This document shows positions 1 through 64,000 of a stretch of DNA of 64,000 nt, piece after piece. This stretch comes from a phage. Position numbers and translations under genes: made by a program. Where the stretch lies: sequence record PZ445447.1. One strand, 5' to 3'. Positions within the stretch are counted from its first letter, which is position 1. Every line of letters starts with the position of its first letter. Below the pieces are notes generated by a model. That model was not told where the DNA came from. It saw only the letters and a program-made list of their open reading frames with translations, and did not search any database.

Positions 1-4
1 AAGC

Positions 5-397
5 GTGATGAAAAATATTTGGGATATCGATATCTTTGAAGCCTCTAAGCTTGATGGTGCTGATGGAGTGATTATGGTGTCTGATGGCAAGGCAACACTA
101 ACTTCTGGGGATATCATCTATGCCTTGGACGAGCTGGCGCTTCTGAAATCTACCGGTAACACTTTAGAGGAGCGTCTTCAAGGCTTCGCCTTCAAAGAAG
201 GCACAAATACCGCCATGATGTGCACCACACGGACAGTTCAAGTTGGTAACGGTGTCTATATGATCATTGCTGTGTGTCCTAAATTCAGCAACGTCAACAA
301 AGATGATGCTGACGCTGTCAACGATGTGGTTGTTCTCTTCGTGGGTGACGCTATGGCAGATCTGATGAATGCAGGAGAAGCAGCAAATGAAGACTGA
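5..397 (+). CDS. hypothetical protein (true start may lie upstream of window)
   Basis: ORF from track in the co-directional gene array; no recognisable motif. Confidence 0.35.
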   Translation: MMKNIWDIDIFEASKLDGADGVIMVSDGKATLTSGDIIYALDELALLKSTGNTLEERLQGFAFKEGTNTAMMCTTRTVQVGNGVYMIIAVCPKFSNVNKDDADAVNDVVVLFVGDAMADLMNAGEAANED

Positions 398-689
398 AAA
401 CATCACCCCCGCAGGGTTCTTAAAAGTATACCGTGAACTGCTATATACTACAGAGGACAGTGTTCTAGAGTATCCAGAATATCTTTTGCTGTATAAGTAT
501 CTGCAGGAGGCTGGTGAAAATCTGCCAGTTAGTGCAGAAGGTGGTCCGAACTGGATATACAGCGCATGGAGAAAGGTTGACATTCTCCCCGACCCAGGTA
601 AAGATATGGTAGTTTGGCAGCTTATTAACAACATCGGGATTCCAATCTTTGATGAAGCTGTTAAAATCTATTTTGAACTTGACGATTAA
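369..689 (+). CDS. hypothetical protein
   Basis: ORF in co-directional array; start overlaps upstream gene end; no motif recognised. Confidence 0.4.
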   Translation: MQEKQQMKTENITPAGFLKVYRELLYTTEDSVLEYPEYLLLYKYLQEAGENLPVSAEGGPNWIYSAWRKVDILPDPGKDMVVWQLINNIGIPIFDEAVKIYFELDD

Positions 690-706
690 TATCAGGAGAC
701 CTTAAG

Positions 707-952
707 ATGACTGAAGTAGTTGCTCGCGCAGGACAGAAAGTACGTTGTGTTGAAGTAGGTTTTGGTGGCAAAGGGTGTCAAAACTTGACTCAAGGTAAGG
801 AATACGCTGTTATTTCTGGTGGTGGCGACGAAAGTATTGTGTTCGAGGGCCACATCCTGGATGCTGAAAACTTTGAAATCTTTGACGACGATGGGGATCC
901 GATCACCTGCCTGCTGGACGGGAATTGGGGAACTTTCGAAGTGATTGGCTAA
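707..952 (+). CDS. hypothetical protein
   Basis: ORF preceded by AGGAG-like RBS (aggagacc) about 8 nt upstream of ATG. Confidence 0.5.
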   Translation: MTEVVARAGQKVRCVEVGFGGKGCQNLTQGKEYAVISGGGDESIVFEGHILDAENFEIFDDDGDPITCLLDGNWGTFEVIG

Positions 953-1035
953 CAAATACCTATTGTAATTTACAGAAGGGGATGCTAAAATAGTGTCTCC
1001 TTCTATGTTGTTCAAATAAAATCGGAGATTCCATA

Positions 1036-1401
1036 ATGGAACAAATGAACGATCAAGCGTCGGTTGCGATGAACGAGCAAGAACAACCTCAAGAATTTTT
1101 CTTAGGGTTAAGTAAAGATCAAGTGTCTCTTTTGCTAGTGCTTTCTTCTTTCATGGGAAGACTTCAGGAGCTCACACAACAACCGGAGGCTGAACAATTA
1201 TTTCAGGCTCTGCGTGAAGAAGAAAAATATCGTCGTTTGGACTATGCCTTAGGTTGGGTAGCTCAACAACGAGATATGCTGATGGCCCTCTCTGGGACCA
1301 CAAGTTTTGCAATGGGCCTGTTGGCTCAAGTTCAGGACAAATTAATTCAAGCAGGGTTTGCACACACGGCAAACACTAACGAAGAACAAGGAGACAAATA
1401 A
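1036..1401 (+). CDS. hypothetical protein
   Basis: ORF with purine-rich RBS (cggagatt); stop overlaps next start (TAATG). Confidence 0.5.
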   Translation: MEQMNDQASVAMNEQEQPQEFFLGLSKDQVSLLLVLSSFMGRLQELTQQPEAEQLFQALREEEKYRRLDYALGWVAQQRDMLMALSGTTSFAMGLLAQVQDKLIQAGFAHTANTNEEQGDK

Positions 1402-2672
1402 TGAGCGTTATTCAACAATTCGCTAACCCGATGAATCCGCGTGAAACTGTTTTACTGGCTCACGGCATGATTAAACGCGTCAGCATCAAGCCTATCAAAG
1501 GTGCTGATCCTACAACAGGTATTAAAACCACTGTGTGGCAAGGTAAGAAAATTGAGTCCAGCCACACCATCTCTTTACTGATTTCTGAACTGGATTCCTC
1601 TGATAACCTGCTTCAAGGTGGTGAAGAAGTCTGGATCAGCATGGGTGATAAACTGCTTAAACCGGGTCATCAAGACTCTGTCTCTGTTAAGATTGATGAC
1701 AAGTGGGAAACCGTAACGCCAGGATGGATCGTAAATATCCCTTTGAAGGCAAACGAGCATAACGGTAAGACCTACTACAAGGGCTCACTGGCTAAGATGG
1801 TTAAGCTGGGTGCAGGAGAGGCTCCAGCAGCGACTCAGCAGCAAAAACAGCAACAAGGTGCACAATCACAAGGCCAGAAGCAGAAACCTCAGCAGAATGC
1901 CAATCAGGACGTTTTACGCATCTATGGCGATGTGACTCAGATTGTTGGCAACGTGGTTACTGTTAATGACCACAAGATTGGCGAAGGTGCTATGGTTGTC
2001 ACTGATGAGCAGCTTAAAGACCTGGTGGTAGGTGGTCGTGTTGCAGCCATTGTTGACAAAGACACCGGAAACATTATCAGTGGTTTCAAAGCCTACCCAC
2101 CTAAGGCAGAGAACGGCACTCAAGGCTCTGGTGGCAAGCGTAAATCCTCTTACGACCCTATTGGTGTGGAGACGGGGCATAGCATCAATGCGTTGCAGAT
2201 CATCCTGGATCGCGGGTTTAAGGTGGACGACCCACTAGGCGTGGCTAAAACACTGCACGTAGTCACCATTGAGCTTAAGAAAGAGTATGCTCAAGCCACC
2301 AACCGAACTGAAGATGAGGTAGGTGCCAGTGTCGGTAATGCGGTGTTGAACGCTTGTCGCCGTATTGACAAGAAAACGAAAGTTGATGATTTTGCAGTGG
2401 CAATTACTGCAGAAGCAAAAGATGTCTTGACTAATCTGGCTGAGCCGTTGTACGATTGGATCAAGAACGGTGCTGGGTCCACTGACCATCAAGAACCTCA
2501 AGCTGCCAAACAGGAAGCTGCTTCACAGCAAAATACTGTAGACGCTCCTCCTGTAAATGACGAGGAAGATGACCCAATGGATCAGAATCCAGCACAGTAT
2601 GACTTCTGTGATGACATACCTTTCGCTCCGGTGGGTTTGCAATATGGCAAAAGTAGAATCCACGCATTGTAA
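1401..2672 (+). CDS. putative ssDNA-binding-like protein with SSB-tail-like DDIPF motif
   Basis: 423 aa; Gln-rich linker, acidic C-terminal region containing D-F-x-DDIPF 16 aa before the stop (bacterial SSB tails end ...DDDIPF); N-terminal OB-fold not verified. Confidence 0.45.
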
Positions 2673-3267
2673 GAGGTGCATCAAGTGTGGAGAGGTGAAA
2701 AACCTCTCCGAGTTCTACAAACATCCAAAGATGTCTGACGGTCATCTTAATAAGTGCAAAGAGTGTTGCAAGAAGGCCAGCAGGGAGGCTGACCAATTTT
2801 CCCACGACTCTTCAGAAAAAGGTGTGATCCGCGTGTTGTACAAGACTCAAAAGTGCAACAGTAAGAAGAGAGGTCACCCACCTCCGACTTACACCAAAAA
2901 AGAGTTTAAGGAGTGGCTATACCTAAACGGTTACAAAGAGTTGTATGATCAATGGGTAGCCAGCGGATACGACAAAAGGAAAAAGCCTTCTTGTGACAGG
3001 ATAGATGATTTCAAAGGGTACTCTTTTGATAATATCCGTTTAACGACTTGGGGAGAAAATAAAGACAAGCAGACAGAGGATATTCTGTTACATAGAAGCA
3101 CCAGCGGTAGACGGTGCAAAAATGTAAGGAGGTTGGACATGAATGGTAACGTTCTTAAAGAATGGGTATCCCACAATTCTTGCCGAAGAGAAACAGGGAT
3201 ATGTGTTGATTACTACATTCATGAAAAAATTCCAGCTCCCGATGGATACCTCTATGAATACTTCTAA
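2644..3267 (+). CDS. zinc-ribbon protein, possibly homing-endonuclease-related DNA-binding protein
   Basis: ATG at 2644 chosen over longer track ORF; N-terminal C-x2-C...F...DG...CKEC block paralogous to N-terminus of the Endo VII-like ORF at 63303; no catalytic motif recognised. Confidence 0.4.
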
Positions 3268-3282
3268 CATTTAGTTAACATA

Positions 3283-3311
3283 GCCCTGCCCGAAAGGGTG
3301 GGGCATTTTTG
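3283..3311 (+). terminator. putative rho-independent terminator
   Basis: GC hairpin (ccctgcccgaaagggtgggg) followed by cattttt. Confidence 0.5.
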
Positions 3312-3329
3312 TATAAGGAGATCTAAAAA

Positions 3330-3746
3330 ATGACATTAGAAGATATCATTGTTAAACCTGAGAACTATGACCAATACAACCTGTCAACTCAATCTGTAGA
3401 CCTTGGATGCGCCACGGTCAGTGCGTGGCTGGTTAACGGAAAAGAGCTGGATAAATGCTTAGAAGCTCACATGTCTATTAACAAGTTTCTGGATGAAAAT
3501 ACTCACTGGCTTGAGGGTGCAGGCGTATATGCTTCATGGTTGGAGAGTATGGGATTCGACTACCAATCTGAAGAGGGGTGGTGGAGCTATTTAGCTATCT
3601 GCCCAGAGACGCTGCAATGCTTCATGAAATATTCTGAAGATTTGGAGTACCGGGCGGTGGTTGATAGTGCTATTGCCCGTTATAGCCGTAAACCTTTTTC
3701 CCACGACATTAAAACTGTGGAAGAATTTGTTGAAGTTTTCTGTTGA
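3330..3746 (+). CDS. hypothetical protein
   Basis: ORF with AAGGAG RBS (ataaggagatc) upstream. Confidence 0.5.
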   Translation: MTLEDIIVKPENYDQYNLSTQSVDLGCATVSAWLVNGKELDKCLEAHMSINKFLDENTHWLEGAGVYASWLESMGFDYQSEEGWWSYLAICPETLQCFMKYSEDLEYRAVVDSAIARYSRKPFSHDIKTVEEFVEVFC

Positions 3747-3842
3747 CACAAGTTGAAAGGTGTGTAATTATAACTTCATAGAACGGGAGGACGTGATGAA
3801 CGAAGAAAACTGGGATGTATAACTAACAGGAGGCCACTGCCC

Positions 3843-4040
3843 ATGATTTATAGAATCCGTGTAAGAGAAGATGCACCAGGCTGTTACTTTGACTGGCGTG
3901 GGTGGTGGTTTCTCCACCCGATGGATGGACTCACAGATAGAATGCTGGATGCTGCCCTTTATACAGATACCGATATAGAATATAATCTCTATCTGAAGGA
4001 CGGTATAGATAACGGCCTATTTGAAGCAATTCCTGTGTAA
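3843..4040 (+). CDS. hypothetical protein
   Basis: ORF with AGGAGG RBS (caggaggcc) upstream. Confidence 0.45.
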   Translation: MIYRIRVREDAPGCYFDWRGWWFLHPMDGLTDRMLDAALYTDTDIEYNLYLKDGIDNGLFEAIPV

Positions 4041-4108
4041 GAAACTGTGATAGCCATGTTTTATGATCTTCCTGTAGCACCACCACCTGTTGAACCCGGA
4101 GAACTAAG

Positions 4109-4534
4109 ATGATCTATGAAATGCCAAAACTGATTCGTGATGATGCCCAAAACGCTCACACCATTATTATGGGCAAACGCATGGATATTATTTGTCATAA
4201 AGACTTCTGGGAAGGGAGTTACTTCACAGAGTATTTTGGTAAACTGGACAATGGTCTGCTGATCCAGTTCTACACCGATGCGGAAAACAACATTCACTGG
4301 GAGTTCGAAACTGAAGATATCCATAAACTTTTCACCTTCCTTGGTATTAAGGTTGAGGCCAAGTTTGAAGAAGGTGAGTGCGACGATTGTGGATTCTATG
4401 AGGTAACAGATTTCTACCTTCCAAGTGGTAAAAATCTCTACTACGAAAGCCATTTCGGCAACTCAAATATGCCACAGGGTTGGGATGAGTTTTTGGAAAT
4501 TGCAGAAGAGGAGCTGGAATACCGTGATTATTGA
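4109..4534 (+). CDS. hypothetical protein
   Basis: ORF with GGAG RBS (ccggagaac); acidic C-terminus. Confidence 0.5.
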   Translation: MIYEMPKLIRDDAQNAHTIIMGKRMDIICHKDFWEGSYFTEYFGKLDNGLLIQFYTDAENNIHWEFETEDIHKLFTFLGIKVEAKFEEGECDDCGFYEVTDFYLPSGKNLYYESHFGNSNMPQGWDEFLEIAEEELEYRDY

Positions 4535-4982
4535 TACTGTAAAGGGAGATCTAATCTCCATTTTCAAGAAAGGGTCAGGCCACATGATCCACGGTTGTAA
4601 CTGCTTTCACACAATGGGTGCAGGTATAGCGAAAGATATTGCCCGTGAGTTCCCTCAAGCACTGGCAGCCGACAAAGAGACTGCTTATGGTAATCTAGAC
4701 AAGCTGGGTATGTTTTCTTGTTGGGAGCATTTTGCCAAGGCCAGGGTCGTATATGGAATCAACCTGTATACCCAGTTCTACCCAGGGCCCAATGCTGAAT
4801 ACTTCTCAATCATGAAAGGTTTTGAGCGAGTCAACGAGGTATTCAAAGGTATGTCATTGCCGTTCTACATTCCTAAAATCGGATGCGGTATTGGAGGTCT
4901 AAAGTGGGAACATGTAGAAGATGTAATTAATCTTGCAACCACAGATATTGATGTGGTTGTAGTAGAGTACAAAAAGTGTTGA
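4521..4982 (+). CDS. macro domain protein (Poa1-like ADP-ribose processing)
   Basis: GDLIS...HMIHGCNCFHTMGAGIAKDIA matches the macro-domain N-terminal strand plus H/N-C-x-x-x-MGAGIA signature of Poa1-like macro domains; start assumed GTG 4521 overlapping the upstream stop. Confidence 0.6.
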   Translation, partial: TVIIDTVKGDLISIFKKGSGHMIHGCNCFHTMGAGIAKDIAREFPQALAADKETAYGNLDKLGMFSCWEHFAKARVVYGINLYTQFYPGPNAEYFSIMKGFERVNEVFKGMSLPFYIPKIGCGIGGLKWEHVEDVINLATTDIDVVVVEYKKC

Positions 4983-5233
4983 CGACCATCTTCTGAGGTG
5001 ATATAGTTTCCACAACAACTAAGAGAGGAGAGCACTGTGGAGACTAAAATCTTAATTCTTGCTGTGGTAGATACAACCGAAGGAGCTATATTCGAATCTG
5101 CAGGAGGGTATTTCTACCTACCATACGGAAAAAGAACTTCCGAGCCAAGTAAAGATTCAATCCTCAAAGTGTTCCCGTGTGCTTTCTGGCTGGAGATTTT
5201 GGTATAAGATTGCAGATGATTTGGGAGAGAATT

Positions 5234-5428
5234 ATGAGAAACAAGAAAGAACTTTACTCTGGTGAGTGGATCAACGATCAACAGGTGGGAGAGGTAACCT
5301 GCTTCCGATGTTTTACCAGGTACAATCTTAAAACTGCACCAAAAAGTGTTCCAAAGACTGATGGTTATTATATAAAAGAACCTCATTGCCCAAAATGTAA
5401 ATGCCGATTGTACTGGAGCAATCTGTAA
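5234..5428 (+). CDS. small zinc-ribbon protein
   Basis: ATG 5234 after gggagag RBS; CFRCF...CPKCKC cysteine pairs. Confidence 0.45.
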   Translation: MRNKKELYSGEWINDQQVGEVTCFRCFTRYNLKTAPKSVPKTDGYYIKEPHCPKCKCRLYWSNL

Positions 5429-5491
5429 GAGGTTGACATCTGAAAACTGCAGTGTATAATATACGCATAAACTAACAGAGAGCGATGTATT

Positions 5492-5683
5492 ATGGTAATT
5501 TTTAACCGGGATGGTATCATAGTTAGACAGCACCCGTTCCTTGAATACTATCAAATTGAGCAATGGTGCTACGGGGATTGCAGTCACTCCTATGGGCAAA
5601 GTTGGGGATATCGTACAGTTTTTGAATCAACAGACCTTGACAAAGTAAGACAGAAAGTTTTAGAACTTATTAACAACAAGTGA
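5492..5683 (+). CDS. hypothetical protein
   Basis: ORF in array; weak RBS. Confidence 0.4.
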   Translation: MVIFNRDGIIVRQHPFLEYYQIEQWCYGDCSHSYGQSWGYRTVFESTDLDKVRQKVLELINNK

Positions 5684-5692
5684 GTATGATAT

Positions 5693-6025
5693 ATGGTAAC
5701 ATTAGAAAGACGTAAAGCTATCGCTGCCACACTGGCAGACATCTTTTGGGATTGTAATTTAAAATCTACCCGAAATTGTGGCGCATCTGTAGATGTATTA
5801 TTCCCACGGCCTACTATTGTTGCAATGGGCAACCTTCTTGATGTGGTATATGGAGCATGGGACAAGGAAGGTGGATTCTATATCTGGCAACCTGACTACG
5901 GGACTTGGAAAGAGGTTAGTGGTTCTACGGACTTCACTCCTGCAGTGGCTAAAATGGATGGCTGGAAAATCTATGTCGGTAACGACATGGAACTGAAAGG
6001 CGAAATTGTTTACTGGTTACCTTAA
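5693..6025 (+). CDS. hypothetical protein
   Basis: ORF in array; no motif recognised. Confidence 0.5.
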   Translation: MVTLERRKAIAATLADIFWDCNLKSTRNCGASVDVLFPRPTIVAMGNLLDVVYGAWDKEGGFYIWQPDYGTWKEVSGSTDFTPAVAKMDGWKIYVGNDMELKGEIVYWLP

Positions 6026-6045
6026 GAAAGTGCAGGGGATAAAGT

Positions 6046-6291
6046 ATGAACAAAGGGTGGACATTTGTAGACGGCGTTGAAAACATGCCTCTAGGAAAGT
6101 ATATTGTAGCCATGGCAGATGAGAATGGCAAGGTTGATTTCGGAGCTTGCGAGATTGTTCTTGCAGGATCTGGTGACCATGTGCACAAAACTGGGATAAT
6201 TAACGGTCATTTCTACTTTGATTACAACCCTGTTGTGGCGTATATGGCTATGCCAGAGTTAGAGCTCCCAAAGGAGGGTGCAGATGTTTAA
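6046..6291 (+). CDS. hypothetical protein
   Basis: ORF with purine-rich RBS (gcaggggataaagt). Confidence 0.5.
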   Translation: MNKGWTFVDGVENMPLGKYIVAMADENGKVDFGACEIVLAGSGDHVHKTGIINGHFYFDYNPVVAYMAMPELELPKEGADV

Positions 6292-6481
6292 GCTTAAATC
6301 TGCATGGAACATCGCTGTGGGGGATGAGATCCGCATCCCAGGTGGAAAGACCATTATGAAGATATCACGTATCGAGTATGAAGGTGATCGTGTATTTCAT
6401 ATCTTTGCAGAAGATGGTCGAGAAATTTATATACAGGCAGGCTCTCACATCTATATTCGTAAGAAAGGGGACGACAAATGA
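6278..6481 (+). CDS. hypothetical protein
   Basis: ORF with AAGGAGG RBS; overlaps neighbours by a few nt (translational coupling). Confidence 0.5.
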   Translation: MQMFKLKSAWNIAVGDEIRIPGGKTIMKISRIEYEGDRVFHIFAEDGREIYIQAGSHIYIRKKGDDK

Positions 6482-6810
6482 CAGAGATCATCGTTTCAAC
6501 TGCAGGGTATGTATTCCTGACAATCATTGCGTTGGCTATTCTGGTGGCGGTGTATGGATTTGTTATCCTGCCTATTCTTGAGACATTTAGCTTGTGTCGG
6601 TGTTGGAGAAAAGCTTACGGACCACAACCGTGGAAAGACTGGTTTCATTTGGTGCGTATAGCGTTCTCTTATGCCTATGATCACTCCAGCAGTGCATGCG
6701 TAACCGGGTACCATGCCTACAACTGGAACTGGGAAGGGCTTGGGAGATGGACTGTTACAAAAACTATACCCTTACGGTTGTATAAAGGAAAGAACACACT
6801 GGGAGCCTGA
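6478..6810 (+). CDS. membrane protein (one predicted TM helix)
   Basis: hydrophobic stretch YVFLTIIALAILVAVYGFVILPIL near N-terminus. Confidence 0.5.
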   Translation: MTEIIVSTAGYVFLTIIALAILVAVYGFVILPILETFSLCRCWRKAYGPQPWKDWFHLVRIAFSYAYDHSSSACVTGYHAYNWNWEGLGRWTVTKTIPLRLYKGKNTLGA

Positions 6811-6845
6811 TATTTTAAGTTATCAGATTGCCAGAGATCAGGAGG

Positions 6846-7300
6846 ATTTCTAAAATGGATTTCCTCCTTTTGATATTTTACCTACCAGGATATTTTAAAA
6901 TCCTTAGAAAATCAGAAAATGGATCGAAAACTAAAATGGATTTTTCAGAGCAGGCACGACGAGATGAACCACTCATCCTATCGTCTGCACCATATTCCAG
7001 ACCACCATTACAGATTTCCCGCACATGCTCACATCCTTCTACTAGAACTTCCCCCACTTACCCTTGACCTTTTATAGTAATAATCCAACCACTACCTTGA
7101 AGTTGTGGCGCAGCTTTCCAAGTACTCGATCTGTTTTTCGTTTCAAAGATTGAATTTTCTGAAAATTTTTCTCGATAAATTTCTCAGTACTCGATCTGTT
7201 TTTCGTTTTCTGAATCGGATTTTCTGGAAATCGTTCCGGCTCTCGACCTGAAATTTTTGGGGACGAAATCGATTTTTCGTTTTCAGAAATGGATTTTTAA
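6846..7300. repeat. AT-rich iteron-like direct repeat array
   Basis: agtactcgatctgtttttcgttt occurs at 7121 and 7186; aaatggat(t) at about 6854, 6917, 6936, 7288; gattttctg(r)aaa three times. Confidence 0.6.
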
Positions 7301-7414
7301 AATTTCTATATGGGAATATTTTAGTGGATACTATTTTATAGGAAATTGTTACGGAGGGTAATTAGCGTGCTAATTAAATTTATTAAATGCGAGGAGTTCT
7401 CATTTAGAATTTTG

Positions 7415-7745
7415 AATGATAATCATTCTCGTTTGCAGAATAACGGGCAGGCCCGGTGATTGTCTCCCGGCCCCTACTGCCCCGGCTTGTTATTATAGTA
7501 ACACACAGGACAAAGAAAGCAAGAAGTTTTTGCATAAATTTTTAGACGATAATGATAATCGTTCTCATTTCATGCAGCGCCCATCCCCGGTGGTTGTCTC
7601 CCCCGTCACCGGTGCCTGCCGTCCTTTCGATAGGTATATTTTGCCACCTGGCGGGGCCGCTGTCAACACTTTTCAAAAAAAAAAAAATTTCTAACCTGAT
7701 GCGCTGACCGCTGCAACCTGGCGGGGCCAGCCTGGCAGGGCCTAA
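7415..7745. repeat. GC-rich motif repeats (non-coding)
   Basis: gataatc(a/g)ttctc(g/a)ttt...gcag twice; ccggtgrttgtctccc twice; cctggcggggcc twice; A13 tract at about 7670. Confidence 0.5.
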
Positions 7746-7830
7746 CTGACCAGGTAGGAGAGAATGAAGGCTTGCAAACCTGGTGGGCCTATGCTATAGG
7801 ATAGGTAACAATTGAAGAGGAGGTACAAAA

Positions 7831-8007
7831 ATGGAAGGTAATATGATCCCCCTGGAAAATGTAGCTATTAATGACGCTGAGGCTATCGCCCTGGTTGAAA
7901 AGGCTATGGCGGGAGCGTTGGAACATAAAGAAGAGTACGAAAAAATGGTGGTTAACCTGGCAGGGGCGGCGGCTGGAGAATTCTACCCAAAAAATAATTT
8001 TAACTAA
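7831..8007 (+). CDS. small hypothetical protein (58 aa)
   Basis: ATG 7831 preceded by gaagaggagg RBS; below the ORF-track length cutoff. Confidence 0.4.
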   Translation: MEGNMIPLENVAINDAEAIALVEKAMAGALEHKEEYEKMVVNLAGAAAGEFYPKNNFN

Positions 8008-8092
8008 TGGTTGACAGCTCGGACAGTTCTTGTTATTCTTATCCTCGCAAGGTGAACAACACCACACCAATTAACAGAGAGGATAAAAAATC

Positions 8093-8290
8093 ATGAACGC
8101 CTACGGAATTAAAGTACGTCGCAACACTCGCCAGGTGGTCACCAATCAAGTGATTTGCCGGGTGGATGTAACCATCAACAACGGGCAAGGCCTTTATAAA
8201 TTTCGTCGCGGTCATAGCTATACCCTGCAACAGCTTAACCGTTGCGCCCTGACAAAAGGTCAGATCAACCACTGGTTTAATAAAAAATAA
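8093..8290 (+). CDS. hypothetical protein
   Basis: ORF with agaggataaaaaatc RBS; upstream TTGACA at about 8011. Confidence 0.5.
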   Translation: MNAYGIKVRRNTRQVVTNQVICRVDVTINNGQGLYKFRRGHSYTLQQLNRCALTKGQINHWFNKK

Positions 8291-8353
8291 TGTTGACATA
8301 TGGTCTGACACAAAATACACTGAAATCACAAAAGACACTAAGAGGATAAAATC

Positions 8354-8752
8354 ATGAAAACCACTACCTTTAATTTTGATAATGCGGACTTTTCTTTTTC
8401 TGATGTCAAGAACTGCCGCCGTGATCGTGGATTTTACAAGGCTTATAATCTGGTGGGCCTGGACGATGACAATAATTTGCACGAAGTAGCTGAGATCCGG
8501 TATTATGCCGCCGCCAGTGGTAACACTCACTACTGCGTGTTTTGGATTCACGACAACAAGAACAATAAGTACGGTTATACTGGCGGCAAGGCGAGCGGTC
8601 ACGGTTACGATAAAGCTAACGCAGCACTTGAGAGCGCATTAAATGCTATGGGGATCACTGCCGACGGCTGGATCTACGAAGAAGAGTTTTTGTCGGCACT
8701 TGCTGACCACCTGGGCTATAAAAAGCACATTGTGACATGCGCCCACGAATAA
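8354..8752 (+). CDS. hypothetical protein
   Basis: ORF with taagaggataaaatc RBS; upstream TTGACA at about 8294. Confidence 0.55.
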   Translation: MKTTTFNFDNADFSFSDVKNCRRDRGFYKAYNLVGLDDDNNLHEVAEIRYYAAASGNTHYCVFWIHDNKNNKYGYTGGKASGHGYDKANAALESALNAMGITADGWIYEEEFLSALADHLGYKKHIVTCAHE

Positions 8753-8755
8753 AAA

Positions 8756-8817
8756 TCATTGACACGCTGCAAAATTTAAGTAAACTAGACACAAAAGGCG
8801 GGAATGTTTCCCGCCAG
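8756..8817 (+). promoter_or_regulatory. promoter plus 5' stem-loop cassette
   Basis: TTGACA 8757, -10-like taaact, then hairpin ggcgggaa-tgtt-tcccgcc before the RBS of the next gene. Confidence 0.5.
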
Positions 8818-8835
8818 CACAAAGGAAAAAAGATC

Positions 8836-9231
8836 ATGAATAAGAACGTACGCCGCATCATGAACGAACTGGCAAACGATGAAAAAATTATTGACATGCA
8901 TTTAGTCAACATTTGCCGCCGTTGTGTAACATATAACAACCGCGCCGCAAAAGCGCGTGAGATGAACGCAAAAGGCACCTTAAAGCCCTTTCAGGTGGTT
9001 GTAAAATCTATAACCAGTGCAGCAGGCCAGGCGCATGACCACAACAACGGGAGCACTAATATTGATCCGTCTTACGTAATGAAACGGATCCGGACTTGCA
9101 AGAATAAAGAGCAGGTGTATAATGTCATAGACTGGTTGGATTCTATGGGCGATGTGGTTTACAATAGGTTTTCTGCAGCTATCGAGATCCAGCTTGACAG
9201 GTTGGACGGTAAAGTACTGAAAACTTACTAA
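8836..9231 (+). CDS. hypothetical protein
   Basis: ATG 8836 after aaaggaaaaaagatc; in frame with longer track ORF. Confidence 0.55.
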   Translation: MNKNVRRIMNELANDEKIIDMHLVNICRRCVTYNNRAAKAREMNAKGTLKPFQVVVKSITSAAGQAHDHNNGSTNIDPSYVMKRIRTCKNKEQVYNVIDWLDSMGDVVYNRFSAAIEIQLDRLDGKVLKTY

Positions 9232-9280
9232 GATTATTTTTAGATGGCCTTGACTTCAGGGCCATCAATAAAGTAAACTA
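9232..9280 (+). repeat. repeated terminator/promoter stem-loop cassette (copy 1 of 3)
   Basis: gattatttttagatggccTTGACTtcagggccatcaataaagtaaact; inverted repeat gatggcc/ggccatc encloses a -35-like TTGACT; near-identical copies at 9863 and 13603. Confidence 0.55.
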
Positions 9281-9311
9281 ATCCCAGTTAAGCGAAAAAG
9301 GAGGCTTGAAG

Positions 9312-9431
9312 ATGAGCACTGCACGCCAACACACAAAGGTAACGATTATCGTTTGCATCATTGGTTACATCCTGGCGCAAATGTTGATGGGTAGCGCCAA
9401 TGATTTCGCAAAATTTTTCTTAGACTTTTAA
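9312..9431 (+). CDS. small hydrophobic peptide (39 aa)
   Basis: ATG after aaaaaggaggc RBS; hydrophobic core IIVCIIGYILAQMLM; below track cutoff. Confidence 0.3.
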   Translation: MSTARQHTKVTIIVCIIGYILAQMLMGSANDFAKFFLDF

Positions 9432-9459
9432 TTGACAAGCTAACTTAAATCAGTATAAT
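9432..9459 (+). promoter_or_regulatory. sigma70-type promoter
   Basis: TTGACA (9432) - 16 nt - TATAAT (9454). Confidence 0.6.
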
Positions 9460-9511
9460 ACTAAGCACATAAACGGGAAAACTTCCCAGAACACCAAAAG
9501 GAGAAAACATT

Positions 9512-9862
9512 ATGAATACTTCCATCACTATGACCGCCGAAGAAAAAGCCCTGCAGATCGCCGCTCTGAAAAAACAGATTGCAGAACTTGAAGACAAGAT
9601 CGACAATTTTGAAATCGACGAAGACAAGTACGACGATAAATATGATGAATGGTTAGACGAGATCTACGGCGAAATTATGATCGGAAACATCTCTTTTCTT
9701 CCGTCGCGTATCCTCAAGGAGCTAGATCCTATCGCTTACCGCTGCGGATTTAGCGACTACATCGACAGCCTGGATATTGAGGACGATGAAGAATACCAGG
9801 AATTACAGACAGAGTTAGAAGAAGCAAAAGAAGAGCTTGCAGAACTGGAAGAAAACGAGTAA
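9512..9862 (+). CDS. acidic coiled-coil protein
   Basis: aaaaggagaaaacatt RBS; D/E-rich heptad-like sequence. Confidence 0.55.
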   Translation: MNTSITMTAEEKALQIAALKKQIAELEDKIDNFEIDEDKYDDKYDEWLDEIYGEIMIGNISFLPSRILKELDPIAYRCGFSDYIDSLDIEDDEEYQELQTELEEAKEELAELEENE

Positions 9863-9910
9863 GATTATTTTTAGATGGCCTTGACTCCAGGGCCATCAAT
9901 AAAGTAAACT
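9863..9910 (+). repeat. repeated terminator/promoter stem-loop cassette (copy 2 of 3)
   Basis: gattatttttagatggccttgactccagggccatcaataaagtaaact directly after the stop of the upstream gene. Confidence 0.55.
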
Positions 9911-9951
9911 TTATACTGTTAACACTGAACTAATGCATAGGAGTTAAAACC

Positions 9952-10197
9952 ATGGCAGCACTAATCACCAAATATTATGCCCCTACCAACACCAAAAGCG
10001 CCCGTATCATGGTAAAAGGATTCGGACGTAAAAAGGTGTACACCTGGGATTATGCCTTAGACACGGAAGACAACTACACCAACGCGATGACCGATTTTAT
10101 TAATGATCTGAACACGCGGATCTTGACAAATTATAAAATTACCGATATTGCCTATATAGGGGAAGGCGGGATCTGTTTTGTCGGTATCGTCAAATAA
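9952..10197 (+). CDS. hypothetical protein
   Basis: ORF with taggagttaaaacc RBS (same RBS string recurs at 14551). Confidence 0.55.
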   Translation: MAALITKYYAPTNTKSARIMVKGFGRKKVYTWDYALDTEDNYTNAMTDFINDLNTRILTNYKITDIAYIGEGGICFVGIVK

Positions 10198-10272
10198 GCT
10201 GTTTTTTCGGTGGTCCTGGTAGCAGGGCCATCTATAAAGATAGTTTATCAATACAATGAAAGGAGAAAGTAC

Positions 10273-10626
10273 ATGATCAGCGGGGCAAGTTTTATTATTG
10301 GCGCTATTGCTACGGCTTTAATTGTAAACAAGATCCAATCTAAAAACGAAAAAGATAGCAACGCCCTTACAGAATACCCGTTTTGGGTATTCAACGACAA
10401 TGAAGACTATATTATCAAGTACAAGAATGAGAAGGGCGACCAGGTAACACCGCGACCGATCCCGGCTTACAAGATGCAAGAAACACTATACCGCCTAAAG
10501 GCTGGAGGCGCAAAAATCGTAGACTTTTGGGGATACGATCACACAGATCAGGAAGTTATAAAGCGCCGTATCCGGGCTATTCAGGCCAATATTGAAGTTA
10601 GCAAGGGGGGAATATATGAAGATTAA
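10273..10626 (+). CDS. membrane-anchored hypothetical protein
   Basis: ATG 10273 after gaaaggagaaagtac; N-terminal TM helix ISGASFIIGAIATALIV. Confidence 0.5.
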   Translation: MISGASFIIGAIATALIVNKIQSKNEKDSNALTEYPFWVFNDNEDYIIKYKNEKGDQVTPRPIPAYKMQETLYRLKAGGAKIVDFWGYDHTDQEVIKRRIRAIQANIEVSKGGIYED

Positions 10627-10813
10627 TTTTGAGAAGATTGTAAAGCGATCTCATGCTTCCGAAGAGCTGCCGGAACGCCGCCAGCGCAACAATAAACTGA
10701 ATAAGCCAAAAAGATTTGGGAAGATCTGGCGGAATCATTATGATCGCAAATTACCGGGCCTGCTTTTGGAACGTGAACGACAGGCGGAACGATACCGCCA
10801 CAAAGGCAAATAA
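10616..10813 (+). CDS. basic hypothetical protein
   Basis: ATG 10616 after aagggggg; Arg/Lys-rich. Confidence 0.4.
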   Translation: MKINFEKIVKRSHASEELPERRQRNNKLNKPKRFGKIWRNHYDRKLPGLLLERERQAERYRHKGK

Positions 10814-10821
10814 CAACCAAC

Positions 10822-10850
10822 GCCCCGCCATTGTGCGGGGCTTTTTATTT
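10822..10850 (+). terminator. rho-independent terminator
   Basis: hairpin ccccgc-cattgt-gcgggg followed by ctttttattt. Confidence 0.65.
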
Positions 10851-10984
10851 CTATCCTACAAATAGCGCCCCTGGTTGGCCCTGTAAGCGCCAAAAAGGCC
10901 CCACCTATGCAATCGCCCCCCTTTAACCTGAAAACATCGCTTAGGGCCGTTTTATGGCGTTAAAAATATCATTGACAGTGATTT

Positions 10985-11012
10985 TATTTAAAGCTTGACA
11001 TCTTAAACAGGT
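10985..11012 (+). promoter_or_regulatory. sigma70-type promoter
   Basis: TTGACA (10985) - 16 nt - TATACT (11007). Confidence 0.55.
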
Positions 11013-11054
11013 TAGCTATACTAACCACATCAAAGAGAGAAAGGAGTAAACGCC

Positions 11055-11315
11055 ATGCGTAAATTAAAAAATTTTGATAAAGTTGATGTTGTCCTGAATA
11101 ATTTTTACTACTGCAACAACAAGGCCATTTGGTGGCGTGATAGTTCCACCGATAAAGTCAAGGCGCGCTTTCTCCAGGGGCACTGGCAAGGCCGCCCAGT
11201 GATTAAAATCATGGGGCAATTGGTAGCGTTTAAAAATTGCCGCCGTGTTGATGACGTTGAAGAGATCTTGAATATTTTACGCCACAATAATTTAAAAAAT
11301 AGTGTTGACAAGTAA
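11055..11315 (+). CDS. hypothetical protein
   Basis: ORF with gagaaaggagtaaacgcc RBS. Confidence 0.55.
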   Translation: MRKLKNFDKVDVVLNNFYYCNNKAIWWRDSSTDKVKARFLQGHWQGRPVIKIMGQLVAFKNCRRVDDVEEILNILRHNNLKNSVDK

Positions 11316-11389
11316 ATCTCAATAAGTATACTTAAGCACACAGGCGGGAAGTTTTCCCGCCACTAACAAAGAAAATAGGAGAAAATATC

Positions 11390-12013
11390 ATGACCACCGT
11401 TAACATTACCACAGGTTGCAATTTATCTTTCGACGTGCTGACCGACGAACAAAAAGAAAAAGCTATTGAAATGGTCCGCGAAAGAGAAGAACACAGCGGA
11501 GAGGATTTTTTCGCAGAAAGTGTAATTGAATATTATAAAGAACAAGTTTTTCCAGAGTACGGCCTTGAAGATACCGATGTACATTGGTCCGGCTTTTGGT
11601 GTCAAGGCGATGGCGCGTCAATTAGTGCTGAAAATGTAGACTTAGAGAAATTCTTGCGTAAAGTCAAGGCCCTGACCAAGTTCCGATCAATTCGTCACTT
11701 GTTCGGCACAATGCACGATGGCGAACTATCAGCCAGTGTTGAACGCGACAAGTACAGCCATTACAGCCATGAAAACACTGTAAGCGGATATATTGATACT
11801 ACCTGGCTAGATCTGACCGCAAAACAAGAAAATAAAGTAGAAGATCTGGAAGAGCTGATCACCGAGACGGTACGGGAGCTATCCCGCAAGGTTTATGTAG
11901 ACCTGGAGGAGGCCTATCTTGAACAGTTTACTACCGAAAACCTGATCGGCCTTATTGAAGCCAATGATTGGCGGTTTGATGTGGATGAATATGGAGAAAT
12001 GAGTTTTTCATAA
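11390..12013 (+). CDS. hypothetical protein
   Basis: 207 aa; aataggagaaaatatc RBS; upstream TTGACA (11301) and hairpin gcgggaagttttcccgcc. Confidence 0.6.
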   Translation: MTTVNITTGCNLSFDVLTDEQKEKAIEMVREREEHSGEDFFAESVIEYYKEQVFPEYGLEDTDVHWSGFWCQGDGASISAENVDLEKFLRKVKALTKFRSIRHLFGTMHDGELSASVERDKYSHYSHENTVSGYIDTTWLDLTAKQENKVEDLEELITETVRELSRKVYVDLEEAYLEQFTTENLIGLIEANDWRFDVDEYGEMSFS

Positions 12014-12104
12014 ATAAAGTGTTGCAATAATCTAAAAACCTGCTATATTAAAACTTAAGGGGGCGAGATGACTTGCCCCCACACAAAACAAAGAGGAAAA
12101 CATC

Positions 12105-12485
12105 ATGAAAAACACTACTAAAGCTATTGACACCGTTATGTTTAACCTGGTTACATTCCGTGAAGATATGAAAGATCTTCCACGTGAAACAGTGTGCGAC
12201 CATATCGAAAACTATCGCAAACTAATCAAAGAGTTGCCTTTAAAACGTGACCAGTACGCGGCTAACGCTATGCTTAACGCCATGATCAAGAAAATGATTC
12301 AGTGCGATTTGACTTTAGCTTATGATTATGCAGGTGGTCGTTTTGCAGTATACAATCAGCCCGTGCCTGGTATGAGCACCACAGAAGAATTGCACGCGTT
12401 AAATCTAAAACAAGACGTATGGGATAACATGCCCCGCGTGGTGGTGTGGGCAGAAAGCGGAAAGATTTACGGCGATAATTTTTAA
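12105..12485 (+). CDS. hypothetical protein
   Basis: ORF with aagaggaaaacatc RBS; upstream hairpin gggggcgagatgacttgccccc. Confidence 0.55.
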   Translation: MKNTTKAIDTVMFNLVTFREDMKDLPRETVCDHIENYRKLIKELPLKRDQYAANAMLNAMIKKMIQCDLTLAYDYAGGRFAVYNQPVPGMSTTEELHALNLKQDVWDNMPRVVVWAESGKIYGDNF

Positions 12486-12494
12486 TCAGGTAAC

Positions 12495-12522
12495 AGGCGG
12501 CATATTTGCCGCCTTATTGTTA
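12495..12522 (+). terminator. putative rho-independent terminator
   Basis: hairpin aggcggca-tatt-tgccgcct followed by T-rich tail. Confidence 0.5.
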
Positions 12523-12549
12523 AACAGAACTGCAAAAGAGGTACATAGA

Positions 12550-12921
12550 ATGGAATTTATTATTTTGGCTGTAGTAGTTGCCTTGTTCAACGCCTGGATC
12601 GCTGGCAAGATGGGTAGATCCGCTTTTCTATGGTTTGTTATATCTATTTTCCTGGGAGTGGTTGCAACTATTGTATTGGTTATCCTTGCAATTGTTGACA
12701 AGGGGAATAATAGAAAGGGTAAAGTATTTTCAGACCTGTACGACGCTCAAACGTTTGTCAACGCCTATTATAGTGATCTTCCAGTCTCCCTACGTTGCAG
12801 CCTTGCACAACAGGTTTTCGATGAAGCTAAAACCAGAGATCACGCCCATGAGATTTGTTTAACTGAGGCGGATCGCCTATTTGAGAGGAATAGAAAATAT
12901 GTGGACCAGCCGTTTAAATAA
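12550..12921 (+). CDS. membrane protein (two TM helices)
   Basis: ATG 12550 after aaagaggtacataga; two hydrophobic helices in first 50 aa. Confidence 0.5.
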   Translation: MEFIILAVVVALFNAWIAGKMGRSAFLWFVISIFLGVVATIVLVILAIVDKGNNRKGKVFSDLYDAQTFVNAYYSDLPVSLRCSLAQQVFDEAKTRDHAHEICLTEADRLFERNRKYVDQPFK

Positions 12922-13399
12922 TGCCACGTTAATTAACCCCTTTAGTGAAGATTTGAAGCCAGCCGCCTGGCGGGATGGATTCAATAACGAAAGCTTTATT
13001 TTCAGGCCTGATCTTAAGGAATTTTATAACAATGGATCGAACAACGACAGAGATAATTTTTCTTGTAATGTGCGTGGTGATAATACTCCTGGGGGCCATT
13101 GCAAACCACGTCACTGCTAACAGGAGGAAAGGGGGAGACGATGACACCCAAGGATAAGCCCCGCACCGATAAGGCGCGCCGTGTTATGGTATGGCTTGAG
13201 ATCATCGCCCTTGAAATATTGTTAGGCGTAGGGATGTATTTTATCGCTGTAAGTAACTGATAACGGCCCCGATCCCTGGGGCCTAACTTTTCAAATTTTT
13301 TCTCCCTGAGTGTTGCAATCCGATCCAGAATATGGATAATAACAATCAACGGGGAGACACTCCCCACCGCATAGACAAAGTTCCAAAAGGAGAAACAAA

Positions 13400-13600
13400 A
13401 TGAGCAACAATATCCGCGTTATTAACTTCAAAAAAGAAGAAAAAATTGCCGTGCTGATTGACGGTCAAGAAATCTTTAAAGGTGATTATGAAGATCATCA
13501 AACGGCGATTAGTATCACTCGCGTGATTGGTTACCATAATTTTTACCCTCAAGGCGCTGAGGCAGCAGTAAAACGAATTAAAGAGATTGTAGGCCTGTAA
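13400..13600 (+). CDS. hypothetical protein
   Basis: ORF with aaaaggagaaacaaa RBS. Confidence 0.55.
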   Translation: MSNNIRVINFKKEEKIAVLIDGQEIFKGDYEDHQTAISITRVIGYHNFYPQGAEAAVKRIKEIVGL

Positions 13601-13602
13601 AA

Positions 13603-13650
13603 TTTATTTTTAGATGGCCTTGACTCCAGGGCCATCAATAAAGTAAATTT
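13603..13650 (+). repeat. repeated terminator/promoter stem-loop cassette (copy 3 of 3)
   Basis: aatttatttttagatggccttgactccagggccatcaataaagtaaattt directly after the upstream stop. Confidence 0.55.
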
Positions 13651-13691
13651 AAACCCTGTTAAAATAATCAGTGCAAAAAGGAGTAATGATC

Positions 13692-13991
13692 ATGTTTATC
13701 CAGGCTAATAATCTTTATTTCTTTGATGGTCAGATCGTAGACGGCGTGGAGGTGGAAATCACCGGGTGCCCTGGCGGTCAGGTTATGACTTTTCGGAATA
13801 ATGCCTTTGATGATTCTCATATCGTTATGAGAATGGAAGTTAGTAAGCTGGATGACAAGAAAACACTTATCGACTATTCCGTCAAAGATCATCCAGACTA
13901 CCACATGATCTATGGTGATTTGTGCATTGTTGACCGTGACAAGGTGGGCGGCATTGTGATCGCTATTGTGAACGATGTTTTCTCAAACTAA
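13692..13991 (+). CDS. hypothetical protein
   Basis: ATG 13692 about 10 nt after aaaaaggag RBS. Confidence 0.5.
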   Translation: MFIQANNLYFFDGQIVDGVEVEITGCPGGQVMTFRNNAFDDSHIVMRMEVSKLDDKKTLIDYSVKDHPDYHMIYGDLCIVDRDKVGGIVIAIVNDVFSN

Positions 13992-14008
13992 TTTCAGCAG
14001 GTGATTTT

Positions 14009-14359
14009 ATGAAAGTAAAACTATATTACCTTAATGAGCTTAACCCCCTTGCCCAGGTCCGCGCCCTGGCTAATACCTTGATTTGTGAGAAATCTGTATA
14101 TTGTGTTGAGCTTAACGCCATGCGTGAACGTCTCAAAGGTGGTTACTTTGACATCCATGCTGCAATCAACGGCCTGAATATGGAATTTATCCGCTTACGT
14201 AACAGCCGCCAGAATCTGGCAAGAATGGAACAAGATCCGGCCCACCTTCGTAAGCTGGTTATTGAAAATCATCTGATGTTTAATGCCGATGGTGATTATT
14301 ACCATTTTCACCGTAAACGCTGGTACCGTAGCGGCAATATAGGAAAGAATGCAAAATAA
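14009..14359 (+). CDS. hypothetical protein
   Basis: ORF with gcaggtgatttt RBS. Confidence 0.55.
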   Translation: MKVKLYYLNELNPLAQVRALANTLICEKSVYCVELNAMRERLKGGYFDIHAAINGLNMEFIRLRNSRQNLARMEQDPAHLRKLVIENHLMFNADGDYYHFHRKRWYRSGNIGKNAK

Positions 14360-14394
14360 GGCCCCTGGCAGGGCCTGCAGCGATATAATCACAT

Positions 14395-14428
14395 AAAGGC
14401 TATGCGGTTGCATAGCCTTTATTATTTT
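14395..14428 (+). terminator. putative rho-independent terminator
   Basis: hairpin aaaggctatgc-ggtt-gcatagccttt followed by attatttt. Confidence 0.55.
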
Positions 14429-14565
14429 GGCGTTACAGCGGCCCCCAAGGCGCTTAAAAAATTTTTAAAGAAGTACTTGCATCAAGTCCTACAATATGGA
14501 TAATAAAGGGTGTCGGGGGGCGGGGAGGCCTCCAATCATTAACCGGATAGATAGGAGTTAAAACC

Positions 14566-14850
14566 ATGGCTATTGTTACCGTTGGCGATGTAATAGAAAT
14601 GGAAGCCAAATACTTAAAAGCTGGTATGCATATCATACGGAATGATCAAGAATTGTTATTAACCATGGTTGAATATAATCCCGGTCAGGATTATCCAAGC
14701 ATTGACTACTTTTTCCAGTATGTTGATGAAGAATTAAAAGAGGATGAGGCTTATCAGGGTGAATTTTGTAATTTCTTTTGCTCTGATGAGGTTGTAAAAG
14801 TTATCTATCAACCTGGCGTACCTTTCCCGCTGCACGCTATCAATAAATAA
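14566..14850 (+). CDS. hypothetical protein
   Basis: ORF with ataggagttaaaacc RBS. Confidence 0.55.
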   Translation: MAIVTVGDVIEMEAKYLKAGMHIIRNDQELLLTMVEYNPGQDYPSIDYFFQYVDEELKEDEAYQGEFCNFFCSDEVVKVIYQPGVPFPLHAINK

Positions 14851-14906
14851 ACCTGGCGGGGCCGAAAAGGCCCCCCAATTATGAAAATAAAGAGAGGCAA
14901 ATCATC

Positions 14907-15140
14907 ATGATGGAACAAATTAAACGCGCCGAGGCTATTAATGGCAACGTGATCTATTTTGTCAGCAAAAACGAAAAAGGCGTACCCTATGCGGCTGTAA
15001 TAGTACAGCCTGACGGCGATTATTGGTGCACTGTGTACGGCGCTTATTCTTTTGGGCGTCCAGTGCATGATAAAATTTTGAAAGTAGCGAACCCTACCGG
15101 GAAAAATATTACAGCAGAAAAATTTTTTGAAAATAGTTGA
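14907..15140 (+). CDS. hypothetical protein
   Basis: ORF with aagagaggcaaatcatc RBS. Confidence 0.55.
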   Translation: MMEQIKRAEAINGNVIYFVSKNEKGVPYAAVIVQPDGDYWCTVYGAYSFGRPVHDKILKVANPTGKNITAEKFFENS

Positions 15141-15215
15141 CATGACCTTATAAGACTGTAGAATATAAATCAAAGGGGGCAACAAGCCCCACCAACCACA
15201 AAGAGGATAAAAATC

Positions 15216-15395
15216 ATGGCTATTATTGCAAAGACTGAGATCGTAGGCTTAGATTCTATTCTCCTCGCATATGAGGAAGCTATAGAAATGTATGTGGTTT
15301 CCTATGGTGAATATATCCGTGAATATAAATCTATTGATCTAGCTTTTGAATGTTATATTCGCCAGGTCAATAAAGCATATGATGATTATCGTTAA
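15216..15395 (+). CDS. small hypothetical protein (59 aa)
   Basis: ATG after aagaggataaaaatc RBS; upstream TTGACA at about 15137 and hairpin gggggcaacaagcccc. Confidence 0.4.
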   Translation: MAIIAKTEIVGLDSILLAYEEAIEMYVVSYGEYIREYKSIDLAFECYIRQVNKAYDDYR

Positions 15396-15813
15396 AATAG
15401 TTTGACAACAGTCAACAATCTGGTAAAGTGTACTACATAGCGCGGGAATACTTCCCGCCATTAATGAGGGTAATTTAATGAAAACTTTCAACGCAACAGC
15501 CTCGACAATTGGTTATATTATTACAGTACAGGCCGTGGATCTGGTAGCAGCAGCAAACAAGATTAAAAAGATGATTCCGCCAGGTAGTGAATTTTCCGTT
15601 TGGGAAGTAAAATAAATCTTGACAATAGTTTATTACTTGATAGACTGTATTTCGTAGGGCGGGGCAATAAGGCAACGCCCATTAATGAGGGTAGAATCAT
15701 GTTAGAGAAAATTTTCACGGTTGTAGTAGTTGGCCTGGCATTATCGGTTGGAGTGGTTGCAACTATGGCTAACATGATCCTATCTTCCCACGGTATCGGT
15801 TAAGGTGAATCAA

Positions 15814-16029
15814 ATGATCACGAATAAGACAGGTAAAACAGAATTTTTACGCGGCTTGCAAATAGGTAAGCCTGAGATCTGGCATTGCACTAAAACACCA
15901 CGTGACGAAATGAAAGACTTCACCGCCACGCTGCAACGGGTAAAGATATCCATCACGCAGAAAAAGGCCTTGATAGTGGTGGAAGGTGAGATCCCTCAAA
16001 CCGTTGTTATAGTTGAGCGTACAGCATAG
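15814..16029 (+). CDS. hypothetical protein
   Basis: ATG 15814 after aaggtga RBS (track ORF begins at an upstream GTG). Confidence 0.45.
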   Translation: MITNKTGKTEFLRGLQIGKPEIWHCTKTPRDEMKDFTATLQRVKISITQKKALIVVEGEIPQTVVIVERTA

Positions 16030-16120
16030 TTTAATTTATAGCGATACCTGAAAATTAACCAATAAATCATAAACAGGCGGTTACCGCCGCCTTAAACGTA
16101 GCAGAAAGAGGCTAGACACA

Positions 16121-16405
16121 ATGAAAAAGATGATCGCAGTAGTTGCCCTGGTTGTTGGACTTAATGCGCCTGTAATGGCTAAAGAGCTGGCAAAAGAGGT
16201 TAATCTAACGGATATCCATGCCGTCAATCAAATCGGGGTTACTTATCGCTTATGCCTTGCCGCTAAAACTTTTAATGACGGCACAACAGAGTACTACGGA
16301 TTCGAGGGTATCCGGTGCGGTGAGCTTGCTCGCGACCTTAAGGAAGATCCAGACCTGGAAGATCTGCCCATCACCGTAAACGGTAAAGCTTACGTAAACC
16401 GTTAA
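16121..16405 (+). CDS. secreted/periplasmic hypothetical protein
   Basis: N-terminal signal peptide MKKMIAVVALVVGLNAPVMA; agaaagaggctagacaca RBS. Confidence 0.6.
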   Translation: MKKMIAVVALVVGLNAPVMAKELAKEVNLTDIHAVNQIGVTYRLCLAAKTFNDGTTEYYGFEGIRCGELARDLKEDPDLEDLPITVNGKAYVNR

Positions 16406-16554
16406 CCGTGAAAAAGATAATCATTACCTTGGGGATTGTGGCGGGATCGCTGGCGCTCTTTCCCCTTATGGTTAGATATGTGCTGATCAGTATTGTCCTG
16501 GTGGTCAGTGATCTACTAGAAACGGTTGGCACCTTGTTTTAAAGAGCGATAAAA

Positions 16555-16746
16555 ATGAATGTTGAACAAGTTAGAAAGGTATTGGCGGTACTGCGTTATC
16601 ATAATCATAGAAAGGTCATAGACGATCCTGATTATGTTGATTCAAGTCTGGAAGAGGATACACTACAAGCCATAAGTAACATGCAAGAATTGCTAAAGCG
16701 CATGACAGAGAAAAACCGACCGGACTACATAGGCGAAAAAATATAA
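16555..16746 (+). CDS. hypothetical protein
   Basis: ORF in array; weak RBS. Confidence 0.45.
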   Translation: MNVEQVRKVLAVLRYHNHRKVIDDPDYVDSSLEEDTLQAISNMQELLKRMTEKNRPDYIGEKI

Positions 16747-16957
16747 TCCTTATTAACTAGAAAACAGGGCTTGCAATGGTCCTGTTTTTTGTTATACTTA
16801 TTACACGGCAGGCACCTGGCGACGGGGGGAGACAATCACCGGGCCTGCCTGTCATATAAGAACTATAAAAACCGTTGACATCTGCCAGGTGGTGGGGTAA
16901 CATTTATCTTGAAGGGGCAAAAGTGCCCACACAACAACCAGAAGAGAGGAAAACATT

Positions 16958-17230
16958 ATGTCAAGCTGGATTAATCAAGAAGTCGAATCACGTTTTAATG
17001 CTATTTGGGATCTCATCGAAAAAGAGGACGGAACATCAAGCCCTTATCTCAATAATCTTGAATTCCATTTCGTGGAAGCGATGAACGCAGAACATGATCA
17101 CGAAGGTGGTGCGGATGAGTTCGCTAAAGGGTATGGCTTCAACAATGCCAACGAAATGATCGAGGCGGTTGTACTCCAGGCTGAGGAAGATTATCAATTA
17201 AAAACGCTTGAATTCTGCCGCCGTAAGTAA
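16958..17230 (+). CDS. acidic hypothetical protein
   Basis: ORF with gaagagaggaaaacatt RBS; preceded by TTGACA (16877) and hairpins. Confidence 0.55.
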   Translation: MSSWINQEVESRFNAIWDLIEKEDGTSSPYLNNLEFHFVEAMNAEHDHEGGADEFAKGYGFNNANEMIEAVVLQAEEDYQLKTLEFCRRK

Positions 17231-17290
17231 TAAGATAATGACACGGGCCAAAAGGCCCACTAATCAGAACCACACAAAGAGAGAAAGAAA

Positions 17291-17509
17291 ATGACAACCC
17301 GTAAAATTAAAGTTGTTTGCATTGAATCGACTGGGGGCGCTTTTGTAGTTGGTCAGGAATATAATGCGGTTTTAATGGGTACGGATTGGAAGGTTAAAGG
17401 CCTTAATGGTTACGAGTACGGCACTACTTGCGGCTTGCGTGGTCGAATCGGATACGTGAGTTTAGACAACAAAGAAAAATTTGTTTTCGACACCGTTGTG
17501 AGTAAATAG
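17291..17509 (+). CDS. hypothetical protein
   Basis: ORF with aaagagagaaagaaa RBS. Confidence 0.55.
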   Translation: MTTRKIKVVCIESTGGAFVVGQEYNAVLMGTDWKVKGLNGYEYGTTCGLRGRIGYVSLDNKEKFVFDTVVSK

Positions 17510-17587
17510 CATGAATTGCTAAAGACTGATCTGCGAACTGCTGTATTATCAACTAATCAAAACGAACCGCATAAAGAGGAAAACATC

Positions 17588-17851
17588 ATGAAACGTCTGG
17601 ATCAGCTTAAATTAGTTCAGTACATGGCCTACAGAATTCTTGAAGTCCAAAAAGGTAGCAAAAAAGAGGTTTGCGAGAAAGCTTATAAGATCTTTACTCG
17701 CAAAAAAGATGACTGGATGCTACGCCAGACCAAAAAATCCGATATCCTGGGGTACCTGGAAGAAGAGATCCGGCTTGAAGAACAAGAAGAGATCCGCCGC
17801 AGTGAGGCAGATTATCAGGCAGCTTGGGAAAACTGGATGAGCAACAAATAA
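17588..17851 (+). CDS. hypothetical protein
   Basis: ATG 17588 after cataaagaggaaaacatc RBS. Confidence 0.5.
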   Translation: MKRLDQLKLVQYMAYRILEVQKGSKKEVCEKAYKIFTRKKDDWMLRQTKKSDILGYLEEEIRLEEQEEIRRSEADYQAAWENWMSNK

Positions 17852-17995
17852 TACAACAAGTTACGGTCAGGGGGGTAATAAAGCCCCTTGATCACATAAA
17901 AATTATGCTATCCCTGGTTGACAGGGATCGGCAGTTTTGCTATATTCTTTTTTGAAGGGGAGTTGTAAGAAAATTAACTAAGAGGTAAAAACACC

Positions 17996-18415
17996 ATGAA
18001 CATTAAATCTAATAATCCGGCATATAGCTTTGATAACGCTTTTTGTCACGGTCCGGCGGCGAAAGGATTCGAAATCGATGGTAAACTAATTATTGTCAAT
18101 GTTGACGGGGAAGAGGTTGCAGTATATCCGGTGGCAGACGTTAAAAGCCGTCTACAATGCCGCATGGATGTTACCGCCTATCAGCTTGATCCGGTCCGCA
18201 TAGTTGCCCTGGTCCTGGAAGAAGAAATTAAAGCCATGCACCATAGCAACAGATTTATTGGTGACGCGCAGGATAATATGAAAGTATGCCGCCATAAAGT
18301 TAATGAAGTGCTTAAAGAGTACGGCTATAAAGATCTTATGATCAAACGCGAGGAAAAATTCCGCTACCGTAACGACCTGGCAAATCGGATTTTTGAAATA
18401 TACGAATCATTATAA
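17996..18415 (+). CDS. hypothetical protein
   Basis: 139 aa; ctaagaggtaaaaacacc RBS; promoter TTGACA (about 17920) - 17 nt - TATATT with the -35 inside hairpin ccctggTTGACAggga. Confidence 0.6.
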   Translation: MNIKSNNPAYSFDNAFCHGPAAKGFEIDGKLIIVNVDGEEVAVYPVADVKSRLQCRMDVTAYQLDPVRIVALVLEEEIKAMHHSNRFIGDAQDNMKVCRHKVNEVLKEYGYKDLMIKREEKFRYRNDLANRIFEIYESL

Positions 18416-18434
18416 TTTTTTAACTGAATTATCA

Positions 18435-18459
18435 AGGGGCTTAGGCCCCTTTCTTTTTG
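18435..18459 (+). terminator. rho-independent terminator
   Basis: hairpin aggggc-ttag-gcccct followed by ttctttttg. Confidence 0.6.
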
Positions 18460-20927
18460 TCTGCTCTTCCCCCTACCATAAACGGCCCTACCTGGCAAGT
18501 GGAATAATTGACGAGCCATCAATCCCACACACTGTACAAACATACATATAAAATAACTATTGCATAATTTTTCATTGTGTGGTAGCAGGGCCATTTTTAC
18601 ACGTTTTTCCTTCCAAAATTGCACGTAATGCAGCATTTGCACAAAATTTAACCTGATGCATATATTCAATAGCTTGTCAACAACTAAAAATCTTTATAAG
18701 TCATACACTTACATAACTACAAAAGCGTTTTCTACGTGAAAAATCGAGTATAACTATAGCCGCCAGATCTCAGAATTTACGTACGCTCGCCATTCTATAG
18801 CCTGCTAAGCATTTATTCCAACCATAGAATAACGGAATAGTCAATACCTGCATAAAATAATTATTCGTGTAAACTGCATAACATAAATCGGCCCAGGTGT
18901 CAACATTTTTCGTAAACAGTCTGGAATTGTCACGTTAGGTTACCATAAGCAGAGAAATCTTCAGTCGTCTAATGTTTACTGTACGTTACTATATTAACTG
19001 AAATCATTAGATGACTAATAGAAAGATAAGAAATAATTAACAATACAATTATTTTATCTGTAACAATAAGGCAACTATGCAAACGAATGGCATGGCGCGA
19101 CGGAGTCGCGACATAATATAAAAGCAGTAACCATCACCCCCGTGATAGTTTGTCTGCAAACTATTAATCAGATCATAGTTGCCTTGTATTTAGTTAATCA
19201 TGACATAACAAGCAAGGCAACTATAGATCTGCTAATAGTTGCCCTGCTTTTATATTATGTCATGCTAATTATAATCAGTGCGATTATTGTCATGTATAAT
19301 TATTGTCATGCAAACGAATGGCATGGCTGATTATCGGTGTGTAAACAGTCAATCATGTAAATGGTTAGCATGTGAACAATCAGGAATGTAAACAATCCAG
19401 TGTGTAAACTAATAGGTGTGTAAAAGTGTCATGTTGTGTCAGTTAGGTCACATTATGTCAGACAAGTTTTTCTCCTCTTTGTCAAGTGCTGCATGAAAAA
19501 TTTACAAGCTTGTATGGTAGCATTTTTGCGGCCCTGTTTACATTCAGGAGTGTATGTATAATCCTTGGTGTGTGGGCGTTTAGACGTCTGGACGGTAAGA
19601 AGTCTGCAGGTTAATATCTAATCTATCGGCTGCTAACTATATCCCACACAAATAGTAAGAAATATAATTGTTATGTGCGTAAACAGTAACCCATGTTATC
19701 AATCCCTGTATGTATCGCCAGTGGTGCGCATAATGGGTATTATGTTAAATTGCCCGTAATGATAAAGGTTCTCACAATGATAGGTATTCTCATTCACCCT
19801 CACAAAATAGATTGCAAATGTTGTGCCACTGTGTGAACGGCCTCACCTATTAATTTGCCTCACTGCCTCGATATTTGAGAATTATTATAAGAATGAGAAG
19901 TATTCCCATTTCGTCCGCCTGGCAGCACTCCAGTCGCTACGGCTCATGACAGGGCAGCACTCCTGTAGGTCAGGTCAAAATCGTGGTAGAATTGGGCCTG
20001 TTCAGATATTTCTGGCTGACTCTTCAGGTCTGTGTGGGAAAAGCCAACCTCTCCGGCGGGGCAGGGGGTCATGACGGGAAAATTGCAGGTCAATTAAAAA
20101 ATTTACGTGGTGTATGAAGCGCTCTTCAGGTAAGGCAGGTATTAGAGGATGAAACCCTCTTCAGGCAATGATATTTGTGGGTGTGATATTTGCTGGAAAG
20201 CCAGATATGACGGGACTCCCGGCGGGGATGGGGTAGTACAGACAGGGAAAATATGGGGATGTAGTTGGGTAAATTGATCAGGCAGGTAGAGTATGGATTA
20301 TGTTACAGGTATGTTAAATATGGAGGTTGAATATCTGTAAGATTTGTGTGTAAAATCAAAGACTTAAGTGGTGTTGTGGTATTTTCTATAAATAATTCAA
20401 GTTTAATAGGTAATATTTGTCTCTATCCACTTTGTGTGGTAAACAGATTCAGATGAAATTGGTTTACAAGTGTATACATAATATACAAATTAAAGATACA
20501 AGAAACCCCCCTCCCCTTCGGCTACCATTCACCTTTTCCTCTGACTGGTACTTAAACACTTATTCAGACTCTTCAGGTTATCACCCATATATCATATGGC
20601 AGTGACTGGTGTCCTCCGGCCCCTCTTTCGTCACCCGTCCGCTTCGCCATGCTAATGCCATAGCCAATGGTTCGGTTGTTCACCCTGTTCACTCAGGTGT
20701 ATCTCCATACCCCTTCAAACCGAAGAGAACAGAAAACCCGAATTACTCGGTAAAAGAAAAGAGAAGAACTTAATTTTATCAAGATAGGCAAGAATGTCAA
20801 GGCATGACTGCTCACTAAACAAGCAAACAGTCATGTGTGGGAGGTAAGTGATTGTGGTTGTAGGAAATTTAGTTGAAAGATGTGTTATAGGTGCTTCCAG
20901 CACTTTAGCCGGGTAGCTAATTGTGTG
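18460..20927. repeat. repeat-rich non-coding zone between converging gene blocks
   Basis: no convincing ORF; gcaaacgaatggcatggc at 19079 and 19310; ggcaactat in direct and inverted copies around 19067-19240; tgtaaaca-type motif four times in 19340-19420; ctcttcagg four or more times in 19990-20570. Confidence 0.6.
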
Positions 20928-21143
20928 TCAGTCCAGCGGTTCATCCTCTACTTCACTGAAATCAATGTTCATGGTCTCTTCCCAACCATCGATCTCAGCA
21001 CAAGAGTGGAGTTCTTTAGGGTTTACTCCCAAAGCCTCAGCAACAGAGTCTATATTTAACACCTCTGGCAGGTATGATTCATCGAATTCAAGGTAAATCA
21101 GGCCACGAGTGTTGTCAGCTCCACCAAATATCTCTATCTTCAT
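20928..21143 (-). CDS. small acidic hypothetical protein
   Basis: 71 aa ORF, D/E-rich, starts MKIEI like neighbouring small genes. Confidence 0.5.
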   Translation of the reverse strand: MKIEIFGGADNTRGLIYLEFDESYLPEVLNIDSVAEALGVNPKELHSCAEIDGWEETMNIDFSEVEDEPLD

Positions 21144-21264
21144 AAAATCTCCTCTGGGAATGAAAGTGTGAACAGGGTTTTATACGTTCTAATGCACAGG
21201 AATTATACACGTTTGCCTCTTCAGGCCATGCTTTAGCATGAGGAACCTGTGTGGGCTCGGTGCT

Positions 21265-21504
21265 TCATAGTCTACCACCTCTGAACTCTTCGTGCTCAGG
21301 CATAATAGAGAACCAGATATCTACGATGTCCTCCCACGTCAGGTCATCAGCCTCAGGATCTATCTGGGACGAAGATGAAGAGTCCTCAGAATCTAAGTTT
21401 TCCTCTTTAACTGGCTCAGCCAAGGGACACATGGTCACTCCTTTGGATGTCTCTTCAGATGCATGTGTGTGTTGATCATGTTCCACCCGTGAGTATTCCG
21501 GCAA
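21265..21504 (-). CDS. small highly acidic hypothetical protein
   Basis: 79 aa ORF with D/E/S-rich run EENLDSEDSSSSSQIDPEADD. Confidence 0.45.
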   Translation of the reverse strand: MPEYSRVEHDQHTHASEETSKGVTMCPLAEPVKEENLDSEDSSSSSQIDPEADDLTWEDIVDIWFSIMPEHEEFRGGRL

Positions 21505-21839
21505 CAGCTGCTATGGACGTAATGATCATCAGGATCACCACCAAAACCTCTGACAATGTTTTCATTGTGTATCCCATATTCTCCAAATGATGTGTGGATA
21601 TTATCACTGGAGCGGTAATGTGTCAACAGAAACGCCGCGAGGGTTTGGTTAAAATCCGAGCGTATGGTGATTTGGGTCAAAACGGACGTGCGTTCTCGCT
21701 ACGCTCGAAAGAGAGACTTGTTTGTAGAAAGCTCTTAAACGCTCTGTAACGAGATTATCTGTCCAAGGTATGCAATCGTGCACCAGATAAAGAAAAGGAC
21801 GCCACAGAGCGTCCTAGGTGTCTTAAATTTGATATTTTG

Positions 21840-22151
21840 CTATACCCATGAGGGCTTATCAAGGTTGGAGTAGCTGAAAGGTGTCAAAAGGTGACTGTCA
21901 AAATCTCTCAAACTATCCAAATCTTTTTCCTCGTCCTGACACCATCTGTGCCTACATTTATTGTTGTAGTGCATAGAATGCATAGCGTTCTGCAACTTAA
22001 CAGGTACAAGTGATTCAGGAGTAGATAGTATTGTTGGGTATGCCAGAATCACCTCAAACAGTGGAAACACATCGAAACTAAAGTCTACCTCTGCAGAGGT
22101 TGATGGCATATAGGAGTATTTAGCCGCCTTTGTAGACATAATCCACCTCAC
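21840..22151 (-). CDS. hypothetical protein
   Basis: ORF; start overlaps stop of upstream gene (coupled). Confidence 0.5.
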   Translation of the reverse strand: MRWIMSTKAAKYSYMPSTSAEVDFSFDVFPLFEVILAYPTILSTPESLVPVKLQNAMHSMHYNNKCRHRWCQDEEKDLDSLRDFDSHLLTPFSYSNLDKPSWV

Positions 22152-22474
22152 ACAGGTTTGATAATACCTTTACCGAATAATTCTTCGTATCTAATCTTAT
22201 CCGGATCCCATTCTTGGATAATTTCGAAGACAATATCCAACCCAGGGATAATCACTTCTCCAGTGTCAAGTTTGGCAAGAACAAAACCAGAAGGCTGAAT
22301 GGTTTCCCAGTTGCGCCGATTGGAATAGAAGACCTCGAAAATATCGCCGACCTTTATCTGTTGATCAAGATGTTCAAGATTCTCTTTCATATAGACGCAG
22401 CGGATTTTTCGTGCAGGCCATAGACCACCTGCATCACGTTCATTTAGCTCTTTTACAGTAATCGGTATACCCAT
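22148..22474 (-). CDS. hypothetical protein
   Basis: ORF with purine-rich sequence upstream (gaaggagatttgag on the minus strand). Confidence 0.55.
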   Translation of the reverse strand: MGIPITVKELNERDAGGLWPARKIRCVYMKENLEHLDQQIKVGDIFEVFYSNRRNWETIQPSGFVLAKLDTGEVIIPGLDIVFEIIQEWDPDKIRYEELFGKGIIKPV

Positions 22475-22499
22475 CTCAAATCTCCTTCATAGATAGTAA

Positions 22500-22528
22500 A
22501 AAGAGGGGCCCAAGCCCCCCTCTTTGTC
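22500..22528 (-). terminator. putative rho-independent terminator
   Basis: minus-strand hairpin agagggggg-cttgg-gcccctct followed by ttttact. Confidence 0.5.
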
Positions 22529-22529
22529 A

Positions 22530-22835
22530 TTATTCTACAGAGCGTTTGAACAGAATGTCTGCCTCAGACATGTGCTCAACCTCTTCTTCGATTTTAGCGC
22601 GACGTTTTTCAGCCTCATAGCGAATATCGAACTCGGTAGCCACCAGAGATTTGATGAATTTAGGAGAATACAGGTGATCCTGCTTCTCAACGAGAATGAT
22701 ATCCTTAATGGCATCTTTCAGATCTTTAATCTGAAGTTGGAGTTCTACCAGTTCTTCGATTGTTTTGCGAAGGCGATCACGCTCTGCAGTGTCAGAAGGA
22801 AGAGAGGTGAACAGTTCAACTTTAGATTTAGCCAT
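22530..22835 (-). CDS. hypothetical protein (coiled-coil)
   Basis: 101 aa ORF, charged heptad-rich; purine-rich sequence upstream. Confidence 0.55.
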   Translation of the reverse strand: MAKSKVELFTSLPSDTAERDRLRKTIEELVELQLQIKDLKDAIKDIILVEKQDHLYSPKFIKSLVATEFDIRYEAEKRRAKIEEEVEHMSEADILFKRSVE

Positions 22836-22863
22836 AGTAAGAGTCTCCTTATGTTGTTTTAAA

Positions 22864-23181
22864 TTAACGTTCTACAAAAATACCGTTCAGTTCAATAACC
22901 AGGAATTTCTGGTCTTCACTATCGTCTCGTGCCAGCACCTCACAGACGTATCGGTCATCCCCATCATCATCGCAGTCAAATACAAGACTGAGGACTTTAT
23001 CATGGTAAACCTTCGCCACTACCGCCTCGTAAGTATTGCCGATTGTGAATCCAAGATAATCTCCGATGCATTTGACAACAACATGGTCTCCAGCATTTAA
23101 GTCAATCTTCGTCATTACTGCGCTCCTTGGGTAATAATACTGTATGTAAAACTTTAACCAGAGATGTGAATAACGCCCCAA
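22864..23181 (-). CDS. hypothetical protein
   Basis: ORF; true start may be the internal MTKIDL. Confidence 0.5.
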   Translation of the reverse strand: MGRYSHLWLKFYIQYYYPRSAVMTKIDLNAGDHVVVKCIGDYLGFTIGNTYEAVVAKVYHDKVLSLVFDCDDDGDDRYVCEVLARDDSEDQKFLVIELNGIFVER

Positions 23182-23270
23182 AACACACCGATAGCGCTAA
23201 AACAGACAAGGCCATCATTAAAGCTTCAGTAAAATCAGTCATTCCTCACCTCTTGTTAGTCACTATACTA

Positions 23271-23534
23271 TCATTTATCCTTGTCGTCAAGAACTTTTTT
23301 AAATCTTTCAGGGATATCTCCCGTTCTTAGATAGTTCATGACCTCGCAAGGTTCCCACTTGAATTTCTTACAGAGCAGGGCGGCTGAGATTGTTTCATTG
23401 CGAAAAGAAAGGATATTAATATCCCACTCTGAGAACCCCAACTTCCGAAGGGTAGCTACAGAAATCCTCACCGCAACCCAGCAGCAAAAACATGCAACAA
23501 ACGCCACTGCTACAACCCACATCAGGATGTTCAT
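23271..23534 (-). CDS. small membrane protein
   Basis: N-terminal hydrophobic helix MNILMWVVAVAFVACFCCWVAV. Confidence 0.5.
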   Translation of the reverse strand: MNILMWVVAVAFVACFCCWVAVRISVATLRKLGFSEWDINILSFRNETISAALLCKKFKWEPCEVMNYLRTGDIPERFKKVLDDKDK

Positions 23535-23623
23535 ATAAGCACCTTACTGAAATACAAGACACAGTGTTAAGGTTACTGACCAGCAAATAATTAGCAGGAC
23601 CATTGCAACCTTGGCAAGATTTA

Positions 23624-23911
23624 TCATAGTGCCTCTAAGATTTCATATCCTTCAGGTCGAAATACAAGCCACTCCGTGGCTCCGTTTGGTCGATACGCTT
23701 TATACAGAACAACCTGGTCTCGGCACATGCACATGGCTACATAGTTTTCATCCACACCTGCAGCCTGCATTGCATCTTCTTCTCCGGCAACTGCTTTGCT
23801 TACAACTTCCTTGGTAGGCAGGTGTGCGATCAGCTCGTCACCATCATTAATTCCAAAATGGCTGAGTTCGCCGTTGGTATCTTTAATCTTAATCTTAACC
23901 AGATCTTTCAT
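23624..23911 (-). CDS. hypothetical protein
   Basis: ORF in tight co-directional array. Confidence 0.5.
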   Translation of the reverse strand: MKDLVKIKIKDTNGELSHFGINDGDELIAHLPTKEVVSKAVAGEEDAMQAAGVDENYVAMCMCRDQVVLYKAYRPNGATEWLVFRPEGYEILEAL

Positions 23912-24240
23912 TAGTCTTCCCCCAGGTTCAAAGGTCCTAAGATTTCATATGCCAGATTAGAAGTTACAAGAGGGTCTTCTGCGTCTTTAGTATTATACCA
24001 CCCGTGAATAACCAGAGTCCCACTTTGTTTCATGTCCAACTGGAACTCTTCTGCCGTTTCCTCATCCAGCTCCAAGATTTCCATAAGGTATTTGATGTTA
24101 GGGAGGTATGCAGCTGTTACAGTCCCCTCTACCAGACCTTCAGGCCAACCTACATCTGGATGACAAGTAGGAACCAGGTTGGTCAGCTTAATGGTGTACG
24201 CTTTTTCTGCACGAGCCTTCAGTAACGGGTCAATCTTCAT
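23911..24240 (-). CDS. hypothetical protein
   Basis: ORF; stop/start overlap with neighbours. Confidence 0.5.
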   Translation of the reverse strand: MKIDPLLKARAEKAYTIKLTNLVPTCHPDVGWPEGLVEGTVTAAYLPNIKYLMEILELDEETAEEFQLDMKQSGTLVIHGWYNTKDAEDPLVTSNLAYEILGPLNLGED

Positions 24241-24590
24241 TATTCGTCCTCCTCTTCGGTACCTGCTTCCAGTAATAAGTTAAGAATATCTTCTGCACAA
24301 GGTTCATAGAACTCTTGGCCTTCATTATCGATGATTTTGTAGTCATCTCCACGAATAATCAGGGGATCACTCTCAAAATTATCGAGACCTTTAACAACGA
24401 CAACACGATCGATTGCCATCATTGTAAGAACTTTATCGACATCTTCCTCTGCTACACCATACTGCAGCAGAATGTCTTTGGTAGGAGGAACAGCATCCAC
24501 CACAACGCCGTTACCAAAACCTTCTGGAAGTTTAGCTAAAATATCTTCCGGAACCACATTCACATCAAAACCGGTAATTTCTACTTTCAT
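24240..24590 (-). CDS. hypothetical protein (MKVE start, acidic C-terminus)
   Basis: 116 aa; possible divergent member of the small paralog family. Confidence 0.55.
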   Translation of the reverse strand: MKVEITGFDVNVVPEDILAKLPEGFGNGVVVDAVPPTKDILLQYGVAEEDVDKVLTMMAIDRVVVVKGLDNFESDPLIIRGDDYKIIDNEGQEFYEPCAEDILNLLLEAGTEEEDE

Positions 24591-24851
24591 TTACAGCACC
24601 TCTTCGTCAACTACTTCATAAAAATGGCCTGGGATTGCAATAGCGTTCTCACCTTCACCTACAAACACAGTTCCGTCAAGAATCAACATCATAAGAATTT
24701 CTGTAATATCCTCTTCCGGAACATTGCCAAAACCTTTAATCAGCTCGTAGGTTGGAATATTTACCTCTAAGATGTCACCATCTTTAGAACGGAAATCAAC
24801 ACCGTCCTGAATCTCTGCCGTTTCAAGGTTTTTCAATTTAATCTTCATCAA
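24591..24851 (-). CDS. hypothetical protein (MKIK start, acidic C-terminus)
   Basis: 86 aa; ends ...YEVVDEEVL as in paralog family. Confidence 0.55.
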   Translation of the reverse strand: MMKIKLKNLETAEIQDGVDFRSKDGDILEVNIPTYELIKGFGNVPEEDITEILMMLILDGTVFVGEGENAIAIPGHFYEVVDEEVL

Positions 24852-24927
24852 TCGGTCCCCTGTCTTGTTAAGATGAAGGTATTATTTCACACAGGGTTGG
24901 CGTTGTCAACACCTGTGTGCAAGAAAA

Positions 24928-25323
24928 TTACTGAAACAGTGCGGATAAATTACCTTCTGGTGGGAACTTATCTGCCAAAAACGGTGTTAGCACAGTAGCC
25001 TTCTGAAGATCTGGGGTCCACTCGTTGTTCAGAACATCCCAGTAGTACGCAATGTTGCTGTGTGGGTGCCGCATTACGAACTTTTTCCCTTCGTAGTCAT
25101 CTGAAACCTCTACAGAAGAAATAACAACAGAATCTTCAAGGGTTTCTTCATAGAAGGATCCACCTTCAAATTTCCAACGAGATGCAAGAGCCCCTGCCTT
25201 GAACGCTGCAGATAACGGACTGTCGGCAAGAACATACATTTCTTGCACTCTGTCGCTGCGATCTTTGCTTCTTACGTTGTATACAGTATCTGAGCTATAC
25301 TTAACACGGTATAGGCTTACCAT
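24928..25323 (-). CDS. hypothetical protein, 131-aa paralog copy A
   Basis: shares FV.xHPxS....YW......WTP block with 27135..27533. Confidence 0.55.
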   Translation of the reverse strand: MVSLYRVKYSSDTVYNVRSKDRSDRVQEMYVLADSPLSAAFKAGALASRWKFEGGSFYEETLEDSVVISSVEVSDDYEGKKFVMRHPHSNIAYYWDVLNNEWTPDLQKATVLTPFLADKFPPEGNLSALFQ

Positions 25324-25682
25324 TACCGCACCTCCTCAATAACTTCCACATCTGAACCTACCACAAATGCAAAAGGACAGGTTTCATGAAAGATATCCGG
25401 ATCGCCGCCAAGCTTGCTAACAATTTCTCCACCACTAATAAACACAAGCTCACCGATATTCATCAGATTGCTGAAATAGTACCCATAATGATTAAAGAAT
25501 GCAGCAGGGTCAGGTAGACTAGTAGCCTCAAGCACTACATCGGTTGAGGTTACTTTCTTATCATAACCTCTCGCCTTTTGAGATGCAAGATCTGCAGAAT
25601 CCTCAGGCGACCGGAGATGCACAGGAATTGTTTCACCAATAAAGCGTACTTTCATATTATCACCCAACAACCATAGCTTCAA
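25323..25682 (-). CDS. small paralog-family protein
   Basis: LVFISGGEIVSKLGG...VVGSDVEVIEE resembles 27546..27800; start probably the internal MKVRF. Confidence 0.5.
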   Translation of the reverse strand: MKLWLLGDNMKVRFIGETIPVHLRSPEDSADLASQKARGYDKKVTSTDVVLEATSLPDPAAFFNHYGYYFSNLMNIGELVFISGGEIVSKLGGDPDIFHETCPFAFVVGSDVEVIEEVR

Positions 25683-25923
25683 AAGGAGTCATGAACGAAT
25701 AAACGGCATCATCATCTGCTTCAGGGAATGCTCCCAAAGACTTCATATCTGAGCCCTTGACAAATACAAGGTTTTGATCAAAGGCTTCTTGGGGGTCAAT
25801 CCGATACATATTTCGTAAAATATCGCTTACCTCCTCATCAAGAGGTGAGTATGCTGTGCACGTTTTTCCGATCAAGCTTTGAGAATCAGGGTATCCACCT
25901 GAAGTTTTAAAATAAACAATCAT
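25660..25923 (-). CDS. small paralog-family protein
   Basis: VFVKGSDMKSLGAFPE block resembles 27790..28017 and 29585..29818. Confidence 0.5.
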   Translation of the reverse strand: MIVYFKTSGGYPDSQSLIGKTCTAYSPLDEEVSDILRNMYRIDPQEAFDQNLVFVKGSDMKSLGAFPEADDDAVYSFMTPFEAMVVG

Positions 25924-26014
25924 ATAGTATCACCTCTGGTAAGAGATTGGGACTCCTTTCCCACAAATAATTACAAATCTTCCTTAGCGAGGAAGTATGC
26001 TAATCCAAGCAGGA

Positions 26015-26284
26015 TTATTCCTCTACAATCTCATACACATCAGGAGTTACAATCAACTCTTCTCCGTTACCCGGTGCAACAAACACCACCAAACCTTCAG
26101 GTGTGTGCTTTTTAGCCATCTCGATAACATCTTCTCGCAGAGCTGGCTCCATAAGATCAAAACCTTCACCTAGGGCATCACGAACCACCTTCATATAGTC
26201 CACTGGTTGTGCTTCAACAATCATGCCTTCAACCAGTCCACAATTTTTGTCTGCCAGCTCAGTTTGGAATAATTTAATTTTCAT
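26015..26284 (-). CDS. hypothetical protein (MKIK start, acidic C-terminus)
   Basis: 89 aa; ends ...YEIVEE. Confidence 0.55.
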   Translation of the reverse strand: MKIKLFQTELADKNCGLVEGMIVEAQPVDYMKVVRDALGEGFDLMEPALREDVIEMAKKHTPEGLVVFVAPGNGEELIVTPDVYEIVEE

Positions 26285-26421
26285 TTAGAGGTCTCCTCAA
26301 TTATTTGATATTAATAGCCGTAACCTAACACATTAACTACAACTGCGATTGCAAACATAATTTCAAAGCATGCAATCTCTACATTTGGGACTAATTTCTT
26401 AATCACACCCATTGTAGCACC

Positions 26422-26742
26422 TCATTCTCCAAAGTCAATCTTTACTTTGCCTTTCCCCTTACCTTTCTTTCCACCGCATTTAGCCAGCTGACGTGCTGCA
26501 ACATCTACCATACGGTCAGTTGCCTCGTAAGCATCACTGCCTTTAGCCTTGGCAATAACTTCTTTTCCAGAATTGTCAAAAATGAACGCCATAACTTCCT
26601 GGTGATCATTTTCAACTTTTACACTCACACGTGCATAGTTAACAGAGGGATGTAAACGCTCCAGCTTGGACATTTTGCGGGAAATAAAAGATACCATACC
26701 TTCTGTGATTTCTACATTGTTGCCAGTGATTTCAATCTGCAT
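26422..26742 (-). CDS. hpf: ribosome hibernation promoting factor / RaiA-family protein
   Basis: MQIEITGNNVEITEGMVSFISRKMSKLERL... aligns with E. coli HPF MQLNITGNNVEITEALREFVTAKFAKLEQ...; Lys/Gly-rich C-terminal tail. Confidence 0.8.
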   Translation of the reverse strand: MQIEITGNNVEITEGMVSFISRKMSKLERLHPSVNYARVSVKVENDHQEVMAFIFDNSGKEVIAKAKGSDAYEATDRMVDVAARQLAKCGGKKGKGKGKVKIDFGE

Positions 26743-26826
26743 AACGTGTTCCTTTTAAGGAAGAGGGAATAACTATCTCTCTTTGAAAACAATGATACTA
26801 AATCTGAAGCGTTGTGTCAACAGTTT

Positions 26827-27117
26827 TTACAGCTTGTTGTCGATAGTTTTTAAAATATCCACAGCAAGATCTGCCATTTTTCGAACATACTCTGCAAACT
26901 CAACAGGATCCTTGATCAAAGAATTCACAGGGTCGTACCCTAGAGCGTTTAAAATGGCTGCAGCATCTACAACCTTCTCATCATTTGCGAAGATCTCTCC
27001 GTCAAACTTGTAGGTCCATTTTGAGTCAACCTTAGCAGAGCAGGGTTTGTCCATGCTTGTTACACCATCGTCTTTAAACTCTCCTGCGTTATCAATATTT
27101 AGAATTAAATCCATCAT
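26827..27117 (-). CDS. hypothetical protein
   Basis: 96 aa acidic ORF. Confidence 0.5.
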   Translation of the reverse strand: MMDLILNIDNAGEFKDDGVTSMDKPCSAKVDSKWTYKFDGEIFANDEKVVDAAAILNALGYDPVNSLIKDPVEFAEYVRKMADLAVDILKTIDNKL

Positions 27118-27134
27118 GGTGACACCTCACTGTT

Positions 27135-27533
27135 TCAGTTTAGCTTTTCTTCAACAACCCCATAACTTGGGGCAGAGTCAAGAGCTTTCTGGTTTAAAAG
27201 TGGCGTAGCAGAATCTGCAAACGGTGTCCAAGTTTTTGTTCTGGCATTCCAGTAATGCTTCACTCTGGAATCTGGATGCACTATAACAAAAACTTTTTCA
27301 CTTGTCAACACATTAATTTCTTCTACACCCTTGCTGATAATTTCTCCGTCATAGCCCCCAGTCTGGTATCCTTCGTACCAGGTTCTTGCATAGGCATAGC
27401 CAGCCTGCCAGCATGCAGCCTCCTCCGAGGTGGAGACTACGTAGAAGTCTTTCTCAAATTCTGGAATACGCCCTTGCTTTACGCTCCAAGCCCCGCGAAT
27501 TTTCATTGTAACTTTAAACAGTTTATTTTTCAC
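27135..27533 (-). CDS. hypothetical protein, 131-aa paralog copy B
   Basis: FVIVHPDSRVKHYWNARTKTWTP matches copy A FVMRHPHSNIAYYWDVLNNEWTP. Confidence 0.55.
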   Translation of the reverse strand: MKNKLFKVTMKIRGAWSVKQGRIPEFEKDFYVVSTSEEAACWQAGYAYARTWYEGYQTGGYDGEIISKGVEEINVLTSEKVFVIVHPDSRVKHYWNARTKTWTPFADSATPLLNQKALDSAPSYGVVEEKLN

Positions 27534-27545
27534 AACGGTTACCCA

Positions 27546-27800
27546 TCACAGCTCTACAATATCTGCATCTGACCCTACCCCAAAGGCATAGTAGGACTCT
27601 TCCCCGAAATAATATTCAGGTGCACCAGCGGTGATCAGGTCTGATCCCAAGATAAACACCACGTTGTGGCCTACATAACTGTGATGTTGCCGCACAGGAT
27701 CATCCCACGGCAACCCTTCAAAGTATACCGCAGGAACGACCTTTCCATTCAGGAAGGATTGTCCCAAGTAGACGTTAGAATCAAGAATTTTAACCTTCAT
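27546..27800 (-). CDS. small paralog-family protein
   Basis: MKVKILDSNVYLGQ... shares N-terminus with 27790..28017. Confidence 0.55.
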   Translation of the reverse strand: MKVKILDSNVYLGQSFLNGKVVPAVYFEGLPWDDPVRQHHSYVGHNVVFILGSDLITAGAPEYYFGEESYYAFGVGSDADIVEL

Positions 27801-28017
27801 GATCGTCCTCCACTACCTCTACATCCTCACCTAGGGCAAAGTTATAGGTCCACTGACTGTCAAAGCATTCCTGAGATGCACCAGCGGCAATAAGATCTGC
27901 TCCTTTTATTTTTAAAAGGTCAGGGTAATCTTCGTTATGGACAGCAGTAAACACTTTTCCTACTAAAGGCTCCTGACCAATATAGAAGCTTGAATCTAAA
28001 ACTTTAACTTTCATCAA
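27790..28017 (-). CDS. small paralog-family protein
   Basis: MKVKVLDSSFYIGQ...KIKGADLIAAGA...VEVVEDD. Confidence 0.55.
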   Translation of the reverse strand: MMKVKVLDSSFYIGQEPLVGKVFTAVHNEDYPDLLKIKGADLIAAGASQECFDSQWTYNFALGEDVEVVEDDHEG

Positions 28018-28301
28018 CGGTCTCCATCAGGTGGTTGTGGGACGTAAACACTGTTACGAATATCGTCAGCAGTGTAGTAATAAGTGGTTCCAACCCTGTC
28101 TCGGGCTGCAATGTACTCTGCTATACCAATAAGTGCCATTGATTTGGTGGCGTATCTTCCCCACTCGTTAGCTCCCCAGTAGAATTTAGACCAGTAAGGA
28201 ATAAGACCGAACAAATATACCTTTTGACGAACTTCCCAGTAAGTGCCTTTTCCGACAAGTTTAAACTCGACTTCACTACTGTTAATCTTTTTCATTATCA
28301 A
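28014..28301 (-). CDS. hypothetical protein
   Basis: 95 aa, aromatic-rich. Confidence 0.5.
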   Translation of the reverse strand: MIMKKINSSEVEFKLVGKGTYWEVRQKVYLFGLIPYWSKFYWGANEWGRYATKSMALIGIAEYIAARDRVGTTYYYTADDIRNSVYVPQPPDGDR

Positions 28302-28382
28302 TCTCCCTCTACCGTGGTAGGATTGTCAGTAAGAAATTGAGCATTGGCTGGAGGCACGTTTTTACATATTTAACAAACATCG

Positions 28383-28586
28383 TCACCCCTCATCGCACGT
28401 CTGATATAGCCACTCTATAAAATCTTGATACCATTCGCCCTCTGAGCGCTCCGTAGGCCAATAATCTTCACCCTCTCGTGCATTAAAATCTGAGTATTCA
28501 ACTTTCCACTCCTTTACCAGCTCGTGGAGAAGGTTTTCAGCCTGCTCTAAAGATTTATTTTTTACCATTGCTGTCTCCTTTTTCAA
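28383..28586 (-). CDS. hypothetical protein
   Basis: probable start at internal ATG (MVKNKSL) after aaaaaggagacagca RBS. Confidence 0.45.
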   Translation of the reverse strand: MKKETAMVKNKSLEQAENLLHELVKEWKVEYSDFNAREGEDYWPTERSEGEWYQDFIEWLYQTCDEG

Positions 28587-28787
28587 GATAGTTATACATC
28601 AGAACTGCACCACCTAAGATGGCTACCAGTAACAATACCCCAGATAGCATCTCAATAAACATGGCTTGAAACACTGGAAGGCCTCCCTAAATTAACGCAC
28701 CATTTTAAATACATGCTCTTTTCCCATAAAGGTGCCTGGCTAAGATCTGCGTAGAACGCAATCTCTTTAAGAACAGTATAAACAGTT

Positions 28788-29024
28788 TTAGGTGCGGTCT
28801 CCATCCCTACCCTCCTTTTTCTCCTTACGGATATTCTTGTAGTAATCAACCAGGCACATTATCACGATGAAGATAACAACAGGCCAAAAAGGTGCAGCAG
28901 TGATGATGGTGATAAAATCATCAAACTTCACCCTTCGTCTGGACACGATGCATACACCTGTCAAGAATACCGCTGTTATAACGGACATTACCAGGTAACC
29001 TATTAGCACAACATTTATACTCAT
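28788..29024 (-). CDS. small membrane protein (two TM helices)
   Basis: two hydrophobic helices then basic tail; holin-like topology, unproven. Confidence 0.5.
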   Translation of the reverse strand: MSINVVLIGYLVMSVITAVFLTGVCIVSRRRVKFDDFITIITAAPFWPVVIFIVIMCLVDYYKNIRKEKKEGRDGDRT

Positions 29025-29054
29025 TGGTCCTCCCTTTGTAGGTTAAACTGTATA

Positions 29055-29588
29055 CTACAAATGGCAACTGAGGGTGTCAAGAAAATTATCCCGTTCTTTC
29101 TCAGAGTTTTCATGGGTGTAGCTGAAAAACATATCGAGAATAACCTTATTGATATATTCCAGCTCCTCTGTGTTCAGATGCTTAGCAGGATCTACAATGA
29201 CATCCCAAATATCATACAGACCACACTCATGATACCCATAACGCCACTCAATTGTCAAGCTGAGCGGCAAATCTTTACCGTCACAAACAACCTTCCATCT
29301 ACATATGTTGGTATCTGGTCGTATCTGTGCACGGTACACCTGTACAAAATCCAATTTGAATTTGAGGTACTCGTCATACAATTTAAGCACAAAGCTCTCG
29401 ATTTGTGGAGACACTTTTGCAGCAAACTGTGCGTATTTGTACTTGCACTGGATGATCTTTCTGCGTTTTGCAGTTAAATTTTTTGCCGCCAGTTGTTCTT
29501 CAGTGTATCTCCACCTACGATCAACAAACGCAACAGGGTCTTTGTCCCCATAGAGGTCTTCCCAGTTAATCAGAAGCATACCTGTCAC
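29055..29588 (-). CDS. hypothetical protein
   Basis: 177 aa; no motif recognised. Confidence 0.55.
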   Translation of the reverse strand: MTGMLLINWEDLYGDKDPVAFVDRRWRYTEEQLAAKNLTAKRRKIIQCKYKYAQFAAKVSPQIESFVLKLYDEYLKFKLDFVQVYRAQIRPDTNICRWKVVCDGKDLPLSLTIEWRYGYHECGLYDIWDVIVDPAKHLNTEELEYINKVILDMFFSYTHENSEKERDNFLDTLSCHL

Positions 29589-29818
29589 TCCTCCACAACT
29601 TCAAGGCCTTTACCGCCTCGCTCTGGCAGATTACTTAAAGATAGGTAATACATATAATCAGGAGAGATCCTGCCAGACTCTGCACCTGCAGCTAGTAAAT
29701 CCTTCCCTTTAACCAGGACAACATTCTCGTTTGCAGATAGCCGTTTTGCTTCCACAATTTTACCAACACAGTCAACCAAGGAAGGGTACCCTAAATCTGT
29801 AAGAAATTTAACTTTCAT
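29585..29818 (-). CDS. small paralog-family protein
   Basis: MKVKFLTDL...VLVKGKDLLAAGAE...GLEVVEE. Confidence 0.55.
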   Translation of the reverse strand: MKVKFLTDLGYPSLVDCVGKIVEAKRLSANENVVLVKGKDLLAAGAESGRISPDYMYYLSLSNLPERGGKGLEVVEE

Positions 29819-29857
29819 GCTACCTCCTGCTTCTACCGTCCCCGGTAAGATAAATTA

Positions 29858-30256
29858 TTACTGAACAGAGCGCGGAGCTGGGAAGGATAACTCTTCTAAA
29901 GAGAAGATTTCATTCCCCACAATCCATGTTGCAGGATCATCTGGGTTGACTGGATAGATAATCATCACCTCGTCAGTGTTACATACCCGCTTTTTACCTG
30001 TGGAGTCATCAGCAACCAGCATGCGCGGTTCTTCAGAAATGCACAGGTAGCCTCCTCGGCCCACTGTTCCTTCCACAGGATCTTGTCCTTTGATCACGAT
30101 GATTATCTTCTCTCCTGAGGTGATATTACCTTGCACACTCACCGTTTGACCAACTTTAGATGTGCCGAACTTGGTGGTTTCAAACATTAAATCTCGAATT
30201 ACTGTTGCATAGTCTCCAGACACTTTCTTACCTTCTTTAGTGATCTCAATCTTCAT
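29858..30256 (-). CDS. hypothetical protein
   Basis: 132 aa, MKIEIT start. Confidence 0.55.
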   Translation of the reverse strand: MKIEITKEGKKVSGDYATVIRDLMFETTKFGTSKVGQTVSVQGNITSGEKIIIVIKGQDPVEGTVGRGGYLCISEEPRMLVADDSTGKKRVCNTDEVMIIYPVNPDDPATWIVGNEIFSLEELSFPAPRSVQ

Positions 30257-30519
30257 ACACTGGGCTCCTTAAATGAATCTATGTAATCAATTAAATCCCA
30301 AGCATCCCTATGACCTGTCAGAGGGTATACTTCTCCAAGAGGGATCATAGCAATAAGTCTATCAAAAACCCAAGCTGGACGCAACATTTTATGGTGATAC
30401 TCCCACTCACCCTCTACAGATTTTTTCTGAGTAATCAGGATCTCTGTGTAGTGTTTCGCCTGTCTTGAGTAAATTGAAAATGACTTGTACATAAATGACC
30501 CCCTTGTTGATAACAACAA
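30253..30519 (-). CDS. hypothetical protein
   Basis: 88 aa; start uncertain. Confidence 0.45.
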   Translation of the reverse strand: MLLSTRGSFMYKSFSIYSRQAKHYTEILITQKKSVEGEWEYHHKMLRPAWVFDRLIAMIPLGEVYPLTGHRDAWDLIDYIDSFKEPSV

Positions 30520-30526
30520 TACACAA

Positions 30527-30880
30527 CTACCAGGTTACTGTCAAGTAGGCAACCGTGTTATTTTTCTCTGGAGAGATGCCAACAACATCTACCTGCAGAC
30601 CTCCTGCCCTCAAATCCCCAACAATATGCGGGAAGTAATCTGAGAGATGTGAGGGTAGATTTATCGAAAATCCGCATCCCAGAAAGCCTGCTAACGCTTT
30701 ATTTTGTATCTCCCCTACAATCGCATCATAAATGGAGTTAAGCTCGTCAGGGAGCGTTACAGGACGTTTTAGCGCTAACTGGTGCAACTTGTCCTTAGCA
30801 CTCATTTTCATTTCAAATCTGCCTCTGGTGGTGCCAACCACATAAATGGCGGCAAGTCTAGACGGTTTTTCTTGTCCCAT
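30527..30880 (-). CDS. hypothetical protein
   Basis: overlaps 3' end of upstream methyltransferase; real start probably the internal MKMSAKDK. Confidence 0.4.
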   Translation of the reverse strand: MGQEKPSRLAAIYVVGTTRGRFEMKMSAKDKLHQLALKRPVTLPDELNSIYDAIVGEIQNKALAGFLGCGFSINLPSHLSDYFPHIVGDLRAGGLQVDVVGISPEKNNTVAYLTVTW

Positions 30881-31341
30881 ACAAAATATGCATATGCCTG
30901 ACCATCCGTTCTACCATTGGATTGGAATGACGGGCGCTTAGATATTGTGATCACAGTGGTAGGTGCATTATCAAGCCACCATTCAAATCTGGCCTTGCTT
31001 TCCAGAAAATTAAGACGCAAAAGCATAATAACTACGTCGGCATCTTTCAACGCCTTGTCTACAAACTCACGAGCCAGACTGTATGGTGGGTTGGTGATAA
31101 TACAGTCAACATGGTTGTATTCTGTATTCAGATAGTCAACACCTTCTTGGATTTCTCCCCATGCAGATCCTAACGGCATACGGGAGTAGAACACACCTGA
31201 GGCACTATTCCTGCAAGGCTCTAAGTAGGTCCAGTCTTCTGGGAACGGAATAAGGTCATACAGCCCTTCTGCACACCACTCCGGTGTTACATACTCATCG
31301 TAGGCGTTACGTTGTTCATCAGGTTTTCTAGCACAAGTCAT
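30808..31341 (-). CDS. DNA methyltransferase (NPPY motif, amino-MTase type)
   Basis: catalytic motif IV DCIITNPPYS; small single-domain MTase. Confidence 0.7.
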   Translation of the reverse strand: MTCARKPDEQRNAYDEYVTPEWCAEGLYDLIPFPEDWTYLEPCRNSASGVFYSRMPLGSAWGEIQEGVDYLNTEYNHVDCIITNPPYSLAREFVDKALKDADVVIMLLRLNFLESKARFEWWLDNAPTTVITISKRPSFQSNGRTDGQAYAYFVWDKKNRLDLPPFMWLAPPEADLK

Positions 31342-31354
31342 GCAAATCTCCAGA

Positions 31355-31385
31355 TCATAAAAGCCCTCCGAAGAGGGCTTTAGAA
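31355..31385 (-). terminator. putative terminator/attenuator
   Basis: minus-strand hairpin aaagccctc-ttcg-gagggcttt followed by tatgatc. Confidence 0.45.
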
Positions 31386-31392
31386 TTAATGT

Positions 31393-32442
31393 TTAAGCTT
31401 CTTCGACAATTCCTGCACCCAGGATTTTTTCATTGAGCTCTTTTGCTGTTTTAATAATATTGTCCACCAGACGCTTGCGCGTCTTATCTTTCACCTTAAC
31501 CTCTTCACCGCCGTTCAGAGTAGTCTTCAATTGAGACAGAATATCCTGAAGTTCAACGACAGAGAATCTCTGCAGATCTTCTGAAGTAATCTCACTCAGG
31601 GCAATTCTGACAGTCTCGCCACTTTCCATCTGCAGATTCAGGAACACAGTGTGAACATCACCTTTCGAACCACCCGCTTTTGCAGATTCAACAGCATGAA
31701 CTAACTCATCTAAAGATGTGCACTGGTGAATCTCCGGAAGACCTGCTTCACCTAACACGCCTTCTTCATCACCTTTTGCCAAAAGCTTTTTCGGTTTTTG
31801 TCCGTTCTGGATGCGTTGTATGTTGCCTTCATCCAGAATAATAGCTCCAGTGCGTGCTGCCAGCTCTTCTCCGTCCAACCACACTTCGCCACCAGCTGTG
31901 ATGGATGCGATCTCATCTTCTGTCAGCACCCCACCGTAGTATTTTTCGATCAGGCGTTCAAAACGTTTTTTCCAGTAGCTGACCTGAGTATTCATGTTCA
32001 CACCGTTACCATAAGTGCCACCTTGATAGTAGTGGAACATAAACTCTGTGTCCGGAGCCACAGTACGTTCTTTACAACCAAGCCATAAGATTGTTCCAGC
32101 AGAGCAGCACATCCCTTCAGCATGTGCAACAACGCTTGCCTGAGACTCGCGGAATGCCTGCAGATAAGCCATTGCAATGTGCACGCAACCCCCAGGACTA
32201 TTGATGATCACCCGAATGCTTTCTTCCGGCTGAGCCATACGGATCGTCTGCAGACGAGACATATGATCTTGTAAGTCTTCCAAATCGTCGATATAAAGAA
32301 CGTGGTCAACAACAGGTGTTGGGTAGCTGTATGTTTCCATAATACCACCCGGCATACCAAACATTTTATTACTCATAGGTTCGAAACCGTTCTGTTTTTC
32401 TTTCATGCCGTGTACCATGGTGCTGCGAGGTGTTAAATTCAT
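31393..32442 (-). CDS. ClpP-like serine protease with C-terminal extension
   Basis: INSPGG and GMCCSAG (Ser nucleophile context) plus FMFHYY (His) resemble the ClpP/S14 catalytic triad region; about 150-aa acidic C-terminal extension. Confidence 0.6.
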   Translation of the reverse strand: MNLTPRSTMVHGMKEKQNGFEPMSNKMFGMPGGIMETYSYPTPVVDHVLYIDDLEDLQDHMSRLQTIRMAQPEESIRVIINSPGGCVHIAMAYLQAFRESQASVVAHAEGMCCSAGTILWLGCKERTVAPDTEFMFHYYQGGTYGNGVNMNTQVSYWKKRFERLIEKYYGGVLTEDEIASITAGGEVWLDGEELAARTGAIILDEGNIQRIQNGQKPKKLLAKGDEEGVLGEAGLPEIHQCTSLDELVHAVESAKAGGSKGDVHTVFLNLQMESGETVRIALSEITSEDLQRFSVVELQDILSQLKTTLNGGEEVKVKDKTRKRLVDNIIKTAKELNEKILGAGIVEEA

Positions 32443-32502
32443 GAGAAATCCTTAATATTGGAAGTTGAAAGCTATTTATTTAAACCTGATTCACATTTAC
32501 CT

Positions 32503-32814
32503 TTATTTAGCAATCACTAGGGAATACTTACGATTGTCAGAAGCATCACAGCTCAATGATTGCCAGTCTACCACATACCACGTATCATTGTCAACAATTA
32601 CTTTATCGCCTGTTCTGTAGCAGGTGCTGCTTTCAATAATCCGAGACTCGATAAAGAATCTGTGTCGGCGCTCACGTAGCAACGCTAAGTTGATTATATT
32701 ACCACCACTGTCCTTGATCCACACATTCTTGGATCCTTTATTTGCCAAAATTGTCTCGCCGTTATAGACAAACAGGCAGTATATTTTATTCAGTCTCTCT
32801 TGTATTGTAGCCAT
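32503..32814 (-). CDS. hypothetical protein
   Basis: 103 aa; no motif recognised. Confidence 0.5.
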   Translation of the reverse strand: MATIQERLNKIYCLFVYNGETILANKGSKNVWIKDSGGNIINLALLRERRHRFFIESRIIESSTCYRTGDKVIVDNDTWYVVDWQSLSCDASDNRKYSLVIAK

Positions 32815-32917
32815 ACTATCTCCTTCTACTTGTCTTGTCCGATAATAATATCTAAATCTTACCTGTTTGTCAACAACTGTTTTAGATATTTAAGGGTGGA
32901 ATAACCACCCTTCTGTA

Positions 32918-33706
32918 TTACTCGGAAACAGGGGTCCAAATATGATTTGCACGATCCTCGATAAGATTGAGTGCAATCTGACGACCCAACCCGGAACGAA
33001 CGACATCATCTGGACTATCAAAGCTGATCATTCCAACCTCAGGATCTGGATGGCGAGTAAAGAAATCCGTCACCCATGCAAGGCCAGATTTACCAGGGAT
33101 GTCACGTTGGCTATTATCACCCATAATTACAAGGGTGGCTTGATCAGAGATCCTTGTGATAATTGACAACATTTCTTCAGGGTTAGTTTGCTGTGCCTCG
33201 TCAATCAGGACAAAGCATCGCTCATCGAAACTACGACCACGAATGCTTTCAACTTCACAAATCTCGATACGACTGTTCTGACCGTCTCCCAGCATTGCGG
33301 CAAAAGCACCTTTGCCAACACGGAGACAAATCGTGTCCATCATGCTTCGAAGATAGGGCCACAGTTTCTGCATTGCATTTCCAGGTTTAAATCCTGAAGT
33401 CTTTCCTGTCTGAACGTAAGGGCGTGCAACAATGATCTTATCAATCTCGTTCTTACGCAGAAGATCACCTGCATATGCAGATGCCATGAACGTCTTACCA
33501 GACCCAAACACACCGTTTACAATAATAATCTTACGTGACCCTAGATAATCAAGATACTTTTGCTGCTTCTTGTTCATTGGTCGGAGAGCTGGAGCGGTGT
33601 GCTCTCTTTCGTCAGCAAATTTCTCAGCAGCCTTACGCAGGCGATCAGATTTTCTAGCCTCTCTAGCTTCATCACGCATGCGTTTTGTTTCTTTAGCTCG
33701 ACCCAT
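32918..33706 (-). CDS. phoH: PhoH-like ATPase
   Basis: Walker A GVFGSGKT, Walker B-like FVLIDEAQQ, typical PhoH length. Confidence 0.8.
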   Translation of the reverse strand: MGRAKETKRMRDEAREARKSDRLRKAAEKFADEREHTAPALRPMNKKQQKYLDYLGSRKIIIVNGVFGSGKTFMASAYAGDLLRKNEIDKIIVARPYVQTGKTSGFKPGNAMQKLWPYLRSMMDTICLRVGKGAFAAMLGDGQNSRIEICEVESIRGRSFDERCFVLIDEAQQTNPEEMLSIITRISDQATLVIMGDNSQRDIPGKSGLAWVTDFFTRHPDPEVGMISFDSPDDVVRSGLGRQIALNLIEDRANHIWTPVSE

Positions 33707-33744
33707 GTTGGGACTCCTTTCAGATTGAGATGTGCCAAGTACTT

Positions 33745-34095
33745 TTACTGCAACAGTTTTTCAATAGCCGCTTCCATGCTGCTTGCAACAGCCTGAACTC
33801 GGATATTCATCTCTTCTTGGTGGATCAGCTCCTTAAGCTCTTTAATGGTAAATTCTTTAGAGAAACCTTCCACCATAATCTTGTGTAAGGCTTCTTGCGT
33901 GTCTACTTGCAAGAACTTTTCCAGTTTGTTGGCAGAGGCTTCTAAATCAGCCCGAATGCGAGGGTCATCTGTGCGATTCAGCATTAGGCGTAAGCCATCA
34001 AGATTAGTAGAAATAGCGTCTGCATGTTGAGTAACTAACCGTGGCAAAATGAGATCTACAAACTTATTAGCCAAATCGATACGTTCTTGTGTCAC
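33745..34095 (-). CDS. hypothetical protein
   Basis: 116 aa helical ORF; start likely GTG overlapping the upstream stop. Confidence 0.5.
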   Translation of the reverse strand: MTQERIDLANKFVDLILPRLVTQHADAISTNLDGLRLMLNRTDDPRIRADLEASANKLEKFLQVDTQEALHKIMVEGFSKEFTIKELKELIHQEEMNIRVQAVASSMEAAIEKLLQ

Positions 34096-34206
34096 TGTTG
34101 CACCCCCTCTTCATCCTCATGATGTTTCTTTTCACGCTTGTGTTTTTTCTTGAGCTCAAGCGCAATTTCTTTTTTGTACGCCTTCTTCAAGGCTTTTTTA
34201 GCCATT
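34096..34206 (-). CDS. small Lys-rich protein (37 aa)
   Basis: ATG 34206 after GGAGG RBS (gcagaggaggtgccaa); MAKKALKKAYKKEIALELKKKHKREKK...; below track cutoff. Confidence 0.3.
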
Positions 34207-34269
34207 TGGCACCTCCTCTGCTTTCATTTTACGATAATTATACCTATCTGAACAAAGCTTTGTCAACAG

Positions 34270-34743
34270 CTAGTCTACCTGGACCCAACCGCCTGATACT
34301 TTTTTAAACATTCTTTGGTTATCGCTGCCTCGGAACGGTTTCTTGGTTGGTAAATCTTTTACATACTTACCGTCAATGATGATATCAGCCAGTTTAAGAA
34401 CATCACTAGAGATATGGTCAAATGTGAACCCAGTATATACAAGAATAGTTTTCTTGTCACCAAATTTTTCCTTAATTTTCTCCATCAGGCTAATAATATC
34501 TGGCTCATTATAGTATGCTAAGGGTTCTCCACCCAGCAGAGAGATACCGCACACAGACGGGTTATCTAAATCTGACAAGATTTTTTGCAAGTCTTCTTCA
34601 GTAAACTCTCTCCCCTTATCTTTTGACCAAAATGCCTGATTAAAGCAACCAGGGCAAGCGTGTGGGCACCCAGATACCCATAAGGCAGTTCTAATACCTG
34701 GCCCTTCGGTGTAAGATATTTCTGTGTATCCGGCAATATTCAT
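34270..34743 (-). CDS. nrdG: anaerobic ribonucleotide reductase activating protein (radical SAM)
   Basis: CPHACPGC radical-SAM-type cysteine cluster near N-terminus; 157 aa; directly downstream of nrdD. Confidence 0.8.
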   Translation of the reverse strand: MNIAGYTEISYTEGPGIRTALWVSGCPHACPGCFNQAFWSKDKGREFTEEDLQKILSDLDNPSVCGISLLGGEPLAYYNEPDIISLMEKIKEKFGDKKTILVYTGFTFDHISSDVLKLADIIIDGKYVKDLPTKKPFRGSDNQRMFKKVSGGWVQVD

Positions 34744-34856
34744 AGATACTCCGCATCACATTTAGGGCAATGCCAAATAAAATCGTCCAGTGCCTTGCAC
34801 CAACGAAGATTGCAACGACAACCACACTTGCAAATTTTATAAATACCTGTAGACAT
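34740..34856 (-). CDS. small zinc-ribbon protein (38 aa)
   Basis: ATG after GGAGG RBS (gctaggaggtacagt); MSTGIYKICKCGCRCNLRWCKALDDFIWHCPKCDAEYL; stop overlaps the nrdG start (ATGA). Confidence 0.4.
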   Translation of the reverse strand: MSTGIYKICKCGCRCNLRWCKALDDFIWHCPKCDAEYL

Positions 34857-34919
34857 ACTGTACCTCCTAGCTCACTGTATGTCAATAATATGCCACATCC
34901 TTGTGGCTTTTGTCAAGTA

Positions 34920-36128
34920 TCAGCAACCACAACTTCCGTAGTGCTTAACCCGTTCTATAACTTCCGCTTGCTTACCTTTATTGTAAGGACGGGAGTTTGG
35001 ACTAGACAGGTACCCGGATACACGTCTGATCACACTGATCGTTCCCTCTTCATGGTTTCCACACTCTGGGCATACGAATCCCTTAGCTGTTGCACTGAAC
35101 TCACCAGAGAAACCACACTTAAGACATTTATCCACAGGCTGGTTGATACCAAAATACATAATGTGTTTATATCCGAAATCAACAAGAGCTTCCAAAGCAT
35201 CTAAGTTGTTTTTCAGATTTGGTGTCTCTACGTATCCGATGTTGCCACCAGAGGATATCATAGCAAAACCTTCTTCATACTCCCACTTATCAAAAGGAGA
35301 GCTATTGATCCATACTGGCTGATGGAAACTGTTGGTGAGATATTCATGCTCGTGCTTCAACACTTCAGGATATTCACGATCCAGACAGGTTGCAGCTTTA
35401 TAGCATAGACTCTCAGAAGGGGTGCCGTACAAACTAAACGCTAGTCTACTTTTCTTCTTGTATCGCTCACAAGCATCTCTCATGTGCTGAAGTATTCCAA
35501 GAGCTAAAGCCTTGTCACCCTCTCTGCCCAAAATCTGACAGGTTTCATACACACCAATATACCCAATACTGATGGAAGCGTACCCGTCATAGAAGAGTTT
35601 ATCAATACTCTCTTCAGGATCCAGGCGAGCAAGAGCGCCTTCACACCACATGATAGGGTTCTGCCCTGCCTTAGTGCCTTTCAGACGGTTAACCCTTACA
35701 AGGTGAGCTTCATATGCCAAATCCAGATACTCGTCAAGAACGGAAAAGAAATCAACACCTTCCGTCTTAGCTTTTGCCGCAATCATTGGCAGGTTAAGAC
35801 TAACAACACCCAAGTTGAATCTGCCGAGGTATTTCTCCTCACCTGTTTCCAAGTCATTGTATTTGCTAAGAAAACTCCGGCAACCCATGCTCGTTACTTT
35901 ACCATCTGTCGAGCCTGTCACTTTACGATTTAGTGGAACAGAAACAAAGTCAGGATAAATCCGCTCTGCAGAGCATTCCAGAGCTAATCGTTTCAAATCA
36001 TAGTTAGGATCTCCAGGGTTCATGTTGACACCCTCTTCTAGGAAGAACAACACTTTAGGGAACACAGGTGTGATACGTTCTTCACCAAGACCCATTTTGT
36101 GGACTTTCAAGTAGTTTTTGGTAATCAT
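34920..36128 (-). CDS. nrdD: anaerobic ribonucleoside-triphosphate reductase, C-terminal part (exon 2 or split-gene half)
   Basis: C-terminal zinc ribbon CLKCG...CPECG followed by the glycyl-radical motif RRVSGYL; N-terminal boundary depends on the intron 3' splice site. Confidence 0.8.
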   Translation of the reverse strand: MITKNYLKVHKMGLGEERITPVFPKVLFFLEEGVNMNPGDPNYDLKRLALECSAERIYPDFVSVPLNRKVTGSTDGKVTSMGCRSFLSKYNDLETGEEKYLGRFNLGVVSLNLPMIAAKAKTEGVDFFSVLDEYLDLAYEAHLVRVNRLKGTKAGQNPIMWCEGALARLDPEESIDKLFYDGYASISIGYIGVYETCQILGREGDKALALGILQHMRDACERYKKKSRLAFSLYGTPSESLCYKAATCLDREYPEVLKHEHEYLTNSFHQPVWINSSPFDKWEYEEGFAMISSGGNIGYVETPNLKNNLDALEALVDFGYKHIMYFGINQPVDKCLKCGFSGEFSATAKGFVCPECGNHEEGTISVIRRVSGYLSSPNSRPYNKGKQAEVIERVKHYGSCGC

Positions 36129-36979
36129 TCTACCAAAGACTGAGGTGTCCAGACCTAAACTTAATGTGATGAATGGAGTCTGCTGTCTCCTCCCTGTGTT
36201 TCCACAGGGCCAGACTATCTCTTACTCTACTTCAATAAGATAATAACCCTTTATTGTGAGATGCTTACCTTCGGCATTTCCTTCGATAGCCCTATGAACG
36301 TTACCTACGTTCAAATTTAAGGCTTTTGCACAGGCATAGAGTGAAGGATATTCACCCACCAAGGTTTTACCTTTGTATGCCTGCACTTTCCTATAGCACT
36401 TACCTGGACAAAGTCCTGTTCGGAAAGCATGTCTCTTATTATCTTCCGGCAAAACCCACTCTAGGTTAGACGGATGATCATTCAATGTATTGCCATCTTT
36501 ATGATTCACTTCCCAGTTTTCAGGGTCTACTGGGACATCTGGCAAACAATACAAGGCAACAACCCTTGAGGTTTGGATTCGAATCTTTTTGCCTTTGTGG
36601 TTGAAAGAGTACATATAACGGCGTTTAACATGCTTGTTACCTTTTCCATAACCTCCCCACAATATTGGGTGCAGCATTCCACGTTTTCCGTATACGTTTC
36701 CAACCTCATCAATCACATAGTTTGATTCTTCACCATTAAGAATGATCTTTTTCATAGAGCCTCTCCATTTCGAAGTTAGCATTTCAACTAACCCCTACAC
36801 TACTTGGTTCAGAAATGTTTGTCAAGCATCTCTGCCTTTCGTTAGTCGTTACAACCGTTCCAACTCCTGTAAGAACTAGTCACGGGATTGGCATAGCTTT
36901 CGCCTTAGCGTTCCCCGTTAGCCGGATTTACCGACCCCTCTTATGAGGTTAGGAGAGTTTTACAACGGCCAGTTTGTTA
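36129..36979 (-). mobile_element. putative group I intron carrying a homing endonuclease gene, inserted in nrdD
   Basis: upstream reading frame stops immediately after ...NG (ggt|taa); exon end caacggU can pair with gccgttG 10 nt downstream (P1 with U.G at the splice site); GNRA-capped hairpin ccctgtg-gaaa-cacaggg near the 3' end; HNH ORF inside. Confidence 0.5.
36222..36782 (-). CDS. HNH homing endonuclease (intron-encoded)
   Basis: motif NHKDGNTLNDHPSNLEWV...EDN typical of phage HNH endonucleases; probable start at internal ATG (MKKIILNG) after ggagagg RBS. Confidence 0.7.
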   Translation of the reverse strand: MLTSKWRGSMKKIILNGEESNYVIDEVGNVYGKRGMLHPILWGGYGKGNKHVKRRYMYSFNHKGKKIRIQTSRVVALYCLPDVPVDPENWEVNHKDGNTLNDHPSNLEWVLPEDNKRHAFRTGLCPGKCYRKVQAYKGKTLVGEYPSLYACAKALNLNVGNVHRAIEGNAEGKHLTIKGYYLIEVE

Positions 36980-37840
36980 ACCGTTGACAGAAGTTAACGT
37001 ATTGATTTGATAGAGCAAAGTCTGCATGCTGTCAAATACGTCTTTATCTGTCATTTGCATTGCAACAGTCTCAGCATCTGGCAACCAATGTTCCTGGCAA
37101 AATTTAAGGTTCTTCTCATAGGTCGCTTCAGCATACTGTGCCAGATAATGATCAATATGGCTCATAGTCTGACCACCATATTGAGCACTAGCTACTGCAC
37201 TAGAGATTTGGCTAAGGATTGTTGTTGCAACCCCTATTGACTTCGGCTTACTGACATGGGCGTTACCAATGTTGAATCCGTTTTCCAACATATCTGGATA
37301 ATTTACCAAACAACAGTTTGTTAACGGACTGATCAAGTAGTCAAGATCATGCACATGGATGAAGCCCCTATTGTGCTCTTCTGAGACACGGTCTGGCAGG
37401 ATCTGTGTTGATGCAAGGTGTTTGCTAAGGATGCCTGCAAGCAGGTCACGATGAGTGTGTACATGATTGGTAGGCTTATTTGCGTTTTCTTTTGTAAATT
37501 CATCACAAGTTCGATCCAAGAAGCCACTAATATCTGCAAGCAGTTTTCCACCTGCCTCTCTGTTATTATCTCTTGTCTGTCTATACTGGATGTATTCTCT
37601 GGCTGCACATTTTAAACCCATATCCATAAGAGCGTCTTCAACAAGGATATGGATATTTTTTACAGAGATCGTGCACTGATCGGTTGGTAGATTGTTAGCA
37701 ACAACTTCATTAACCGCGCAGGCGATCCGGTAAGCTTCTTCTTCAGTATGTCCAGACTCAAGTAAGGCGGACTCTGCCGCCTTGATCACCTTAATTCCGT
37801 TATAGAACTCTTCTCTACCGTCCCGTTTTACAACTTTCAC
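36977..37840 (-). CDS. nrdD: anaerobic ribonucleoside-triphosphate reductase, N-terminal part (exon 1 or split-gene half)
   Basis: 287 aa beginning MKVVKRDGREEFYNG (ATP-cone-like N-terminus); continues class III RNR architecture with 34920..36128. Confidence 0.8.
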   Translation of the reverse strand: MKVVKRDGREEFYNGIKVIKAAESALLESGHTEEEAYRIACAVNEVVANNLPTDQCTISVKNIHILVEDALMDMGLKCAAREYIQYRQTRDNNREAGGKLLADISGFLDRTCDEFTKENANKPTNHVHTHRDLLAGILSKHLASTQILPDRVSEEHNRGFIHVHDLDYLISPLTNCCLVNYPDMLENGFNIGNAHVSKPKSIGVATTILSQISSAVASAQYGGQTMSHIDHYLAQYAEATYEKNLKFCQEHWLPDAETVAMQMTDKDVFDSMQTLLYQINTLTSVNG

Positions 37841-38115
37841 TTTTTCTCTCCAAAACCATTCTTAACAAAAGAGATGAAATCGTCGGCACCGCCTATATGG
37901 ACACTTTCAAGAGCGCTTTCTAAAAAGATCTGCGGCAACGTTCTGGGGACGATTGGACTACACTTCTCAATAAGCTCTTCTTTTGTGTAGCCCTCTCCAA
38001 GTGTCTTATATACAAAAGGTATACCTTTGCTGACTGCAAATTCTTTTGCTCTGACACAATGTGGGCAGTTATCCTTACCGTAGATGATGATGAAAAAAGA
38101 TTTTTCGCAGCTCAT
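37837..38115 (-). CDS. glutaredoxin-like redoxin (NrdH/NrdC-like)
   Basis: active-site CPHC in IIYGKDNCPHCVRAK; 92 aa; sits between nrdD and nrdB. Confidence 0.7.
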   Translation of the reverse strand: MSCEKSFFIIIYGKDNCPHCVRAKEFAVSKGIPFVYKTLGEGYTKEELIEKCSPIVPRTLPQIFLESALESVHIGGADDFISFVKNGFGEKK

Positions 38116-38118
38116 ATA

Positions 38119-39207
38119 TTAAAACTCCCAAATTTCTTCTTCAGCGTCGTTAACAGTTGTGTTGACGCGGTAGTCAGTGTTCGACATTTCTTGGTTTGCC
38201 GTCTGTTGCAATGAAGGTTTCATCCACACCTGCATAAACGGTAGCGGGTCCTTTGTTGGCGGCACAAAGTCTTTGTCGATGTCGTAGTAATCATAAATCG
38301 GTGAGCAGTTATAGTCAACCCATTCTTTAAGCAACGGTGAGTTAAGACCTATAATCGCTCTTCCTTCGCTGAAAATATAGTCACTCCAACCGTACTCTTT
38401 GGTTCGTACTTCATCAAGAATCTCTTTTAACTCCCCCTTTATCTCAAGGAAGCTTTTCTCCCATGCGGGATCATTAAGCAGGATATCAATGATGGCAAAA
38501 TCACCTTTCGAATGCAGCATTTCGTCAAGCATGATTTTTTGAACAAGCTGCGCCACCTGAACAAAGATACCCTGTTCAGCTACTGCGAAAGTGCATGCAA
38601 AACTTGCAATAAACTCAATACTTTCCAGGGCTAAAAGTGCAAAAAGCGCTCTAAGAATGCATTTCCGCACAATATCTTCTTCAACACTAGAAGGATCCAG
38701 TCGGTATTTTGCACCAATAACCTCAAGCTCTTGCATGTATTTGACAATAACGCCAGATCTGCTCAGAACGTTTTGGTTTTCCTGAATCTCTTCTATAATC
38801 TCACGGGCATTTGGGAGGCATTGTCTAACAATCTCTGAGTAAGTTAGTGCGTGAAGAACTTCAATCTCTGACTGTTTCATCAATAGAGTGAAAAGCTCAC
38901 TATTAGTGATGAATGGTGAAAAGAGGCAGATGATCGATCTTGCCGCAACGCTATCAGCCTCCCATTGCCACATCAAGGTCTGCACCATCACGTCATAAGT
39001 TGACTTGGAGCATGTTACAAAATCTGAAATAGATTGCGACAAATCCACTTCATCCTCTGCCCAATCTTGCTCTTTTTGTTTTTTGTATAGTTCAAACAGT
39101 TGTGGATATTTTTTGTTGATAGAGTCATACATACCCATTTGCTGTCCTAGAAACAGCGGATAGTCACCAGTTTTATGAGCGGTGTTCTCAGCATTAAATA
39201 CAGCCAT
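38119..39207 (-). CDS. nrdB: ribonucleotide reductase class Ia small subunit
   Basis: iron-centre region ESIEFIASFACTFAVAE (E. coli NrdB EAIRFYVSFACSFAFAE); 362 aa. Confidence 0.85.
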   Translation of the reverse strand: MAVFNAENTAHKTGDYPLFLGQQMGMYDSINKKYPQLFELYKKQKEQDWAEDEVDLSQSISDFVTCSKSTYDVMVQTLMWQWEADSVAARSIICLFSPFITNSELFTLLMKQSEIEVLHALTYSEIVRQCLPNAREIIEEIQENQNVLSRSGVIVKYMQELEVIGAKYRLDPSSVEEDIVRKCILRALFALLALESIEFIASFACTFAVAEQGIFVQVAQLVQKIMLDEMLHSKGDFAIIDILLNDPAWEKSFLEIKGELKEILDEVRTKEYGWSDYIFSEGRAIIGLNSPLLKEWVDYNCSPIYDYYDIDKDFVPPTKDPLPFMQVWMKPSLQQTANQEMSNTDYRVNTTVNDAEEEIWEF

Positions 39208-39246
39208 TATTCTAACCTCTAAAATGGGGCCGAAGCCCCTTTAAAA

Positions 39247-41562
39247 TTATAGTGCACAACTTTCGCAATACGGATCTTCAACCGAACTATCTGCAATCAA
39301 AGGGTAGTTCTTTCTGGTTTCATCTTCAGCCTGTTTCTTGGCATGAAGTTCCTCTGCCAATGAGTCACCAGCACCAACCCTGGAGTTTAAATAATACCAT
39401 GTCTTCATCCCGAATTTAGTGGCACGGATAAGGTACCCTAGCTGCTCCTTCATTGAAATTTTACCATCTTTCAACTTGGTGTAATCTATGTATAAATCCG
39501 CGCTGATTGCCTGACCTGTAAATTTTTGAATCACAGCATACATATCGATCATGTCGTTAGTATCAACGTCCCAAGCCGAGGTGTAATACTCTTTCAACTC
39601 ATCATAGTCAGGAACGATAAACAGCACCTGCCCTTGTGGCGACTTTTTAAAGATAATGTGCTCACGGACAGGATAAACCCCGTTAGTGGTGTTTGTTGCC
39701 AGCGAAGAGCTTTCATTAGGCATATATGCTTCAAGAACGCTATTACGTAGCCCACCATTCTCAATGATTTCTTTACGTAACCCTTCCCAATCCTGTTTAA
39801 GAGAAGGATCTTTCACCACGCTATCGACCTCTTTGTTATAGGTGTCGATTGGTAACCAACCTTCTGGATATTTTGTTTTATGCATCCACTCGCAGACACC
39901 ACGCTCTTTTGCCAACCGTAAACTTGCCTTATGCAAGCTGTAGCTGTGAAGTTCTGCAAGATCGTGAACGAGCTGTTTACTTTCAGGAGACCCGTAAGTA
40001 ACCTTGTGGCTGGCAATAAAATGTGCAACATTGGTAAGGCCAACCCCGATGGATCTGCGTTTTTTAACTGTGCTTTCCATATTTTCATACGGATATGTCA
40101 TGATTTCCATAACATTGTCAATCATAAGCACCGTATAGTATGCAACATCCTCATACTCCTCTGGAGTAACCCTCCCAGCTACAAGAGATGACAGGAAGCA
40201 CAATGCAACCTCTCCATCATCAGCATCGTACTTGAAGATATTACGCATATCTGAATAGCCTTTTGTCGGGAGGGCTATTTCTGCACACAGGTTGCTTGAA
40301 TAGATCACATCTTTAAAAGGTGTATGTCTATTCATCTCATCTGTCCAGTATACGTACAGCCTTCCCACCTCAGTGCGCTGCGTGATCAGTTCAACAGCAA
40401 GATCTCTAGCTCGGATCCATGTTTTAGGAATACTGTCATCTTTAGCAATACGATCAACCTCTGCATCAAACTCCTCCATAGACATGGTGAAGATACCCTC
40501 ATGCAGTTGAGGCGCGTGCTTATAAGAAACAAGCATCCAATCTAAATTCTTAGCCACACGGTTGATAAACGACCTATTAATACCGATGGAGTAGTCCATG
40601 GTGTTGATTCTTTTTGAAGCAACAGTCATAGGGTTTCTCAAACGGATTAGCTCATCAATCTGCGGGTCCAGTGCAAGGAATGATACTGTTGCAGAACCAC
40701 CACGTGATTGTTGTCTGTTCTCCTTAACCCCAGCATCAATACCTCGATAATATGGAATCTTACCCATATGTTTAATAGTGTTACCACGAACACCATCGCC
40801 TGCAGATCTTGAGGATAAGTAGTAGCCGATACCTGCTTGGTTAACCGTCATTGTGTACGCAACTTCACGTGCCACACCAATAGATTTTGCTGTATCGTCA
40901 GCTTTTATTACACAACAAGATGCATACCCTGTCTTACCTGTGCGCAGCCCGTTTAAGTACGGTGTTGGGGCATTGATCTTTAAGTCGGACAGATAAGTGT
41001 ATAATTTTACAACATCGTTGATACGACGTTCTTTCGGCATATTCTTCATGACAGCCATTGCTATCCCCATAAACATCATCTGGGGAGATTCAAACAAGGT
41101 GTCTTTAAGAGTATCCTTGATCCCGTATTTGTCGCGAAACTGTTTAAGGACTGCATAGCCATAACCGAGATCTTTACTGTGGTCAATAACAGCGTCTAAA
41201 GTGTTTAGCTCGGTAAAGCTATAACCCATATCCTCCCAATAACCTTTCTCAACCATGTCATTGTAAAATGATGGTAAGGAAGGGATCTTTGTAAACCCTC
41301 CAAAAGCCTCTTTATAGATCTGACCAATAAGAACACGACCAGCCATACGGGAATGTGCTTCGTCTTTACGGCTAACACAAGAGTCTATAATAGCTTGGTT
41401 AACTTCTTTGGTTGTACATCCATCATACAACCGCTTGTAGGCATCCAGTGCAATATGTGACCAATTGCCGTTACCATCGTCACCGAAAATAGCTGCCTTA
41501 TTTAAACGTTCTGGATCGAATGCCACTTCACATCCGTTGCTTTTAATTACCTTGGTGATCAA
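39247..41562 (-). CDS. nrdA: ribonucleotide reductase class Ia large subunit
   Basis: 771 aa; N-terminal ATP-cone; conserved SSNLCAEIALP active-site segment. Confidence 0.9.
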   Translation of the reverse strand: MITKVIKSNGCEVAFDPERLNKAAIFGDDGNGNWSHIALDAYKRLYDGCTTKEVNQAIIDSCVSRKDEAHSRMAGRVLIGQIYKEAFGGFTKIPSLPSFYNDMVEKGYWEDMGYSFTELNTLDAVIDHSKDLGYGYAVLKQFRDKYGIKDTLKDTLFESPQMMFMGIAMAVMKNMPKERRINDVVKLYTYLSDLKINAPTPYLNGLRTGKTGYASCCVIKADDTAKSIGVAREVAYTMTVNQAGIGYYLSSRSAGDGVRGNTIKHMGKIPYYRGIDAGVKENRQQSRGGSATVSFLALDPQIDELIRLRNPMTVASKRINTMDYSIGINRSFINRVAKNLDWMLVSYKHAPQLHEGIFTMSMEEFDAEVDRIAKDDSIPKTWIRARDLAVELITQRTEVGRLYVYWTDEMNRHTPFKDVIYSSNLCAEIALPTKGYSDMRNIFKYDADDGEVALCFLSSLVAGRVTPEEYEDVAYYTVLMIDNVMEIMTYPYENMESTVKKRRSIGVGLTNVAHFIASHKVTYGSPESKQLVHDLAELHSYSLHKASLRLAKERGVCEWMHKTKYPEGWLPIDTYNKEVDSVVKDPSLKQDWEGLRKEIIENGGLRNSVLEAYMPNESSSLATNTTNGVYPVREHIIFKKSPQGQVLFIVPDYDELKEYYTSAWDVDTNDMIDMYAVIQKFTGQAISADLYIDYTKLKDGKISMKEQLGYLIRATKFGMKTWYYLNSRVGAGDSLAEELHAKKQAEDETRKNYPLIADSSVEDPYCESCAL

Positions 41563-41867
41563 TTTGCTTCCTCCACTTCACTAACGTATTTATCAAGGCA
41601 GGTATCAGTATCTTGCTGGATAAAAGTATCCTCTTCTACAGAGATATTTATAATTTTACCTGTATACTCGTCATAATAGACATCATCATACATTTTAATA
41701 TCGTTTGTCAGGCCATTGAACCAAAGCCAACCAACATACTCTGCCCGACTTGCAAAACCAAGATCCTTCCACTTGGAGTTATGACTCATCTTCACCACCT
41801 TAGCTTTCAATACCGAATAATTTTTCCAGGCGATGCAGATCTTCAAAATTGAAAGGTTCATCAACAA
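41559..41867 (-). CDS. hypothetical protein
   Basis: start likely the internal MSHNSKWKD; coupled to nrdA. Confidence 0.45.
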   Translation of the reverse strand: MLMNLSILKICIAWKNYSVLKAKVVKMSHNSKWKDLGFASRAEYVGWLWFNGLTNDIKMYDDVYYDEYTGKIINISVEEDTFIQQDTDTCLDKYVSEVEEAN

Positions 41868-42300
41868 TATGAATATCTTCAGCCTTTTCAGATTGTTTTG
41901 TATACTTTCTTACATTAACACGATCCTCTACAGGGATATCATACGGGAGATCTTGAACAAGCATTGCCTCACCAGGTGCTTTATCTACATCTAAAATATC
42001 TACACCGTTATACATTTGTGGGTATCTAAAGTCTGCACGCATGACACCAGCAAATACATCTGCCTTTCGATAATGTGTTGGCTTATTTTTGCATCGAACG
42101 TTTTTTCCACGAAGAACATCAATACTTTTTAAATCAAACCCTACGGCAAAGAGTGCAGCTCGGAGACCGTTTCGTGTGCGAACGTTAAACCCGGGGACGG
42201 TAGATAGAAAATCTAAAGTAACTGAAATAAATGTCTTTTTAGGAATCATAACATTACTCATATCTGTCTCCATTTCTGGCTCACCAACAAAGTGAGCCAT
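41800..42300 (-). CDS. hypothetical protein
   Basis: 166 aa; no motif recognised. Confidence 0.5.
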   Translation of the reverse strand: MAHFVGEPEMETDMSNVMIPKKTFISVTLDFLSTVPGFNVRTRNGLRAALFAVGFDLKSIDVLRGKNVRCKNKPTHYRKADVFAGVMRADFRYPQMYNGVDILDVDKAPGEAMLVQDLPYDIPVEDRVNVRKYTKQSEKAEDIHIVDEPFNFEDLHRLEKLFGIES

Positions 42301-42359
42301 TATTATAGATTATCTAATACTATTAGTCAACACAAAAGTTACCTATCGCTGTGATAGGA

Positions 42360-43343
42360 TTAACCTTTCACGAAGTGGTTATTAAGCAGTTGTCTGTGCT
42401 GAACCCACCCACAAAAGTTGGCAGACCAGAATTTACCATCACGGTCTTGATGGGTTACACCTTCCTGCCAAGTACTGATGTCTTGTGTGATTTCACATGA
42501 AGACAGGTAGTAGTTTAAACGTTCCATTGCGTTATCGTGATCCATAGGTGTTGCCTGGTGCTCGTAAGGGCTTGCATGAATACGATCCCCACCAATCAAT
42601 TTTTTAGCCACACTATCTGCCTTTTCAAACGTGCTGTCAATATTTCGATAAGATACTTGTGCACAGCAACTAGCACTGATAGACAGAGCTTCTTTAGTAT
42701 CGAGAATGCAGAGCTTTCCTTCTGTGTCACGTACAGCGTAGTTAAACTCCCCGTCCAAATAAACGTGCTCTACATATGGAGTGTGCCATTGACCCGGTTT
42801 AAGGATTTCAGGAGTGCTATTCACAAGAGCCTCCCACATACAATTAGCTAACATCTGAATCGTAGGATCCGCATCGTGCCAGCAACGGAGGTGGAAAAAA
42901 TTATTCCACTCGGTGCTTGTTACAACTGTTTTCATGCGCTGAAAAGGCTCCACTAAGCGGTTACATACTTGCTTATGGTAACCAGCAAGGGCAAACTTCT
43001 CTGCATGCCAAGCGGCGTTTTTTGCAGCTTCTTTCCAAAACTCTTCCGGAGTTAGCTCCATATCAGTGTACTCTACACGGATCTTTTGATCGTGTTCCCC
43101 ACCATCTTCCATTCCTCGCTTATTTACACCGAAGCGAACTGGCATTGCCGGATTCTCCACAATCTGTTGCAGCATCTTTCCGACAGGCACTGCACGGGAA
43201 GACATGGCGTTTCGGCTGAACACTCGGTGCGTCATAAGCTCTGAGTGAATAATTCGAGGATACTCTAGCTCAAAAGTGGTGATGCGCTTACCTTTCTCGG
43301 AAATGCTGTCAGCAATGATCTTTGCAGTGCACAGTTTTAGCAT
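42360..43343 (-). CDS. thyX: flavin-dependent thymidylate synthase
   Basis: ThyX signature THRVFSRNAMSSRA (RHR-x7-S-x-R pattern); longer than typical ThyX, so extra domain possible. Confidence 0.7.
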   Translation of the reverse strand: MLKLCTAKIIADSISEKGKRITTFELEYPRIIHSELMTHRVFSRNAMSSRAVPVGKMLQQIVENPAMPVRFGVNKRGMEDGGEHDQKIRVEYTDMELTPEEFWKEAAKNAAWHAEKFALAGYHKQVCNRLVEPFQRMKTVVTSTEWNNFFHLRCWHDADPTIQMLANCMWEALVNSTPEILKPGQWHTPYVEHVYLDGEFNYAVRDTEGKLCILDTKEALSISASCCAQVSYRNIDSTFEKADSVAKKLIGGDRIHASPYEHQATPMDHDNAMERLNYYLSSCEITQDISTWQEGVTHQDRDGKFWSANFCGWVQHRQLLNNHFVKG

Positions 43344-43543
43344 TATTTAGCTCTCCTTGTTTTAATTTTGGAAATTTCGTCTGGGTTTATGTTGGCCTTA
43401 AATGCAAGGTATCTGTTGAACATATCGGAGCACATGTCTTGGGTGATCCTGGAGGCATACACCAGCTTACCTCCCAGATCATACACCTCTAGCCAGTCAC
43501 CGTATCTGACTACAGGATCGCCACCTTTAGAACATCTGCCCAT
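43343..43543 (-). CDS. hypothetical protein
   Basis: 66 aa; coupled to neighbours. Confidence 0.5.
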   Translation of the reverse strand: MGRCSKGGDPVVRYGDWLEVYDLGGKLVYASRITQDMCSDMFNRYLAFKANINPDEISKIKTRRAK

Positions 43544-43544
43544 T

Positions 43545-44138
43545 TCAAATACCTTCTAAAAACTTTCCTATTTTATACCAGCTATTAGCGGTATAGTCAA
43601 CACTGACCTTTAACTCCTCAAATTGCTCATAAGGCGTATCTTTTAGGATTTTAATAACTTCAGGGCGTGAAGCGAATTGGTTCAGGTATTCATGCCTGTC
43701 GTCAATTATAACATCTACAGCCACATTTCCCTTGAAATGCGTGGCGTAGAAGCCGTGACCCTGGGTGTGATCGTCCAGATCCATAAAATCACTAGTCCAA
43801 CGCTTTAAGAACCTTGATTTAGATGCAAGGTGACCTTTCTTGCATACCGAGATAAATGCAAGCTTGTGACCACGAGCCACCAAATCTTTCATAACCTCAA
43901 TAGCCCCCTCTTCAGGCTTAAGAAAGTCGTAGAGGAACGGGTCACTCCAGAAATCAAAAGGCCCTATGATGTTTTCTTTGGGGCGATCAGGCCAATACTT
44001 TGACAGATCGTAATACATCAGCCCATTAGAAGGTTTAGCGACTGTCTTACTGGCTGGACCATATAAACGCTCCAACCACTCCCACCATGCTGTTCCTGAA
44101 TCTACCAGTGTCAAATCTACATCAATACCGATTAACAT
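43545..44138 (-). CDS. HAD-family phosphatase, putative 5'-(deoxy)nucleotidase
   Basis: HAD motif I DVDLT near N-terminus and IIDD motif; nucleotide-metabolism context. Confidence 0.55.
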   Translation of the reverse strand: MLIGIDVDLTLVDSGTAWWEWLERLYGPASKTVAKPSNGLMYYDLSKYWPDRPKENIIGPFDFWSDPFLYDFLKPEEGAIEVMKDLVARGHKLAFISVCKKGHLASKSRFLKRWTSDFMDLDDHTQGHGFYATHFKGNVAVDVIIDDRHEYLNQFASRPEVIKILKDTPYEQFEELKVSVDYTANSWYKIGKFLEGI

Positions 44139-44749
44139 TCTTCTTGGGCCTCTTTAGAATCAATATACTTGCACACAATCTCCGATGCACATTCCCAAGG
44201 TGCACCTTCAGGGTTTACAACATCGAACTCAATTCCTTTTATTCCGTTCTTTTCCAGACTTAGATAGGTTCTGGAATCATTTCCCCAGTCATATCCGACA
44301 CGGTGAATACGGAACAACAACAGATCTCCACCTGTGCTGTACGCGTACTCGCTAAGGCATGCCAGCTCCTCTTTGAATCCACCATCGGAGTAAACAACAA
44401 CCCCTTTACCTTTAGGGAAATCTTTCTTCAAAGATGCGACTGCGGCTTTACCGAAAGCATCTTCACCAAAGATAGGTTTAATCAGATTTTCACTACAATG
44501 GATCATCCATTCTCGCGGAGAAACATGCTTGCCGTCTATCATTAAGAAAGGGCAAGGCTCTTCTTTGTAGTGGCGGTCATAAAGTGCATTCCAGATTTGA
44601 GGAGTTACGCCAGCTGCCTTAATTGCCACACTGAAGAGCATCTCCTTAACCTCACGGTGGTGTGAGTTAGGAATAGCTTCCAACAAGAGATCTGCAATGT
44701 GATCCTTACCACTGCTGGGTGGGGCGTTAAGAACAATAATATCCATCAA
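44132..44749 (-). CDS. P-loop kinase, putative deoxynucleoside monophosphate kinase
   Basis: Walker A NAPPSSGKD at N-terminus (GxxxSGKD as in phage dNMP kinases); adjacent to nucleotidase and thyX. Confidence 0.55.
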   Translation of the reverse strand: MMDIIVLNAPPSSGKDHIADLLLEAIPNSHHREVKEMLFSVAIKAAGVTPQIWNALYDRHYKEEPCPFLMIDGKHVSPREWMIHCSENLIKPIFGEDAFGKAAVASLKKDFPKGKGVVVYSDGGFKEELACLSEYAYSTGGDLLLFRIHRVGYDWGNDSRTYLSLEKNGIKGIEFDVVNPEGAPWECASEIVCKYIDSKEAQEEC

Positions 44750-44949
44750 AAACCTCCGTGGTATTCTTCAACTGCATCAATAATACTTTTACACTTATCT
44801 ACCAGCTCGTTAGCCACTACAGCATCGTCTTCCCAAACAGCTTCCTCGATCTGATCAAGTAATGATCGCATCTTACCCATCATTTCTGGGATAAAGTCTT
44901 CTGAAAAGCTGTCTGGAATTGTTAACTTTAGTGTCATTGCGGTCTCCAA
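44746..44949 (-). CDS. hypothetical protein
   Basis: 67 aa acidic helical ORF. Confidence 0.5.
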   Translation of the reverse strand: METAMTLKLTIPDSFSEDFIPEMMGKMRSLLDQIEEAVWEDDAVVANELVDKCKSIIDAVEEYHGGF

Positions 44950-44964
44950 TCATACTATGCGTTA

Positions 44965-45423
44965 TTAGAAGTTTGTTTTTACACGTCCCTTTTCATCAAC
45001 CTCGTTGTTGGCTAGAAGCGTTACAAAGTCTGTGAAACGGACATGAAGAACTCTTTTCTTATCAAGGTATCCTAAAGCCACCCCTGAGAAATTTAGCATC
45101 AAAGGGGCTAAAGAAGCTCTGGCACTGAAATGCTGTTGTTCTACCCTTCCAACACCCTTAGTGTAGGATGGGTTAAGATTGTAAGTTCTGAATCCCAGTT
45201 TTGTTGGAGCTTTAGAATTAAAAACAACTTTATAGCGTTTCTTACTCAACTTATGCTCCAGGATAAGCATTCCCTTATCACCCTTGATGAGTTGAAAATC
45301 TGTAAAGTGTTCTTTTAAGACAAAAGGTAGTGCCAGCCCCATCGCCTGCCCCCTTTGTACCGCTGTCTCACCAAAAGCTTTTGCATCAGTAAGTTCTTTG
45401 GTCAAGTCTATGCTTTTGATCAT
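44965..45423 (-). CDS. hypothetical protein
   Basis: 152 aa; no motif recognised. Confidence 0.5.
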   Translation of the reverse strand: MIKSIDLTKELTDAKAFGETAVQRGQAMGLALPFVLKEHFTDFQLIKGDKGMLILEHKLSKKRYKVVFNSKAPTKLGFRTYNLNPSYTKGVGRVEQQHFSARASLAPLMLNFSGVALGYLDKKRVLHVRFTDFVTLLANNEVDEKGRVKTNF

Positions 45424-46234
45424 ACCTAGTCTCCAAAATGTATTGTAGTTCTTTCTTACCTATACTCTTCATTCCAGCAGTCTTACCTGCTTCTTCTTGA
45501 AAAGAAGAATAGCATTCAGCAAACACTCTGTCAACACCGTCGACTAAAGATTTTATGAAATATGTCGATTCTTCAGATTTTGGATCATCATCCCCCAATA
45601 CTTTTCCAGCATTATACCCAACACGTCTTACACAGAAGTCGTAGTCATCTGGAGTGCTAAAAGAAAATAACTTATTCTCTCCAATCTCTACAGGATCCCT
45701 GTTGCACGCCTTTTTCTCCCAAATTTGGAAAACACACGGCACGTCATAAGGTTTGCCATTAAGTAGAAACGAGTTCTTAGGGCACCTTTCACTGTAGACA
45801 AGGTGCATCGACATGTCCAGTTTGTTTGCAAAAAATATTTTTTCAAATGTCCGTGGCAAGATGAAGGCTATAGCCCCTCCAAGCTCTAGCAATGATGCAC
45901 AATGGTTAAAGAATTTGCAAGCTAAAGATGAATTCTTGCCAAATGGTGGGTTACCTATGAAGACATCTGCCTTGGGATGCACCTCCAAGAAGTTTGCCTG
46001 AATGCACGGTGCTGGTCCTTCAAATTCAGGATCTGGTACTAGATCGTAAGACAGTATCTCTGAAAATAGTTTTGAAAAAGAACCCCTTCCAGCAGAAGGC
46101 TCAACGTATGCACAATTTCCATACTTATCTTTTACTTTACCAACAAGATATTCTGCATACTCAGGGTTTGTGTAATATTTGTCGTTGGACTCTTTCTTGC
46201 TCAAAGTGCCTCCAAAAGGAAAAGGGAGGCGCAA
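45386..46234 (-). CDS. DNA methyltransferase (NPPF motif, amino-MTase type)
   Basis: motif I VEPSAGRGSF and motif IV FIGNPPFG. Confidence 0.65.
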   Translation of the reverse strand: MRLPFPFGGTLSKKESNDKYYTNPEYAEYLVGKVKDKYGNCAYVEPSAGRGSFSKLFSEILSYDLVPDPEFEGPAPCIQANFLEVHPKADVFIGNPPFGKNSSLACKFFNHCASLLELGGAIAFILPRTFEKIFFANKLDMSMHLVYSERCPKNSFLLNGKPYDVPCVFQIWEKKACNRDPVEIGENKLFSFSTPDDYDFCVRRVGYNAGKVLGDDDPKSEESTYFIKSLVDGVDRVFAECYSSFQEEAGKTAGMKSIGKKELQYILETRYDQKHRLDQRTY

Positions 46235-46245
46235 GCCTCCCTATA
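46212..46245 (-). terminator. putative rho-independent terminator
   Basis: minus-strand hairpin gggaggc-ttgc-gcctccc followed by ttttcctttt. Confidence 0.5.
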
Positions 46246-46250
46246 CTTGA

Positions 46251-47240
46251 TTAGATTATCTGAATCAGGGTGTTTTTCATTTCTTCTCTGGTACGGATGT
46301 TGTTACGGTCACGAACAACAGATCCACAACCTTCGCAGCGATATGTTTTAAATGCACTCAGTTGAGTATACGCCAAAGCTTCTTCCTCGTGAAGGTGTTC
46401 TCCACCACAGCGTGGGCAACGAACTTTTGGCTCCTCATCCTGGTAGTACAATGACATGTTGGGGTGCTGCTTAGCAAACGGGCGTGCCAGCAAATACAGG
46501 CCTTCCAGAGATAGGATATCACCAACATTGTACTCCCGCATCTGTTTAAACGCCTCAAGATCACCATGAACACACTTGATCCACATTTCAAATGTGTGGT
46601 CAATCAGTTTCTGTCGGGCAAGTTGGAAGTATTTGCATGCATACTCCAAAGTGTTTGCATTCAAACGGAATGCCTTCTTGATCATTTTAAGGGTGTCAAC
46701 CTCTTTGTATGGGCTTGTTGGCGGCAACCCGTGAAATGCAAATCGTTGGTTTGCCCACCCACAGTCAAAACCTGAATTGTGGGCTACTGCGACATCACAT
46801 TTATCCAGATAATACCACAAGTCCTGAATCAATTCGAGGTCATTGTGAATATCCTCATCCCACATTTTGTAATCTGGAAGAGCGCAGTCAACCACACTAG
46901 GACTGTCTAACCACTTACCTGCGAAAGTTAGCATATAGGGCATAATTTCAATACCGCAGGTTTGAATGTTGGTCTTATAGTGCCCAAAGAACCAGCCGTT
47001 TGTTGGTGATGTTTCTGTATCATACACCCAAACTTTAGCTCCTTTGTGTTCTTCAAGGAAGCGCTCCGTTGCTTCTCCTACAATCTCTGACATATTCTCT
47101 TGTGCACGTTTAAGCTGTAGTCGGATCCAACTCTCACGTGACTCACGGCCTAAAAATTCACGAGCAATTTGTCTATTAGTGTATCCCTGCTGCTTTAGTG
47201 TTAAAATTTGCTCAAGAGTTAACTTTGTCATCATCGTCAA
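46251..47240 (-). CDS. DnaQ-like 3'-5' exonuclease with N-terminal HTH and C-terminal zinc ribbon
   Basis: Exo I VYDTETS, Exo II VAHNSGFD, Exo III YNVGD; HTH LTLKQQGYTNRQIAREF; CPRCGG...CEGCG. Confidence 0.65.
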   Translation of the reverse strand: MTMMTKLTLEQILTLKQQGYTNRQIAREFLGRESRESWIRLQLKRAQENMSEIVGEATERFLEEHKGAKVWVYDTETSPTNGWFFGHYKTNIQTCGIEIMPYMLTFAGKWLDSPSVVDCALPDYKMWDEDIHNDLELIQDLWYYLDKCDVAVAHNSGFDCGWANQRFAFHGLPPTSPYKEVDTLKMIKKAFRLNANTLEYACKYFQLARQKLIDHTFEMWIKCVHGDLEAFKQMREYNVGDILSLEGLYLLARPFAKQHPNMSLYYQDEEPKVRCPRCGGEHLHEEEALAYTQLSAFKTYRCEGCGSVVRDRNNIRTREEMKNTLIQII

Positions 47241-47246
47241 AATTCC

Positions 47247-47468
47247 TTAGTAAAACTGAAGAATGTCTTTTAAAGCGAAGTCACGATATTCGCCCTTGTC
47301 TACATCAAAGGCATGCATCAACCACTGCTCTTCTTTATGATACTCTGTAGAGCCAAACCATAAATTAGGCTCAGTAACGCAGCGATCTGCAACAACACCT
47401 TTACAGTTACGGTATTTCATCCTGATCAGGACTGAGTCGCAAGGATTGAATACCTTTTTCATCCCCAT
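47247..47468 (-). CDS. hypothetical protein
   Basis: 73 aa. Confidence 0.45.
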   Translation of the reverse strand: MGMKKVFNPCDSVLIRMKYRNCKGVVADRCVTEPNLWFGSTEYHKEEQWLMHAFDVDKGEYRDFALKDILQFY

Positions 47469-48012
47469 AGAAATCTCTCTCCTCAGTTTTCTTTATAAAC
47501 TCCTGCATGTAGAACTCAATAGCCTCATGCTTGGTGCACTCCGGATTAATGACAAGATTGAGATCTGATTCTGCTCGTGCAATGATCGTAGCTTTAGAGC
47601 ATCTCCTCAAGAACTTTGTCATATCATCTCTGTAGTTTTTGTGGAGCGGGAAGTCGCTGTAGTCTTTCTCCAAATAGTCAGCCATCCGGCGCAACGCCTC
47701 TGATAAACTGCAATCTGTATACTCGTTACAGTATTTCATCCAGTATTTAAGCACATACCCCTCAAAGGTATTAGTGCATTGAGACAAAACACCCCTGCAA
47801 CGACCAGTCAGATGATCATGATCTAAACAAGGCTTACGAAGTGGCTCGCACAAGATTGGATCAAGACCATCCTGCTCCTCTGACAATTCTTTTCGAAAGT
47901 TGGCTATGTCCTTAGAATCTTTTAACCACCCGTTATGAACGGGAGCTTTGACAGCTTTCTTTCTTATTTTACGCTTTGCGATAATCCCTCCAGATGCGCC
48001 CTGCCTATCCAA
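47407..48012 (-). CDS. Endo VII-like His-Me finger nuclease
   Basis: CLDHDHLTGRCRGVLSQCTNTFEG matches the endonuclease VII-type DHDH-x-TG-x2-RG-x-L-x2-CN core. Confidence 0.55.
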   Translation of the reverse strand: MDRQGASGGIIAKRKIRKKAVKAPVHNGWLKDSKDIANFRKELSEEQDGLDPILCEPLRKPCLDHDHLTGRCRGVLSQCTNTFEGYVLKYWMKYCNEYTDCSLSEALRRMADYLEKDYSDFPLHKNYRDDMTKFLRRCSKATIIARAESDLNLVINPECTKHEAIEFYMQEFIKKTEERDFYGDEKGIQSLRLSPDQDEIP

Positions 48013-48593
48013 TAAGCATCTGCAAGATCGGCCTTACCTTGTACCAAATTGATCCCATCTAGGAACCCAGGTTCAGATACTTCGCAGGCCTTAACCATCA
48101 ACTTTTTATCCATCGTAACAGGTTTCTTCACAGTATGCTCTTTACCTGTCCTTTTGTCAAGCTTTTTCTTCTCCTCAAAAGCAAGTTCCTCAGGAAGATG
48201 ACTACGAGCAAACTTTTTGGCAGTTGTTGGTGTCACTGTGTGGACCTTAAACAGGCCGTCATTTTCACAATCAGCTAAAGCATCCCAAAGCATAACTTCG
48301 AGACCGTAAAACAACCCAGCCAGTTCACGTGTGGCATCCCCGCGTGATCCAAAGGAAAGCCCTTCCATAACCACGGTGTCAACGTGGTGCGTGTGGATAT
48401 AATATCTGACCTGTTTGCAGATCCAGTCAATACGCTCAGCAGCTGTTGCAAAAGAAACCGTCCCTGGTTTCTTCTCTTTTGCAGATGAGCTTTGAGTTCG
48501 TAACACAACCTTGTGAACAGGCTTTCCATCGTCCCATACAACGCAAGCTGTGTGTGTCAACGACTGGTCTATGGATAATAGACGCTCTCTCAT
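47964..48593 (-). CDS. RuvC-like (RNase H-fold) resolvase/nuclease
   Basis: N-terminal LSIDQSLTHTACVVW (Asp in first strand), VVMEG and DLADAYWIG acidic residues consistent with RuvC-fold; not verified. Confidence 0.5.
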   Translation of the reverse strand: MRERLLSIDQSLTHTACVVWDDGKPVHKVVLRTQSSSAKEKKPGTVSFATAAERIDWICKQVRYYIHTHHVDTVVMEGLSFGSRGDATRELAGLFYGLEVMLWDALADCENDGLFKVHTVTPTTAKKFARSHLPEELAFEEKKKLDKRTGKEHTVKKPVTMDKKLMVKACEVSEPGFLDGINLVQGKADLADAYWIGRAHLEGLSQSVK

Positions 48594-48925
48594 GCTTCCT
48601 CATCCTCCTCTCCTTCATCAGGAGCATAAGCCTTATCTTTGAACAGGACGAGAGAGCAAAGCTTAACATCTGTTTCCACACTGGTGAACATGCATAACCG
48701 CTCACCCTCAATCAGCTCACAATCCTCTTTTAAAACAGCAGACCATACACGGTCATCTGCGTAATCATCCGTGTACAGGATGTATGAAATAGTGTCATCT
48801 TCATACAACCGCCACATACCTGTGGCAACAATAAATGTATTTTTTGTTTTAATGGTCCCTGTTGTATGATCATCCTCAAAAACAGCTTCCATAATTGCAT
48901 TATCTACAGAATTTTTAGTCATCAA
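48590..48925 (-). CDS. acidic hypothetical protein
   Basis: 111 aa, D/E-rich C-terminus. Confidence 0.5.
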   Translation of the reverse strand: MMTKNSVDNAIMEAVFEDDHTTGTIKTKNTFIVATGMWRLYEDDTISYILYTDDYADDRVWSAVLKEDCELIEGERLCMFTSVETDVKLCSLVLFKDKAYAPDEGEEDEEA

Positions 48926-50061
48926 ATTGCTCCAACATTTCTAAGAACGTTAACAAGTTTTGTTTGATCATTGAATGTTCGCTTCATATACAAACAGTCA
49001 AAAATTATACTCATCCATTGACCTACGGAAATTCTACGATCAACACCATTGAAGTCAGTATACTTAACAACACCTTTCGGGAACCACTTCTTGTACTGAT
49101 CAATAATAGCCACCCACATCTCCTTTGGAGTGCTGCACTGAGACAGTAGGTAGAATGCTGAGGCATCCCCGAACTTACCCTTACCGATAAGTCCTTGATA
49201 CGGCTTGATATTGTCAGCAGAGTCACCACACAGCATTTGGTATCCGAAGAACAGCATTCCGTAACCACCAACCTCTCCATTAGGCTTCATGAAGATGTTT
49301 CCCATACCGTTATCGATCAGCATAGGGGTTTCCCTTACAAAATCTCCCTTATCGTTTCGCATGGGATCGAACACAAGCCCCGGTAGTGTTCTTTGGTCCT
49401 TATCAATAGAGATAATAAACTTGTTGAACTTACCTGTTTTTTGGTAGTGGTTCCAACCTTCAAATTGCTGGATAGCTAACCAGTCGTCAGCCTCGATACC
49501 GTTGATCACTTGAGCATTATACTGCTTTTGGAGATACTGTCTTGCATCTCCAAGCAGCAGTGGTCGAAGAGTATTGTTACGGTTGGCTTTGTATCTTTCC
49601 GGCATGGGAAGATCTAGTCTGAAATTACCTGTGCCTCCAAGTACCCCCACGCACCGATCTTCCGGAATACCGAGATAATTAAGGACTGCATTAGCTTTAC
49701 ACTTAATTGTGTGCAAGCAGTTCTCTACAGGATCAGGGGTTTGGATATCCAAGACATCGAAATCTTCTCGTGTCCACGGAATAAACTCCTTGCCAGCCTT
49801 TTTACATGCAGCTTCACGGTTGGTATTCTCAGCTTTTAACCAACCACCAACGGTGTTCTTCTGCCGCCCCCAGAACTCTGTCCGTGTTTTAAACATCTTC
49901 TTACGTCCGGAGGCTTTGTGTGTTACCTCAATTGTCCTTTTTTCACAACTTGCTGCAGCTTGATATGCAACCTGATCGAAGTCATAATAAACTATAGCGT
50001 CAGGTTCAAGAAGATCAGCCAGACAATCTATGGACTCAATAAGTGGATATTCTCTACTCAA
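48922..50061 (-). CDS. FEN-family 5'-3' exonuclease / RNase H
   Basis: GIEADDWLA (EADD metal site) and H3TH-like CGDSADNIKPYQGLIGKGKFG. Confidence 0.7.
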   Translation of the reverse strand: MSREYPLIESIDCLADLLEPDAIVYYDFDQVAYQAAASCEKRTIEVTHKASGRKKMFKTRTEFWGRQKNTVGGWLKAENTNREAACKKAGKEFIPWTREDFDVLDIQTPDPVENCLHTIKCKANAVLNYLGIPEDRCVGVLGGTGNFRLDLPMPERYKANRNNTLRPLLLGDARQYLQKQYNAQVINGIEADDWLAIQQFEGWNHYQKTGKFNKFIISIDKDQRTLPGLVFDPMRNDKGDFVRETPMLIDNGMGNIFMKPNGEVGGYGMLFFGYQMLCGDSADNIKPYQGLIGKGKFGDASAFYLLSQCSTPKEMWVAIIDQYKKWFPKGVVKYTDFNGVDRRISVGQWMSIIFDCLYMKRTFNDQTKLVNVLRNVGAI

Positions 50062-50362
50062 AGACCCTCCTGTTAGTTATTCTGCAAGATGGTTGGATGC
50101 TGTAATGGAATGCATCATCACTTTCTGCAATAAGTGACTCAACATCCCAATACTTTTCAAAAAGGAACGGATTAGAACCCCAGTGATGAGTTATTTTCAT
50201 CAAGGAGTCTGGTATCAGATAACCAGAGATCTTAACTACATCGCCAGGTTGAATTGTGTTTTCATGAAGGTTGCTTGCCTTCTTCAGGATCATACCTTTA
50301 TGATTCTCGTTTGCATACAACTGGACAATATCTTTATCTTCAATAATAAAAATTTTAAGCAT
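50054..50362 (-). CDS. hypothetical protein
   Basis: 102 aa. Confidence 0.5.
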   Translation of the reverse strand: MLKIFIIEDKDIVQLYANENHKGMILKKASNLHENTIQPGDVVKISGYLIPDSLMKITHHWGSNPFLFEKYWDVESLIAESDDAFHYSIQPSCRITNRRVFE

Positions 50363-50421
50363 ATCTAGTTCTCCTGGTTTATAAATATCTGAACGATAAT
50401 ATCAGATTAATAACACTTTTG

Positions 50422-50715
50422 TCAAGACTTTTTAGTCTTTCTTGGAGAGCTTTTTGTTGATCTTTTCCTTTTGTGGTAGATTCCAAGTGCAGCGTTTTCT
50501 TGGGCGCACGTTTTAACAGTTCTCAGACAAGAACTTTCAGCTTTAGGCAGGTTTAACTCCCACCAACCAAGCCAGTAAAGTTCTGATTCAGACAACTGCT
50601 CAGATTCAGCCTTCCGATACAAGGCTTGCATACCTCTGATGATATCGTCCAGAGGTGTATCGAATACAAAAGCTGTCTTATCGAATTTCTCTTTTACAGG
50701 TCTCTTAGCCATCAA
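50422..50715 (-). CDS. hypothetical basic protein
   Basis: 97 aa, Lys/Ser-rich C-terminus. Confidence 0.45.
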   Translation of the reverse strand: MMAKRPVKEKFDKTAFVFDTPLDDIIRGMQALYRKAESEQLSESELYWLGWWELNLPKAESSCLRTVKTCAQENAALGIYHKRKRSTKSSPRKTKKS

Positions 50716-51220
50716 GGTAACCCTCTATCCACGAAAAGTCAGTCTTCCATTCTGGAACTTTACTAAGCTCACGCCACTCTGCAAAGCAGTCTCGGTAATA
50801 CGCCTCTGCCATACTCTTGGTGATCTTATTCACCTTAGCCAACTGATTAACTGCCTGAGCATACTTTCCACGGATATTTGCTAACCCAGGATGCACCGAT
50901 GTGTGACAATCCGGGCACAGTGCTATCAGTCCGACAAGCCGGATCACTCCCTCTTCGAAAGTGTAAAGTTCATGACACTCCACTGGGTGTTTGCTGCCTT
51001 TACCGCCGCACACCTCACAAGTGTAGTTGGCTTCTCTATAGCACTTCTTACGTATCTTATCCCACTCACTCTTCTTCACAGCGTTTCGGAGGTTATTATA
51101 CCAAGCTGTTTCTGGGATCAGTTGCACAATAAGCCTGCGTTCAGACTTCATTAAACGTCCGTCTTCCACGTGTTCTCCCTCATTCAAAGAAATGGGTGCG
51201 AGGGCAGGAACCTGCCTCAC
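50705..51220 (-). CDS. zinc-finger protein, possible HNH-like nuclease
   Basis: CEVCGG...HPVECHE...LCPDCH cysteine/histidine pattern; start probably the internal MKSERR (about 51151). Confidence 0.4.
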   Translation of the reverse strand: MRQVPALAPISLNEGEHVEDGRLMKSERRLIVQLIPETAWYNNLRNAVKKSEWDKIRKKCYREANYTCEVCGGKGSKHPVECHELYTFEEGVIRLVGLIALCPDCHTSVHPGLANIRGKYAQAVNQLAKVNKITKSMAEAYYRDCFAEWRELSKVPEWKTDFSWIEGYLDG

Positions 51221-51386
51221 CTTGTTTCACAAGCTCGTAGAGCTCACCTTGACTTGTCTCATAAAGGCAAATACGTTTACCATTGTCCCGATATACATCG
51301 ACAAGATACGCTGTTTCACCTGCAAACACGACACCACAGGACAGACATGCTACCATGAACAAAATTGCCAACAGAAAATCTTTCAT
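51180..51386 (-). CDS. small secreted protein or lipoprotein
   Basis: signal peptide MKDFLLAILFMVACLSCG with possible lipobox Cys; directly downstream of the endolysin gene. Confidence 0.5.
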   Translation of the reverse strand: MKDFLLAILFMVACLSCGVVFAGETAYLVDVYRDNGKRICLYETSQGELYELVKQGEAGSCPRTHFFE

Positions 51387-51449
51387 GGTTAAGCCCTCCT
51401 AAACATTTTATGAGGTAACAATACCACGTCCGTGTGGTTATGTCAATGA

Positions 51450-51920
51450 TCAATCAAGGACAACACCGCCTGCCTTTTTAAACACCTCGATCAACTTCTC
51501 GATCTTCTGTTCATGCTGACCATATCCAGCACCAGGTAACGAAGCCCAGCGGGAACGGCATTTATGGATAGCCTCGTGGATACGCCCTTCGTCAATGTCG
51601 GCGAGAGCCTTGCACTCACGGATCAGTTGCAACGCAATCTTGTCCTGACTGGCGGGGCCAAAATCTGGCAATCCTAACTGTTCCATGTAGTGTTTAGCAA
51701 ACTTCTCCAAAACCTGGTAACGACCAGCAGCGGAGGAGGTAAGTTTAGCATTTAGCTTAACGTACACACCTGGATGCTTGCTGTAATCGCTAAACAGCTT
51801 GCCACCAACTATGACATCGTATCCCCGATCCTTAGTGGGTTGCCTACCATTATCTGTGCCTTCCGAATATGCGATCATGTCCAAGAAAGCTTTTCGTTGA
51901 ACATTTTTATCAAGTTTCAT
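51450..51920 (-). CDS. endolysin, lambda R-like lytic transglycosylase
   Basis: QRKAFLDMIAYSEGTDNGRQ...GYDVIVGG...AGRYQ...WASLPGAGYGQ is near-collinear with lambda R (QRKAFLDMLAWSEGTDNGRQ...). Confidence 0.85.
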   Translation of the reverse strand: MKLDKNVQRKAFLDMIAYSEGTDNGRQPTKDRGYDVIVGGKLFSDYSKHPGVYVKLNAKLTSSAAGRYQVLEKFAKHYMEQLGLPDFGPASQDKIALQLIRECKALADIDEGRIHEAIHKCRSRWASLPGAGYGQHEQKIEKLIEVFKKAGGVVLD

Positions 51921-52043
51921 TTTTCATACTCTCCAGTTTACTCATAACTAACACGATCAACAACACTACACAGTGTGGTTATGTAGGTGCCGATTGAAAA
52001 CCATCATTCAATTGGCTACCGTTACCTACTGAACCTTCCTACA

Positions 52044-53327
52044 TCATTCAAGCACCTCCCAAGTGTCTGGGTTAACATTTCGGACGCAGATACCGACAGG
52101 GAATTGGTAGTTGTTGTCTTCTGTCCTTGCTTGGTATTTGAAGGTGACAAACTTGCCGATCATTTCCTGCATCCTGTCATAGCTACGCTCCTCGTGCGTG
52201 CCTTTCATCTTCATTTTAACAACAACACCTTCCTTGTCAACACAGATAAGAACACCTTCATCATTCTTATCTTTCTCAACGTCAATAACTTTCACCTCTG
52301 CGTCGTTGAACTTTTTCCATTTCAATGCTTCAGATGTTCGCTGACCATACTCATATTTACCGCAGAAATTACGCATGATAGTACCTTCATATCCTTCGGA
52401 CATGAATATACCAACAGATTCTTCGCAATGATCAACTGTGTACGCAAGCTCCGCGTCAACAACCTTGATATGATCAAGCATCAGAGTGGTAACGGTATCC
52501 TCTGCATCCATAAGATCCTTGCAGCGTCCAGACTCTGTTTCTGGATCCCACCACACCTTGTCGCTAGGAATATCAAAAATGTGATACTCCAGATCGTAGC
52601 TACAGTATCCACCGTAACGCAAATCATCACGAACAGGCTCAACATCGACAGGAATATCTACCTTGTTGAAGTTTTTGTATGTTGATAAGCCTGCCTTAAT
52701 TGCTGCATGACGGCGTTTTTTATCTGCCTCATAGTCTTTATCGATCTCGGCCTGAATCTCTTCCTGTGTGCGCCACCGTTTAGCAAGAGACACTATTTTC
52801 TGCAAAGGAAGACCATGAATGTATAGTTCCCCATCAAGTTGTTTAATCCCAGTGGTAGAATGGAAAGAACGAAGTTGCTCTAAAAGCTTTCCTTGAATAG
52901 GGTAGGACTTATTACCACGGGAAATAAATTTAGGCTCACCATTTTGGAAAACAACAAGCAGACGAAGGCCATCTAACTTACGCAAGATCCAGCAAGGTAA
53001 TTTAAGTGCCTTGCCACGCTTCAGGTAGTCATGCACCAGCATAGGTAAAAGATCAACACCCTGCTCGCAATCTTCCATGTTTTCAACATACCCCAGACGG
53101 ACTTGTTTTTCCCACTTGCTGATAGCCTCAAGCTCGGCCTGTTGCTCAGCTGTAGTCTCGTTGGCACGACCTACGTTTTTAGGTGTACATACCGTCTCTT
53201 TGTACTGCAATTTACCGTCAAGCTTGCCAAACTCTACGATAACCTTTTCGCCATCAGTGAATACTTTCCACTGTTGGTAGCTGCCATCTTTGTTCAGTGC
53301 GTACAGTGTTGTTTTGATTTGATGCAT
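52044..53327 (-). CDS. ATP-dependent DNA ligase
   Basis: nucleotidyltransferase motif I ILRKLDGLR (KxDGxR); 427 aa. Confidence 0.7.
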   Translation of the reverse strand: MHQIKTTLYALNKDGSYQQWKVFTDGEKVIVEFGKLDGKLQYKETVCTPKNVGRANETTAEQQAELEAISKWEKQVRLGYVENMEDCEQGVDLLPMLVHDYLKRGKALKLPCWILRKLDGLRLLVVFQNGEPKFISRGNKSYPIQGKLLEQLRSFHSTTGIKQLDGELYIHGLPLQKIVSLAKRWRTQEEIQAEIDKDYEADKKRRHAAIKAGLSTYKNFNKVDIPVDVEPVRDDLRYGGYCSYDLEYHIFDIPSDKVWWDPETESGRCKDLMDAEDTVTTLMLDHIKVVDAELAYTVDHCEESVGIFMSEGYEGTIMRNFCGKYEYGQRTSEALKWKKFNDAEVKVIDVEKDKNDEGVLICVDKEGVVVKMKMKGTHEERSYDRMQEMIGKFVTFKYQARTEDNNYQFPVGICVRNVNPDTWEVLE

Positions 53328-53596
53328 TACTCGGCCTCTTCCTTAAAAATTTTAAACATCTCTTCTTTACTCATTACCAACCAGTCTCCCATAAAGTCAA
53401 CTAACCAATCTCCCTGGTACAAAACCAAGTTGCCAAACGGCTCAACAAGCTCACACATGCGACGAATATCTCTGGTCCGAACAGGTGACGATGTAAACAC
53501 ACCTGTATCAATCCACCGTTGCAGATCAGATACTGATGAAGAGCTTCCATCAAACTGGTGTGCTTCTACAGGTTTAGCAAGATTAAATAACGGCAT
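53327..53596 (-). CDS. hypothetical protein
   Basis: 89 aa; coupled to ligase. Confidence 0.5.
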   Translation of the reverse strand: MPLFNLAKPVEAHQFDGSSSSVSDLQRWIDTGVFTSSPVRTRDIRRMCELVEPFGNLVLYQGDWLVDFMGDWLVMSKEEMFKIFKEEAE

Positions 53597-53891
53597 TGCA
53601 GTCCTCCTTCTGTAGTAGGTCTTTTATAGGATAAACAAGTAAGTGTGGATCGGAATAACGTATAGTCCTATTCTGCCACACTATGAACTTTATTACAACC
53701 AAATTTACAATATCTTTATCACCATGTAGCCCAACACACACATTTGTCCATATTTTGTGGTTGAAGATCTTGCTATCGATGTAGATTTTAGTGTCAAACT
53801 TATCTTCCATTCTACCTATAAGTTTGATCAGCTCCTTCATCTGGTCGCCAAACACAGCATCTTTTTCAAGATCTCTGGAATGCTTGTACAT
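53583..53891 (-). CDS. hypothetical protein
   Basis: 102 aa. Confidence 0.5.
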   Translation of the reverse strand: MYKHSRDLEKDAVFGDQMKELIKLIGRMEDKFDTKIYIDSKIFNHKIWTNVCVGLHGDKDIVNLVVIKFIVWQNRTIRYSDPHLLVYPIKDLLQKEDCNAVI

Positions 53892-53953
53892 AACTAACTA
53901 CCTCACTGCATACTTTCCATAATAAGTAAAGCCGGGTAATCCCGGCTATGTTG

Positions 53954-54667
53954 TTAAATATACTCTGTTACATCCTTGAAGCTCGAAGGCTTCATAATCT
54001 TACCTTTACTGTCAAGGAATATAATAACTTTATTACCGTTGTAGAACTCCTCTTTAGCAACGAAACCTTCGTAGCGACCACCAAAACGACGCTCAAGATC
54101 TTCAATCTCTAACTCTATGAGCAATTCAGTAGACATATCTGCACTGGCACCGTGAGAATATCGTAGATGGTTGATCCGTGCAAACTTGCTGTCATTAGAT
54201 TTGAGAACCTTCCGCATCATCCCACACACATCGCCGCGAAGCTGGAACAGCAAAGCTGTTGACAACTCCGCTAAGCGGTAAGCTGACGCTCTTTGCTTGG
54301 ATGTGTTTTTCGCAGCGATCAGTGTATCATAGAACTCACCGATCTTGAACTTAAGACCTCGTGGATTATCAAACAGGTTTGACCACTTTTCGTGATTATC
54401 ATTAACAAGATAAGCGGCATAACTTGTGACAACGTGAAGATCGCAGGCCTCTTTTAGCAGGTGATCTCCACCATCACCTTTCTCCAGCTCTTCCAAAACC
54501 TCATTGAACTCTTCCTCAATGAAGCTAAGCTGTAATTCGAATGGTGTGTATGATTTTTTCACTTTAGCTGCCACACGGTTCCAGTTTTCCACCCAGTTGG
54601 CAGACCAAAGGTAGTTTTCAGGCTGAGACAGTTTTTCCAGGTTGTCGATCAGTTTAGTATTCAGCAT
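53954..54667 (-). CDS. hypothetical protein, possible MazG-like NTP pyrophosphohydrolase domain
   Basis: EEEFNEVLEELEKGDGGDHLLKEACDLH loosely fits the MazG E-x2-E...E-x2-D metal-binding pattern; weak. Confidence 0.4.
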   Translation of the reverse strand: MLNTKLIDNLEKLSQPENYLWSANWVENWNRVAAKVKKSYTPFELQLSFIEEEFNEVLEELEKGDGGDHLLKEACDLHVVTSYAAYLVNDNHEKWSNLFDNPRGLKFKIGEFYDTLIAAKNTSKQRASAYRLAELSTALLFQLRGDVCGMMRKVLKSNDSKFARINHLRYSHGASADMSTELLIELEIEDLERRFGGRYEGFVAKEEFYNGNKVIIFLDSKGKIMKPSSFKDVTEYI

Positions 54668-54680
54668 TAAAGGTCTCCTT

Positions 54681-55442
54681 TTAAAGTTCCATAAAGTTTT
54701 CTACGGTCTCAATGAATGTTTTATCAGAGAAAGCGTCAACCGCCCCGTTAAACCAAACCGGGATGCCGCGATCCTCGTACTGGTAAATATCACTACGTGA
54801 AATGCCATTCTCCTCTAGATGCTGTGAGTCGTATTTGTTAACGATCAGCAGTTTGGTGCCCTTATTGCAGGCAGGGAATAGCTCCCAGTTAAAATTGATA
54901 ACTGTGTTGGAACACCCTACAAGGATAACCATATCATTGCTTGTAAGAGAAGTCAACAGGTCATACATGTCTGTATACTTCGGAGCTACTTCTCCGAAGA
55001 ACACCACATTAGGTTTAACCCAGGTATACTTTCCTGCATCTACCTCAGAGTATCCAATGTCCTTAATGACGTCACTTCCTTCATCGTCCTCATAGACTAT
55101 TTCTGGCAAATACCCGTGAACATGTAAAATATCTTCATGTTTTACACCAGCACGCTCCAGCAAATCATCTACATTGGTGGTAAGGTTGATCACACGACCA
55201 GACCAGCGGGAATACCACTCAGCGATCCGAAGATGTGCAAGGTTAGGCTCAACACCGCCTAGAGCTACACGACGTGCATTGTAAAAGTCATGCACCTTGT
55301 AGTAGTTCTTGGCAAAGGTGTGGATGTTGCACACCTCATCGATGCTGAAATTCTCCCACATTGCAGTGCTACCAGATCGGAAAGTGGGAATACCAGATTC
55401 AGCGCTCAAACCAGCACCGGAGATAATAATCAGTCGTCGCAT
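54681..55442 (-). CDS. Sir2-family NAD-dependent protein (sirtuin-like)
   Basis: NAD-binding signature ISGAGLSAESGIPTFRS, plus HG and VVFFGE; no canonical CxxC...CxxC zinc ribbon seen. Confidence 0.75.
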   Translation of the reverse strand: MRRLIIISGAGLSAESGIPTFRSGSTAMWENFSIDEVCNIHTFAKNYYKVHDFYNARRVALGGVEPNLAHLRIAEWYSRWSGRVINLTTNVDDLLERAGVKHEDILHVHGYLPEIVYEDDEGSDVIKDIGYSEVDAGKYTWVKPNVVFFGEVAPKYTDMYDLLTSLTSNDMVILVGCSNTVINFNWELFPACNKGTKLLIVNKYDSQHLEENGISRSDIYQYEDRGIPVWFNGAVDAFSDKTFIETVENFMEL

Positions 55443-55450
55443 AAGTGTCC

Positions 55451-55801
55451 TCAGTAGATGTTTTGTTTAATCTCTATTCCAAACTTTTTAAACGAGTCAG
55501 CTGCAAGCATGAATTTACGAGCCGCTGATGGGTTAGAAGTATGCACGAAAATCTTCACGTTGTCAACTACAGGGGGCTCACCAAATACAAATTTTTCCTC
55601 CAACATAGATAGGCAATCGTACCCTTCGAACAACTCTCCAAGGTCGTTGTCCATGTGCCACTCAGAAACGCGTCTGTAGAGCTTTCCCCTATCGTTAATA
55701 AAATCTATAAACTCGGAGGAATTCTTTAGCCAAATAGCGTCGGGGAGCCCATAATTTGACGGATCTCTCAAGTCATCCAGCCACACAATCAACTTCTTCA
55801 T
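55451..55801 (-). CDS. hypothetical protein
   Basis: 116 aa; coupled to the RNA ligase gene. Confidence 0.5.
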   Translation of the reverse strand: MKKLIVWLDDLRDPSNYGLPDAIWLKNSSEFIDFINDRGKLYRRVSEWHMDNDLGELFEGYDCLSMLEEKFVFGEPPVVDNVKIFVHTSNPSAARKFMLAADSFKKFGIEIKQNIY

Positions 55802-56733
55802 TGCATATAGTTCTCGTTGTGGAAATAGTAATCAAGTATCTCACGGCGTTCCTGCTCCAGGAGGCAGTTCCACACATCTTCTGTGTAATTGTTACGAATG
55901 AAGTTTACCATGCCGTAAAACTCTTCGTCAACACGTTTAAAGATATCATCATCCCAAATCTTCCAAGCTTTACCCCTCATTACGGCCTTTCGTGCCAGAT
56001 AGTATGGAGACTTGATCTTCAACTGCAGATCATAAGGGTAGTAAGGCTTACGAATCATATATCCTTCACCTCTTGTTTCTGCAGCTAACTCTTTTGCATA
56101 GCTGAACGGAATTTCACGCACAGTGTGAGGACGTTTTGCACCAAGGTATTTGGCAATCCCATCTAAAGCGGCTTCTGGTAGCATTATTCCAGAATCATTA
56201 TATCTGCAACCTATCAAATATGCGCCATGGTCTTCTTGAACAATATGCGGATCTGAAGGGTGACAAATTTCAAACATGAATGTCATGTTTTCATTGCCCA
56301 TAACCTTCTTGATAAGATCTAAATTACCACATTGCTCTTGGATGGTTTCCTTTGCAAGGTTACAATATGGAGAATCAAGAGACCCGGTTGTTGAGAACAA
56401 TAGGTCACCTTTATGAGATGATACCACACCAAGGAATCCGTTCTTTTTCTCTACCGCAGTCACAAGCTTATTGTCAGGCAGGTTGGTGGAGTTTTCTCCC
56501 AAGTTAAACACTTTTGTGAAGGGCCATGCCACAACATTTCCTTCATTACCGACAACAATGCCTCGGCACTCCAGTAATCGAGGAGACAAATGCCATAAGT
56601 TGTTGTAGAATACTTTTCTGGCATATTTATAGATCTTTAACCCAAGATCTGGGTAATATCTGCTGGTTACAAGACCTTTGTCAACTAGGTCGTCTGCATT
56701 AAAATACTTCATCATACGTTCCTCATTTGTCAT
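55798..56733 (-). CDS. RNA ligase (T4 Rnl1-like)
   Basis: WHLSPRLLECRGIVV...KVFNLGEN parallels T4 Rnl1 WLLPDALECRGIMF...KFFNLNEN; motif I VEKKNGFLGV (KxNG); FMFEICHP and LKIKSPYY blocks. Confidence 0.7.
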   Translation of the reverse strand: MTNEERMMKYFNADDLVDKGLVTSRYYPDLGLKIYKYARKVFYNNLWHLSPRLLECRGIVVGNEGNVVAWPFTKVFNLGENSTNLPDNKLVTAVEKKNGFLGVVSSHKGDLLFSTTGSLDSPYCNLAKETIQEQCGNLDLIKKVMGNENMTFMFEICHPSDPHIVQEDHGAYLIGCRYNDSGIMLPEAALDGIAKYLGAKRPHTVREIPFSYAKELAAETRGEGYMIRKPYYPYDLQLKIKSPYYLARKAVMRGKAWKIWDDDIFKRVDEEFYGMVNFIRNNYTEDVWNCLLEQERREILDYYFHNENYMQ

Positions 56734-56833
56734 TTTGTCCCTTTATCCTGCCACACAAATAACCTAGTGTCAACACTTGAAATTAACAAAACAGTTAGGT
56801 ATACTATCATCGAAATTAAAACGGAGGGTTACT

Positions 56834-57244
56834 ATGTCTAAAATGCTATATATCGTGCGTGGTCTACCAGGGTCTGGCAAATCAACACTGGCAAATGCGC
56901 TATCTTTAGAAGGTCTGTATCCACATTTTGAGAACGACATGTTCTGGTACGACGATGATGGAAATTACAACTGGGATGCAAGTAAAGTAACACTTGCAGC
57001 AAAATGGTGCAAAGATAACGTAGAAGATATGATGCGTATGGGATACGACCGTATCGTGGTAAGTAATACATTTACAAAAGAAAAATATGTGCAAGAATAT
57101 ATTGACATGGCGATCAGTCATGGGTATAGTTATACCGTAATCGTGGTTGAAAACCGCCATGGTAGTAAAAGCATTCATGATGTTCCAGACAGGGTTGTGG
57201 ATCGTATGGAACGCCAGCTTAAAAACTGCATTAAACTTAAATGA
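56834..57244 (+). CDS. P-loop kinase (polynucleotide kinase-like)
   Basis: ATG 56834 after acggagggtt RBS; Walker A VRGLPGSGKSTLA; 136 aa. Confidence 0.6.
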   Translation: MSKMLYIVRGLPGSGKSTLANALSLEGLYPHFENDMFWYDDDGNYNWDASKVTLAAKWCKDNVEDMMRMGYDRIVVSNTFTKEKYVQEYIDMAISHGYSYTVIVVENRHGSKSIHDVPDRVVDRMERQLKNCIKLK

Positions 57245-57251
57245 GGAATGT

Positions 57252-57806
57252 ATGAAATACTTTGTAACAAGCGACACACACTTTCTCCACCAGCGGGTCA
57301 TGGAGTTTGACTCATGTCAAAAACACAGATCTCAGTATGATCACAATCTTGACAGTATGAATGCGGGGATCATCACCAAGTGGAACTCTGTTGTGTCACC
57401 TGCAGACACTGTGTTTCACTTAGGAGATATTGCGTGCACTAATGATAAGAATATTAACAAATTGCTCCCAGATGTTCTAAATATGTTGAACGGACATATT
57501 ATTCTTGTTCGTGGTAACCATGACACAAGGACGACTGTCAGAATTATGAAAGAGTTCGGTCATGAGGTTGTAGATTATTACGAGCTTCGCCACAACAAGA
57601 ATTTGATCTGTATGAGCCATTACCAGTTTGCAAAGTGGAACAGAAAGCCTCACGGATCAGTCCAACTGTTCGGTCATGCTCACGGAACCACACAACAGTT
57701 GTTTGGCAGACAGTTTGATGTCGGTTGGGATGTGTGGGGGAGACTCTTACCATTAGAAGAGGCATACCGTATTGCAATGAGTTTTGCTATTGACAGCGGG
57801 GAGTAA
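57252..57806 (+). CDS. calcineurin-like metallophosphoesterase
   Basis: metallophosphatase motifs SDTHF, GDIA, GNHD, GHAH; 8 nt after the kinase gene. Confidence 0.7.
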   Translation: MKYFVTSDTHFLHQRVMEFDSCQKHRSQYDHNLDSMNAGIITKWNSVVSPADTVFHLGDIACTNDKNINKLLPDVLNMLNGHIILVRGNHDTRTTVRIMKEFGHEVVDYYELRHNKNLICMSHYQFAKWNRKPHGSVQLFGHAHGTTQQLFGRQFDVGWDVWGRLLPLEEAYRIAMSFAIDSGE

Positions 57807-57853
57807 TCCCTGCTATTTTAAAGAAAATTGCCACACAAGGAGAATCAGGAGAT

Positions 57854-58204
57854 ATGAAAGATGGGGATAAGCTGCTATATCTTAAAGTCCCCCTTGAAAT
57901 ACTATCTATGTCAAAAGTTTTGAATGACACAACTGGGGAGGTTGTTGTTCTTGACTTGTATGACAAGATCGTATACTGCTACCTGCACAACTGGTATAAG
58001 CTTGGAGGAAGTTCACGCTTCACACCCAGCACAAGGAAAATTGCAGCAGATGTTGGAATAAAGAAAACAAAAGCAGCAGCGTGCGTTAAAACTTTAGAAT
58101 GTGCGGGAGTGGTTGAAATATCCACACAAGGGAGAGGTAAAAGATGCACATTTTCCAAAGTTTTGCCACCAGAAGAAGTTATTCGAATGTCAACAACTGG
58201 TTAG
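57854..58204 (+). CDS. putative helix-turn-helix DNA-binding protein
   Basis: HTH-like RKIAADVGIKKTKAAACVKTLECAGVVEI; followed by the palindromic repeat array. Confidence 0.5.
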   Translation: MKDGDKLLYLKVPLEILSMSKVLNDTTGEVVVLDLYDKIVYCYLHNWYKLGGSSRFTPSTRKIAADVGIKKTKAAACVKTLECAGVVEISTQGRGKRCTFSKVLPPEEVIRMSTTG

Positions 58205-58276
58205 ACCAGTAAAAACTTAAATATCTGTACTATAAGGATTCGTATGTTTTATGTTCGCTCTGGAACAGAGGTTAGT

Positions 58277-58361
58277 AACTGTCCGTGATACGGACACTAC
58301 TGTCCGTCACGCGGACACATCTGCCCGTAATACGGACACTAACTGTCCGTGATACGGACAC
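58277..58361. repeat. four tandem 21-bp palindromic repeats
   Basis: units taactgtccgtgatacggacac / tactgtccgtcacgcggacac / atctgcccgtaatacggacac / taactgtccgtgatacggacac, each with inverted half-sites gtccg...cggac. Confidence 0.65.
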
Positions 58362-58489
58362 ATAAAGAATATAACTAAAATAACTAAATAATAAAAAATA
58401 AAAGATCTAGTACTTATGGTACTAAGTACATATACTTAACTTATGTAGAATATACTAGATCCTAAGTACCATGTTTTAAATTTATTACT

Positions 58490-58760
58490 TACTATGGGCA
58501 GTGTCGGCCCTTCATTGGCACTCGCCTACGAGGGGCGAGATGCCGGGCCTCCTTGGTGTACACAATAACAGAAGTGCATACATGCAGGTCTGTTAACATG
58601 TGTGGGAGCGAAGCGATAGCGCAGGCCAAAGGCCGAGCACTGATGTGGACCACCGACGAAAGCTTGCCAGCGCCGTAAGGAGTCGGTTGAGAGTCTCCCG
58701 CGCGAGCTTGGATGAAGTTTATGTGTGGAAACTGACAAGAAGGTCCCTAAATCGCTCCAC
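58490..58760. other. GC-rich structured non-coding island (candidate ncRNA)
   Basis: GC content well above flanks, several local inverted repeats, no credible ORF. Confidence 0.3.
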
Positions 58761-58864
58761 AGCCATATAAACTATACCAAGTAAGGCAATCGCACCAGTT
58801 TGATAGAAAAGCTCGTTACAAAGCGATACAGTGAGTTTTTCTATAACTTGAAGAGGAGGCAGCT

Positions 58865-59443
58865 ATGAGTCCACGCAAAGATGACCGTGAAAAGATTGCA
58901 AAACGTTATCAGAATGAAGAACAGATGGAGAAAACTTTCAAGTGGAAGCCAGGTTTCCAGCGTAATCATTCTAACGCTCGTGATCGTAAGCATCCGGATA
59001 AGTGGTTAACACCGCCAAATGATGGCATGCAGGTTGGGGATGAGAAGGAGCTGTCACCTGGAAAAGATGGCAACTACATTCGCACTAAGGAAGCAGGTCC
59101 AAAGGATGACAGCTATCTTGTAGATAAGGTTCTTGATGGTATTGATGTAGATGTTGACACTGCACGAAACCTTTTTCTTGGTTGGTATCGTACAGGGTTT
59201 TTCGACATCAAGGCTATTCGTCGTGTTTGTGATATTAAAAAGTCTGCATATGATGATGACTCTCTACATCGCACTCTGAGACAATACTCAGAGAGATACG
59301 GTCATCCAGTTATCACTCTTGACGATATTAACGAAGTGATGTATCATGCAGAGGTTGTTGCAGGTAGATTCGGTGATGCATATCTCGGTATTCTTTCTGC
59401 AAAAGATGAGGTAATGTTAAATAAAATTTACTATGAACGCTGA
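58865..59443 (+). CDS. hypothetical protein
   Basis: 192 aa; gaagaggaggcagct RBS. Confidence 0.55.
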   Translation: MSPRKDDREKIAKRYQNEEQMEKTFKWKPGFQRNHSNARDRKHPDKWLTPPNDGMQVGDEKELSPGKDGNYIRTKEAGPKDDSYLVDKVLDGIDVDVDTARNLFLGWYRTGFFDIKAIRRVCDIKKSAYDDDSLHRTLRQYSERYGHPVITLDDINEVMYHAEVVAGRFGDAYLGILSAKDEVMLNKIYYER

Positions 59444-59453
59444 GGAGCGCTTA

Positions 59454-59642
59454 ATGAACAACCCGGTAGCAAAGAACTGTAATAAGTTCAACAAGTCTGC
59501 AATTCACACTGACAGGAAAAAGAGCTGGTCTCCTGACATTGACGAGGAGCTTGAGAGTTACTTTGAAGACCTGGTCACTAATGCAGATGAGGTTGCGATT
59601 AAAGAATACGCAGACAGGAAGGATAAGGCCGGAATCTGTTGA
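59454..59642 (+). CDS. hypothetical protein
   Basis: ATG 59454 after GAGGAG RBS. Confidence 0.4.
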   Translation: MNNPVAKNCNKFNKSAIHTDRKKSWSPDIDEELESYFEDLVTNADEVAIKEYADRKDKAGIC

Positions 59643-59718
59643 CAAAAATAGTGTTACCTGATAAGATCTGCAATATGATGTGATGCAATTTTAACTTACG
59701 AGGTCTACAGGTAATGCT

Positions 59719-59961
59719 ATGTTTAAGGTTAAGCTCGTTTTTCGTTCCATGAATGAGGATTATTTAGAAGATGAAGGTGAATTTCGTGCACTGGATGATG
59801 CAATAGATTTTGCCAACGACTTAGCTTGTATGAATACAGGTTATGGGCTATGTTGTTGGGATGGTGGTGTTCAGATCGGTGATAGCAAGATCTTCTACTT
59901 CTACCCTGAGCCTGATAACAAACAAATTAAGTATGTTTTATTTATTTGTGCTTTACAATGA
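59719..59961 (+). CDS. hypothetical protein
   Basis: 80 aa; cgaggtctacaggtaatgct upstream; promoter-like TTGACA at 59640. Confidence 0.5.
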   Translation: MFKVKLVFRSMNEDYLEDEGEFRALDDAIDFANDLACMNTGYGLCCWDGGVQIGDSKIFYFYPEPDNKQIKYVLFICALQ

Positions 59962-60039
59962 GGTTGTTTTCGTGTATCATGATGAATATCCAATTTAAAG
60001 ATGAATTTGATGGCTTTATCTCTGGATGCTTTGAAACAG

Positions 60040-60250
60040 GGTTCGGAGAAGACTGAGTTCCCCTTAGAGGGCTTGATAGTGCACCACACTTAAAATGGTA
60101 GGGGCAGCCAGCACATGACGATGTGACCCCAGCCAACCTGTAACAAGGTCGAGCCGAAGCGCGGGTAATAGGCCTCTGGTAACCCACTTGTTGGGTCTTG
60201 CTGGCCCAGGACGCTGGACAAGTCGCAGGGAATACCACCCTGCGGCGAAC
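60040..60250. other. GC-rich structured non-coding island (candidate ncRNA)
   Basis: GC-rich with multiple inverted repeats between two plus-strand genes; the only ORF here is a low-complexity antisense one. Confidence 0.3.
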
Positions 60251-60279
60251 TTGACAATCAGTATTTGCTATGATAAAAT
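60251..60279 (+). promoter_or_regulatory. sigma70-type promoter
   Basis: TTGACA (60251) - 17 nt - TAAAAT. Confidence 0.5.
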
Positions 60280-60307
60280 CCACCTATCACGTGATAATGG
60301 AGGAAAC

Positions 60308-60646
60308 ATGGCGGATACAACTAAAAAGCGTCGCCGTAGAGGCAGACCTCTGAAAGAGGAGTCCAACGCCATTCAGCTAGAGAAGAACATCCTTGATATG
60401 AAGGAATCTTTTATAGCGATGGTTCCAGAAGCTCACAAAGTTTTAAGAGAGCTGATGTTGGACCCGAAAACCAAACAAAATATTCGTCAAAGCATTGCAG
60501 AGTATGTTCTTGATAAGGCAGACCGAATGCAGGAAGAATATGATGAGATGTTTGGTGAAGAGGAAGAGGTGGTAGTGGAAGAGGCTGAAAAACCAGCACC
60601 TTTTATGCCATTTACTACAGAAATACAGCCTGTTAGCAATAGCTAA
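60308..60646 (+). CDS. hypothetical protein with basic AT-hook-like N-terminus
   Basis: ATG 60308 after ggaggaaac RBS; KKRRRRGRPLKE then acidic C-terminus. Confidence 0.5.
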   Translation: MADTTKKRRRRGRPLKEESNAIQLEKNILDMKESFIAMVPEAHKVLRELMLDPKTKQNIRQSIAEYVLDKADRMQEEYDEMFGEEEEVVVEEAEKPAPFMPFTTEIQPVSNS

Positions 60647-60655
60647 AATATTTTC

Positions 60656-60684
60656 TTGACAAACTTTGCTTAACAGTGTAATAT
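60656..60684 (+). promoter_or_regulatory. sigma70-type promoter upstream of tRNA cluster
   Basis: TTGACA (60656) - 17 nt - TAATAT (60679). Confidence 0.55.
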
Positions 60685-60742
60685 TGTAAACATGGTCTCC
60701 CACCTTTTCTGGCGGCTAAGGTGTAAAAGAAAGCCACCCAGT

Positions 60743-60817
60743 GCCCTGTTAGCTTAGTGGATAAAGCAGCGGCCTTCTAAGCCGTTGACACTGGTTCGAG
60801 TCCAGTACGGGGTGCCA
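60743..60817 (+). tRNA. tRNA-Arg (anticodon TCT)
   Basis: manual cloverleaf: acceptor gccctgt/acggggt, D-stem gctt/aagc, anticodon loop cttctaa, T-arm actgg-ttcgagt-ccagt, encoded CCA. Confidence 0.8.
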
Positions 60818-60821
60818 AATT

Positions 60822-60908
60822 GGGGAGTTATCCCGTAGAGGTAGCGGTGTAGACTGTAAATCTATTGTCATTGCGACTCGGGTGGTTCGACTCCACCACT
60901 CCCCACCA
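60822..60908 (+). tRNA. tRNA-Tyr (anticodon GTA), type II
   Basis: acceptor ggggagt/actcccc, anticodon loop ctgtaaa, long variable arm, T-arm ggtgg-ttcgact-ccacc, encoded CCA. Confidence 0.75.
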
Positions 60909-61022
60909 AATTTATATTTTTAGATGCATAAATAATACAGATAATGGCATTGATATTTATCGTCGTTTATACTAGTCACTAACTGCTCGAAAATCAGTGT
61001 CATTATCAGTATAATTTATAAA

Positions 61023-61113
61023 GGAGGGTAGGGAGCAATGGTGCTCAAGCGGTCTTGAAAACCGTCCCGTTGAGGATGACTCGATGATGGTTCGATTCCA
61101 TTACTCTCCGCCA
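61023..61113 (+). tRNA. tRNA-Ser (anticodon TGA), type II
   Basis: acceptor ggagggt/actctcc, anticodon arm gcggt-cttgaaa-accgt, long variable arm, T-loop ttcgatt, encoded CCA. Confidence 0.75.
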
Positions 61114-61211
61114 CATTGTTGACCTTGTAATTAAGCGAAAGCCGGAAGCAGAACCGGATTATCAAATGTTACAGTCGTCATCGCCGACTAGCAACATGGT
61201 CAACATACTGA

Positions 61212-61310
61212 GCTAGGTAAGCCCTTTGGCAAGGGCGAGGATTTTTAATCCTGAAAATAGACGAGGTAGTCGTTGAATACATAGGTGGTTCGATTCCATC
61301 ACCTAGCACC
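61212..61310 (+). tRNA. atypical tRNA-like gene (anticodon ambiguous, TTT if 7-nt loop)
   Basis: acceptor gctaggt/acctagc, D-arm gccc-tttggcaa-gggc and T-arm ggtgg-ttcgatt-ccatc are canonical, but anticodon stem is imperfect and 29 nt lie between anticodon arm and T-arm; 99 nt total. Confidence 0.4.
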
Positions 61311-61315
61311 TTTTT

Positions 61316-61391
61316 GCTGATGTAGCACAATCGGTAGTGCAATTGATTTGTAATCAATAGGTTGTAGGTTCAAGTCCTGCCATCAGCACCA
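61316..61391 (+). tRNA. tRNA-Thr (anticodon TGT)
   Basis: acceptor gctgatg/catcagc, D-stem gcac/gtgc, anticodon arm attga-tttgtaa-tcaat, T-loop ttcaagt, encoded CCA. Confidence 0.8.
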
Positions 61392-61392
61392 A

Positions 61393-61467
61393 GGCCCTGT
61401 AGCTGGAAGGTTCAAGCAAGCGACTCATAATCGCCAGACGGTGGTTCAATTCCACCCAGGGCCACCA
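61393..61467 (+). tRNA. tRNA with CAT anticodon (Met or lysidine-type Ile)
   Basis: acceptor ggccctg/cagggcc, anticodon loop ctcataa, T-arm ggtgg-ttcaatt-ccacc, encoded CCA; 3-bp D-stem and A.C at top of anticodon stem. Confidence 0.65.
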
Positions 61468-61478
61468 AATAGTAAATA

Positions 61479-61555
61479 CTCCGCGTAGCTCAGCTTGGTA
61501 GAGCGCCTGATTTGGGATCAGGAGGTCGAGTGTTCGAATCACTCCGTGGAGACCA
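61479..61555 (+). tRNA. tRNA-Pro (anticodon TGG)
   Basis: acceptor ctccgcg/cgtggag, D-arm gctc-agcttggta-gagc, anticodon arm cctga-tttggga-tcagg, T-loop ttcgaat, encoded CCA. Confidence 0.8.
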
Positions 61556-61601
61556 CTTTCAGTTATACTTTAAACATATATAAACAAAAGGAACCTTTAA
61601 A

Positions 61602-61871
61602 ATGTATACACTTAAAATTGTAGAGCGTGTAAATCCAACTCATACCGTAGATTTTCGTGACGATTTCAATCCTCTGGCTGTAAATCTTCGAGAGTCATAT
61701 CATGAACTCAGCTGCGATGCAGTGGTGGTCTTTTTTGAAGACAACTCTGAAGGGGCGGTAGCTTGTGTTGTTGATAGTGAGCAGAAGTTTTATATTTACA
61801 GAGATGTAGATGCATACTTGATGAATGAAAATGCAGTTACTGTTAGAATCATCCACCGAGTGCCTCGATAA
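61602..61871 (+). CDS. hypothetical protein
   Basis: 89 aa; caaaaggaacctttaaa upstream. Confidence 0.5.
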   Translation: MYTLKIVERVNPTHTVDFRDDFNPLAVNLRESYHELSCDAVVVFFEDNSEGAVACVVDSEQKFYIYRDVDAYLMNENAVTVRIIHRVPR

Positions 61872-61923
61872 GTATTAGTCTCCTTTTAGTTAGTTTCGAT
61901 CTATTTAGGTTACTCAATTTTAA

Positions 61924-61958
61924 CCCGCCCCGTTAGCTGTATAGCTGCGGGGTTTTTT
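61924..61958 (+). terminator. rho-independent terminator
   Basis: hairpin cccgccccg...cggggg followed by gttttttcg. Confidence 0.55.
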
Positions 61959-61976
61959 CGTTTCTGGAGCCTTAAA

Positions 61977-62375
61977 ATGATTTCAGTTTTAACATGGCTG
62001 AGCAGGTATAAAGGGATCATAAAAGGTTTAGTTTTTGCAGCTGCGATAGGTACAGCTTATCTTGGGGCCGTGTATTGGTTTAACTCTAAGCTTAATGATG
62101 CCTACCAAGAAGGTGTGTCAGCAACAGAGTTAAAGTGGGAACGGATCCTTGATCAGCAACAAAAGCAGGCCGACAAAATTAAAATGGGCCACGCAGAGGA
62201 GGTTAAAAACCTTGAAAAATCCCTTTCTGATCTGCAGGATAAATTAAATATAGCTGAGAAGGCAGGTAAAGAAAAGCAGATTATCTACCTCCAGTCACCT
62301 GAAGGCAAGAAGTCAACACTTCCTGATCAGCTTATAGATATTTATAATGAGAGTATCAATCAGGAGGATCAATGA
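61977..62375 (+). CDS. putative i-spanin (Rz-like)
   Basis: N-terminal TM helix GIIKGLVFAAAIGTAYLGAVYWF followed by charged coiled-coil periplasmic domain; overlaps next gene by ATGA. Confidence 0.55.
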   Translation: MISVLTWLSRYKGIIKGLVFAAAIGTAYLGAVYWFNSKLNDAYQEGVSATELKWERILDQQQKQADKIKMGHAEEVKNLEKSLSDLQDKLNIAEKAGKEKQIIYLQSPEGKKSTLPDQLIDIYNESINQEDQ

Positions 62376-62659
62376 GAGTTGCTACACTGTTTATTGTGTG
62401 CTTGTTATTATGTGGGTGTGCAACCAGCGTTGAGAGAGAATACAAGATTGACCCTCCTGATGTAGGAAGGTTGATTGTTAAACCCCCGGAAGGTGCCATG
62501 AAACCACCTGCTAAAGCTATGCCTTTGAAGAAAGGTGCGCCAGATGCAGTGAATTCTGGCATTATGAGGGATAATAATCTGTCTTGTAGCAATGATAGAG
62601 CTAAATTGATCATTTTGCAAGACTATATTAGAACACTTTTTCCAAAGGAGAGAGGTTAA
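62372..62659 (+). CDS. putative o-spanin (Rz1-like lipoprotein)
   Basis: signal peptide with Cys cluster (FIVCLLLCGCATS) and proline-rich mature region (DPPDVGRLIVKPPEGAMKPPAKAMP); lipobox non-canonical. Confidence 0.5.
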   Translation: MRVATLFIVCLLLCGCATSVEREYKIDPPDVGRLIVKPPEGAMKPPAKAMPLKKGAPDAVNSGIMRDNNLSCSNDRAKLIILQDYIRTLFPKERG

Positions 62660-63087
62660 TGTCTAAGATTTACGGACCGTGTTCTGAAAAGCAGAAGATG
62701 ATCCTAGAAAACGATGCAGATATTTTGGTAATCGGCGGTGCCGCAGGGTCTGGCAAGTCGTTCCTCTTGCAATTGATGCCACTTAAAATTATTGATGACC
62801 CCCACAGCTCTGTGGTTATGTTCCGAAGAACAACCCCACAGTTGGAAGGTGAGGGTGGATTATGGCCTAAAGCAGTAGCTATTTATAGTGATCTGCCTGA
62901 AAACATTAAGCCAAAGTTTAGAGAGAAGGATCATAAGTTCATTTTTCCACGGTTTGATCCGAACACTGGCAAGTGGGATAGAAGCAAAAAGGGAGCTGTT
63001 GTAAAATACTGCCACATGGAGTATGTACAAGATAAGCTTAACCATCAGGGGCTTGAGTACACCATGGTTTGCTTCGATGAGGGTTAA
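62659..63087 (+). CDS. terminase large subunit-like P-loop ATPase, N-terminal fragment (gene interrupted)
   Basis: Walker A ILVIGGAAGSGKSF and Walker B-like MVCFDEG; the frame stops immediately after the Walker B at 142 aa. Confidence 0.5.
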   Translation: MSKIYGPCSEKQKMILENDADILVIGGAAGSGKSFLLQLMPLKIIDDPHSSVVMFRRTTPQLEGEGGLWPKAVAIYSDLPENIKPKFREKDHKFIFPRFDPNTGKWDRSKKGAVVKYCHMEYVQDKLNHQGLEYTMVCFDEG

Positions 63088-64000
63088 TTTGTAGCTCTCG
63101 TAAAACCTCCCTAATTGCGGGGAAATCTTTATTATTGACACCACCAACCTGTCATGGTAACATGACAGAGGCTTCGAAGAGAGATCGAAGGTATGGTAAC
63201 AGTGTGTTAATTTAGATAATCCGCAGCGAAGCATCCGAGAGGATGAACGTTCAACGACTAGTCGAAAGACGTAGAATCAAGCGATTCGAAACGGGAGGGT
63301 GAATGTGTAATACTAAGAAATGTATGGATTGCCAAAGAGTTCTACCTATTGATGATTTCTTTTTATCATCTAAGAGCAAGGATGGATACTCAGGTACATG
63401 CAAGGAATGCTATATGTACTACAGGAAGGGTGGATCTCGTAAAAACAAAAATATGGTTAAGAGAGATGATGCAGCATTGTTTATTCAAGACTTGCTGAAG
63501 AAAGGTGAACTTTTTGAATGCAAATCTTGTCATGAAAGTATGCTCGCTGATAGTTTTTACACAAAACGTGACTATGGTAAAGTATATCTGGTTACGAACA
63601 GGTGTAAGATGTGTGAAAAGTTTTATCAGATTGAGAAGAAATTTCACATAACAAAAGATGAATACTATCGTCTACTCTCAGATCAAGATCATAAGTGTGC
63701 CATTTGTAGAATATCCCTTGATGAGTATAGGACGCAAGGGTATAGAGATTTCTTTTGTGTTGATCATGACCATAAAACTGGTGCTGTAAGAGGGTTGCTT
63801 TGTGATAAATGCAACAGAGCTTTAGGTTTCTTCCAAGAGGATGAGGAAACTATTCTTAGAGCGGCAGAGTATTTACACATTCATAAGATATAGTCTGGTC
63901 TGCATGGAGACATGCAGCTGCCTGAAAATGGCGGGGCAAGACTAGCGACCTTGCCCGAACATAAACGACACAATTCGAATGGGAGCAGATAGACTACCTG
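63088..64000 (+). mobile_element. putative intron or homing-endonuclease insertion (runs past window end)
   Basis: structured sequence with GNRA-capped hairpins (ctgtcatg-gtaa-catgacag; ctgcatg-gaga-catgcag) flanking an Endo VII-like endonuclease ORF right after the truncated terminase-like frame; 3' boundary not in window. Confidence 0.4.
63303..63893 (+). CDS. Endo VII-like HNH homing endonuclease with N-terminal zinc-ribbon domains
   Basis: C-terminal HKCAICRISLDEY...VDHDHKTGAVRGLLCDKCNRALGFF is a textbook endonuclease VII core; N-terminal CMDCQ...DG...CKEC zinc-ribbon repeats; gggagggtga RBS. Confidence 0.7.
   Translation: MCNTKKCMDCQRVLPIDDFFLSSKSKDGYSGTCKECYMYYRKGGSRKNKNMVKRDDAALFIQDLLKKGELFECKSCHESMLADSFYTKRDYGKVYLVTNRCKMCEKFYQIEKKFHITKDEYYRLLSDQDHKCAICRISLDEYRTQGYRDFFCVDHDHKTGAVRGLLCDKCNRALGFFQEDEETILRAAEYLHIHKI

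What the first reader, a model, noticed from the sequence alone, without database searches (positions are those of the whole stretch)
26422..26742. Phage-encoded ribosome hibernation factor (HPF/RaiA) homolog embedded in the paralog array
The ORF is near-collinear with E. coli HPF over its N-terminal half (MQIEITGNNVEITEGMVSFISRKMSKLERL versus MQLNITGNNVEITEALREFVTAKFAKLEQ) and has the short-HPF length plus a Lys/Gly-rich tail. A phage copy could shut down or protect host ribosomes during takeover, or interfere with ribosome-targeting defences. It sits among small genes of unknown function, not among metabolic genes.
Basis: partly seen in the sequence, partly recalled or inferred. Interest (0 to 1): 0.65.

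Follow-up and report, generated by a model that had tools for sequence, protein, structure and literature searches.

The report
Known phage copy of ribosome hibernation factor
The gene is a real but already published and annotated phage homologue of the bacterial ribosome hibernation factor HPF, found in all rV5-like coliphages and strongly conserved; its function is still unproven, because the one published test found it not stably bound to ribosomes.

Summary
The ORF at 26422-26742 (minus strand, 106 aa) exists. It is a significant member of the HPF/YfiA (Ribosomal_S30AE) family: Pfam E=4e-15, TIGR00741 above cutoff, and 42% identity to E. coli HPF over residues 1-90. The AlphaFold model superposes on solved HPFs at 1.0-1.6 A. 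The window is 100% identical over the 3.5 kb compared to Escherichia phage MaxBurger (Bas54), a Vequintavirus, where the gene is annotated "ribosome hibernation factor". It is rV5 ORF144. Mizuno et al. 2019 reported it as a viral HPF and tested it: expressed in E. coli, it was absent from salt-washed 70S/100S ribosomes and did not change 100S levels. The finding is therefore correct but not new.

- The gene is syntenic in three phage lineages (57-100% aa identity).
- It is under strong purifying selection (dN/dS 0.01-0.11).
- It has its own sigma70-type promoter.
- It differs from cellular HPFs at several ribosome-contact positions. R17, K80, K89, T53 and H55 are replaced. K23, K26, R29, R83 and K87 are kept. 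A 16-18-residue disordered basic tail replaces the end of helix alpha2.

It is not part of the neighbouring paralog families. My best guess is a weak, salt-labile binder of vacant host ribosomes that modulates hibernation; this is inferred, not shown.

The parts
26422..26742 (-). hpf-like CDS, 106 aa plus stop. It equals Bas54_0155 of phage MaxBurger and is the orthologue of rV5 ORF144 (ABI79209).
   Evidence: ORF list; PF02482 E=4e-15; TIGR00741 above cutoff; E. coli HPF structures E~4e-15; annotation in MZ501093 and DQ832317.
26479..26742 (-). [quoted passage not shown]
   Evidence: AlphaFold2 model: mean pLDDT 84; 10-residue block means 93-96 for most of the core, 89 for residues 41-60 and 84 for 81-90; strands 2-8, 34-44, 47-56, 61-68; helices 14-30, 71-90. 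Foldseek best hits are 4hei, 6h4n_x and 2rql, rmsd 1.0-1.6 A.
26425..26478 (-). Basic, Lys/Gly-rich C-terminal tail, residues 89-106 (CGGKKGKGKGKVKIDFGE).
   Evidence: pLDDT <50 for residues 91-96 and 98-106. Net charge +4, against +2 for the 8-residue tail of E. coli HPF and -4 for the 26-residue tail of YfiA. The sequence is not conserved between phage lineages, but all three tails are 16-18 residues with net +3 to +4. One KG-repeat length variant (L013, two residues shorter) was seen within the genus.
26792..26820 (-). Sigma70-type promoter: TTGACA, 17 nt, TATCAT (11 of 12 consensus positions).
   Evidence: Consensus scan. It corresponds to the annotated promoter 'P144' in the rV5 record. 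It is conserved in five rV5-like genomes. This is a sequence match only; no transcript data exist.
26749..26754 (-). Shine-Dalgarno-like AAGGAA, 6-7 nt upstream of the ATG.
   Evidence: Read directly from the sequence.
26761..26783 (-). Leader inverted repeat between the promoter and the ribosome-binding site. It is weakened in this window by a G-to-A change.
   Evidence: Upstream alignment by eye. Folds are -10 to -17 kcal/mol in other rV5-like phages but only -7 kcal/mol (z=-0.5) in the window sequence. Its role is unknown.

Best explanation
This is the hpf-like gene of rV5-like (Vequintavirus) coliphages. It is a vertically inherited, selectively maintained, divergent member of the short-HPF branch of the HPF/YfiA (Ribosomal_S30AE) family.

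Shown here:
- family membership and fold;
- nearest cellular relatives are enterobacterial short HPFs, at only 40-44% identity;
- syntenic conservation in three phage lineages;
- strong purifying selection;
- its own host-type promoter motif;
- a remodelled ribosome-contact surface plus a longer, basic, disordered tail.

Inferred mechanism: the protein is made early by host RNA polymerase. It binds the tRNA/mRNA channel of vacant host 30S/70S particles as HPF and YfiA do. Binding would use the retained helix-1 and helix-2 basic residues (K23, K26, R29, R84, K88) and the basic tail. Affinity would be lower and salt-labile, because several canonical contacts are gone. The likely consequence is competition with host HPF/YfiA/RMF. 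Idle ribosomes would then be kept intact as easily re-activated 70S particles rather than locked as RMF/HPF 100S dimers. This would help a gut phage that often meets slow-growing or stationary cells. Neither the binding nor the direction of the effect has been demonstrated.
For: Family and fold:
- PF02482 56.7 bits, E=4e-15. TIGR00741 56.8 bits, cutoff 40.9.
- The HPF model scores 65 bits against 23 for the RaiA model, so the protein is of HPF type.
- PDB HPF chains match at E~1e-15. The AF2 model superposes on 4hei, 6h4n_x and 2rql at rmsd 1.0-1.6 A.

Origin:
- In 1.84 billion representatives, the only relative above 50% identity is the phage clade itself. The next is an enterobacterial HPF at 44%, E=6e-10.

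Selection and inheritance:
- 119 phage records, all rV5-like, carry it at 93-100% aa identity.
- Homologues at 64% and 57% identity lie in the same block of small genes.
- dN/dS is 0.01-0.11 within the genus, with dS up to 0.9. Between lineages, synonymous sites are saturated (pS~0.8) while pN is 0.22-0.30.
- hpf is one of only two stretches of a 2.1-kb block still alignable at the DNA level between lineages.

Retained binding residues:
- K23, K26, R29, R83 and K87 are family-wide basic positions, K/R in 79-96% of 137 diverse homologues.
- Three of the four residues whose joint mutation abolished ribosome binding in S. aureus HPF (K27, R30, K84, R87; PMC4889938) are kept. The mapping was checked.
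- Overall charge is more basic than E. coli HPF (pI 9.0 against 6.5).

Expression:
- TTGACA-17-TATCAT promoter.

Literature:
- The idea that viral HPF competes with host factors to prevent dimers is the one proposed by Mizuno et al..
Against: The only experiment is negative. rV5 HPF expressed from pBAD24 was detected in crude extract but not in salt-washed 70S/100S fractions, and it had no visible effect on 100S (PMC6375957). The authors themselves list growth phase, salt washing, or genuine loss of binding as possible reasons.

Several canonical contacts are replaced in all phage lineages (contact list from bioRxiv 10.1101/2025.10.07.680626):
- R17 to V (no V among the 137 family members);
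- K80 to V/T/I;
- K89 to G/S/N;
- T53 to F/R;
- H55 to F or D;
- H62 to I/M/L;
- the residue at position 8 is deleted in most phage homologues.

The score is far below the enterobacterial HPF equivalog cutoff (65 against 125 bits). No transcript or proteome timing data for this gene were found.
Confidence: 0.5

Rival explanations
1. Classical hibernation promoter. The phage protein acts like host HPF: with RMF it drives ribosomes into inactive 100S dimers, shutting down host translation or parking ribosomes during takeover.
For: The closest cellular relatives are short HPFs, which stabilise RMF-induced 100S. The core fold and part of the basic track are retained.
Against: Cells expressing rV5 HPF showed no change in 100S, and the protein was absent from the 100S fraction. 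K80 is lost in all phage lineages; it is the equivalent of S. aureus K84, which with R87 was critical for dimerisation. The His55 contact to uS9 is lost. The basic register of the second half of helix alpha2 (positions 89, 91, 93) is replaced by a flexible tail. A lytic phage needs active ribosomes, so a global shut-off factor made from an early promoter would work against it.
Confidence: 0.15
2. Exapted fold. The protein no longer works on the ribosome. It uses the HPF/dsRBD-like fold to bind something else, such as another RNA, a host protein or a nucleotide signal. The precedent is the phage anti-CBASS sponge Acb4, whose fold resembles V. cholerae HPF.
For: It did not co-purify with ribosomes. 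Many positions that are nearly invariant in cellular HPFs are replaced by residues that are themselves conserved across phage lineages: V17, A71, T75, F55, and the KAKG.DAYEATD motif. This suggests selection for an altered interface rather than decay. The Acb4 paper notes structural similarity to 4HEI (PMC11722364).
Against: It is a clear sequence homologue of HPF, which Acb4 is not. Acb4 (PDB 9E4W) is not among the 50 best PDB matches listed by Foldseek (all those with E up to about 0.03), whereas 37 HPF/YfiA chains are. The most conserved RNA-binding residues (K23, K26, R29, R83, K87) are kept. A basic disordered tail is typical of rRNA-threading proteins. It has no PADLOC match.
Confidence: 0.2
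3. Recently captured host gene with no function in the phage: a passenger or decaying copy.
For: Mizuno et al. suggested a relatively recent transfer, on the basis of sequence conservation.
Against: Identity to any cellular HPF is only 40-44%. The gene is present in all 119 related genomes and in two deeply diverged lineages at the same locus. dN/dS is 0.01-0.11. The reading frame is intact everywhere sampled.
Confidence: 0.02

Closest known systems
rV5 gp144 (ABI79209), the 'viral HPF' of Mizuno et al. 2019 (Nat Commun 10:752), and its orthologues in Vequintavirus genomes (PHROG phrog_12469)
   Same: It is the same gene. Identity is 97-100% at the amino-acid level, at the same locus with the same promoter. 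The window is 100% identical over 3.5 kb to phage MaxBurger, where the gene is Bas54_0155, 'ribosome hibernation factor'.
   Different: The window variant carries one extra Asn (GNNVEIT against GNVEIT in rV5).
Enterobacterial short HPF (YhbH; NCBIfam NF007780; PDB 2RQL, 6H4N)
   Same: Same fold and length class. Identity is 42%, collinear over residues 1-90. K23, K26, R83, K87 and D75 are kept.
   Different: It scores 65 bits against the equivalog cutoff of 125. R17, K80, K89, T53, H55, H62, M70 and I74 are replaced. There is one extra residue in the beta3-beta4 hairpin. The tail is 18 residues (+4) instead of 8. No ribosome association was detected under the published conditions.
YfiA/RaiA (protein Y; NF007654)
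   Same: Same family and fold. Its C-terminal extension is longer than that of HPF; in YfiA the extension heads toward the RMF site and YfiA-bound ribosomes stay 70S.
   Different: It scores only 22.8 bits on the RaiA model. The YfiA tail is acidic (net -4) whereas the phage tail is basic (+4).
HPF-like proteins of jumbo coliphages (Cronobacter phage GAP32, Escherichia phage PBECO4; phrog_8990)
   Same: They are phage-encoded S30AE-family proteins with the same fold.
   Different: They form a separate family. The match to phrog_8990 is only E=1e-7 against 1e-69 for phrog_12469, at 23-25% identity. tblastn with this protein did not retrieve them. They are probably an independent acquisition.

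Membership tests
Ribosomal_S30AE / HPF-YfiA family (Pfam PF02482; TIGR00741) | Profile score above the curated cutoff. | tested here: met
   PF02482: 56.7 bits against 23.7. TIGR00741: 56.8 bits against 40.9.
Ribosomal_S30AE / HPF-YfiA family | [quoted passage not shown] | tested here: met
   The AF2 model has this topology with mean pLDDT 84. Foldseek matches 37 HPF/YfiA chains at E<=1e-3, the best at rmsd 1.0 A. Caveat: the input alignment contained cellular HPFs.
Ribosomal_S30AE / HPF-YfiA family | Conserved basic residues on helices alpha1 and alpha2 that contact 16S rRNA. | tested here: inconclusive
   Kept: K23, K26, R29, R83, K87. Lost: R17, K80, K89, and K91 in two lineages. Three of the four S. 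aureus residues K27/R30/K84/R87 are kept. Three of the six alpha2 positions 80/83/87/89/91/93 are kept in register.
Ribosomal_S30AE / HPF-YfiA family | Binding to the 30S decoding region of 70S ribosomes. | not testable with these tools
   The published test on the rV5 orthologue was negative for salt-washed ribosomes from growing cells. Low-salt or stationary-phase conditions have not been tested.
Enterobacterial HPF equivalog (NF007780) | Score above the equivalog cutoff of 125 bits. | tested here: not met
   65.2 bits.
Enterobacterial HPF equivalog (NF007780) | Beta-sheet contact motif: T53/H62 to m2G966, and H55/E60 to the uS9 C-terminus. | tested here: not met
   T53 becomes F/R, H55 becomes F or D, and H62 becomes I/M/L. 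Only the E60 equivalent is kept, and only in the rV5 group.
Enterobacterial HPF equivalog (NF007780) | Stabilises RMF-dependent 100S dimers. | not testable with these tools
   Published: no discernible effect on 100S.
RaiA/YfiA equivalog (NF007654) | Score above the cutoff of 158 bits. | tested here: not met
   22.8 bits.
Long HPF (with C-terminal dimerisation domain) | Folded C-terminal domain of about 60 residues after a linker. | tested here: not met
   The protein is 106 aa, and residues 91-106 are predicted disordered.
Acb4 anti-CBASS sponge family | Structural match to the Acb4 protomer (PDB 9E4W). | tested here: not met
   9E4W is absent from the 50 best Foldseek PDB matches listed (all those with E up to about 0.03). 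The topology described for Acb4 differs.
Neighbouring small-protein paralog families | Detectable similarity to flanking genes. | tested here: not met
   All-against-all BLASTP gives no hit for hpf. hhalign probabilities are 0.1% and 2.3%.

The most novel reading that the evidence does not exclude
The rV5-type protein is not a hibernation promoter but an anti-hibernation factor or decoy. In this reading, the remodelled contact surface gives fast on/off binding to the decoding channel. The long basic tail occupies the mRNA-exit / anti-Shine-Dalgarno region where RMF sits. The phage thereby blocks or reverses RMF/HPF 100S formation, including dormancy-type defences that raise RMF, and keeps ribosomes available for phage mRNAs. 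Alternatively, the fold has been retargeted to a non-ribosomal ligand.
Probability: 0.3. Interest if true: 0.6.

Novelty: already known. Interest (0 to 1): 0.27.

Why it matters
Phage genes that act on the host translation machinery are rare, and their roles are mostly unknown. This gene is a core gene of a large, therapeutically used group of coliphages. It is under strong purifying selection, yet failed the only binding test. Resolving whether it promotes, blocks or bypasses ribosome hibernation would show how lytic phages deal with slow-growing or dormant hosts. As a discovery, however, it is not new. The homology is already in GenBank annotations and in two papers.

Tried and rejected
(1) Is hpf a member of the surrounding 'paralog array'? 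All-against-all BLASTP of 40 minus-strand ORFs and hhalign against two neighbours found no relation. The shared 'M.(I/V)EITG' start with ORF 24240-24590 covers only 14 columns, at 2% probability.

(2) Is the downstream 89-aa gene a second S30AE protein, as some GenBank records say? hhalign gives 0.1% probability and Pfam finds nothing. Rejected.

(3) Is it Acb4-like or defence-related? There is no Acb4 match among the PDB fold hits and no PADLOC match.

(4) Literature searches for newer functional work gave nothing beyond Mizuno 2019 and Mathieu 2020. The searches covered phage HPF, Vequintavirus plus hibernation, and anti-phage plus hibernation. The rV5 genome paper does not discuss the gene in its main text.

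(5) The word-index homologue search with the single protein returned only 5 proteins. A profile seeded with E. coli HPF was needed to obtain an alignment for structure prediction.

(6) The scan of viral contigs gave only 2 loci.

(7) dN/dS between the three lineages could not be computed because synonymous sites are saturated. Only pN and pS are reported.

(8) The overall count of promoter-like sites in the region is not above the shuffled expectation (8 against 7.0). Only the individual 11-of-12 site, conserved in relatives, is used.

Full report
**1. Observation**

It is preceded by AAGGAA 6-7 nt upstream of the ATG. Further upstream is a TTGACA-17-TATCAT motif at 26820..26792, matching 11 of 12 consensus positions.

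**2. Identity of the protein**

- Pfam: Ribosomal_S30AE (PF02482) matches residues 3-89 at 56.7 bits, E=4.2e-15; the gathering score is 23.7.
- NCBIfam: the family-level model TIGR00741 (HPF/YfiA) is passed, 56.8 bits against 40.9. The enterobacterial HPF equivalog gives 65.2 bits against a cutoff of 125. The RaiA equivalog gives 22.8 bits against 158. Neither equivalog is passed.
- PDB sequences: E. coli HPF chains (2rql, 4v8h, 6h4n) match at E~4e-15 over residues 1-90. Identity is 42%.
- Structure: the AlphaFold2 model was built on 40 sequences and has mean pLDDT 84. [quoted passage not shown]
- Fold search: Foldseek places V. cholerae and E. coli HPF first (rmsd 1.0-1.6 A). All 37 matches with E<=1e-3 are HPF/YfiA/pY chains.

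The protein is therefore a genuine family member of the short, HPF-like type, but not an equivalog of host HPF or RaiA.

**3. Source genome and prior knowledge**

The 3.5 kb around the gene is 100% identical to Escherichia phage MaxBurger (MZ501093, locus tags bas54_), a Vequintavirus. There the gene is bas54_0155, 'ribosome hibernation factor'.

- tblastn finds it in 119 phage records, all rV5-like apart from one Salmonella genome record that matched through its own cellular HPF (42%), at 93-100% aa identity. It is annotated variously as sigma-54 modulation factor, RaiA or HPF.
- In the rV5 record (DQ832317) it is ORF 144, with an annotated sigma70-type promoter P144.
- Mizuno et al. 2019 (PMC6375957) list rV5 ABI79209 and five relatives as virus-encoded HPF. 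They placed these among gammaproteobacterial HPFs and proposed that viral HPF might compete with host homologues to prevent ribosome dimers.
- They also tested it. Expressed from pBAD24 in E. coli NM522, the protein was detected in crude extract. It was absent from 70S/100S fractions isolated under high-stringency salt, and 100S abundance did not change. They named growth phase, loss of binding, or salt washing as possible reasons.
- Mathieu et al. 2020 (PMC6969025) again note hpf in rV5-like phages.

The finding is correct but already known.

*Origin.* Against 1.84 billion representatives, the only cluster above 50% identity is the phage clade itself (P0004, 64-66% depending on the alignment). 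The best cellular relative is an enterobacterial short HPF at 44%, E=6e-10. This is a long-separated lineage, not a recent capture.

*Inheritance.* Two deeper phage lineages carry it: P0004 at 64% and P0055 at 57% identity, on contigs of 21-137 kb. It sits at the same position in the same block of small genes. In a 2.1-kb comparison of that block with rV5-like genomes, hpf and part of the next gene are the only stretches still alignable at the DNA level, at about 70% identity.

*Selection.* Within the genus, Nei-Gojobori dN/dS is 0.01-0.11, with dS up to 0.9 (for example 35 synonymous against 7 non-synonymous differences). Between lineages, pS is about 0.8 (saturated) and pN is 0.22-0.30. The core evolves more slowly than the tail.

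*Interface.* I aligned the phage proteins with 137 diverse family representatives and used three sources for contact residues:
- the contact residues described for E. coli and E. hormaechei HPF (bioRxiv 10.1101/2025.10.07.680626);
- the S. aureus mutagenesis (PMC4889938);
- a numbering check against the S. aureus structure sequence.

| Position (E. coli numbering) | Family state | Phage state |
|---|---|---|
| K23, K26, R29, R83, K87 | K/R in 79-96% | kept |
| D75 | D in 94% | kept |
| R17 | K/R in 84% | V (0% in the family) |
| K80 | K/R in 75% | V/T/I |
| K89 | K/R in 91% | G/S/N |
| K91 | K/R in 91% | S/T in two lineages |
| T53 | m2G966 contact | F/R |
| H55 | uS9 contact | F or D |
| H62 | m2G966 contact | I/M/L |
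| E51, M70, I74 | conserved | M/S, A, T |
| position 8 | K/R/H in most | deleted in most phage homologues |

These replacements are themselves conserved across the phage lineages. That points to an altered but selected surface.

*Tail.* Helix alpha2 ends at about residue 90. It is followed by a disordered tail of 16-18 residues with net charge +3 to +4 in all three lineages. The tail sequence is not conserved; the KG repeat is specific to the rV5 group. E. coli HPF has 8 residues (+2) and YfiA has 26 residues (-4).

*Expression signal.* The promoter motif is conserved in five rV5-like genomes.

*Context.* Two small paralog families lie nearby: 24928-25323 with 27135-27533, and 27546-27800 with 27790-28017 and 29585-29818. 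hpf is unrelated to any neighbour, and the neighbours have no Pfam match.

**5. Mechanism**

The shown steps are family membership, fold, selection, synteny, the promoter motif, and the pattern of kept and lost contact residues.

The inferred steps are as follows. The protein is made early by host RNA polymerase. It occupies the decoding channel of vacant host ribosomes through the retained alpha1/alpha2 basic residues plus the basic tail. Binding is weaker and salt-sensitive. This would reconcile the negative salt-wash experiment with strong purifying selection.

I consider competition with host HPF/YfiA/RMF the most likely consequence. Ribosomes would be kept as protected, quickly re-usable 70S particles rather than as 100S dimers. 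Three things favour this direction:
- K80, whose S. aureus equivalent K84 was critical (with R87) for dimerisation, is lost;
- the longer tail is positioned like the YfiA tail, which heads toward the RMF site;
- a lytic phage needs active ribosomes.

My confidence that it acts on ribosomes at all is about 0.65. My confidence in this specific direction is lower. The overall confidence of 0.5 covers the committed statement.

**6. Rivals**

- A classical 100S promoter or shut-off factor (0.15). The published null effect on 100S and the lost contacts argue against it.
- Exaptation to a non-ribosomal ligand (0.2). The failed co-purification, the remodelled surface and the Acb4 precedent (PMC11722364) support it. 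Against it are the retained RNA-binding residues and the absence of any Acb4 fold match.
- A functionless passenger (0.02). This is refuted by selection and synteny.

**7. Comparison and novelty**

It is the same gene as rV5 gp144 (phrog_12469). It belongs to the HPF/YfiA family, is not an HPF or RaiA equivalog, and is distinct from the jumbo-phage S30AE proteins such as GAP32 and PBECO4 (phrog_8990). Novelty: already known.

Interest is low to moderate. The homology is textbook-level annotation. The unresolved function, the remodelled interface and the conserved basic tail remain a reasonable experimental question.

Noticed in passing
window 24928-25323 and 27135-27533; 27546-27800, 27790-28017 and 29585-29818 (all minus strand): There are two families of small paralogous proteins of unknown function in the block around hpf. 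The first pair is 28% identical (E=9e-10). In the second family, two members are 40% identical (E=3e-15) and one of these matches the third member at 32% (E=4e-7). None has a Pfam match.
   Followed up: partly
window 26015-26284 (-), the 89-aa gene downstream of hpf: Several GenBank records (e.g. phages navn, nomine, S127 BCL3) annotate this gene as a second 'sigma 54 modulation factor'. hhalign against the HPF profile gives 0.1% probability and Pfam finds nothing. This is probably an annotation slip. Other records label hpf itself 'ATP-dependent protease La type I'.
   Followed up: yes
GenBank MG065635-MG065690 ('Campylobacter phage' C12, C14, C2, A112b and others): Eighteen records labelled as Campylobacter jejuni phages match; those listed are 97.9-99.7% identical to E. 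coli rV5-like phages across this region. The host assignment looks doubtful.
   Followed up: no
window 60743-61555 (+): There is a cluster of seven tRNA genes (Arg-TCT, Tyr, Ser, Thr, Met, Pro). One is atypical, at 61212-61310: ARAGORN reports a four-base anticodon, and the Rfam tRNA score is only 35.5 bits.
   Followed up: no
window 26761-26783 (-), and the equivalent leader in L010, L003 and L011: An inverted repeat AAGAGGG...CCCTCTT, followed by a T-rich run, lies between the hpf promoter and the ribosome-binding site. It folds at -10 to -17 kcal/mol in other rV5-like phages (z=-2.8 and -3.6 in two of them). In this window a G-to-A change weakens it to -7 kcal/mol (z=-0.5). It could be a leader stabiliser or an attenuator.
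   Followed up: partly
window 26716-26721 (codons 8-9 of hpf): The window variant reads GNNVEIT, the same spacing as cellular HPFs. rV5, most other rV5-like phages and both deep phage lineages read GNVEIT, one residue shorter, at a position that is K/R/H in most of the family.
   Followed up: partly
window 26411-26438 (-) and ORF 26311-26412 (-): A promoter-like TTGACT-16-TACAAT with an extended -10 TG lies inside the 3' end of hpf. It sits directly in front of a conserved 33-aa hydrophobic ORF (rV5 ORF145).
   Followed up: no
protein P0122: This 1160-aa protein in the representative library has eight separate stretches matching the phage HPF (31% identity, E=5e-9). It may be a tandem multi-HPF-domain protein.
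   Followed up: no
whole window against MZ501093: The offset between window and MaxBurger coordinates is +74370. The window end would therefore fall at 138370, beyond the 136346-bp record. The window either wraps around the permuted genome end or comes from a near-identical genome.
   Followed up: no

Follow-up and report, generated by a model that had tools for sequence, protein, structure and literature searches.

A probable mobile group I intron of the sunY/td type, with an HNH endonuclease gene in its P8 loop, in nrdD of a Vequintavirus

Introduction

Ribonucleotide reductase genes are the most frequently interrupted genes of phages (PMC3653736). One such case is nrdD of T4, whose intron (sunY) carries I-TevII, a GIY-YIG endonuclease placed downstream of P9, and is inserted at GAGU/AUGAAG (here and below, a slash within a sequence marks an insertion site or a splice junction). 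Within the Vequintavirinae, terminase introns have been described in rV5 (PMC3606486), and Pectobacterium phage CB7 harbours introns in terL, the DNA polymerase gene, nrdA and nrdB, the splicing of which was demonstrated by RT-PCR (PMC7344957). These introns share with the one analysed here the phage subfamily, HNH-type endonucleases and a location in essential genes; neither paper describes an intron in nrdD. A literature search for a Vequintavirus nrdD intron returned only the rV5 terminase introns, the CB7 introns and a note in the methods of the BASEL paper, and no description of such an intron.

Two other systems are relevant for comparison. In Aeromonas phage Aeh1, an endonuclease gene, mobE, likewise lies between two halves of a ribonucleotide reductase gene, nrdA, and the halves are translated separately. 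In Bacillus phage SPO1, the DNA polymerase intron, which resides in another host gene and another phage group, is likewise a group I intron with its endonuclease gene, that of I-HmuI, in the P8 loop.

In this study, we analysed the nrdD locus of a phage sequence (record PZ445447.1; the window, hereafter, is the whole analysed stretch of 64,000 nucleotides). Over region 34900–37900, it shows 100% identity to the rV5-like Vequintavirus Escherichia phage MaxBurger (MZ501093), after which we name the intron. An earlier note, made from the sequence alone, had read the interruption of nrdD as a putative group I intron with an HNH endonuclease gene. An exact 797-nt insertion, a U·G pair at the 5' splice site, a terminal G, a core shared with T4, covariation and a GenBank join all speak for this reading, and the insert is very probably a mobile group I intron of the T4 sunY/td type (subgroup IA, with P7.1 and P7.2), harbouring the HNH gene in the loop of P8. 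Its boundaries, its fold, its presence/absence polymorphism and purifying selection are shown here.

The nrdD locus and the boundaries of the insertion

The genes of the region lie on the minus strand in the order nrdA, nrdB, glutaredoxin, nrdD, nrdG and a PhoH-like gene, and the features of nrdD and its insert are listed in Table 1. The upstream nrdD frame opens with GTG 37840, in overlap with the stop codon of the glutaredoxin gene, and codes for an N-terminal ATP-cone and a barrel that align to PDB entries 9d3x and 1h78. It reads up to ...LTSVNG, the last codon being GGU (Gly, 36982–36980), and is ended at once by TAA (36979–36977), which is part of the 5' end of the intron (UAACAA). The zinc ribbon and the glycyl-radical motif RVSGY are encoded in exon 2, inside the downstream ORF 36128..34920. 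That the frame stops at 36977 after ...TSVNG and resumes in this ORF, as the earlier note had described, is directly visible in the ORF list and the sequence.

With regard to the start of the gene, the GenBank nrdD CDS of MaxBurger begins at Met72 (37627). The N-terminal ATP-cone encoded by the ORF from GTG 37840 (37627–37840, minus strand) aligns to 9d3x from residue 1, and several related NrdD entries have a length of 707 residues. Judging from these sequences, the gene probably begins 71 codons upstream of the annotated MaxBurger start.

The frame of the downstream ORF is open upstream of its ATG, where it reads QTPFITLSLGLDTSVFGR (18 codons, 36182–36129), exon 2 beginning at 36182, 54 nt upstream of that ATG. 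Joining U36980 to C36182 yields a 707-aa NrdD with the junction ...TSVNG/QTPFITLSLGLDTSVFGRM..., in which ...NTLTSVNG/QTPFITLSLGLDTS... aligns gap-free to ...NTLFSSNG QTPFVTITFGTGTD... of T4 NrdD (1h78); the second solved NrdD also aligns without gaps across the spliced junction. At the nucleotide level, a 600-nt query of joined exons was recovered as one 600-nt piece in many relatives, for example in rV5 at 98.5% identity, whereas the same query matched MaxBurger in two pieces, 797 nt apart. The ungapped alignments and the two MaxBurger pieces therefore place the intron at 36979..36183, with ...GACAG as its 3' end and G36183 as its terminal G. The spliced protein, counted from the start codon chosen by the depositors, corresponds residue for residue to GenBank entry QXV82698.1, and the MaxBurger nrdD CDS is given in that record as a two-piece join. 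In a general statement, the BASEL paper reports that intron boundaries were placed by comparison of genomes (PMC8594841).

The alignment of the spliced product with uninterrupted NrdD proteins, which the earlier note had proposed as a check, located the exact junction (NG/QTPF, gap-free) and also corrected the proposed extent of the insertion. The interruption itself stands, but it comprises 797 nt rather than the 851-nt gap between the two ORFs (36979..36129), positions 36182..36129 being exon. Furthermore, one 3' splice site considered in that note, at the G of the ATG (36126), lies 57 nt too far downstream and can be rejected because its use would remove 19 conserved residues (QTPFITLSLGLDTSVFGRM) that are present in T4 NrdD and in every intronless allele. 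A shift of both boundaries by one base upstream (intron UUAAC...GACA, 36980–36184, giving a spliced codon GGG like that of rV5) was also tried, and was rejected because both the U·G pair and the terminal G would be lost.

Since inteins and other interruptions are known in phage ribonucleotide reductase genes, we also considered that the insert might be an intein, a group II intron or a translational bypass element. The TAA that directly follows the exon 1 frame makes an in-frame intein impossible, neither a reverse transcriptase ORF nor a group II match in Rfam was found, and a length of 797 nt far exceeds the known bypass gaps. The probability of any of these three readings is negligible.

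Table 1. Features of the interrupted nrdD gene, in window coordinates
Feature	Coordinates	Strand	Description
nrdD exon 1	36980..37840	-	287 codons; from the ORF list and the sequence
nrdD exon 2	34920..36182	-	420 codons and stop; first codons CAG ACU CCA (QTP...)
Probable group I intron	36183..36979	-	797 nt; exact insertion relative to intronless alleles
HNH homing endonuclease gene, I-HmuI-like (likely start)	36222..36755	-	177 aa; in the P8 loop
P1	36963..36986	-	exon CAACGGU (36986-36980) with internal guide GCCGUUG (36969-36963); U·G at the splice site
P3, 5' strand	36952..36957	-	CUCUCC; pairs with GGAGAG 36766-36761
Two hairpins, P3.1/P3.2-like	36922..36948	-	between P3 and J3/4; CCUC-AUAA-GAGG, GG, UCGG-UAAAU-CCGG
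P4-P5 domain	36882..36918	-	ACGGGG with UCCCGU around GAAA-capped P5
P6/P6a hairpin	36854..36881	-	from the nine-intron alignment
J6/7 and P7, 5' strand	36843..36853	-	UGUAAC and GACUA; GACUA pairs with UAGUC 36217-36213
P7.1	36842-36799	-	subgroup IA peripheral helix; covaries
P7.2	36795-36772	-	subgroup IA peripheral helix; covaries
P3, 3' strand	36761..36766	-	GGAGAG; doubles as Shine-Dalgarno of the HNH ORF
P8	36760-36754 and 36230-36224	-	GCUCUAU with GUAGAGU; HNH gene in the loop
J8/7 and P7, 3' strand	36213..36223	-	AAGAGA and UAGUC; agrees with Rfam consensus AAGAUAUAGUC
P9	36209-36192	-	CCCUGUG-GAAA-CACAGGG; GAAA-capped 7-bp hairpin
3' tail	to 36183	-	AGGAGACAG after P9; last base is the terminal G

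Distribution among Vequintavirus genomes

The stretch was present in 119 Vequintavirus records, 28 of which carry the HNH-bearing intron and 14 an ORF-less intron of 257 nt at the same insertion site, while about 77 are uninterrupted there. The element is thus present or absent at a fixed site in related phages. The junction codon is GGT in all sampled intron-bearing alleles and so provides the 5' splice site with its required U; the junction reads GGG/CAA in all six of the sampled intronless alleles. Synonymous differences are concentrated around the insertion site, at distances of up to about 60 nt, most clearly in the AlexBoehm lineage, a pattern that co-conversion during homing would leave. 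When the ORF-less intron was compared by BLAST with phage genomes, only the two Vequintavirus lineages were recovered, together with a 50-nt P4-P5 match in Bacillus phage S4-2.

These data bear on the alternative raised in the earlier note, in which nrdD has been divided by a free-standing endonuclease and yields two polypeptides; these would be translated separately and reassemble, as for mobE and nrdA of Aeh1. Both halves of nrdD indeed appear as ORFs, the downstream one beginning with ATG 36128, and split ribonucleotide reductase genes of this kind have been discussed for phages. Nevertheless, the two ORFs are not complete halves, as 18 conserved codons lie between the in-frame stop and the first ATG and have no start of their own; in these codons, which align colinearly with T4 NrdD, all differences between lineages are synonymous. 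In addition, the 14 relatives with the ORF-less intron are interrupted at the same place in the absence of an endonuclease gene, and the non-coding flanks of the HNH ORF form a covarying group I fold (see below), which sets the MaxBurger locus apart from that of Aeh1. On account of the startless conserved codons, the ORF-less genomes and the ribozyme-like flanks, we reject the free-standing endonuclease as extremely improbable and retain the group I intron.

In other respects, 19 records labelled 'Campylobacter phage' (MG0656xx, host C. jejuni, several of them UNVERIFIED) match the nrdD region at 90% identity or more, and one of the phages so labelled, A12a, is filed under Vequintavirus. The C. 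jejuni host label of these 19 records looks doubtful.

Fold of the intron

With the Rfam model RF00028, the window intron scored 27.8 bits (E = 7.6e-5), a match driven by J8/7-P7'-P9, and the ORF-less AlexBoehm intron 29.8 bits (E = 6.5e-6) with the whole model covered. These 28–30 bits compare with a gathering score of 50 and with 105 bits for the T4 nrdD intron, used as a control; the gathering threshold is a property of the model and not of the ribozyme. Applied with gathering thresholds to the whole window, the Rfam scan reported tRNAs only. Since the scores remained below the gathering cut-off, the structure was derived by comparison, and support beyond this cut-off came from E-value scans, the T4 control and covariation.

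Nine introns were aligned, namely, those of MaxBurger and AlexBoehm, five from IMG/VR contigs, T4 sunY and the second nrdD intron of JEP1. They were split into 47 segments, each decomposition being verified against its source, and padded, and MAFFT kept the columns unchanged. Bacillus phage S4-2 was left out because neither its 5' end nor its P7.2 could be placed reliably. In this alignment, which was fitted by hand to the proposed structure and favours it, although the helices sit between invariant anchors, 98.1% of the cells in 12 helices are standard pairs (71.5% in shuffles), both sides have changed in 45 of 70 pairs (26.4 in shuffles), and the covariation score amounts to 0.606, compared with 0.165 in shuffles and at most 0.087 with slid partners. 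The helices from P3 to P9 are all intact and free of mismatches, and P3, P7.1, P7.2, P8 and P9 each occur with several pair types. Of the nrdD intron itself, only two close lineages exist; taken alone, they display compensatory changes in P1, P3, P9 and both extra hairpins. Furthermore, the ORF-less intron has a folding z-score of -4.0.

The U·G pair at the 5' splice site is invariant in all nine introns and the other pairs of P1 covary, AAACGGU with GCCGUUU in AlexBoehm being a compensatory change. Both this P1 helix and a GNRA-capped hairpin near the 3' end had been picked out in the earlier note, and the latter is P9, with its GAAA cap and seven base pairs (36209–36192). In P3, both sides change in five of six pairs across the nine introns, with zero mismatches. 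A candidate P10 is formed by CUG (36972–36970) with CAG of exon 2, and is weak (2–3 bp).

The MaxBurger intron shares with T4 sunY both the host gene and the conserved stretch in which it lies, but not the insertion site, that of T4 being 32 nt upstream. In both, P1 is directly followed by UAAAA-P3, P2 is absent, and P7.1 and P7.2 occur later. The layout around P3, P4, J6/7-P7, P7.1, P7.2, P3', P8 and J8/7-P7' is that of T4 sunY, with long identical stretches, including J6/7-P7, GUAGG, CGAAA and J8/7. The core segments A..GACUA, AAGA.AUAGUC, GUAGG and CGAAA are invariant and shared with T4 sunY, and so is, in nine of nine introns, the segment formed by J6/7 and the 5' strand of P7; the P4-P5 core is common to T4 sunY and many phage introns. 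The two introns differ in the endonuclease, a GIY-YIG type downstream of P9 in T4 and an HNH type in the P8 loop in MaxBurger, and in the two extra hairpins that MaxBurger carries between P3 and J3/4. P7.1 is enlarged by an 8-bp hairpin in the HNH-bearing lineage.

P3.1 is a recognised optional pairing of group I introns (PMC3873408). A pattern scan of IMG/VR for the P4 core returned 120 loci, among which one close relative and four with the extra hairpins. In these four unrelated contigs, the two-hairpin arrangement shows covariation, and in place of an HNH gene in the P8 loop, the unrelated phage contigs with this module harbour GIY-YIG genes in the P6 loop. A pair of hairpins linked by a conserved GGGG(U) stretch, between the 5' strand of P3 and J3/4, could be the hallmark of a structural subclass among the sunY/td-like introns of phages, one so far undescribed as far as could be checked; we regard the assignment of the nrdD intron to such a subclass as possible but doubtful.

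At the other end of the intron, pairing between its 3' tail and exon 2 is possible across the 3' splice site (GGAG-ACAG/CAGA-CUCC, 36175–36190, minus strand). In AlexBoehm and contig L106, the corresponding version is GGGG-ACCG/CAAA-CCCC, with a compensatory change from A-U to G-C; with two states only, this is weak evidence. The pairing might hide or present the 3' splice site.

The sub-threshold RF00028 scores, the weak P10, and the deviation from the T4 sunY model caused by the extra hairpins and the enlarged P7.1 would also be compatible with a decayed group I intron, spliced inefficiently and leaving nrdD as a pseudogene or dependent on a helper protein. However, the core is intact and better conserved than the exons, as the first 174 nt of the intron are identical in MaxBurger and FV3 while their exons differ by about 5%. 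Moreover, the exons and the HNH ORF are under purifying selection, and the intron is retained in 42 isolates that grow on E. coli. Decay is for these reasons very unlikely, and a group I intron with a preserved core is the reading that we keep in what follows.

The HNH endonuclease gene

The gap between the nrdD ORFs was said in the earlier note to contain an HNH ORF with its own ribosome-binding site, and it does (36782/36755..36222). The encoded protein matches Pfam HNH_3 with 28.9 bits (cut-off 24.8) and PHROG 59 (E = 1e-25). Its only relative in the PDB is I-HmuI (1u3e), with a full-length alignment that covers residues 8–160. The two sequences are only weakly related (E = 7e-4), and the C-terminal NUMOD-like module gives a weak match to PF22083, its 18.3 bits lying below the cut-off of 27. 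Compared with FV3, the ORF shows 15 synonymous and two non-synonymous codon differences, which indicates purifying selection.

The MaxBurger HNH gene is annotated in GenBank from the upstream ATG 36782 (186 aa), and ATG 36755 is the annotated start in magaca, slur16, FV3 and JEP1, both the 177-aa and the 186-aa forms being found at NCBI. The sequence GGAGAGG lies 4 nt ahead of ATG 36755, and the start at 36755 is the likely one, rather than the annotated 36782.

A TTGACA-N17-TAGTGT sequence is found at about 36825–36797 (minus strand), in the lineage-specific extension of P7.1 just upstream of the HNH gene. This candidate was not reported by a consensus scan; as an internal sigma-70 promoter of the endonuclease gene it lacks support and is noted as a lead only.

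Other introns and tRNA genes

The terminase large subunit gene is also interrupted in the window, by another group I intron that follows GGT 63082–63084 (63085 to about 63950, plus strand; the 3' splice site is near the window end). It scores 48.7 bits with RF00028 (E = 3.8e-11) and carries an Endonuclease VII-type ORF (63303–63893). Its layout matches that of the nrdD intron: the Shine-Dalgarno sequence again falls in P3', the P8 loop holds the ORF, and the stop codon is fused to J8/7. Six tRNA genes are clustered at 60743–61552 (plus strand).

In JEP1, phita32 and 'Campylobacter phage C2', nrdD carries a second intron of about 750 nt between ...SMG and CRSF... (2528–3277 in JEP1, L003), which is absent from the window (equivalent site at about 35882/35881). 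Its core is td/sunY-like, an HNH ORF of its own occupies the P6 loop, and its RF00028 score is 32.9 bits. The site corresponds to the codon aligned with the cysteine of T4 MGCRSF, which we take to be the catalytic cysteine. Synonymous differences between lineages also cluster from +200 to +500 nt of exon 2 (about 35980–35680), around the site of this second intron (about +300), and may reflect earlier homing at that site, also in genomes without this intron today.

Proposed splicing, mobility and regulation

By analogy with the established group I mechanism, the nrdD pre-mRNA would fold so that the guide GCCGUUG pairs with the last exon bases, CAACGGU, and a free guanosine bound by P7 would attack after U36980. 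The freed exon end would then attack after the terminal G36183, joining ...GGU to CAG... and restoring the 707-aa NrdD. With regard to mobility, I-HmuI may serve as a model. In a mixed infection, the endonuclease would cut or nick intronless nrdD near AACGGG/CAAACUCC, within the predicted target ...GTCAACGGGCAAACTCCATTC..., and repair from the intron-bearing copy would carry over the intron along with some flanking exon sequence. The literature searched contained no RNA or biochemical evidence for splicing or endonuclease activity of any Vequintavirus nrdD intron.

The reading frame of the endonuclease is interlocked with the ribozyme. It has the 3' strand of P3 as its ribosome-binding site, begins within P8 (AUG 36755) and ends with a UAA that overlaps J8/7. 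An RNA engaged in either ribozyme folding or translation of the endonuclease should therefore be barred from the other, and this arrangement would provide a possible switch between the two.

Significance

The nrdD intron is an ordinary feature, and its junction is already annotated as spliced in a public record. It leaves our knowledge of group I introns and of homing unchanged, and it matters above all for annotation. Both gene callers and many GenBank records of related phages present nrdD as two fragments and an endonuclease, while the true product is a single 707-aa enzyme. In biological terms, the intron represents one more case of group I introns residing in the most conserved stretches of ribonucleotide reductase genes.

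What the first reader, a model, noticed from the sequence alone, without database searches (positions are those of the whole stretch)
54681..55442. Sir2-domain protein without a zinc ribbon, in a genome that also encodes a Poa1-like macro domain (4521-4982)
The ORF has a clear sirtuin NAD-binding signature (GAGLSAESGIPTFRS, HG, VVFFGE) but I see no CxxC...CxxC zinc-binding module. Zinc-less Sir2 domains in bacteria often act as NADases or ADP-ribosyltransferases and are frequently paired with macro domains that remove ADP-ribose. The same genome carries a macro-domain gene about 50 kb away. Together they could be a phage toolkit for manipulating or reversing NAD/ADP-ribose-based host defences or host protein modification. 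The neighbour 53954-54667 may carry a MazG-like pyrophosphohydrolase motif.
Basis: partly seen in the sequence, partly recalled or inferred. Interest (0 to 1): 0.6.

Follow-up and report, generated by a model that had tools for sequence, protein, structure and literature searches.

The report
Zinc-less phage sirtuin in RNA-repair operon
This is the already annotated sirtuin of an rV5-like E. coli phage: it has lost its zinc-binding cysteines but kept its catalytic residues, and it sits in a tRNA/RNA-repair operon rather than being paired with the distant macro-domain gene, a layout already described in print but never tested experimentally.

Summary
The window is Escherichia phage MaxBurger (Bas54, Vequintavirus). 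The ORF at 54681-55442 lies on the minus strand and is gene bas54_0207, annotated as a sirtuin.

**Observation: correct.** It is a clear Sir2 domain with no zinc-binding cysteines. The catalytic His, the NAD motifs and the class III Y-x-x-R motif are all kept. The small beta-sheet module remains, but its second zinc knuckle is deleted. The macro domain is real, and the neighbour is MazG/HisE-like at family level.

**Interpretation: only partly holds.**
- The protein is closest to CobB/SIRT5.
- It matches no model of the PADLOC defence library (Pfam matches only SIR2) and is not a macro-linked SirTM. SirTMs keep the zinc site and lack the catalytic His.
- The macro family is distributed independently. 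T5-like phage SP15 has this sirtuin but no detectable macro. T4-like phages appear among the macro hits and not in the sampled Sir2 hits.

**Real context.** The gene sits in an operon of RNA ligase 1, cREC, Sir2 and MazG-like, next to polynucleotide kinase, a phosphoesterase and DNA ligase.

**Prior work.** Iyer et al. 2022 described this layout with rV5 as the prototype and predicted a KptA/Tpt1-like removal of RNA 2'-phosphate. Skliros et al. 2016 noted zinc-less Sir2 in Vibrio phages. Nothing has been tested experimentally.

I favour a role in RNA repair (0.4) over a protein deacylase (0.3).

The parts
54681..55442 (-). Sir2 (sirtuin) gene, 253 aa, without zinc cysteines; bas54_0207
   Evidence: Pfam SIR2 95.3 bits. 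PHROG 2162 E 3e-109. AF2 pLDDT 90.8. Foldseek top hit CobB, TM 0.74-0.84. Cys only at residues 38, 177 and 192.
55451..55801 (-). cREC (cyclic-phosphate processing receiver-like) gene; its start overlaps the stop of the RNA ligase gene by 4 nt, and it ends 8 nt before the Sir2 start
   Evidence: Pfam PF20274 cREC_REC 55.4 bits. The invariant DD...D...S/T-N-P residues are kept in 8 homologues.
55798..56733 (-). T4 Rnl1-type RNA ligase gene (annotated start at 56715)
   Evidence: Pfam RNA_lig_T4_1 55.3 bits. PHROG 562 E 2e-66. Annotated 'RNA ligase' in MZ501093.
53954..54667 (-). MazG/HisE-superfamily-like pyrophosphohydrolase gene, last gene of the operon; carries an EEEFNEVLEE...KEACD motif
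   Evidence: PHROG 671 E 5.7e-22. 17/17 family members hit PRA-PH and 15/17 hit MazG. The window protein alone is sub-threshold. The fold search was inconclusive.
53930..53947 (-). G+C-rich hairpin AGCCGGG-TAAT-CCCGGCT, 7 nt after the MazG-like stop; likely terminator closing the Rnl1-cREC-Sir2-MazG-like unit
   Evidence: Terminator scan: 7 pairs, 6 of them G-C. A 'terminator' feature is annotated in this stretch of phage EdH4.
56834..57244 (+). P-loop polynucleotide kinase gene, divergently transcribed
   Evidence: Pfam AAA_33 40.8 bits. Annotated 'polynucleotide kinase'. Conserved in related clusters.
57252..57806 (+). Calcineurin-like metallophosphoesterase gene
   Evidence: Pfam Metallophos_2 29 bits and Metallophos 27.8 bits. 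Conserved in related clusters.
52044..53327 (-). ATP-dependent DNA ligase gene, a conserved member of the same gene block
   Evidence: Pfam DNA_ligase_A_M and OB_2. PHROG 114 E 3e-83. Found next to the cluster in all related loci.
53327..53891 (-). Two small conserved hypothetical genes (53327-53596 and 53583-53891) between DNA ligase and the terminator
   Evidence: Homologues recur in Mydovirus-type and other related clusters at E 1e-10 to 1e-19.
4524..4982 (+). Macro-domain gene (T4 Tk.4 family; TARG1/DarG/Poa1p class), bas54_0092; not linked to the Sir2 operon
   Evidence: Pfam Macro 26.2 bits. PHROG 335 E 3e-59. DarG models at 46 bits, far below the 250-bit cut-off. PDB hits. Annotated 'hypothetical'.

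Best explanation
**Shown**
- The gene encodes a single-domain sirtuin. It belongs to a largely phage-borne subclade derived from class III (CobB/SIRT5-like) sirtuins.
- The subclade has lost the four zinc cysteines and the second zinc knuckle. It has also changed the Gln of the (T)QN(I/V)D motif to Thr.
- It keeps the NAD-binding motifs, the Asn and Asp of the motif (TTNVD), the catalytic His109 and the Y54-x-x-R57 pair.
- The gene is third in a tightly packed operon: Rnl1-type RNA ligase, cREC, Sir2, MazG-like. A hairpin ends the operon.
- The operon sits inside a block holding polynucleotide kinase, a metallophosphoesterase and DNA ligase. This is a tRNA/RNA end-healing and sealing module.

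**Inferred**
- The sirtuin supplies an NAD+-dependent step of that repair pathway.
- The most specific proposal is from Iyer et al. 2022. An RNA 2'-phosphate, left after a 2',3'-cyclic phosphate is opened, attacks C1'' of NAD+. Nicotinamide leaves. [quoted passage not shown]
- cREC, a phosphatase or macro domain, and the MazG-like enzyme would then clear the by-product.

Loss of the zinc site is a lineage trait. It does not itself mark a switch to NADase or ADP-ribosyltransferase chemistry.
For: **Identity**
- The window is MaxBurger at 99.998-100% identity, wrapping around the record end.

**Operon**
- The genes overlap by 4 nt or are separated by gaps of 8 and 13 nt. A hairpin follows at 53930-53947.

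**Conserved cluster**
- The block (phosphoesterase, Rnl1, cREC, kinase, Sir2, DNA ligase, MazG-like) recurs with rearrangements in about 14 viral contigs of 93-153 kb.

**Associations with RNA repair or tRNA processing in other gene arrangements**
- In 29 T5-like loci (29 of 70), a HAD_SAK_2 'Swiss-army-knife RNA repair' phosphatase lies no more than about 450 nt downstream of the Sir2 (Pfam 72.7 bits).
- In jumbo contig L061, an Rnl1-type ligase lies two genes upstream (99.8 bits).
- In jumbo contig L067, a CCA-adding enzyme is the next gene.

**Zinc state versus context**
- L061 and L067 keep four Cys and TQN. The RNA context is therefore shared by zinc-bearing and zinc-less members.

**NAD-related neighbours**
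- In the Mydovirus-type locus L079, the cluster is flanked by a NAMPT-family enzyme, PRPP synthetase, an SPFH/Band_7 protein and NADAR. This fits an active NAD+ consumer.

**Catalytic residues**
- G9 A10 G11, S16, F21 R22, Y54, R57, N90, D92, H109 and the FGE motif are invariant in 50 family members.

**Published prediction**
- Iyer et al. 2022 named phage V5 as the prototype of this neighbourhood (PMC9503650).
Against: - No biochemical or genetic test exists; literature searches found none.
- The protein is strongly acidic, with pI 4.81 and 37 D+E against 22 K+R. The family median is 5.14. The zinc-less module alone has 9 D+E against 3 K+R. E. coli KptA has pI 9.37. This is not what an RNA-binding cleft would lead one to expect.
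- Linkage is not obligatory. In three Phapecoctavirus contigs the cluster cREC-phosphoesterase-(Rnl1-kinase)-DNA ligase-MazG-like lacks Sir2, which lies 31-34 kb away.
- The T5-like phage SP15 has the Sir2 but no detectable Rnl1, cREC or kinase. The source of a 2'-phosphate junction there is unclear.
- 27 of the 70 Sir2 loci showed no RNA-repair partner within 8 kb, using my single-sequence queries.
- The kinase plus metallophosphoesterase pair could heal ends without leaving any 2'-phosphate.
- The closest characterised relatives are all protein deacylases.
Confidence: 0.4

Rival explanations
1. It is an ordinary NAD+-dependent protein lysine deacylase (deacetylase or desuccinylase) like CobB. 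It would act on host or phage proteins during infection. The small module would be held together without zinc, and the position next to RNA-repair genes would reflect shared timing or a protein substrate within that pathway.
For: - Best sequence matches are E. coli CobB (1s5p, E 4e-21) and SIRT5 (E 6e-21), ahead of Sir2Tm (1.6e-13) and SIRT2 (6e-12).
- Best fold matches are CobB (TM 0.74-0.84), then Sir2Af1 and SIRT5.
- The NCBIfam hits are all to CobB-type deacylase models.
- The Y-x-x-R pair aligns with FYNARR of CobB and is invariant. From my own knowledge, these residues bind acidic acyl groups in CobB and SIRT5.
- The catalytic His and the FGE loop are kept.
- The acidic surface would suit basic protein substrates.
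- Skliros et al. 2016 proposed this role for zinc-less Sir2 of Vibrio phages.
Against: - All NCBIfam scores are far below the curated cut-offs (122 against 243; 103 against 320).
- The zinc module is reported to be required for deacetylation by canonical sirtuins (PMC12700824). Here its cysteines are gone and one knuckle is deleted.
- The Gln of TQNxD is replaced by Thr across the subclade.
- The V-Y-P substrate loop of CobB reads V-I-N-F here.
- The repeated adjacency to RNA-repair genes in several unrelated gene arrangements is left unexplained.
Confidence: 0.3
2. The zinc-less Sir2 is an NADase or ADP-ribosyltransferase that works with the macro domain, as a toolkit to modify host proteins or to reverse host defences based on NAD/ADP-ribose.
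For: - Both genes exist in one genome.
- The macro belongs to the TARG1/DarG/Poa1p class.
- A phage DarG2-like macro (AdfM) has been shown to counter DarTG2 (PMC13309987).
- Other Vequintavirinae carry NADAR anti-DarT1 factors.
- Some phages carry both genes. They are 6 kb apart in the SE131-like locus L047.
Against: - The Sir2 has no PADLOC hit, and its only Pfam match is SIR2.
- SirTM features are not met: the protein has HG rather than QG, and the macro is not adjacent.
- The two genes are about 50 kb apart, on opposite strands, in different gene blocks.
- The macro family is about 2.7 times more widespread. It occurs in T4-like phages, which do not appear in the sampled Sir2 hits. T5-like SP15 has the Sir2 without a macro.
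- Gln85 of the macro aligns with the DarG 'PTK' lysine.
Confidence: 0.1
3. The Sir2 acts on a small molecule rather than a macromolecule. For example, it could transfer ADP-ribose to a phosphorylated nucleotide or metabolite. The product would then be handled by cREC and the MazG-like pyrophosphohydrolase encoded beside it.
For: - The protein is acidic, single-domain and has a reduced substrate-binding module.
- It is co-transcribed with a MazG/HisE-like nucleotide pyrophosphohydrolase.
- One jumbo-phage relative lies next to a nucleoside 2-deoxyribosyltransferase-like gene.
- NAMPT and PRPP synthetase flank the cluster in L079.
Against: - None of the papers read here reports this chemistry for a PF02146 sirtuin with an intact His (my own knowledge agrees).
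- The idea rests on context alone and names no specific substrate.
Confidence: 0.1

Closest known systems
Phage RNA-repair-associated sirtuin clade, neighbourhood type 2 (Iyer, Burroughs, Anantharaman, Aravind 2022, Viruses 14:1977)
   Same: This is that system. The prototype named in the paper is Escherichia phage V5, and the region here is 99.1% identical to rV5-type records. The gene set matches: T4-like RNA ligase, cREC, nucleotide kinase, MazG-superfamily pyrophosphatase, calcineurin-like phosphoesterase, and no adjacent macro.
   Different: Nothing material differs. The paper does not mention the loss of zinc cysteines, the Gln-to-Thr change, the acidic charge, or the Phapecoctavirus case where the Sir2 has left the cluster (searching its text for 'zinc' found nothing on the sirtuin). 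Its mechanism is a prediction only.
E. coli CobB and human SIRT5 (class III sirtuin deacylases)
   Same: Best sequence and fold matches. They share GAGxS, F-R, N-x-D, the HG catalytic His, the FGE loop and the Y-x-x-R motif.
   Different: There are no zinc cysteines and the second knuckle is deleted. TQNxD becomes TTNVD, and the V-Y-P loop becomes V-I-N-F. Scores are well below the curated CobB cut-offs. The protein is phage-encoded and sits in an RNA-repair operon.
Zinc-less Sir2/CobB of Vibrio 'schizoT4-like' phages (KVP40, phiSt2, phiGrn1; Skliros et al. 2016)
   Same: These are phage sirtuins in which absence of the zinc ligand site was already noted. The authors list T5, My1 and JD001 homologues as related.
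   Different: The Vibrio-phage proteins listed match at about 43-49% identity over 79-86% of the query. I did not check whether KVP40 or phiSt2 are among them. That work proposed deacetylation of host enzymes such as Acs and did not consider the RNA-repair context.
SirTM (class M, macrodomain-linked ADP-ribosylating sirtuins; Rack et al. 2015)
   Same: Sirtuin fold; a macro domain is present in the same genome.
   Different: SirTMs keep the zinc domain, replace HG by QG, and have the macro gene adjacent or fused. Here HG is present, the zinc cysteines are absent and the macro is about 50 kb away.
SIR2_2 defence NADases (ThsA, DSR1/2, Sir2-HerA, pAgo-associated Sir2)
   Same: They lack a zinc-binding module and consume NAD+.
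   Different: Those proteins lack the whole module. From my own knowledge, they also carry sensor or partner domains. This protein is a stand-alone PF02146 domain that keeps the beta-sheet module and hits no PADLOC model.
Tpt1/KptA RNA 2'-phosphotransferase
   Same: This is the proposed functional analogue. The chemistry is NAD+-dependent, with nucleophilic attack on C1'' followed by attack of the 2''-OH. It also shares a context of tRNA ligase plus cyclic phosphodiesterase.
   Different: It has an unrelated fold. KptA is basic (pI 9.37) and this protein is acidic (pI 4.81). No KptA homologue was detected in any locus examined. The analogy is untested.
T4 Tk.4 / TARG1 / DarG / Poa1p macro domains (for the ORF at 4524-4982)
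   Same: Matches Pfam Macro. Matches the T4-type tk.4 ORFs at 38-45% identity. Shows PDB sequence similarity to SCO6735, DarG, Poa1p and TARG1.
   Different: It scores far below the DarG equivalog cut-off (45.8 against 250). Gln85 aligns with the DarG 'PTK' lysine. It has no DarT-binding domain. Its function is unknown.

Membership tests
Sir2 family (Pfam PF02146) | Profile match above the gathering score, covering the whole domain | tested here: met
   95.3 bits against a cut-off of 24; residues 9-181 cover profile positions 1-178 of 180.
Sir2 family (Pfam PF02146) | NAD-binding and catalytic residues: GAGxS, F-R, N-x-D, HG | tested here: met
   G9 A10 G11, S16, F21 R22, N90, D92 and H109 G110 are invariant in 50 family members. 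The Gln before Asn is Thr (TTNVD).
Canonical zinc-containing sirtuins (classes I-IV, U) | Cys-x-x-Cys ... Cys-x-x-Cys zinc site in the small domain | tested here: not met
   No Cys in residues 110-143. No CxxC in 110 homologues. The second knuckle is deleted relative to zinc-bearing relatives.
Class III sirtuins (CobB/SIRT5 type) | Y-x-x-R motif in the acyl pocket | tested here: met
   FYNARR aligns with FYNARR of CobB and FYHYRR of SIRT5. Y54 and R57 are invariant.
Class III sirtuins (CobB/SIRT5 type) | Score above the curated CobB/deacylase model cut-offs (NCBIfam) | tested here: not met
   NF001753 scores 122.4 against 243. NF040867 prot_deacyl_CobB scores 102.7 against 320.
Class III sirtuins (CobB/SIRT5 type) | NAD+-dependent lysine deacylase activity | not testable with these tools
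   Needs an enzyme assay.
Phage RNA-repair-associated sirtuins, type 2 neighbourhood (Iyer et al. 2022) | Sirtuin gene linked to T4-like RNA ligase, cREC, nucleotide kinase, MazG-superfamily pyrophosphatase and (sometimes) a calcineurin-like phosphoesterase | tested here: met
   All five partners lie within 3.9 kb. The arrangement is conserved in related contigs.
Phage RNA-repair-associated sirtuins, type 2 neighbourhood (Iyer et al. 2022) | No adjacent macro-domain gene | tested here: met
   The only macro ORF found is at 4524-4982, about 50 kb away. No macro hit occurs in the cluster loci.
Phage RNA-repair-associated sirtuins, type 2 neighbourhood (Iyer et al. 2022) | KptA-like removal of RNA 2'-phosphate | not testable with these tools
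   This is a prediction only. No experiment was found.
SirTM (class M) | Catalytic HG replaced by QG | tested here: not met
   H109-G110 are present and invariant.
SirTM (class M) | Macro-domain gene adjacent in the operon, or fused | tested here: not met
   The macro is about 50 kb away on the other strand.
Defence-type Sir2 NADases (SIR2_2; ThsA, DSR, Sir2-HerA) | Match to SIR2_2 or to defence-system profiles | tested here: not met
   No PADLOC hit at E<=0.01. Pfam returns only PF02146.
Macro domain (Pfam PF01661), ORF 4524-4982 | Profile match above the gathering score | tested here: met
   26.2 bits against a cut-off of 22, covering profile positions 1-117 of 118.
DarG-type DNA ADP-ribosyl glycohydrolase, ORF 4524-4982 | Equivalog-level score and the catalytic Lys of the PTK motif | tested here: not met
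   45.8 bits against a cut-off of 250. Gln85 aligns with that Lys in the DarG 5m3i alignment. The identity of the catalytic Lys rests on my knowledge of K80.
Poa1p-type ADP-ribose 1''-phosphate phosphatase, ORF 4524-4982 | Similarity across the whole domain, and Appr1p phosphatase activity | tested here: inconclusive
   The PDB 6lfu hit has E 7.5e-5 but covers residues 6-49 only. Activity is not testable here.
MazG/HisE all-alpha NTP pyrophosphohydrolase superfamily, ORF 53954-54667 | Profile match and the E-x-x-E ... E-x-x-D metal-binding motif | tested here: inconclusive
   The window protein matches PRA-PH at 13.7 bits against a cut-off of 21.3. All 17 family members hit PRA-PH (best E 4.8e-6) and 15 hit MazG (best E 5.9e-5). 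PHROG 671 gives E 5.7e-22. EEEFNEVLEE...KEACD is present. Foldseek gives only weak matches to dimeric dUTPases, probability 0.57-0.69.

The most novel reading that the evidence does not exclude
The phage sirtuin replaces Tpt1/KptA without being related to it. [quoted passage not shown] A phosphatase or the Tk.4/Poa1-class macro domain would finish the job. Together these would rebuild the yeast Tpt1-Cpd1-Poa1 route from unrelated folds. This would be the first sirtuin shown to act on a nucleic acid.
Probability: 0.25. Interest if true: 0.7.

Novelty: already known. Interest (0 to 1): 0.3.

Why it matters
If the published prediction is right, sirtuin chemistry extends from acyl-lysine to RNA phosphate. 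Large coliphages would then carry an NAD+-dependent step in tRNA repair, presumably to survive host anticodon nucleases. That would link NAD+ supply genes (NAMPT, PRPP synthetase) and ADP-ribose-processing genes (cREC, macro, NADAR) in these phages to RNA repair, not only to countering NAD+ depletion.

As it stands, the gene is annotated and its context is described. What remains open is the biochemistry. The subclade-wide loss of the zinc site, the accompanying Gln-to-Thr change and the acidic surface are small additions. They should guide which substrates are tested first.

Tried and rejected
1. **Defence-type NADase.** Rejected. The Sir2 has no PADLOC hit, and Pfam returns only SIR2.
2. **SirTM.** Rejected on both defining features.
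3. **Genome-wide Sir2-macro pairing.** Rejected. T5-like SP15 has no macro by phmmer at E<=10. The macro family is far wider and includes T4-like phages.
4. **A macro inside the RNA-ligase gene of Klebsiella phage K23PH08C2.** The hit table suggested this. It turned out to be a feature table offset from the sequence. The real neighbour of that macro is a separate Rnl2-like ligase.
5. **Zinc loss and Gln-to-Thr as repeated co-evolution.**
   - The raw 2x2 table is striking (79/14/7/43, Fisher p 4e-17).
   - A neighbour-joining tree built without those columns puts most zinc-less/Thr sequences in one clade.
   - Parsimony gives about 9 changes of zinc state. The association is therefore mainly shared ancestry.
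6. **KptA displacement test.** No KptA homologue was found in any fetched locus, so the test was uninformative.
7. **Domain fusions in ten long relatives.** Only a tandem Sir2, WG repeats and a GIY-YIG domain turned up; nothing pointed to a function.
8. **MazG-like protein against PDB.** Sequence and profile searches found nothing. The Foldseek search of a moderate model (pLDDT 74.9) was inconclusive.
9. **Promoter scan.** Not above the shuffled expectation (22 found against 17.0 +/- 3.6), so it was not used.
10. **Neighbours of the Sir2 in Phapecoctavirus tuntematon and of the macro in the window.** No informative domains.
Full report
**Source and gene**

The window is Escherichia phage MaxBurger (Bas54, MZ501093.1, Vequintavirus). 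It matches that record at 99.998-100% identity and wraps around the record end. The flagged ORF lies on the minus strand at 54681-55442 and encodes 253 aa. It is gene bas54_0207, annotated 'sirtuin domain NAD-dependent deacetylase'. The 2.9-kb region recurs in 121 phage records at 90% identity or more.

- The protein matches Pfam SIR2 at 95.3 bits over the whole domain and PHROG 2162 at E 3e-109.
- It has three cysteines, at residues 38, 177 and 192. None lies in residues 110-143 between HG and KPNVVFFGE.
- My pattern caught this segment in 110 of 120 homologues at about 50-98% identity. None has CxxC.
- An AlphaFold2 model built on 50 family members is confident (pLDDT 90.8, pTM 0.88). It still places three beta strands there.
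- An alignment with zinc-bearing relatives shows the first knuckle substituted and slightly lengthened, and the second CxxC knuckle deleted.

The zinc ribbon has therefore been remodelled, not removed.

**What kind of sirtuin it is**

- Sequence search of solved structures ranks E. coli CobB (E 4e-21) and SIRT5 (E 6e-21) first, ahead of Sir2Tm and SIRT2.
- Foldseek ranks CobB first (TM 0.74-0.84), then Sir2Af1 and SIRT5.
- The residues GAG, S16, F21-R22, N90, D92, H109-G110 and the FGE loop are invariant in the family.
- So are Y54 and R57, which align with FYNARR of CobB and FYHYRR of SIRT5.
- Scores against curated CobB-type models are far below their cut-offs.
- No PADLOC defence model matches, and Pfam returns only SIR2.

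I searched 1.84 billion representative proteins with the family profile and examined the 150 best hits.

- Sequences with four Cys mostly have TQND. Sequences without Cys mostly have TTND.
- A tree built without those columns puts most zinc-less/Thr sequences in a single clade that contains the query.
- The two changes are therefore mainly shared ancestry of one subclade, not repeated co-evolution.
- An I-G-Y motif in the small module is shared by zinc-bearing and zinc-less members.

- On the minus strand, an Rnl1-type RNA ligase, a cREC protein, the Sir2 and a MazG-like protein follow one another. They overlap by 4 nt or are separated by gaps of 8 and 13 nt.
- A G+C-rich hairpin lies 7 nt after the last stop.
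- Divergently transcribed are a P-loop polynucleotide kinase and a calcineurin-like phosphoesterase.
- Downstream on the minus strand are two small conserved genes and an ATP-dependent DNA ligase.
- The block recurs, rearranged, in about 14 viral contigs of 93-153 kb.

Other gene arrangements link the same sirtuin clade to RNA repair or tRNA processing.

- In 29 T5-like loci, a HAD_SAK_2 'Swiss-army-knife RNA repair' phosphatase lies just downstream.
- In a 608-kb contig, an Rnl1 ligase lies two genes upstream.
- In a 285-kb contig, a CCA-adding enzyme is the next gene.
- Those two jumbo-phage relatives keep four Cys and TQN. The RNA context therefore does not depend on the zinc state.
- In a Mydovirus-type locus, the cluster is flanked by a NAMPT-family enzyme, PRPP synthetase, an SPFH/Band_7 protein and NADAR.

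**Prior work**

Iyer, Burroughs, Anantharaman and Aravind (2022) described exactly this neighbourhood. They named Escherichia phage V5 and Proteus phage Mydo as prototypes. They also noted the SP15-type HAD association and the absence of an adjacent macro gene. They proposed that the sirtuin acts like KptA, removing RNA 2'-phosphate. Skliros et al. (2016) had already noted that Sir2/CobB of KVP40-like Vibrio phages lacks the zinc site. They proposed a host-protein deacetylase and listed T5 and My1 homologues. I found no experimental study.

- Macro-linked sirtuins (SirTM) keep the zinc domain, replace the catalytic His by Gln, and have the macro gene adjacent or fused. This protein is the opposite on each count.
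- SIR2_2 defence NADases lack the whole module.
- The macro ORF (4524-4982) is real. It belongs to the T4 Tk.4 family and to the TARG1/DarG/Poa1p class.
- It lies about 50 kb away in a block of small genes on the other strand.
- Its family is found in 2699 phage records against 991 for the Sir2.
- T4-like phages dominate the sampled macro hits and do not appear in the sampled Sir2 hits.
- T5-like SP15 has the Sir2 and no detectable macro in its whole genome.
- In the DarG alignment, Gln85 sits at the 'PTK' lysine. This argues against a DarG-type mechanism, although a phage DarG2-like macro has recently been shown to counter DarTG2.
- The MazG-like guess is supported at family level but is sub-threshold for this protein alone. 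The fold search was inconclusive.

**Which mechanism**

Context favours an NAD+-dependent step in RNA repair. The chemistry is plausible, because both sirtuins and Tpt1 start with attack on C1'' of NAD+ and then use the 2''-OH. I see four caveats.

- The protein is very acidic (pI 4.81; family median 5.14), and its remodelled module has 9 acidic against 3 basic residues. E. coli KptA has pI 9.37.
- In three Phapecoctavirus contigs, the repair cluster lacks the Sir2, which lies 31-34 kb away.
- SP15 has the Sir2 without a detectable ligase, cREC or kinase.
- The kinase plus metallophosphoesterase pair could heal ends without leaving a 2'-phosphate.

The closest characterised relatives are all protein deacylases. 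I therefore weight the options as follows:

| Model | Confidence |
|---|---|
| RNA-repair role | 0.4 |
| Protein deacylase | 0.3 |
| Small-molecule acceptor | 0.1 |

**Verdict**

The functional reading was drawn from the wrong sirtuin families and overlooked the operon. Both the zinc-less state of phage sirtuins and this exact gene neighbourhood are already published, so the finding is already known. What remains open is the enzyme's substrate, which simple assays could settle.

Noticed in passing
L079 2583-17334 (IMGVR_UViG_2974540528, Mydovirus-type, 147 kb): The Sir2/RNA-repair cluster is flanked by a NAMPT/NAPRTase-family gene, PRPP synthetase, an SPFH/Band_7 gene and a NADAR gene. Together they form an 'NAD/ADP-ribose plus RNA repair' island of about 15 kb. 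I saw no such flanks in the window.
   Followed up: partly
L085, L087, L088 (the same contigs as Sir2 loci L035, L034, L032): In Phapecoctavirus-type contigs the cluster cREC-phosphoesterase-(Rnl1-kinase)-DNA ligase-MazG-like is present without the Sir2. L088 lacks detectable Rnl1 and kinase. The Sir2 lies 31-34 kb away among genes with no recognised domains.
   Followed up: partly
L077 6980-8903 (Klebsiella phage vB_Kpn_K23PH08C2, OY757067.1): A Tk.4-type macro ORF lies 338 nt upstream of an RNA ligase of the PF09414 (Rnl2-like) family. This hints that the macro family may itself be tied to RNA repair. The feature table of this record is offset from its sequence, so the features listed under hits are wrong.
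   Followed up: partly
window 4524-4982, residue 85 of the macro protein: Gln (Y-T-Q) aligns with the 'PTK' lysine of DarG. The two other family members examined (L047, L077) read Y-(T/S)-Q in the corresponding stretch of their sequences. This points to a mechanism or substrate different from DarG or TARG1.
   Followed up: partly
150 best representatives of the Sir2 profile search: Loss of the zinc cysteines goes with replacement of Gln by Thr in the (T)QN(I/V)D NAD-ribose motif (79/14/7/43). The association is mostly explained by one clade. I have no structural reason for the pairing.
   Followed up: yes
window 53930-53947: A perfect 7-bp hairpin (6 G-C pairs, 4-nt loop) lies between the MazG-like stop and the next gene. 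It reads the same on both strands and could terminate transcription in either direction.
   Followed up: no
phage records MG065635, MG065677 and others: Between 18 and 25 records named 'Campylobacter phage', with host given as C. jejuni, are about 93% identical to this E. coli Vequintavirus region. Mislabelled hosts or contaminating coliphages seem likely.
   Followed up: no
L071 8142-8648 (SP15 gp118) and rV5-like records with 'Sir2-like protein (x2)': PHROG 18062 is labelled 'Sir2' but matches the C-terminal half of the HAD_SAK_2 phosphatase, not a sirtuin. This explains the second 'Sir2' annotation in SP15. A similar mislabel may lie behind the 'Sir2-like (x2)' annotations in rV5-like records, but I did not check that.
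   Followed up: partly
L062 8713-9198 and L061 6818-7723: In jumbo-phage contigs, the zinc-bearing relatives of this Sir2 lie next to a nucleoside 2-deoxyribosyltransferase-like gene (L062) and an arginase-family gene (L061).
   Followed up: no
window about 59800-61600 (MaxBurger 135113-135925): Six tRNA genes (Arg, Tyr, Lys, Thr, Ile, Pro) lie about 3 kb downstream of the kinase/phosphoesterase pair. T5-like SP15, which has the same sirtuin, carries 23 tRNA genes.
   Followed up: no
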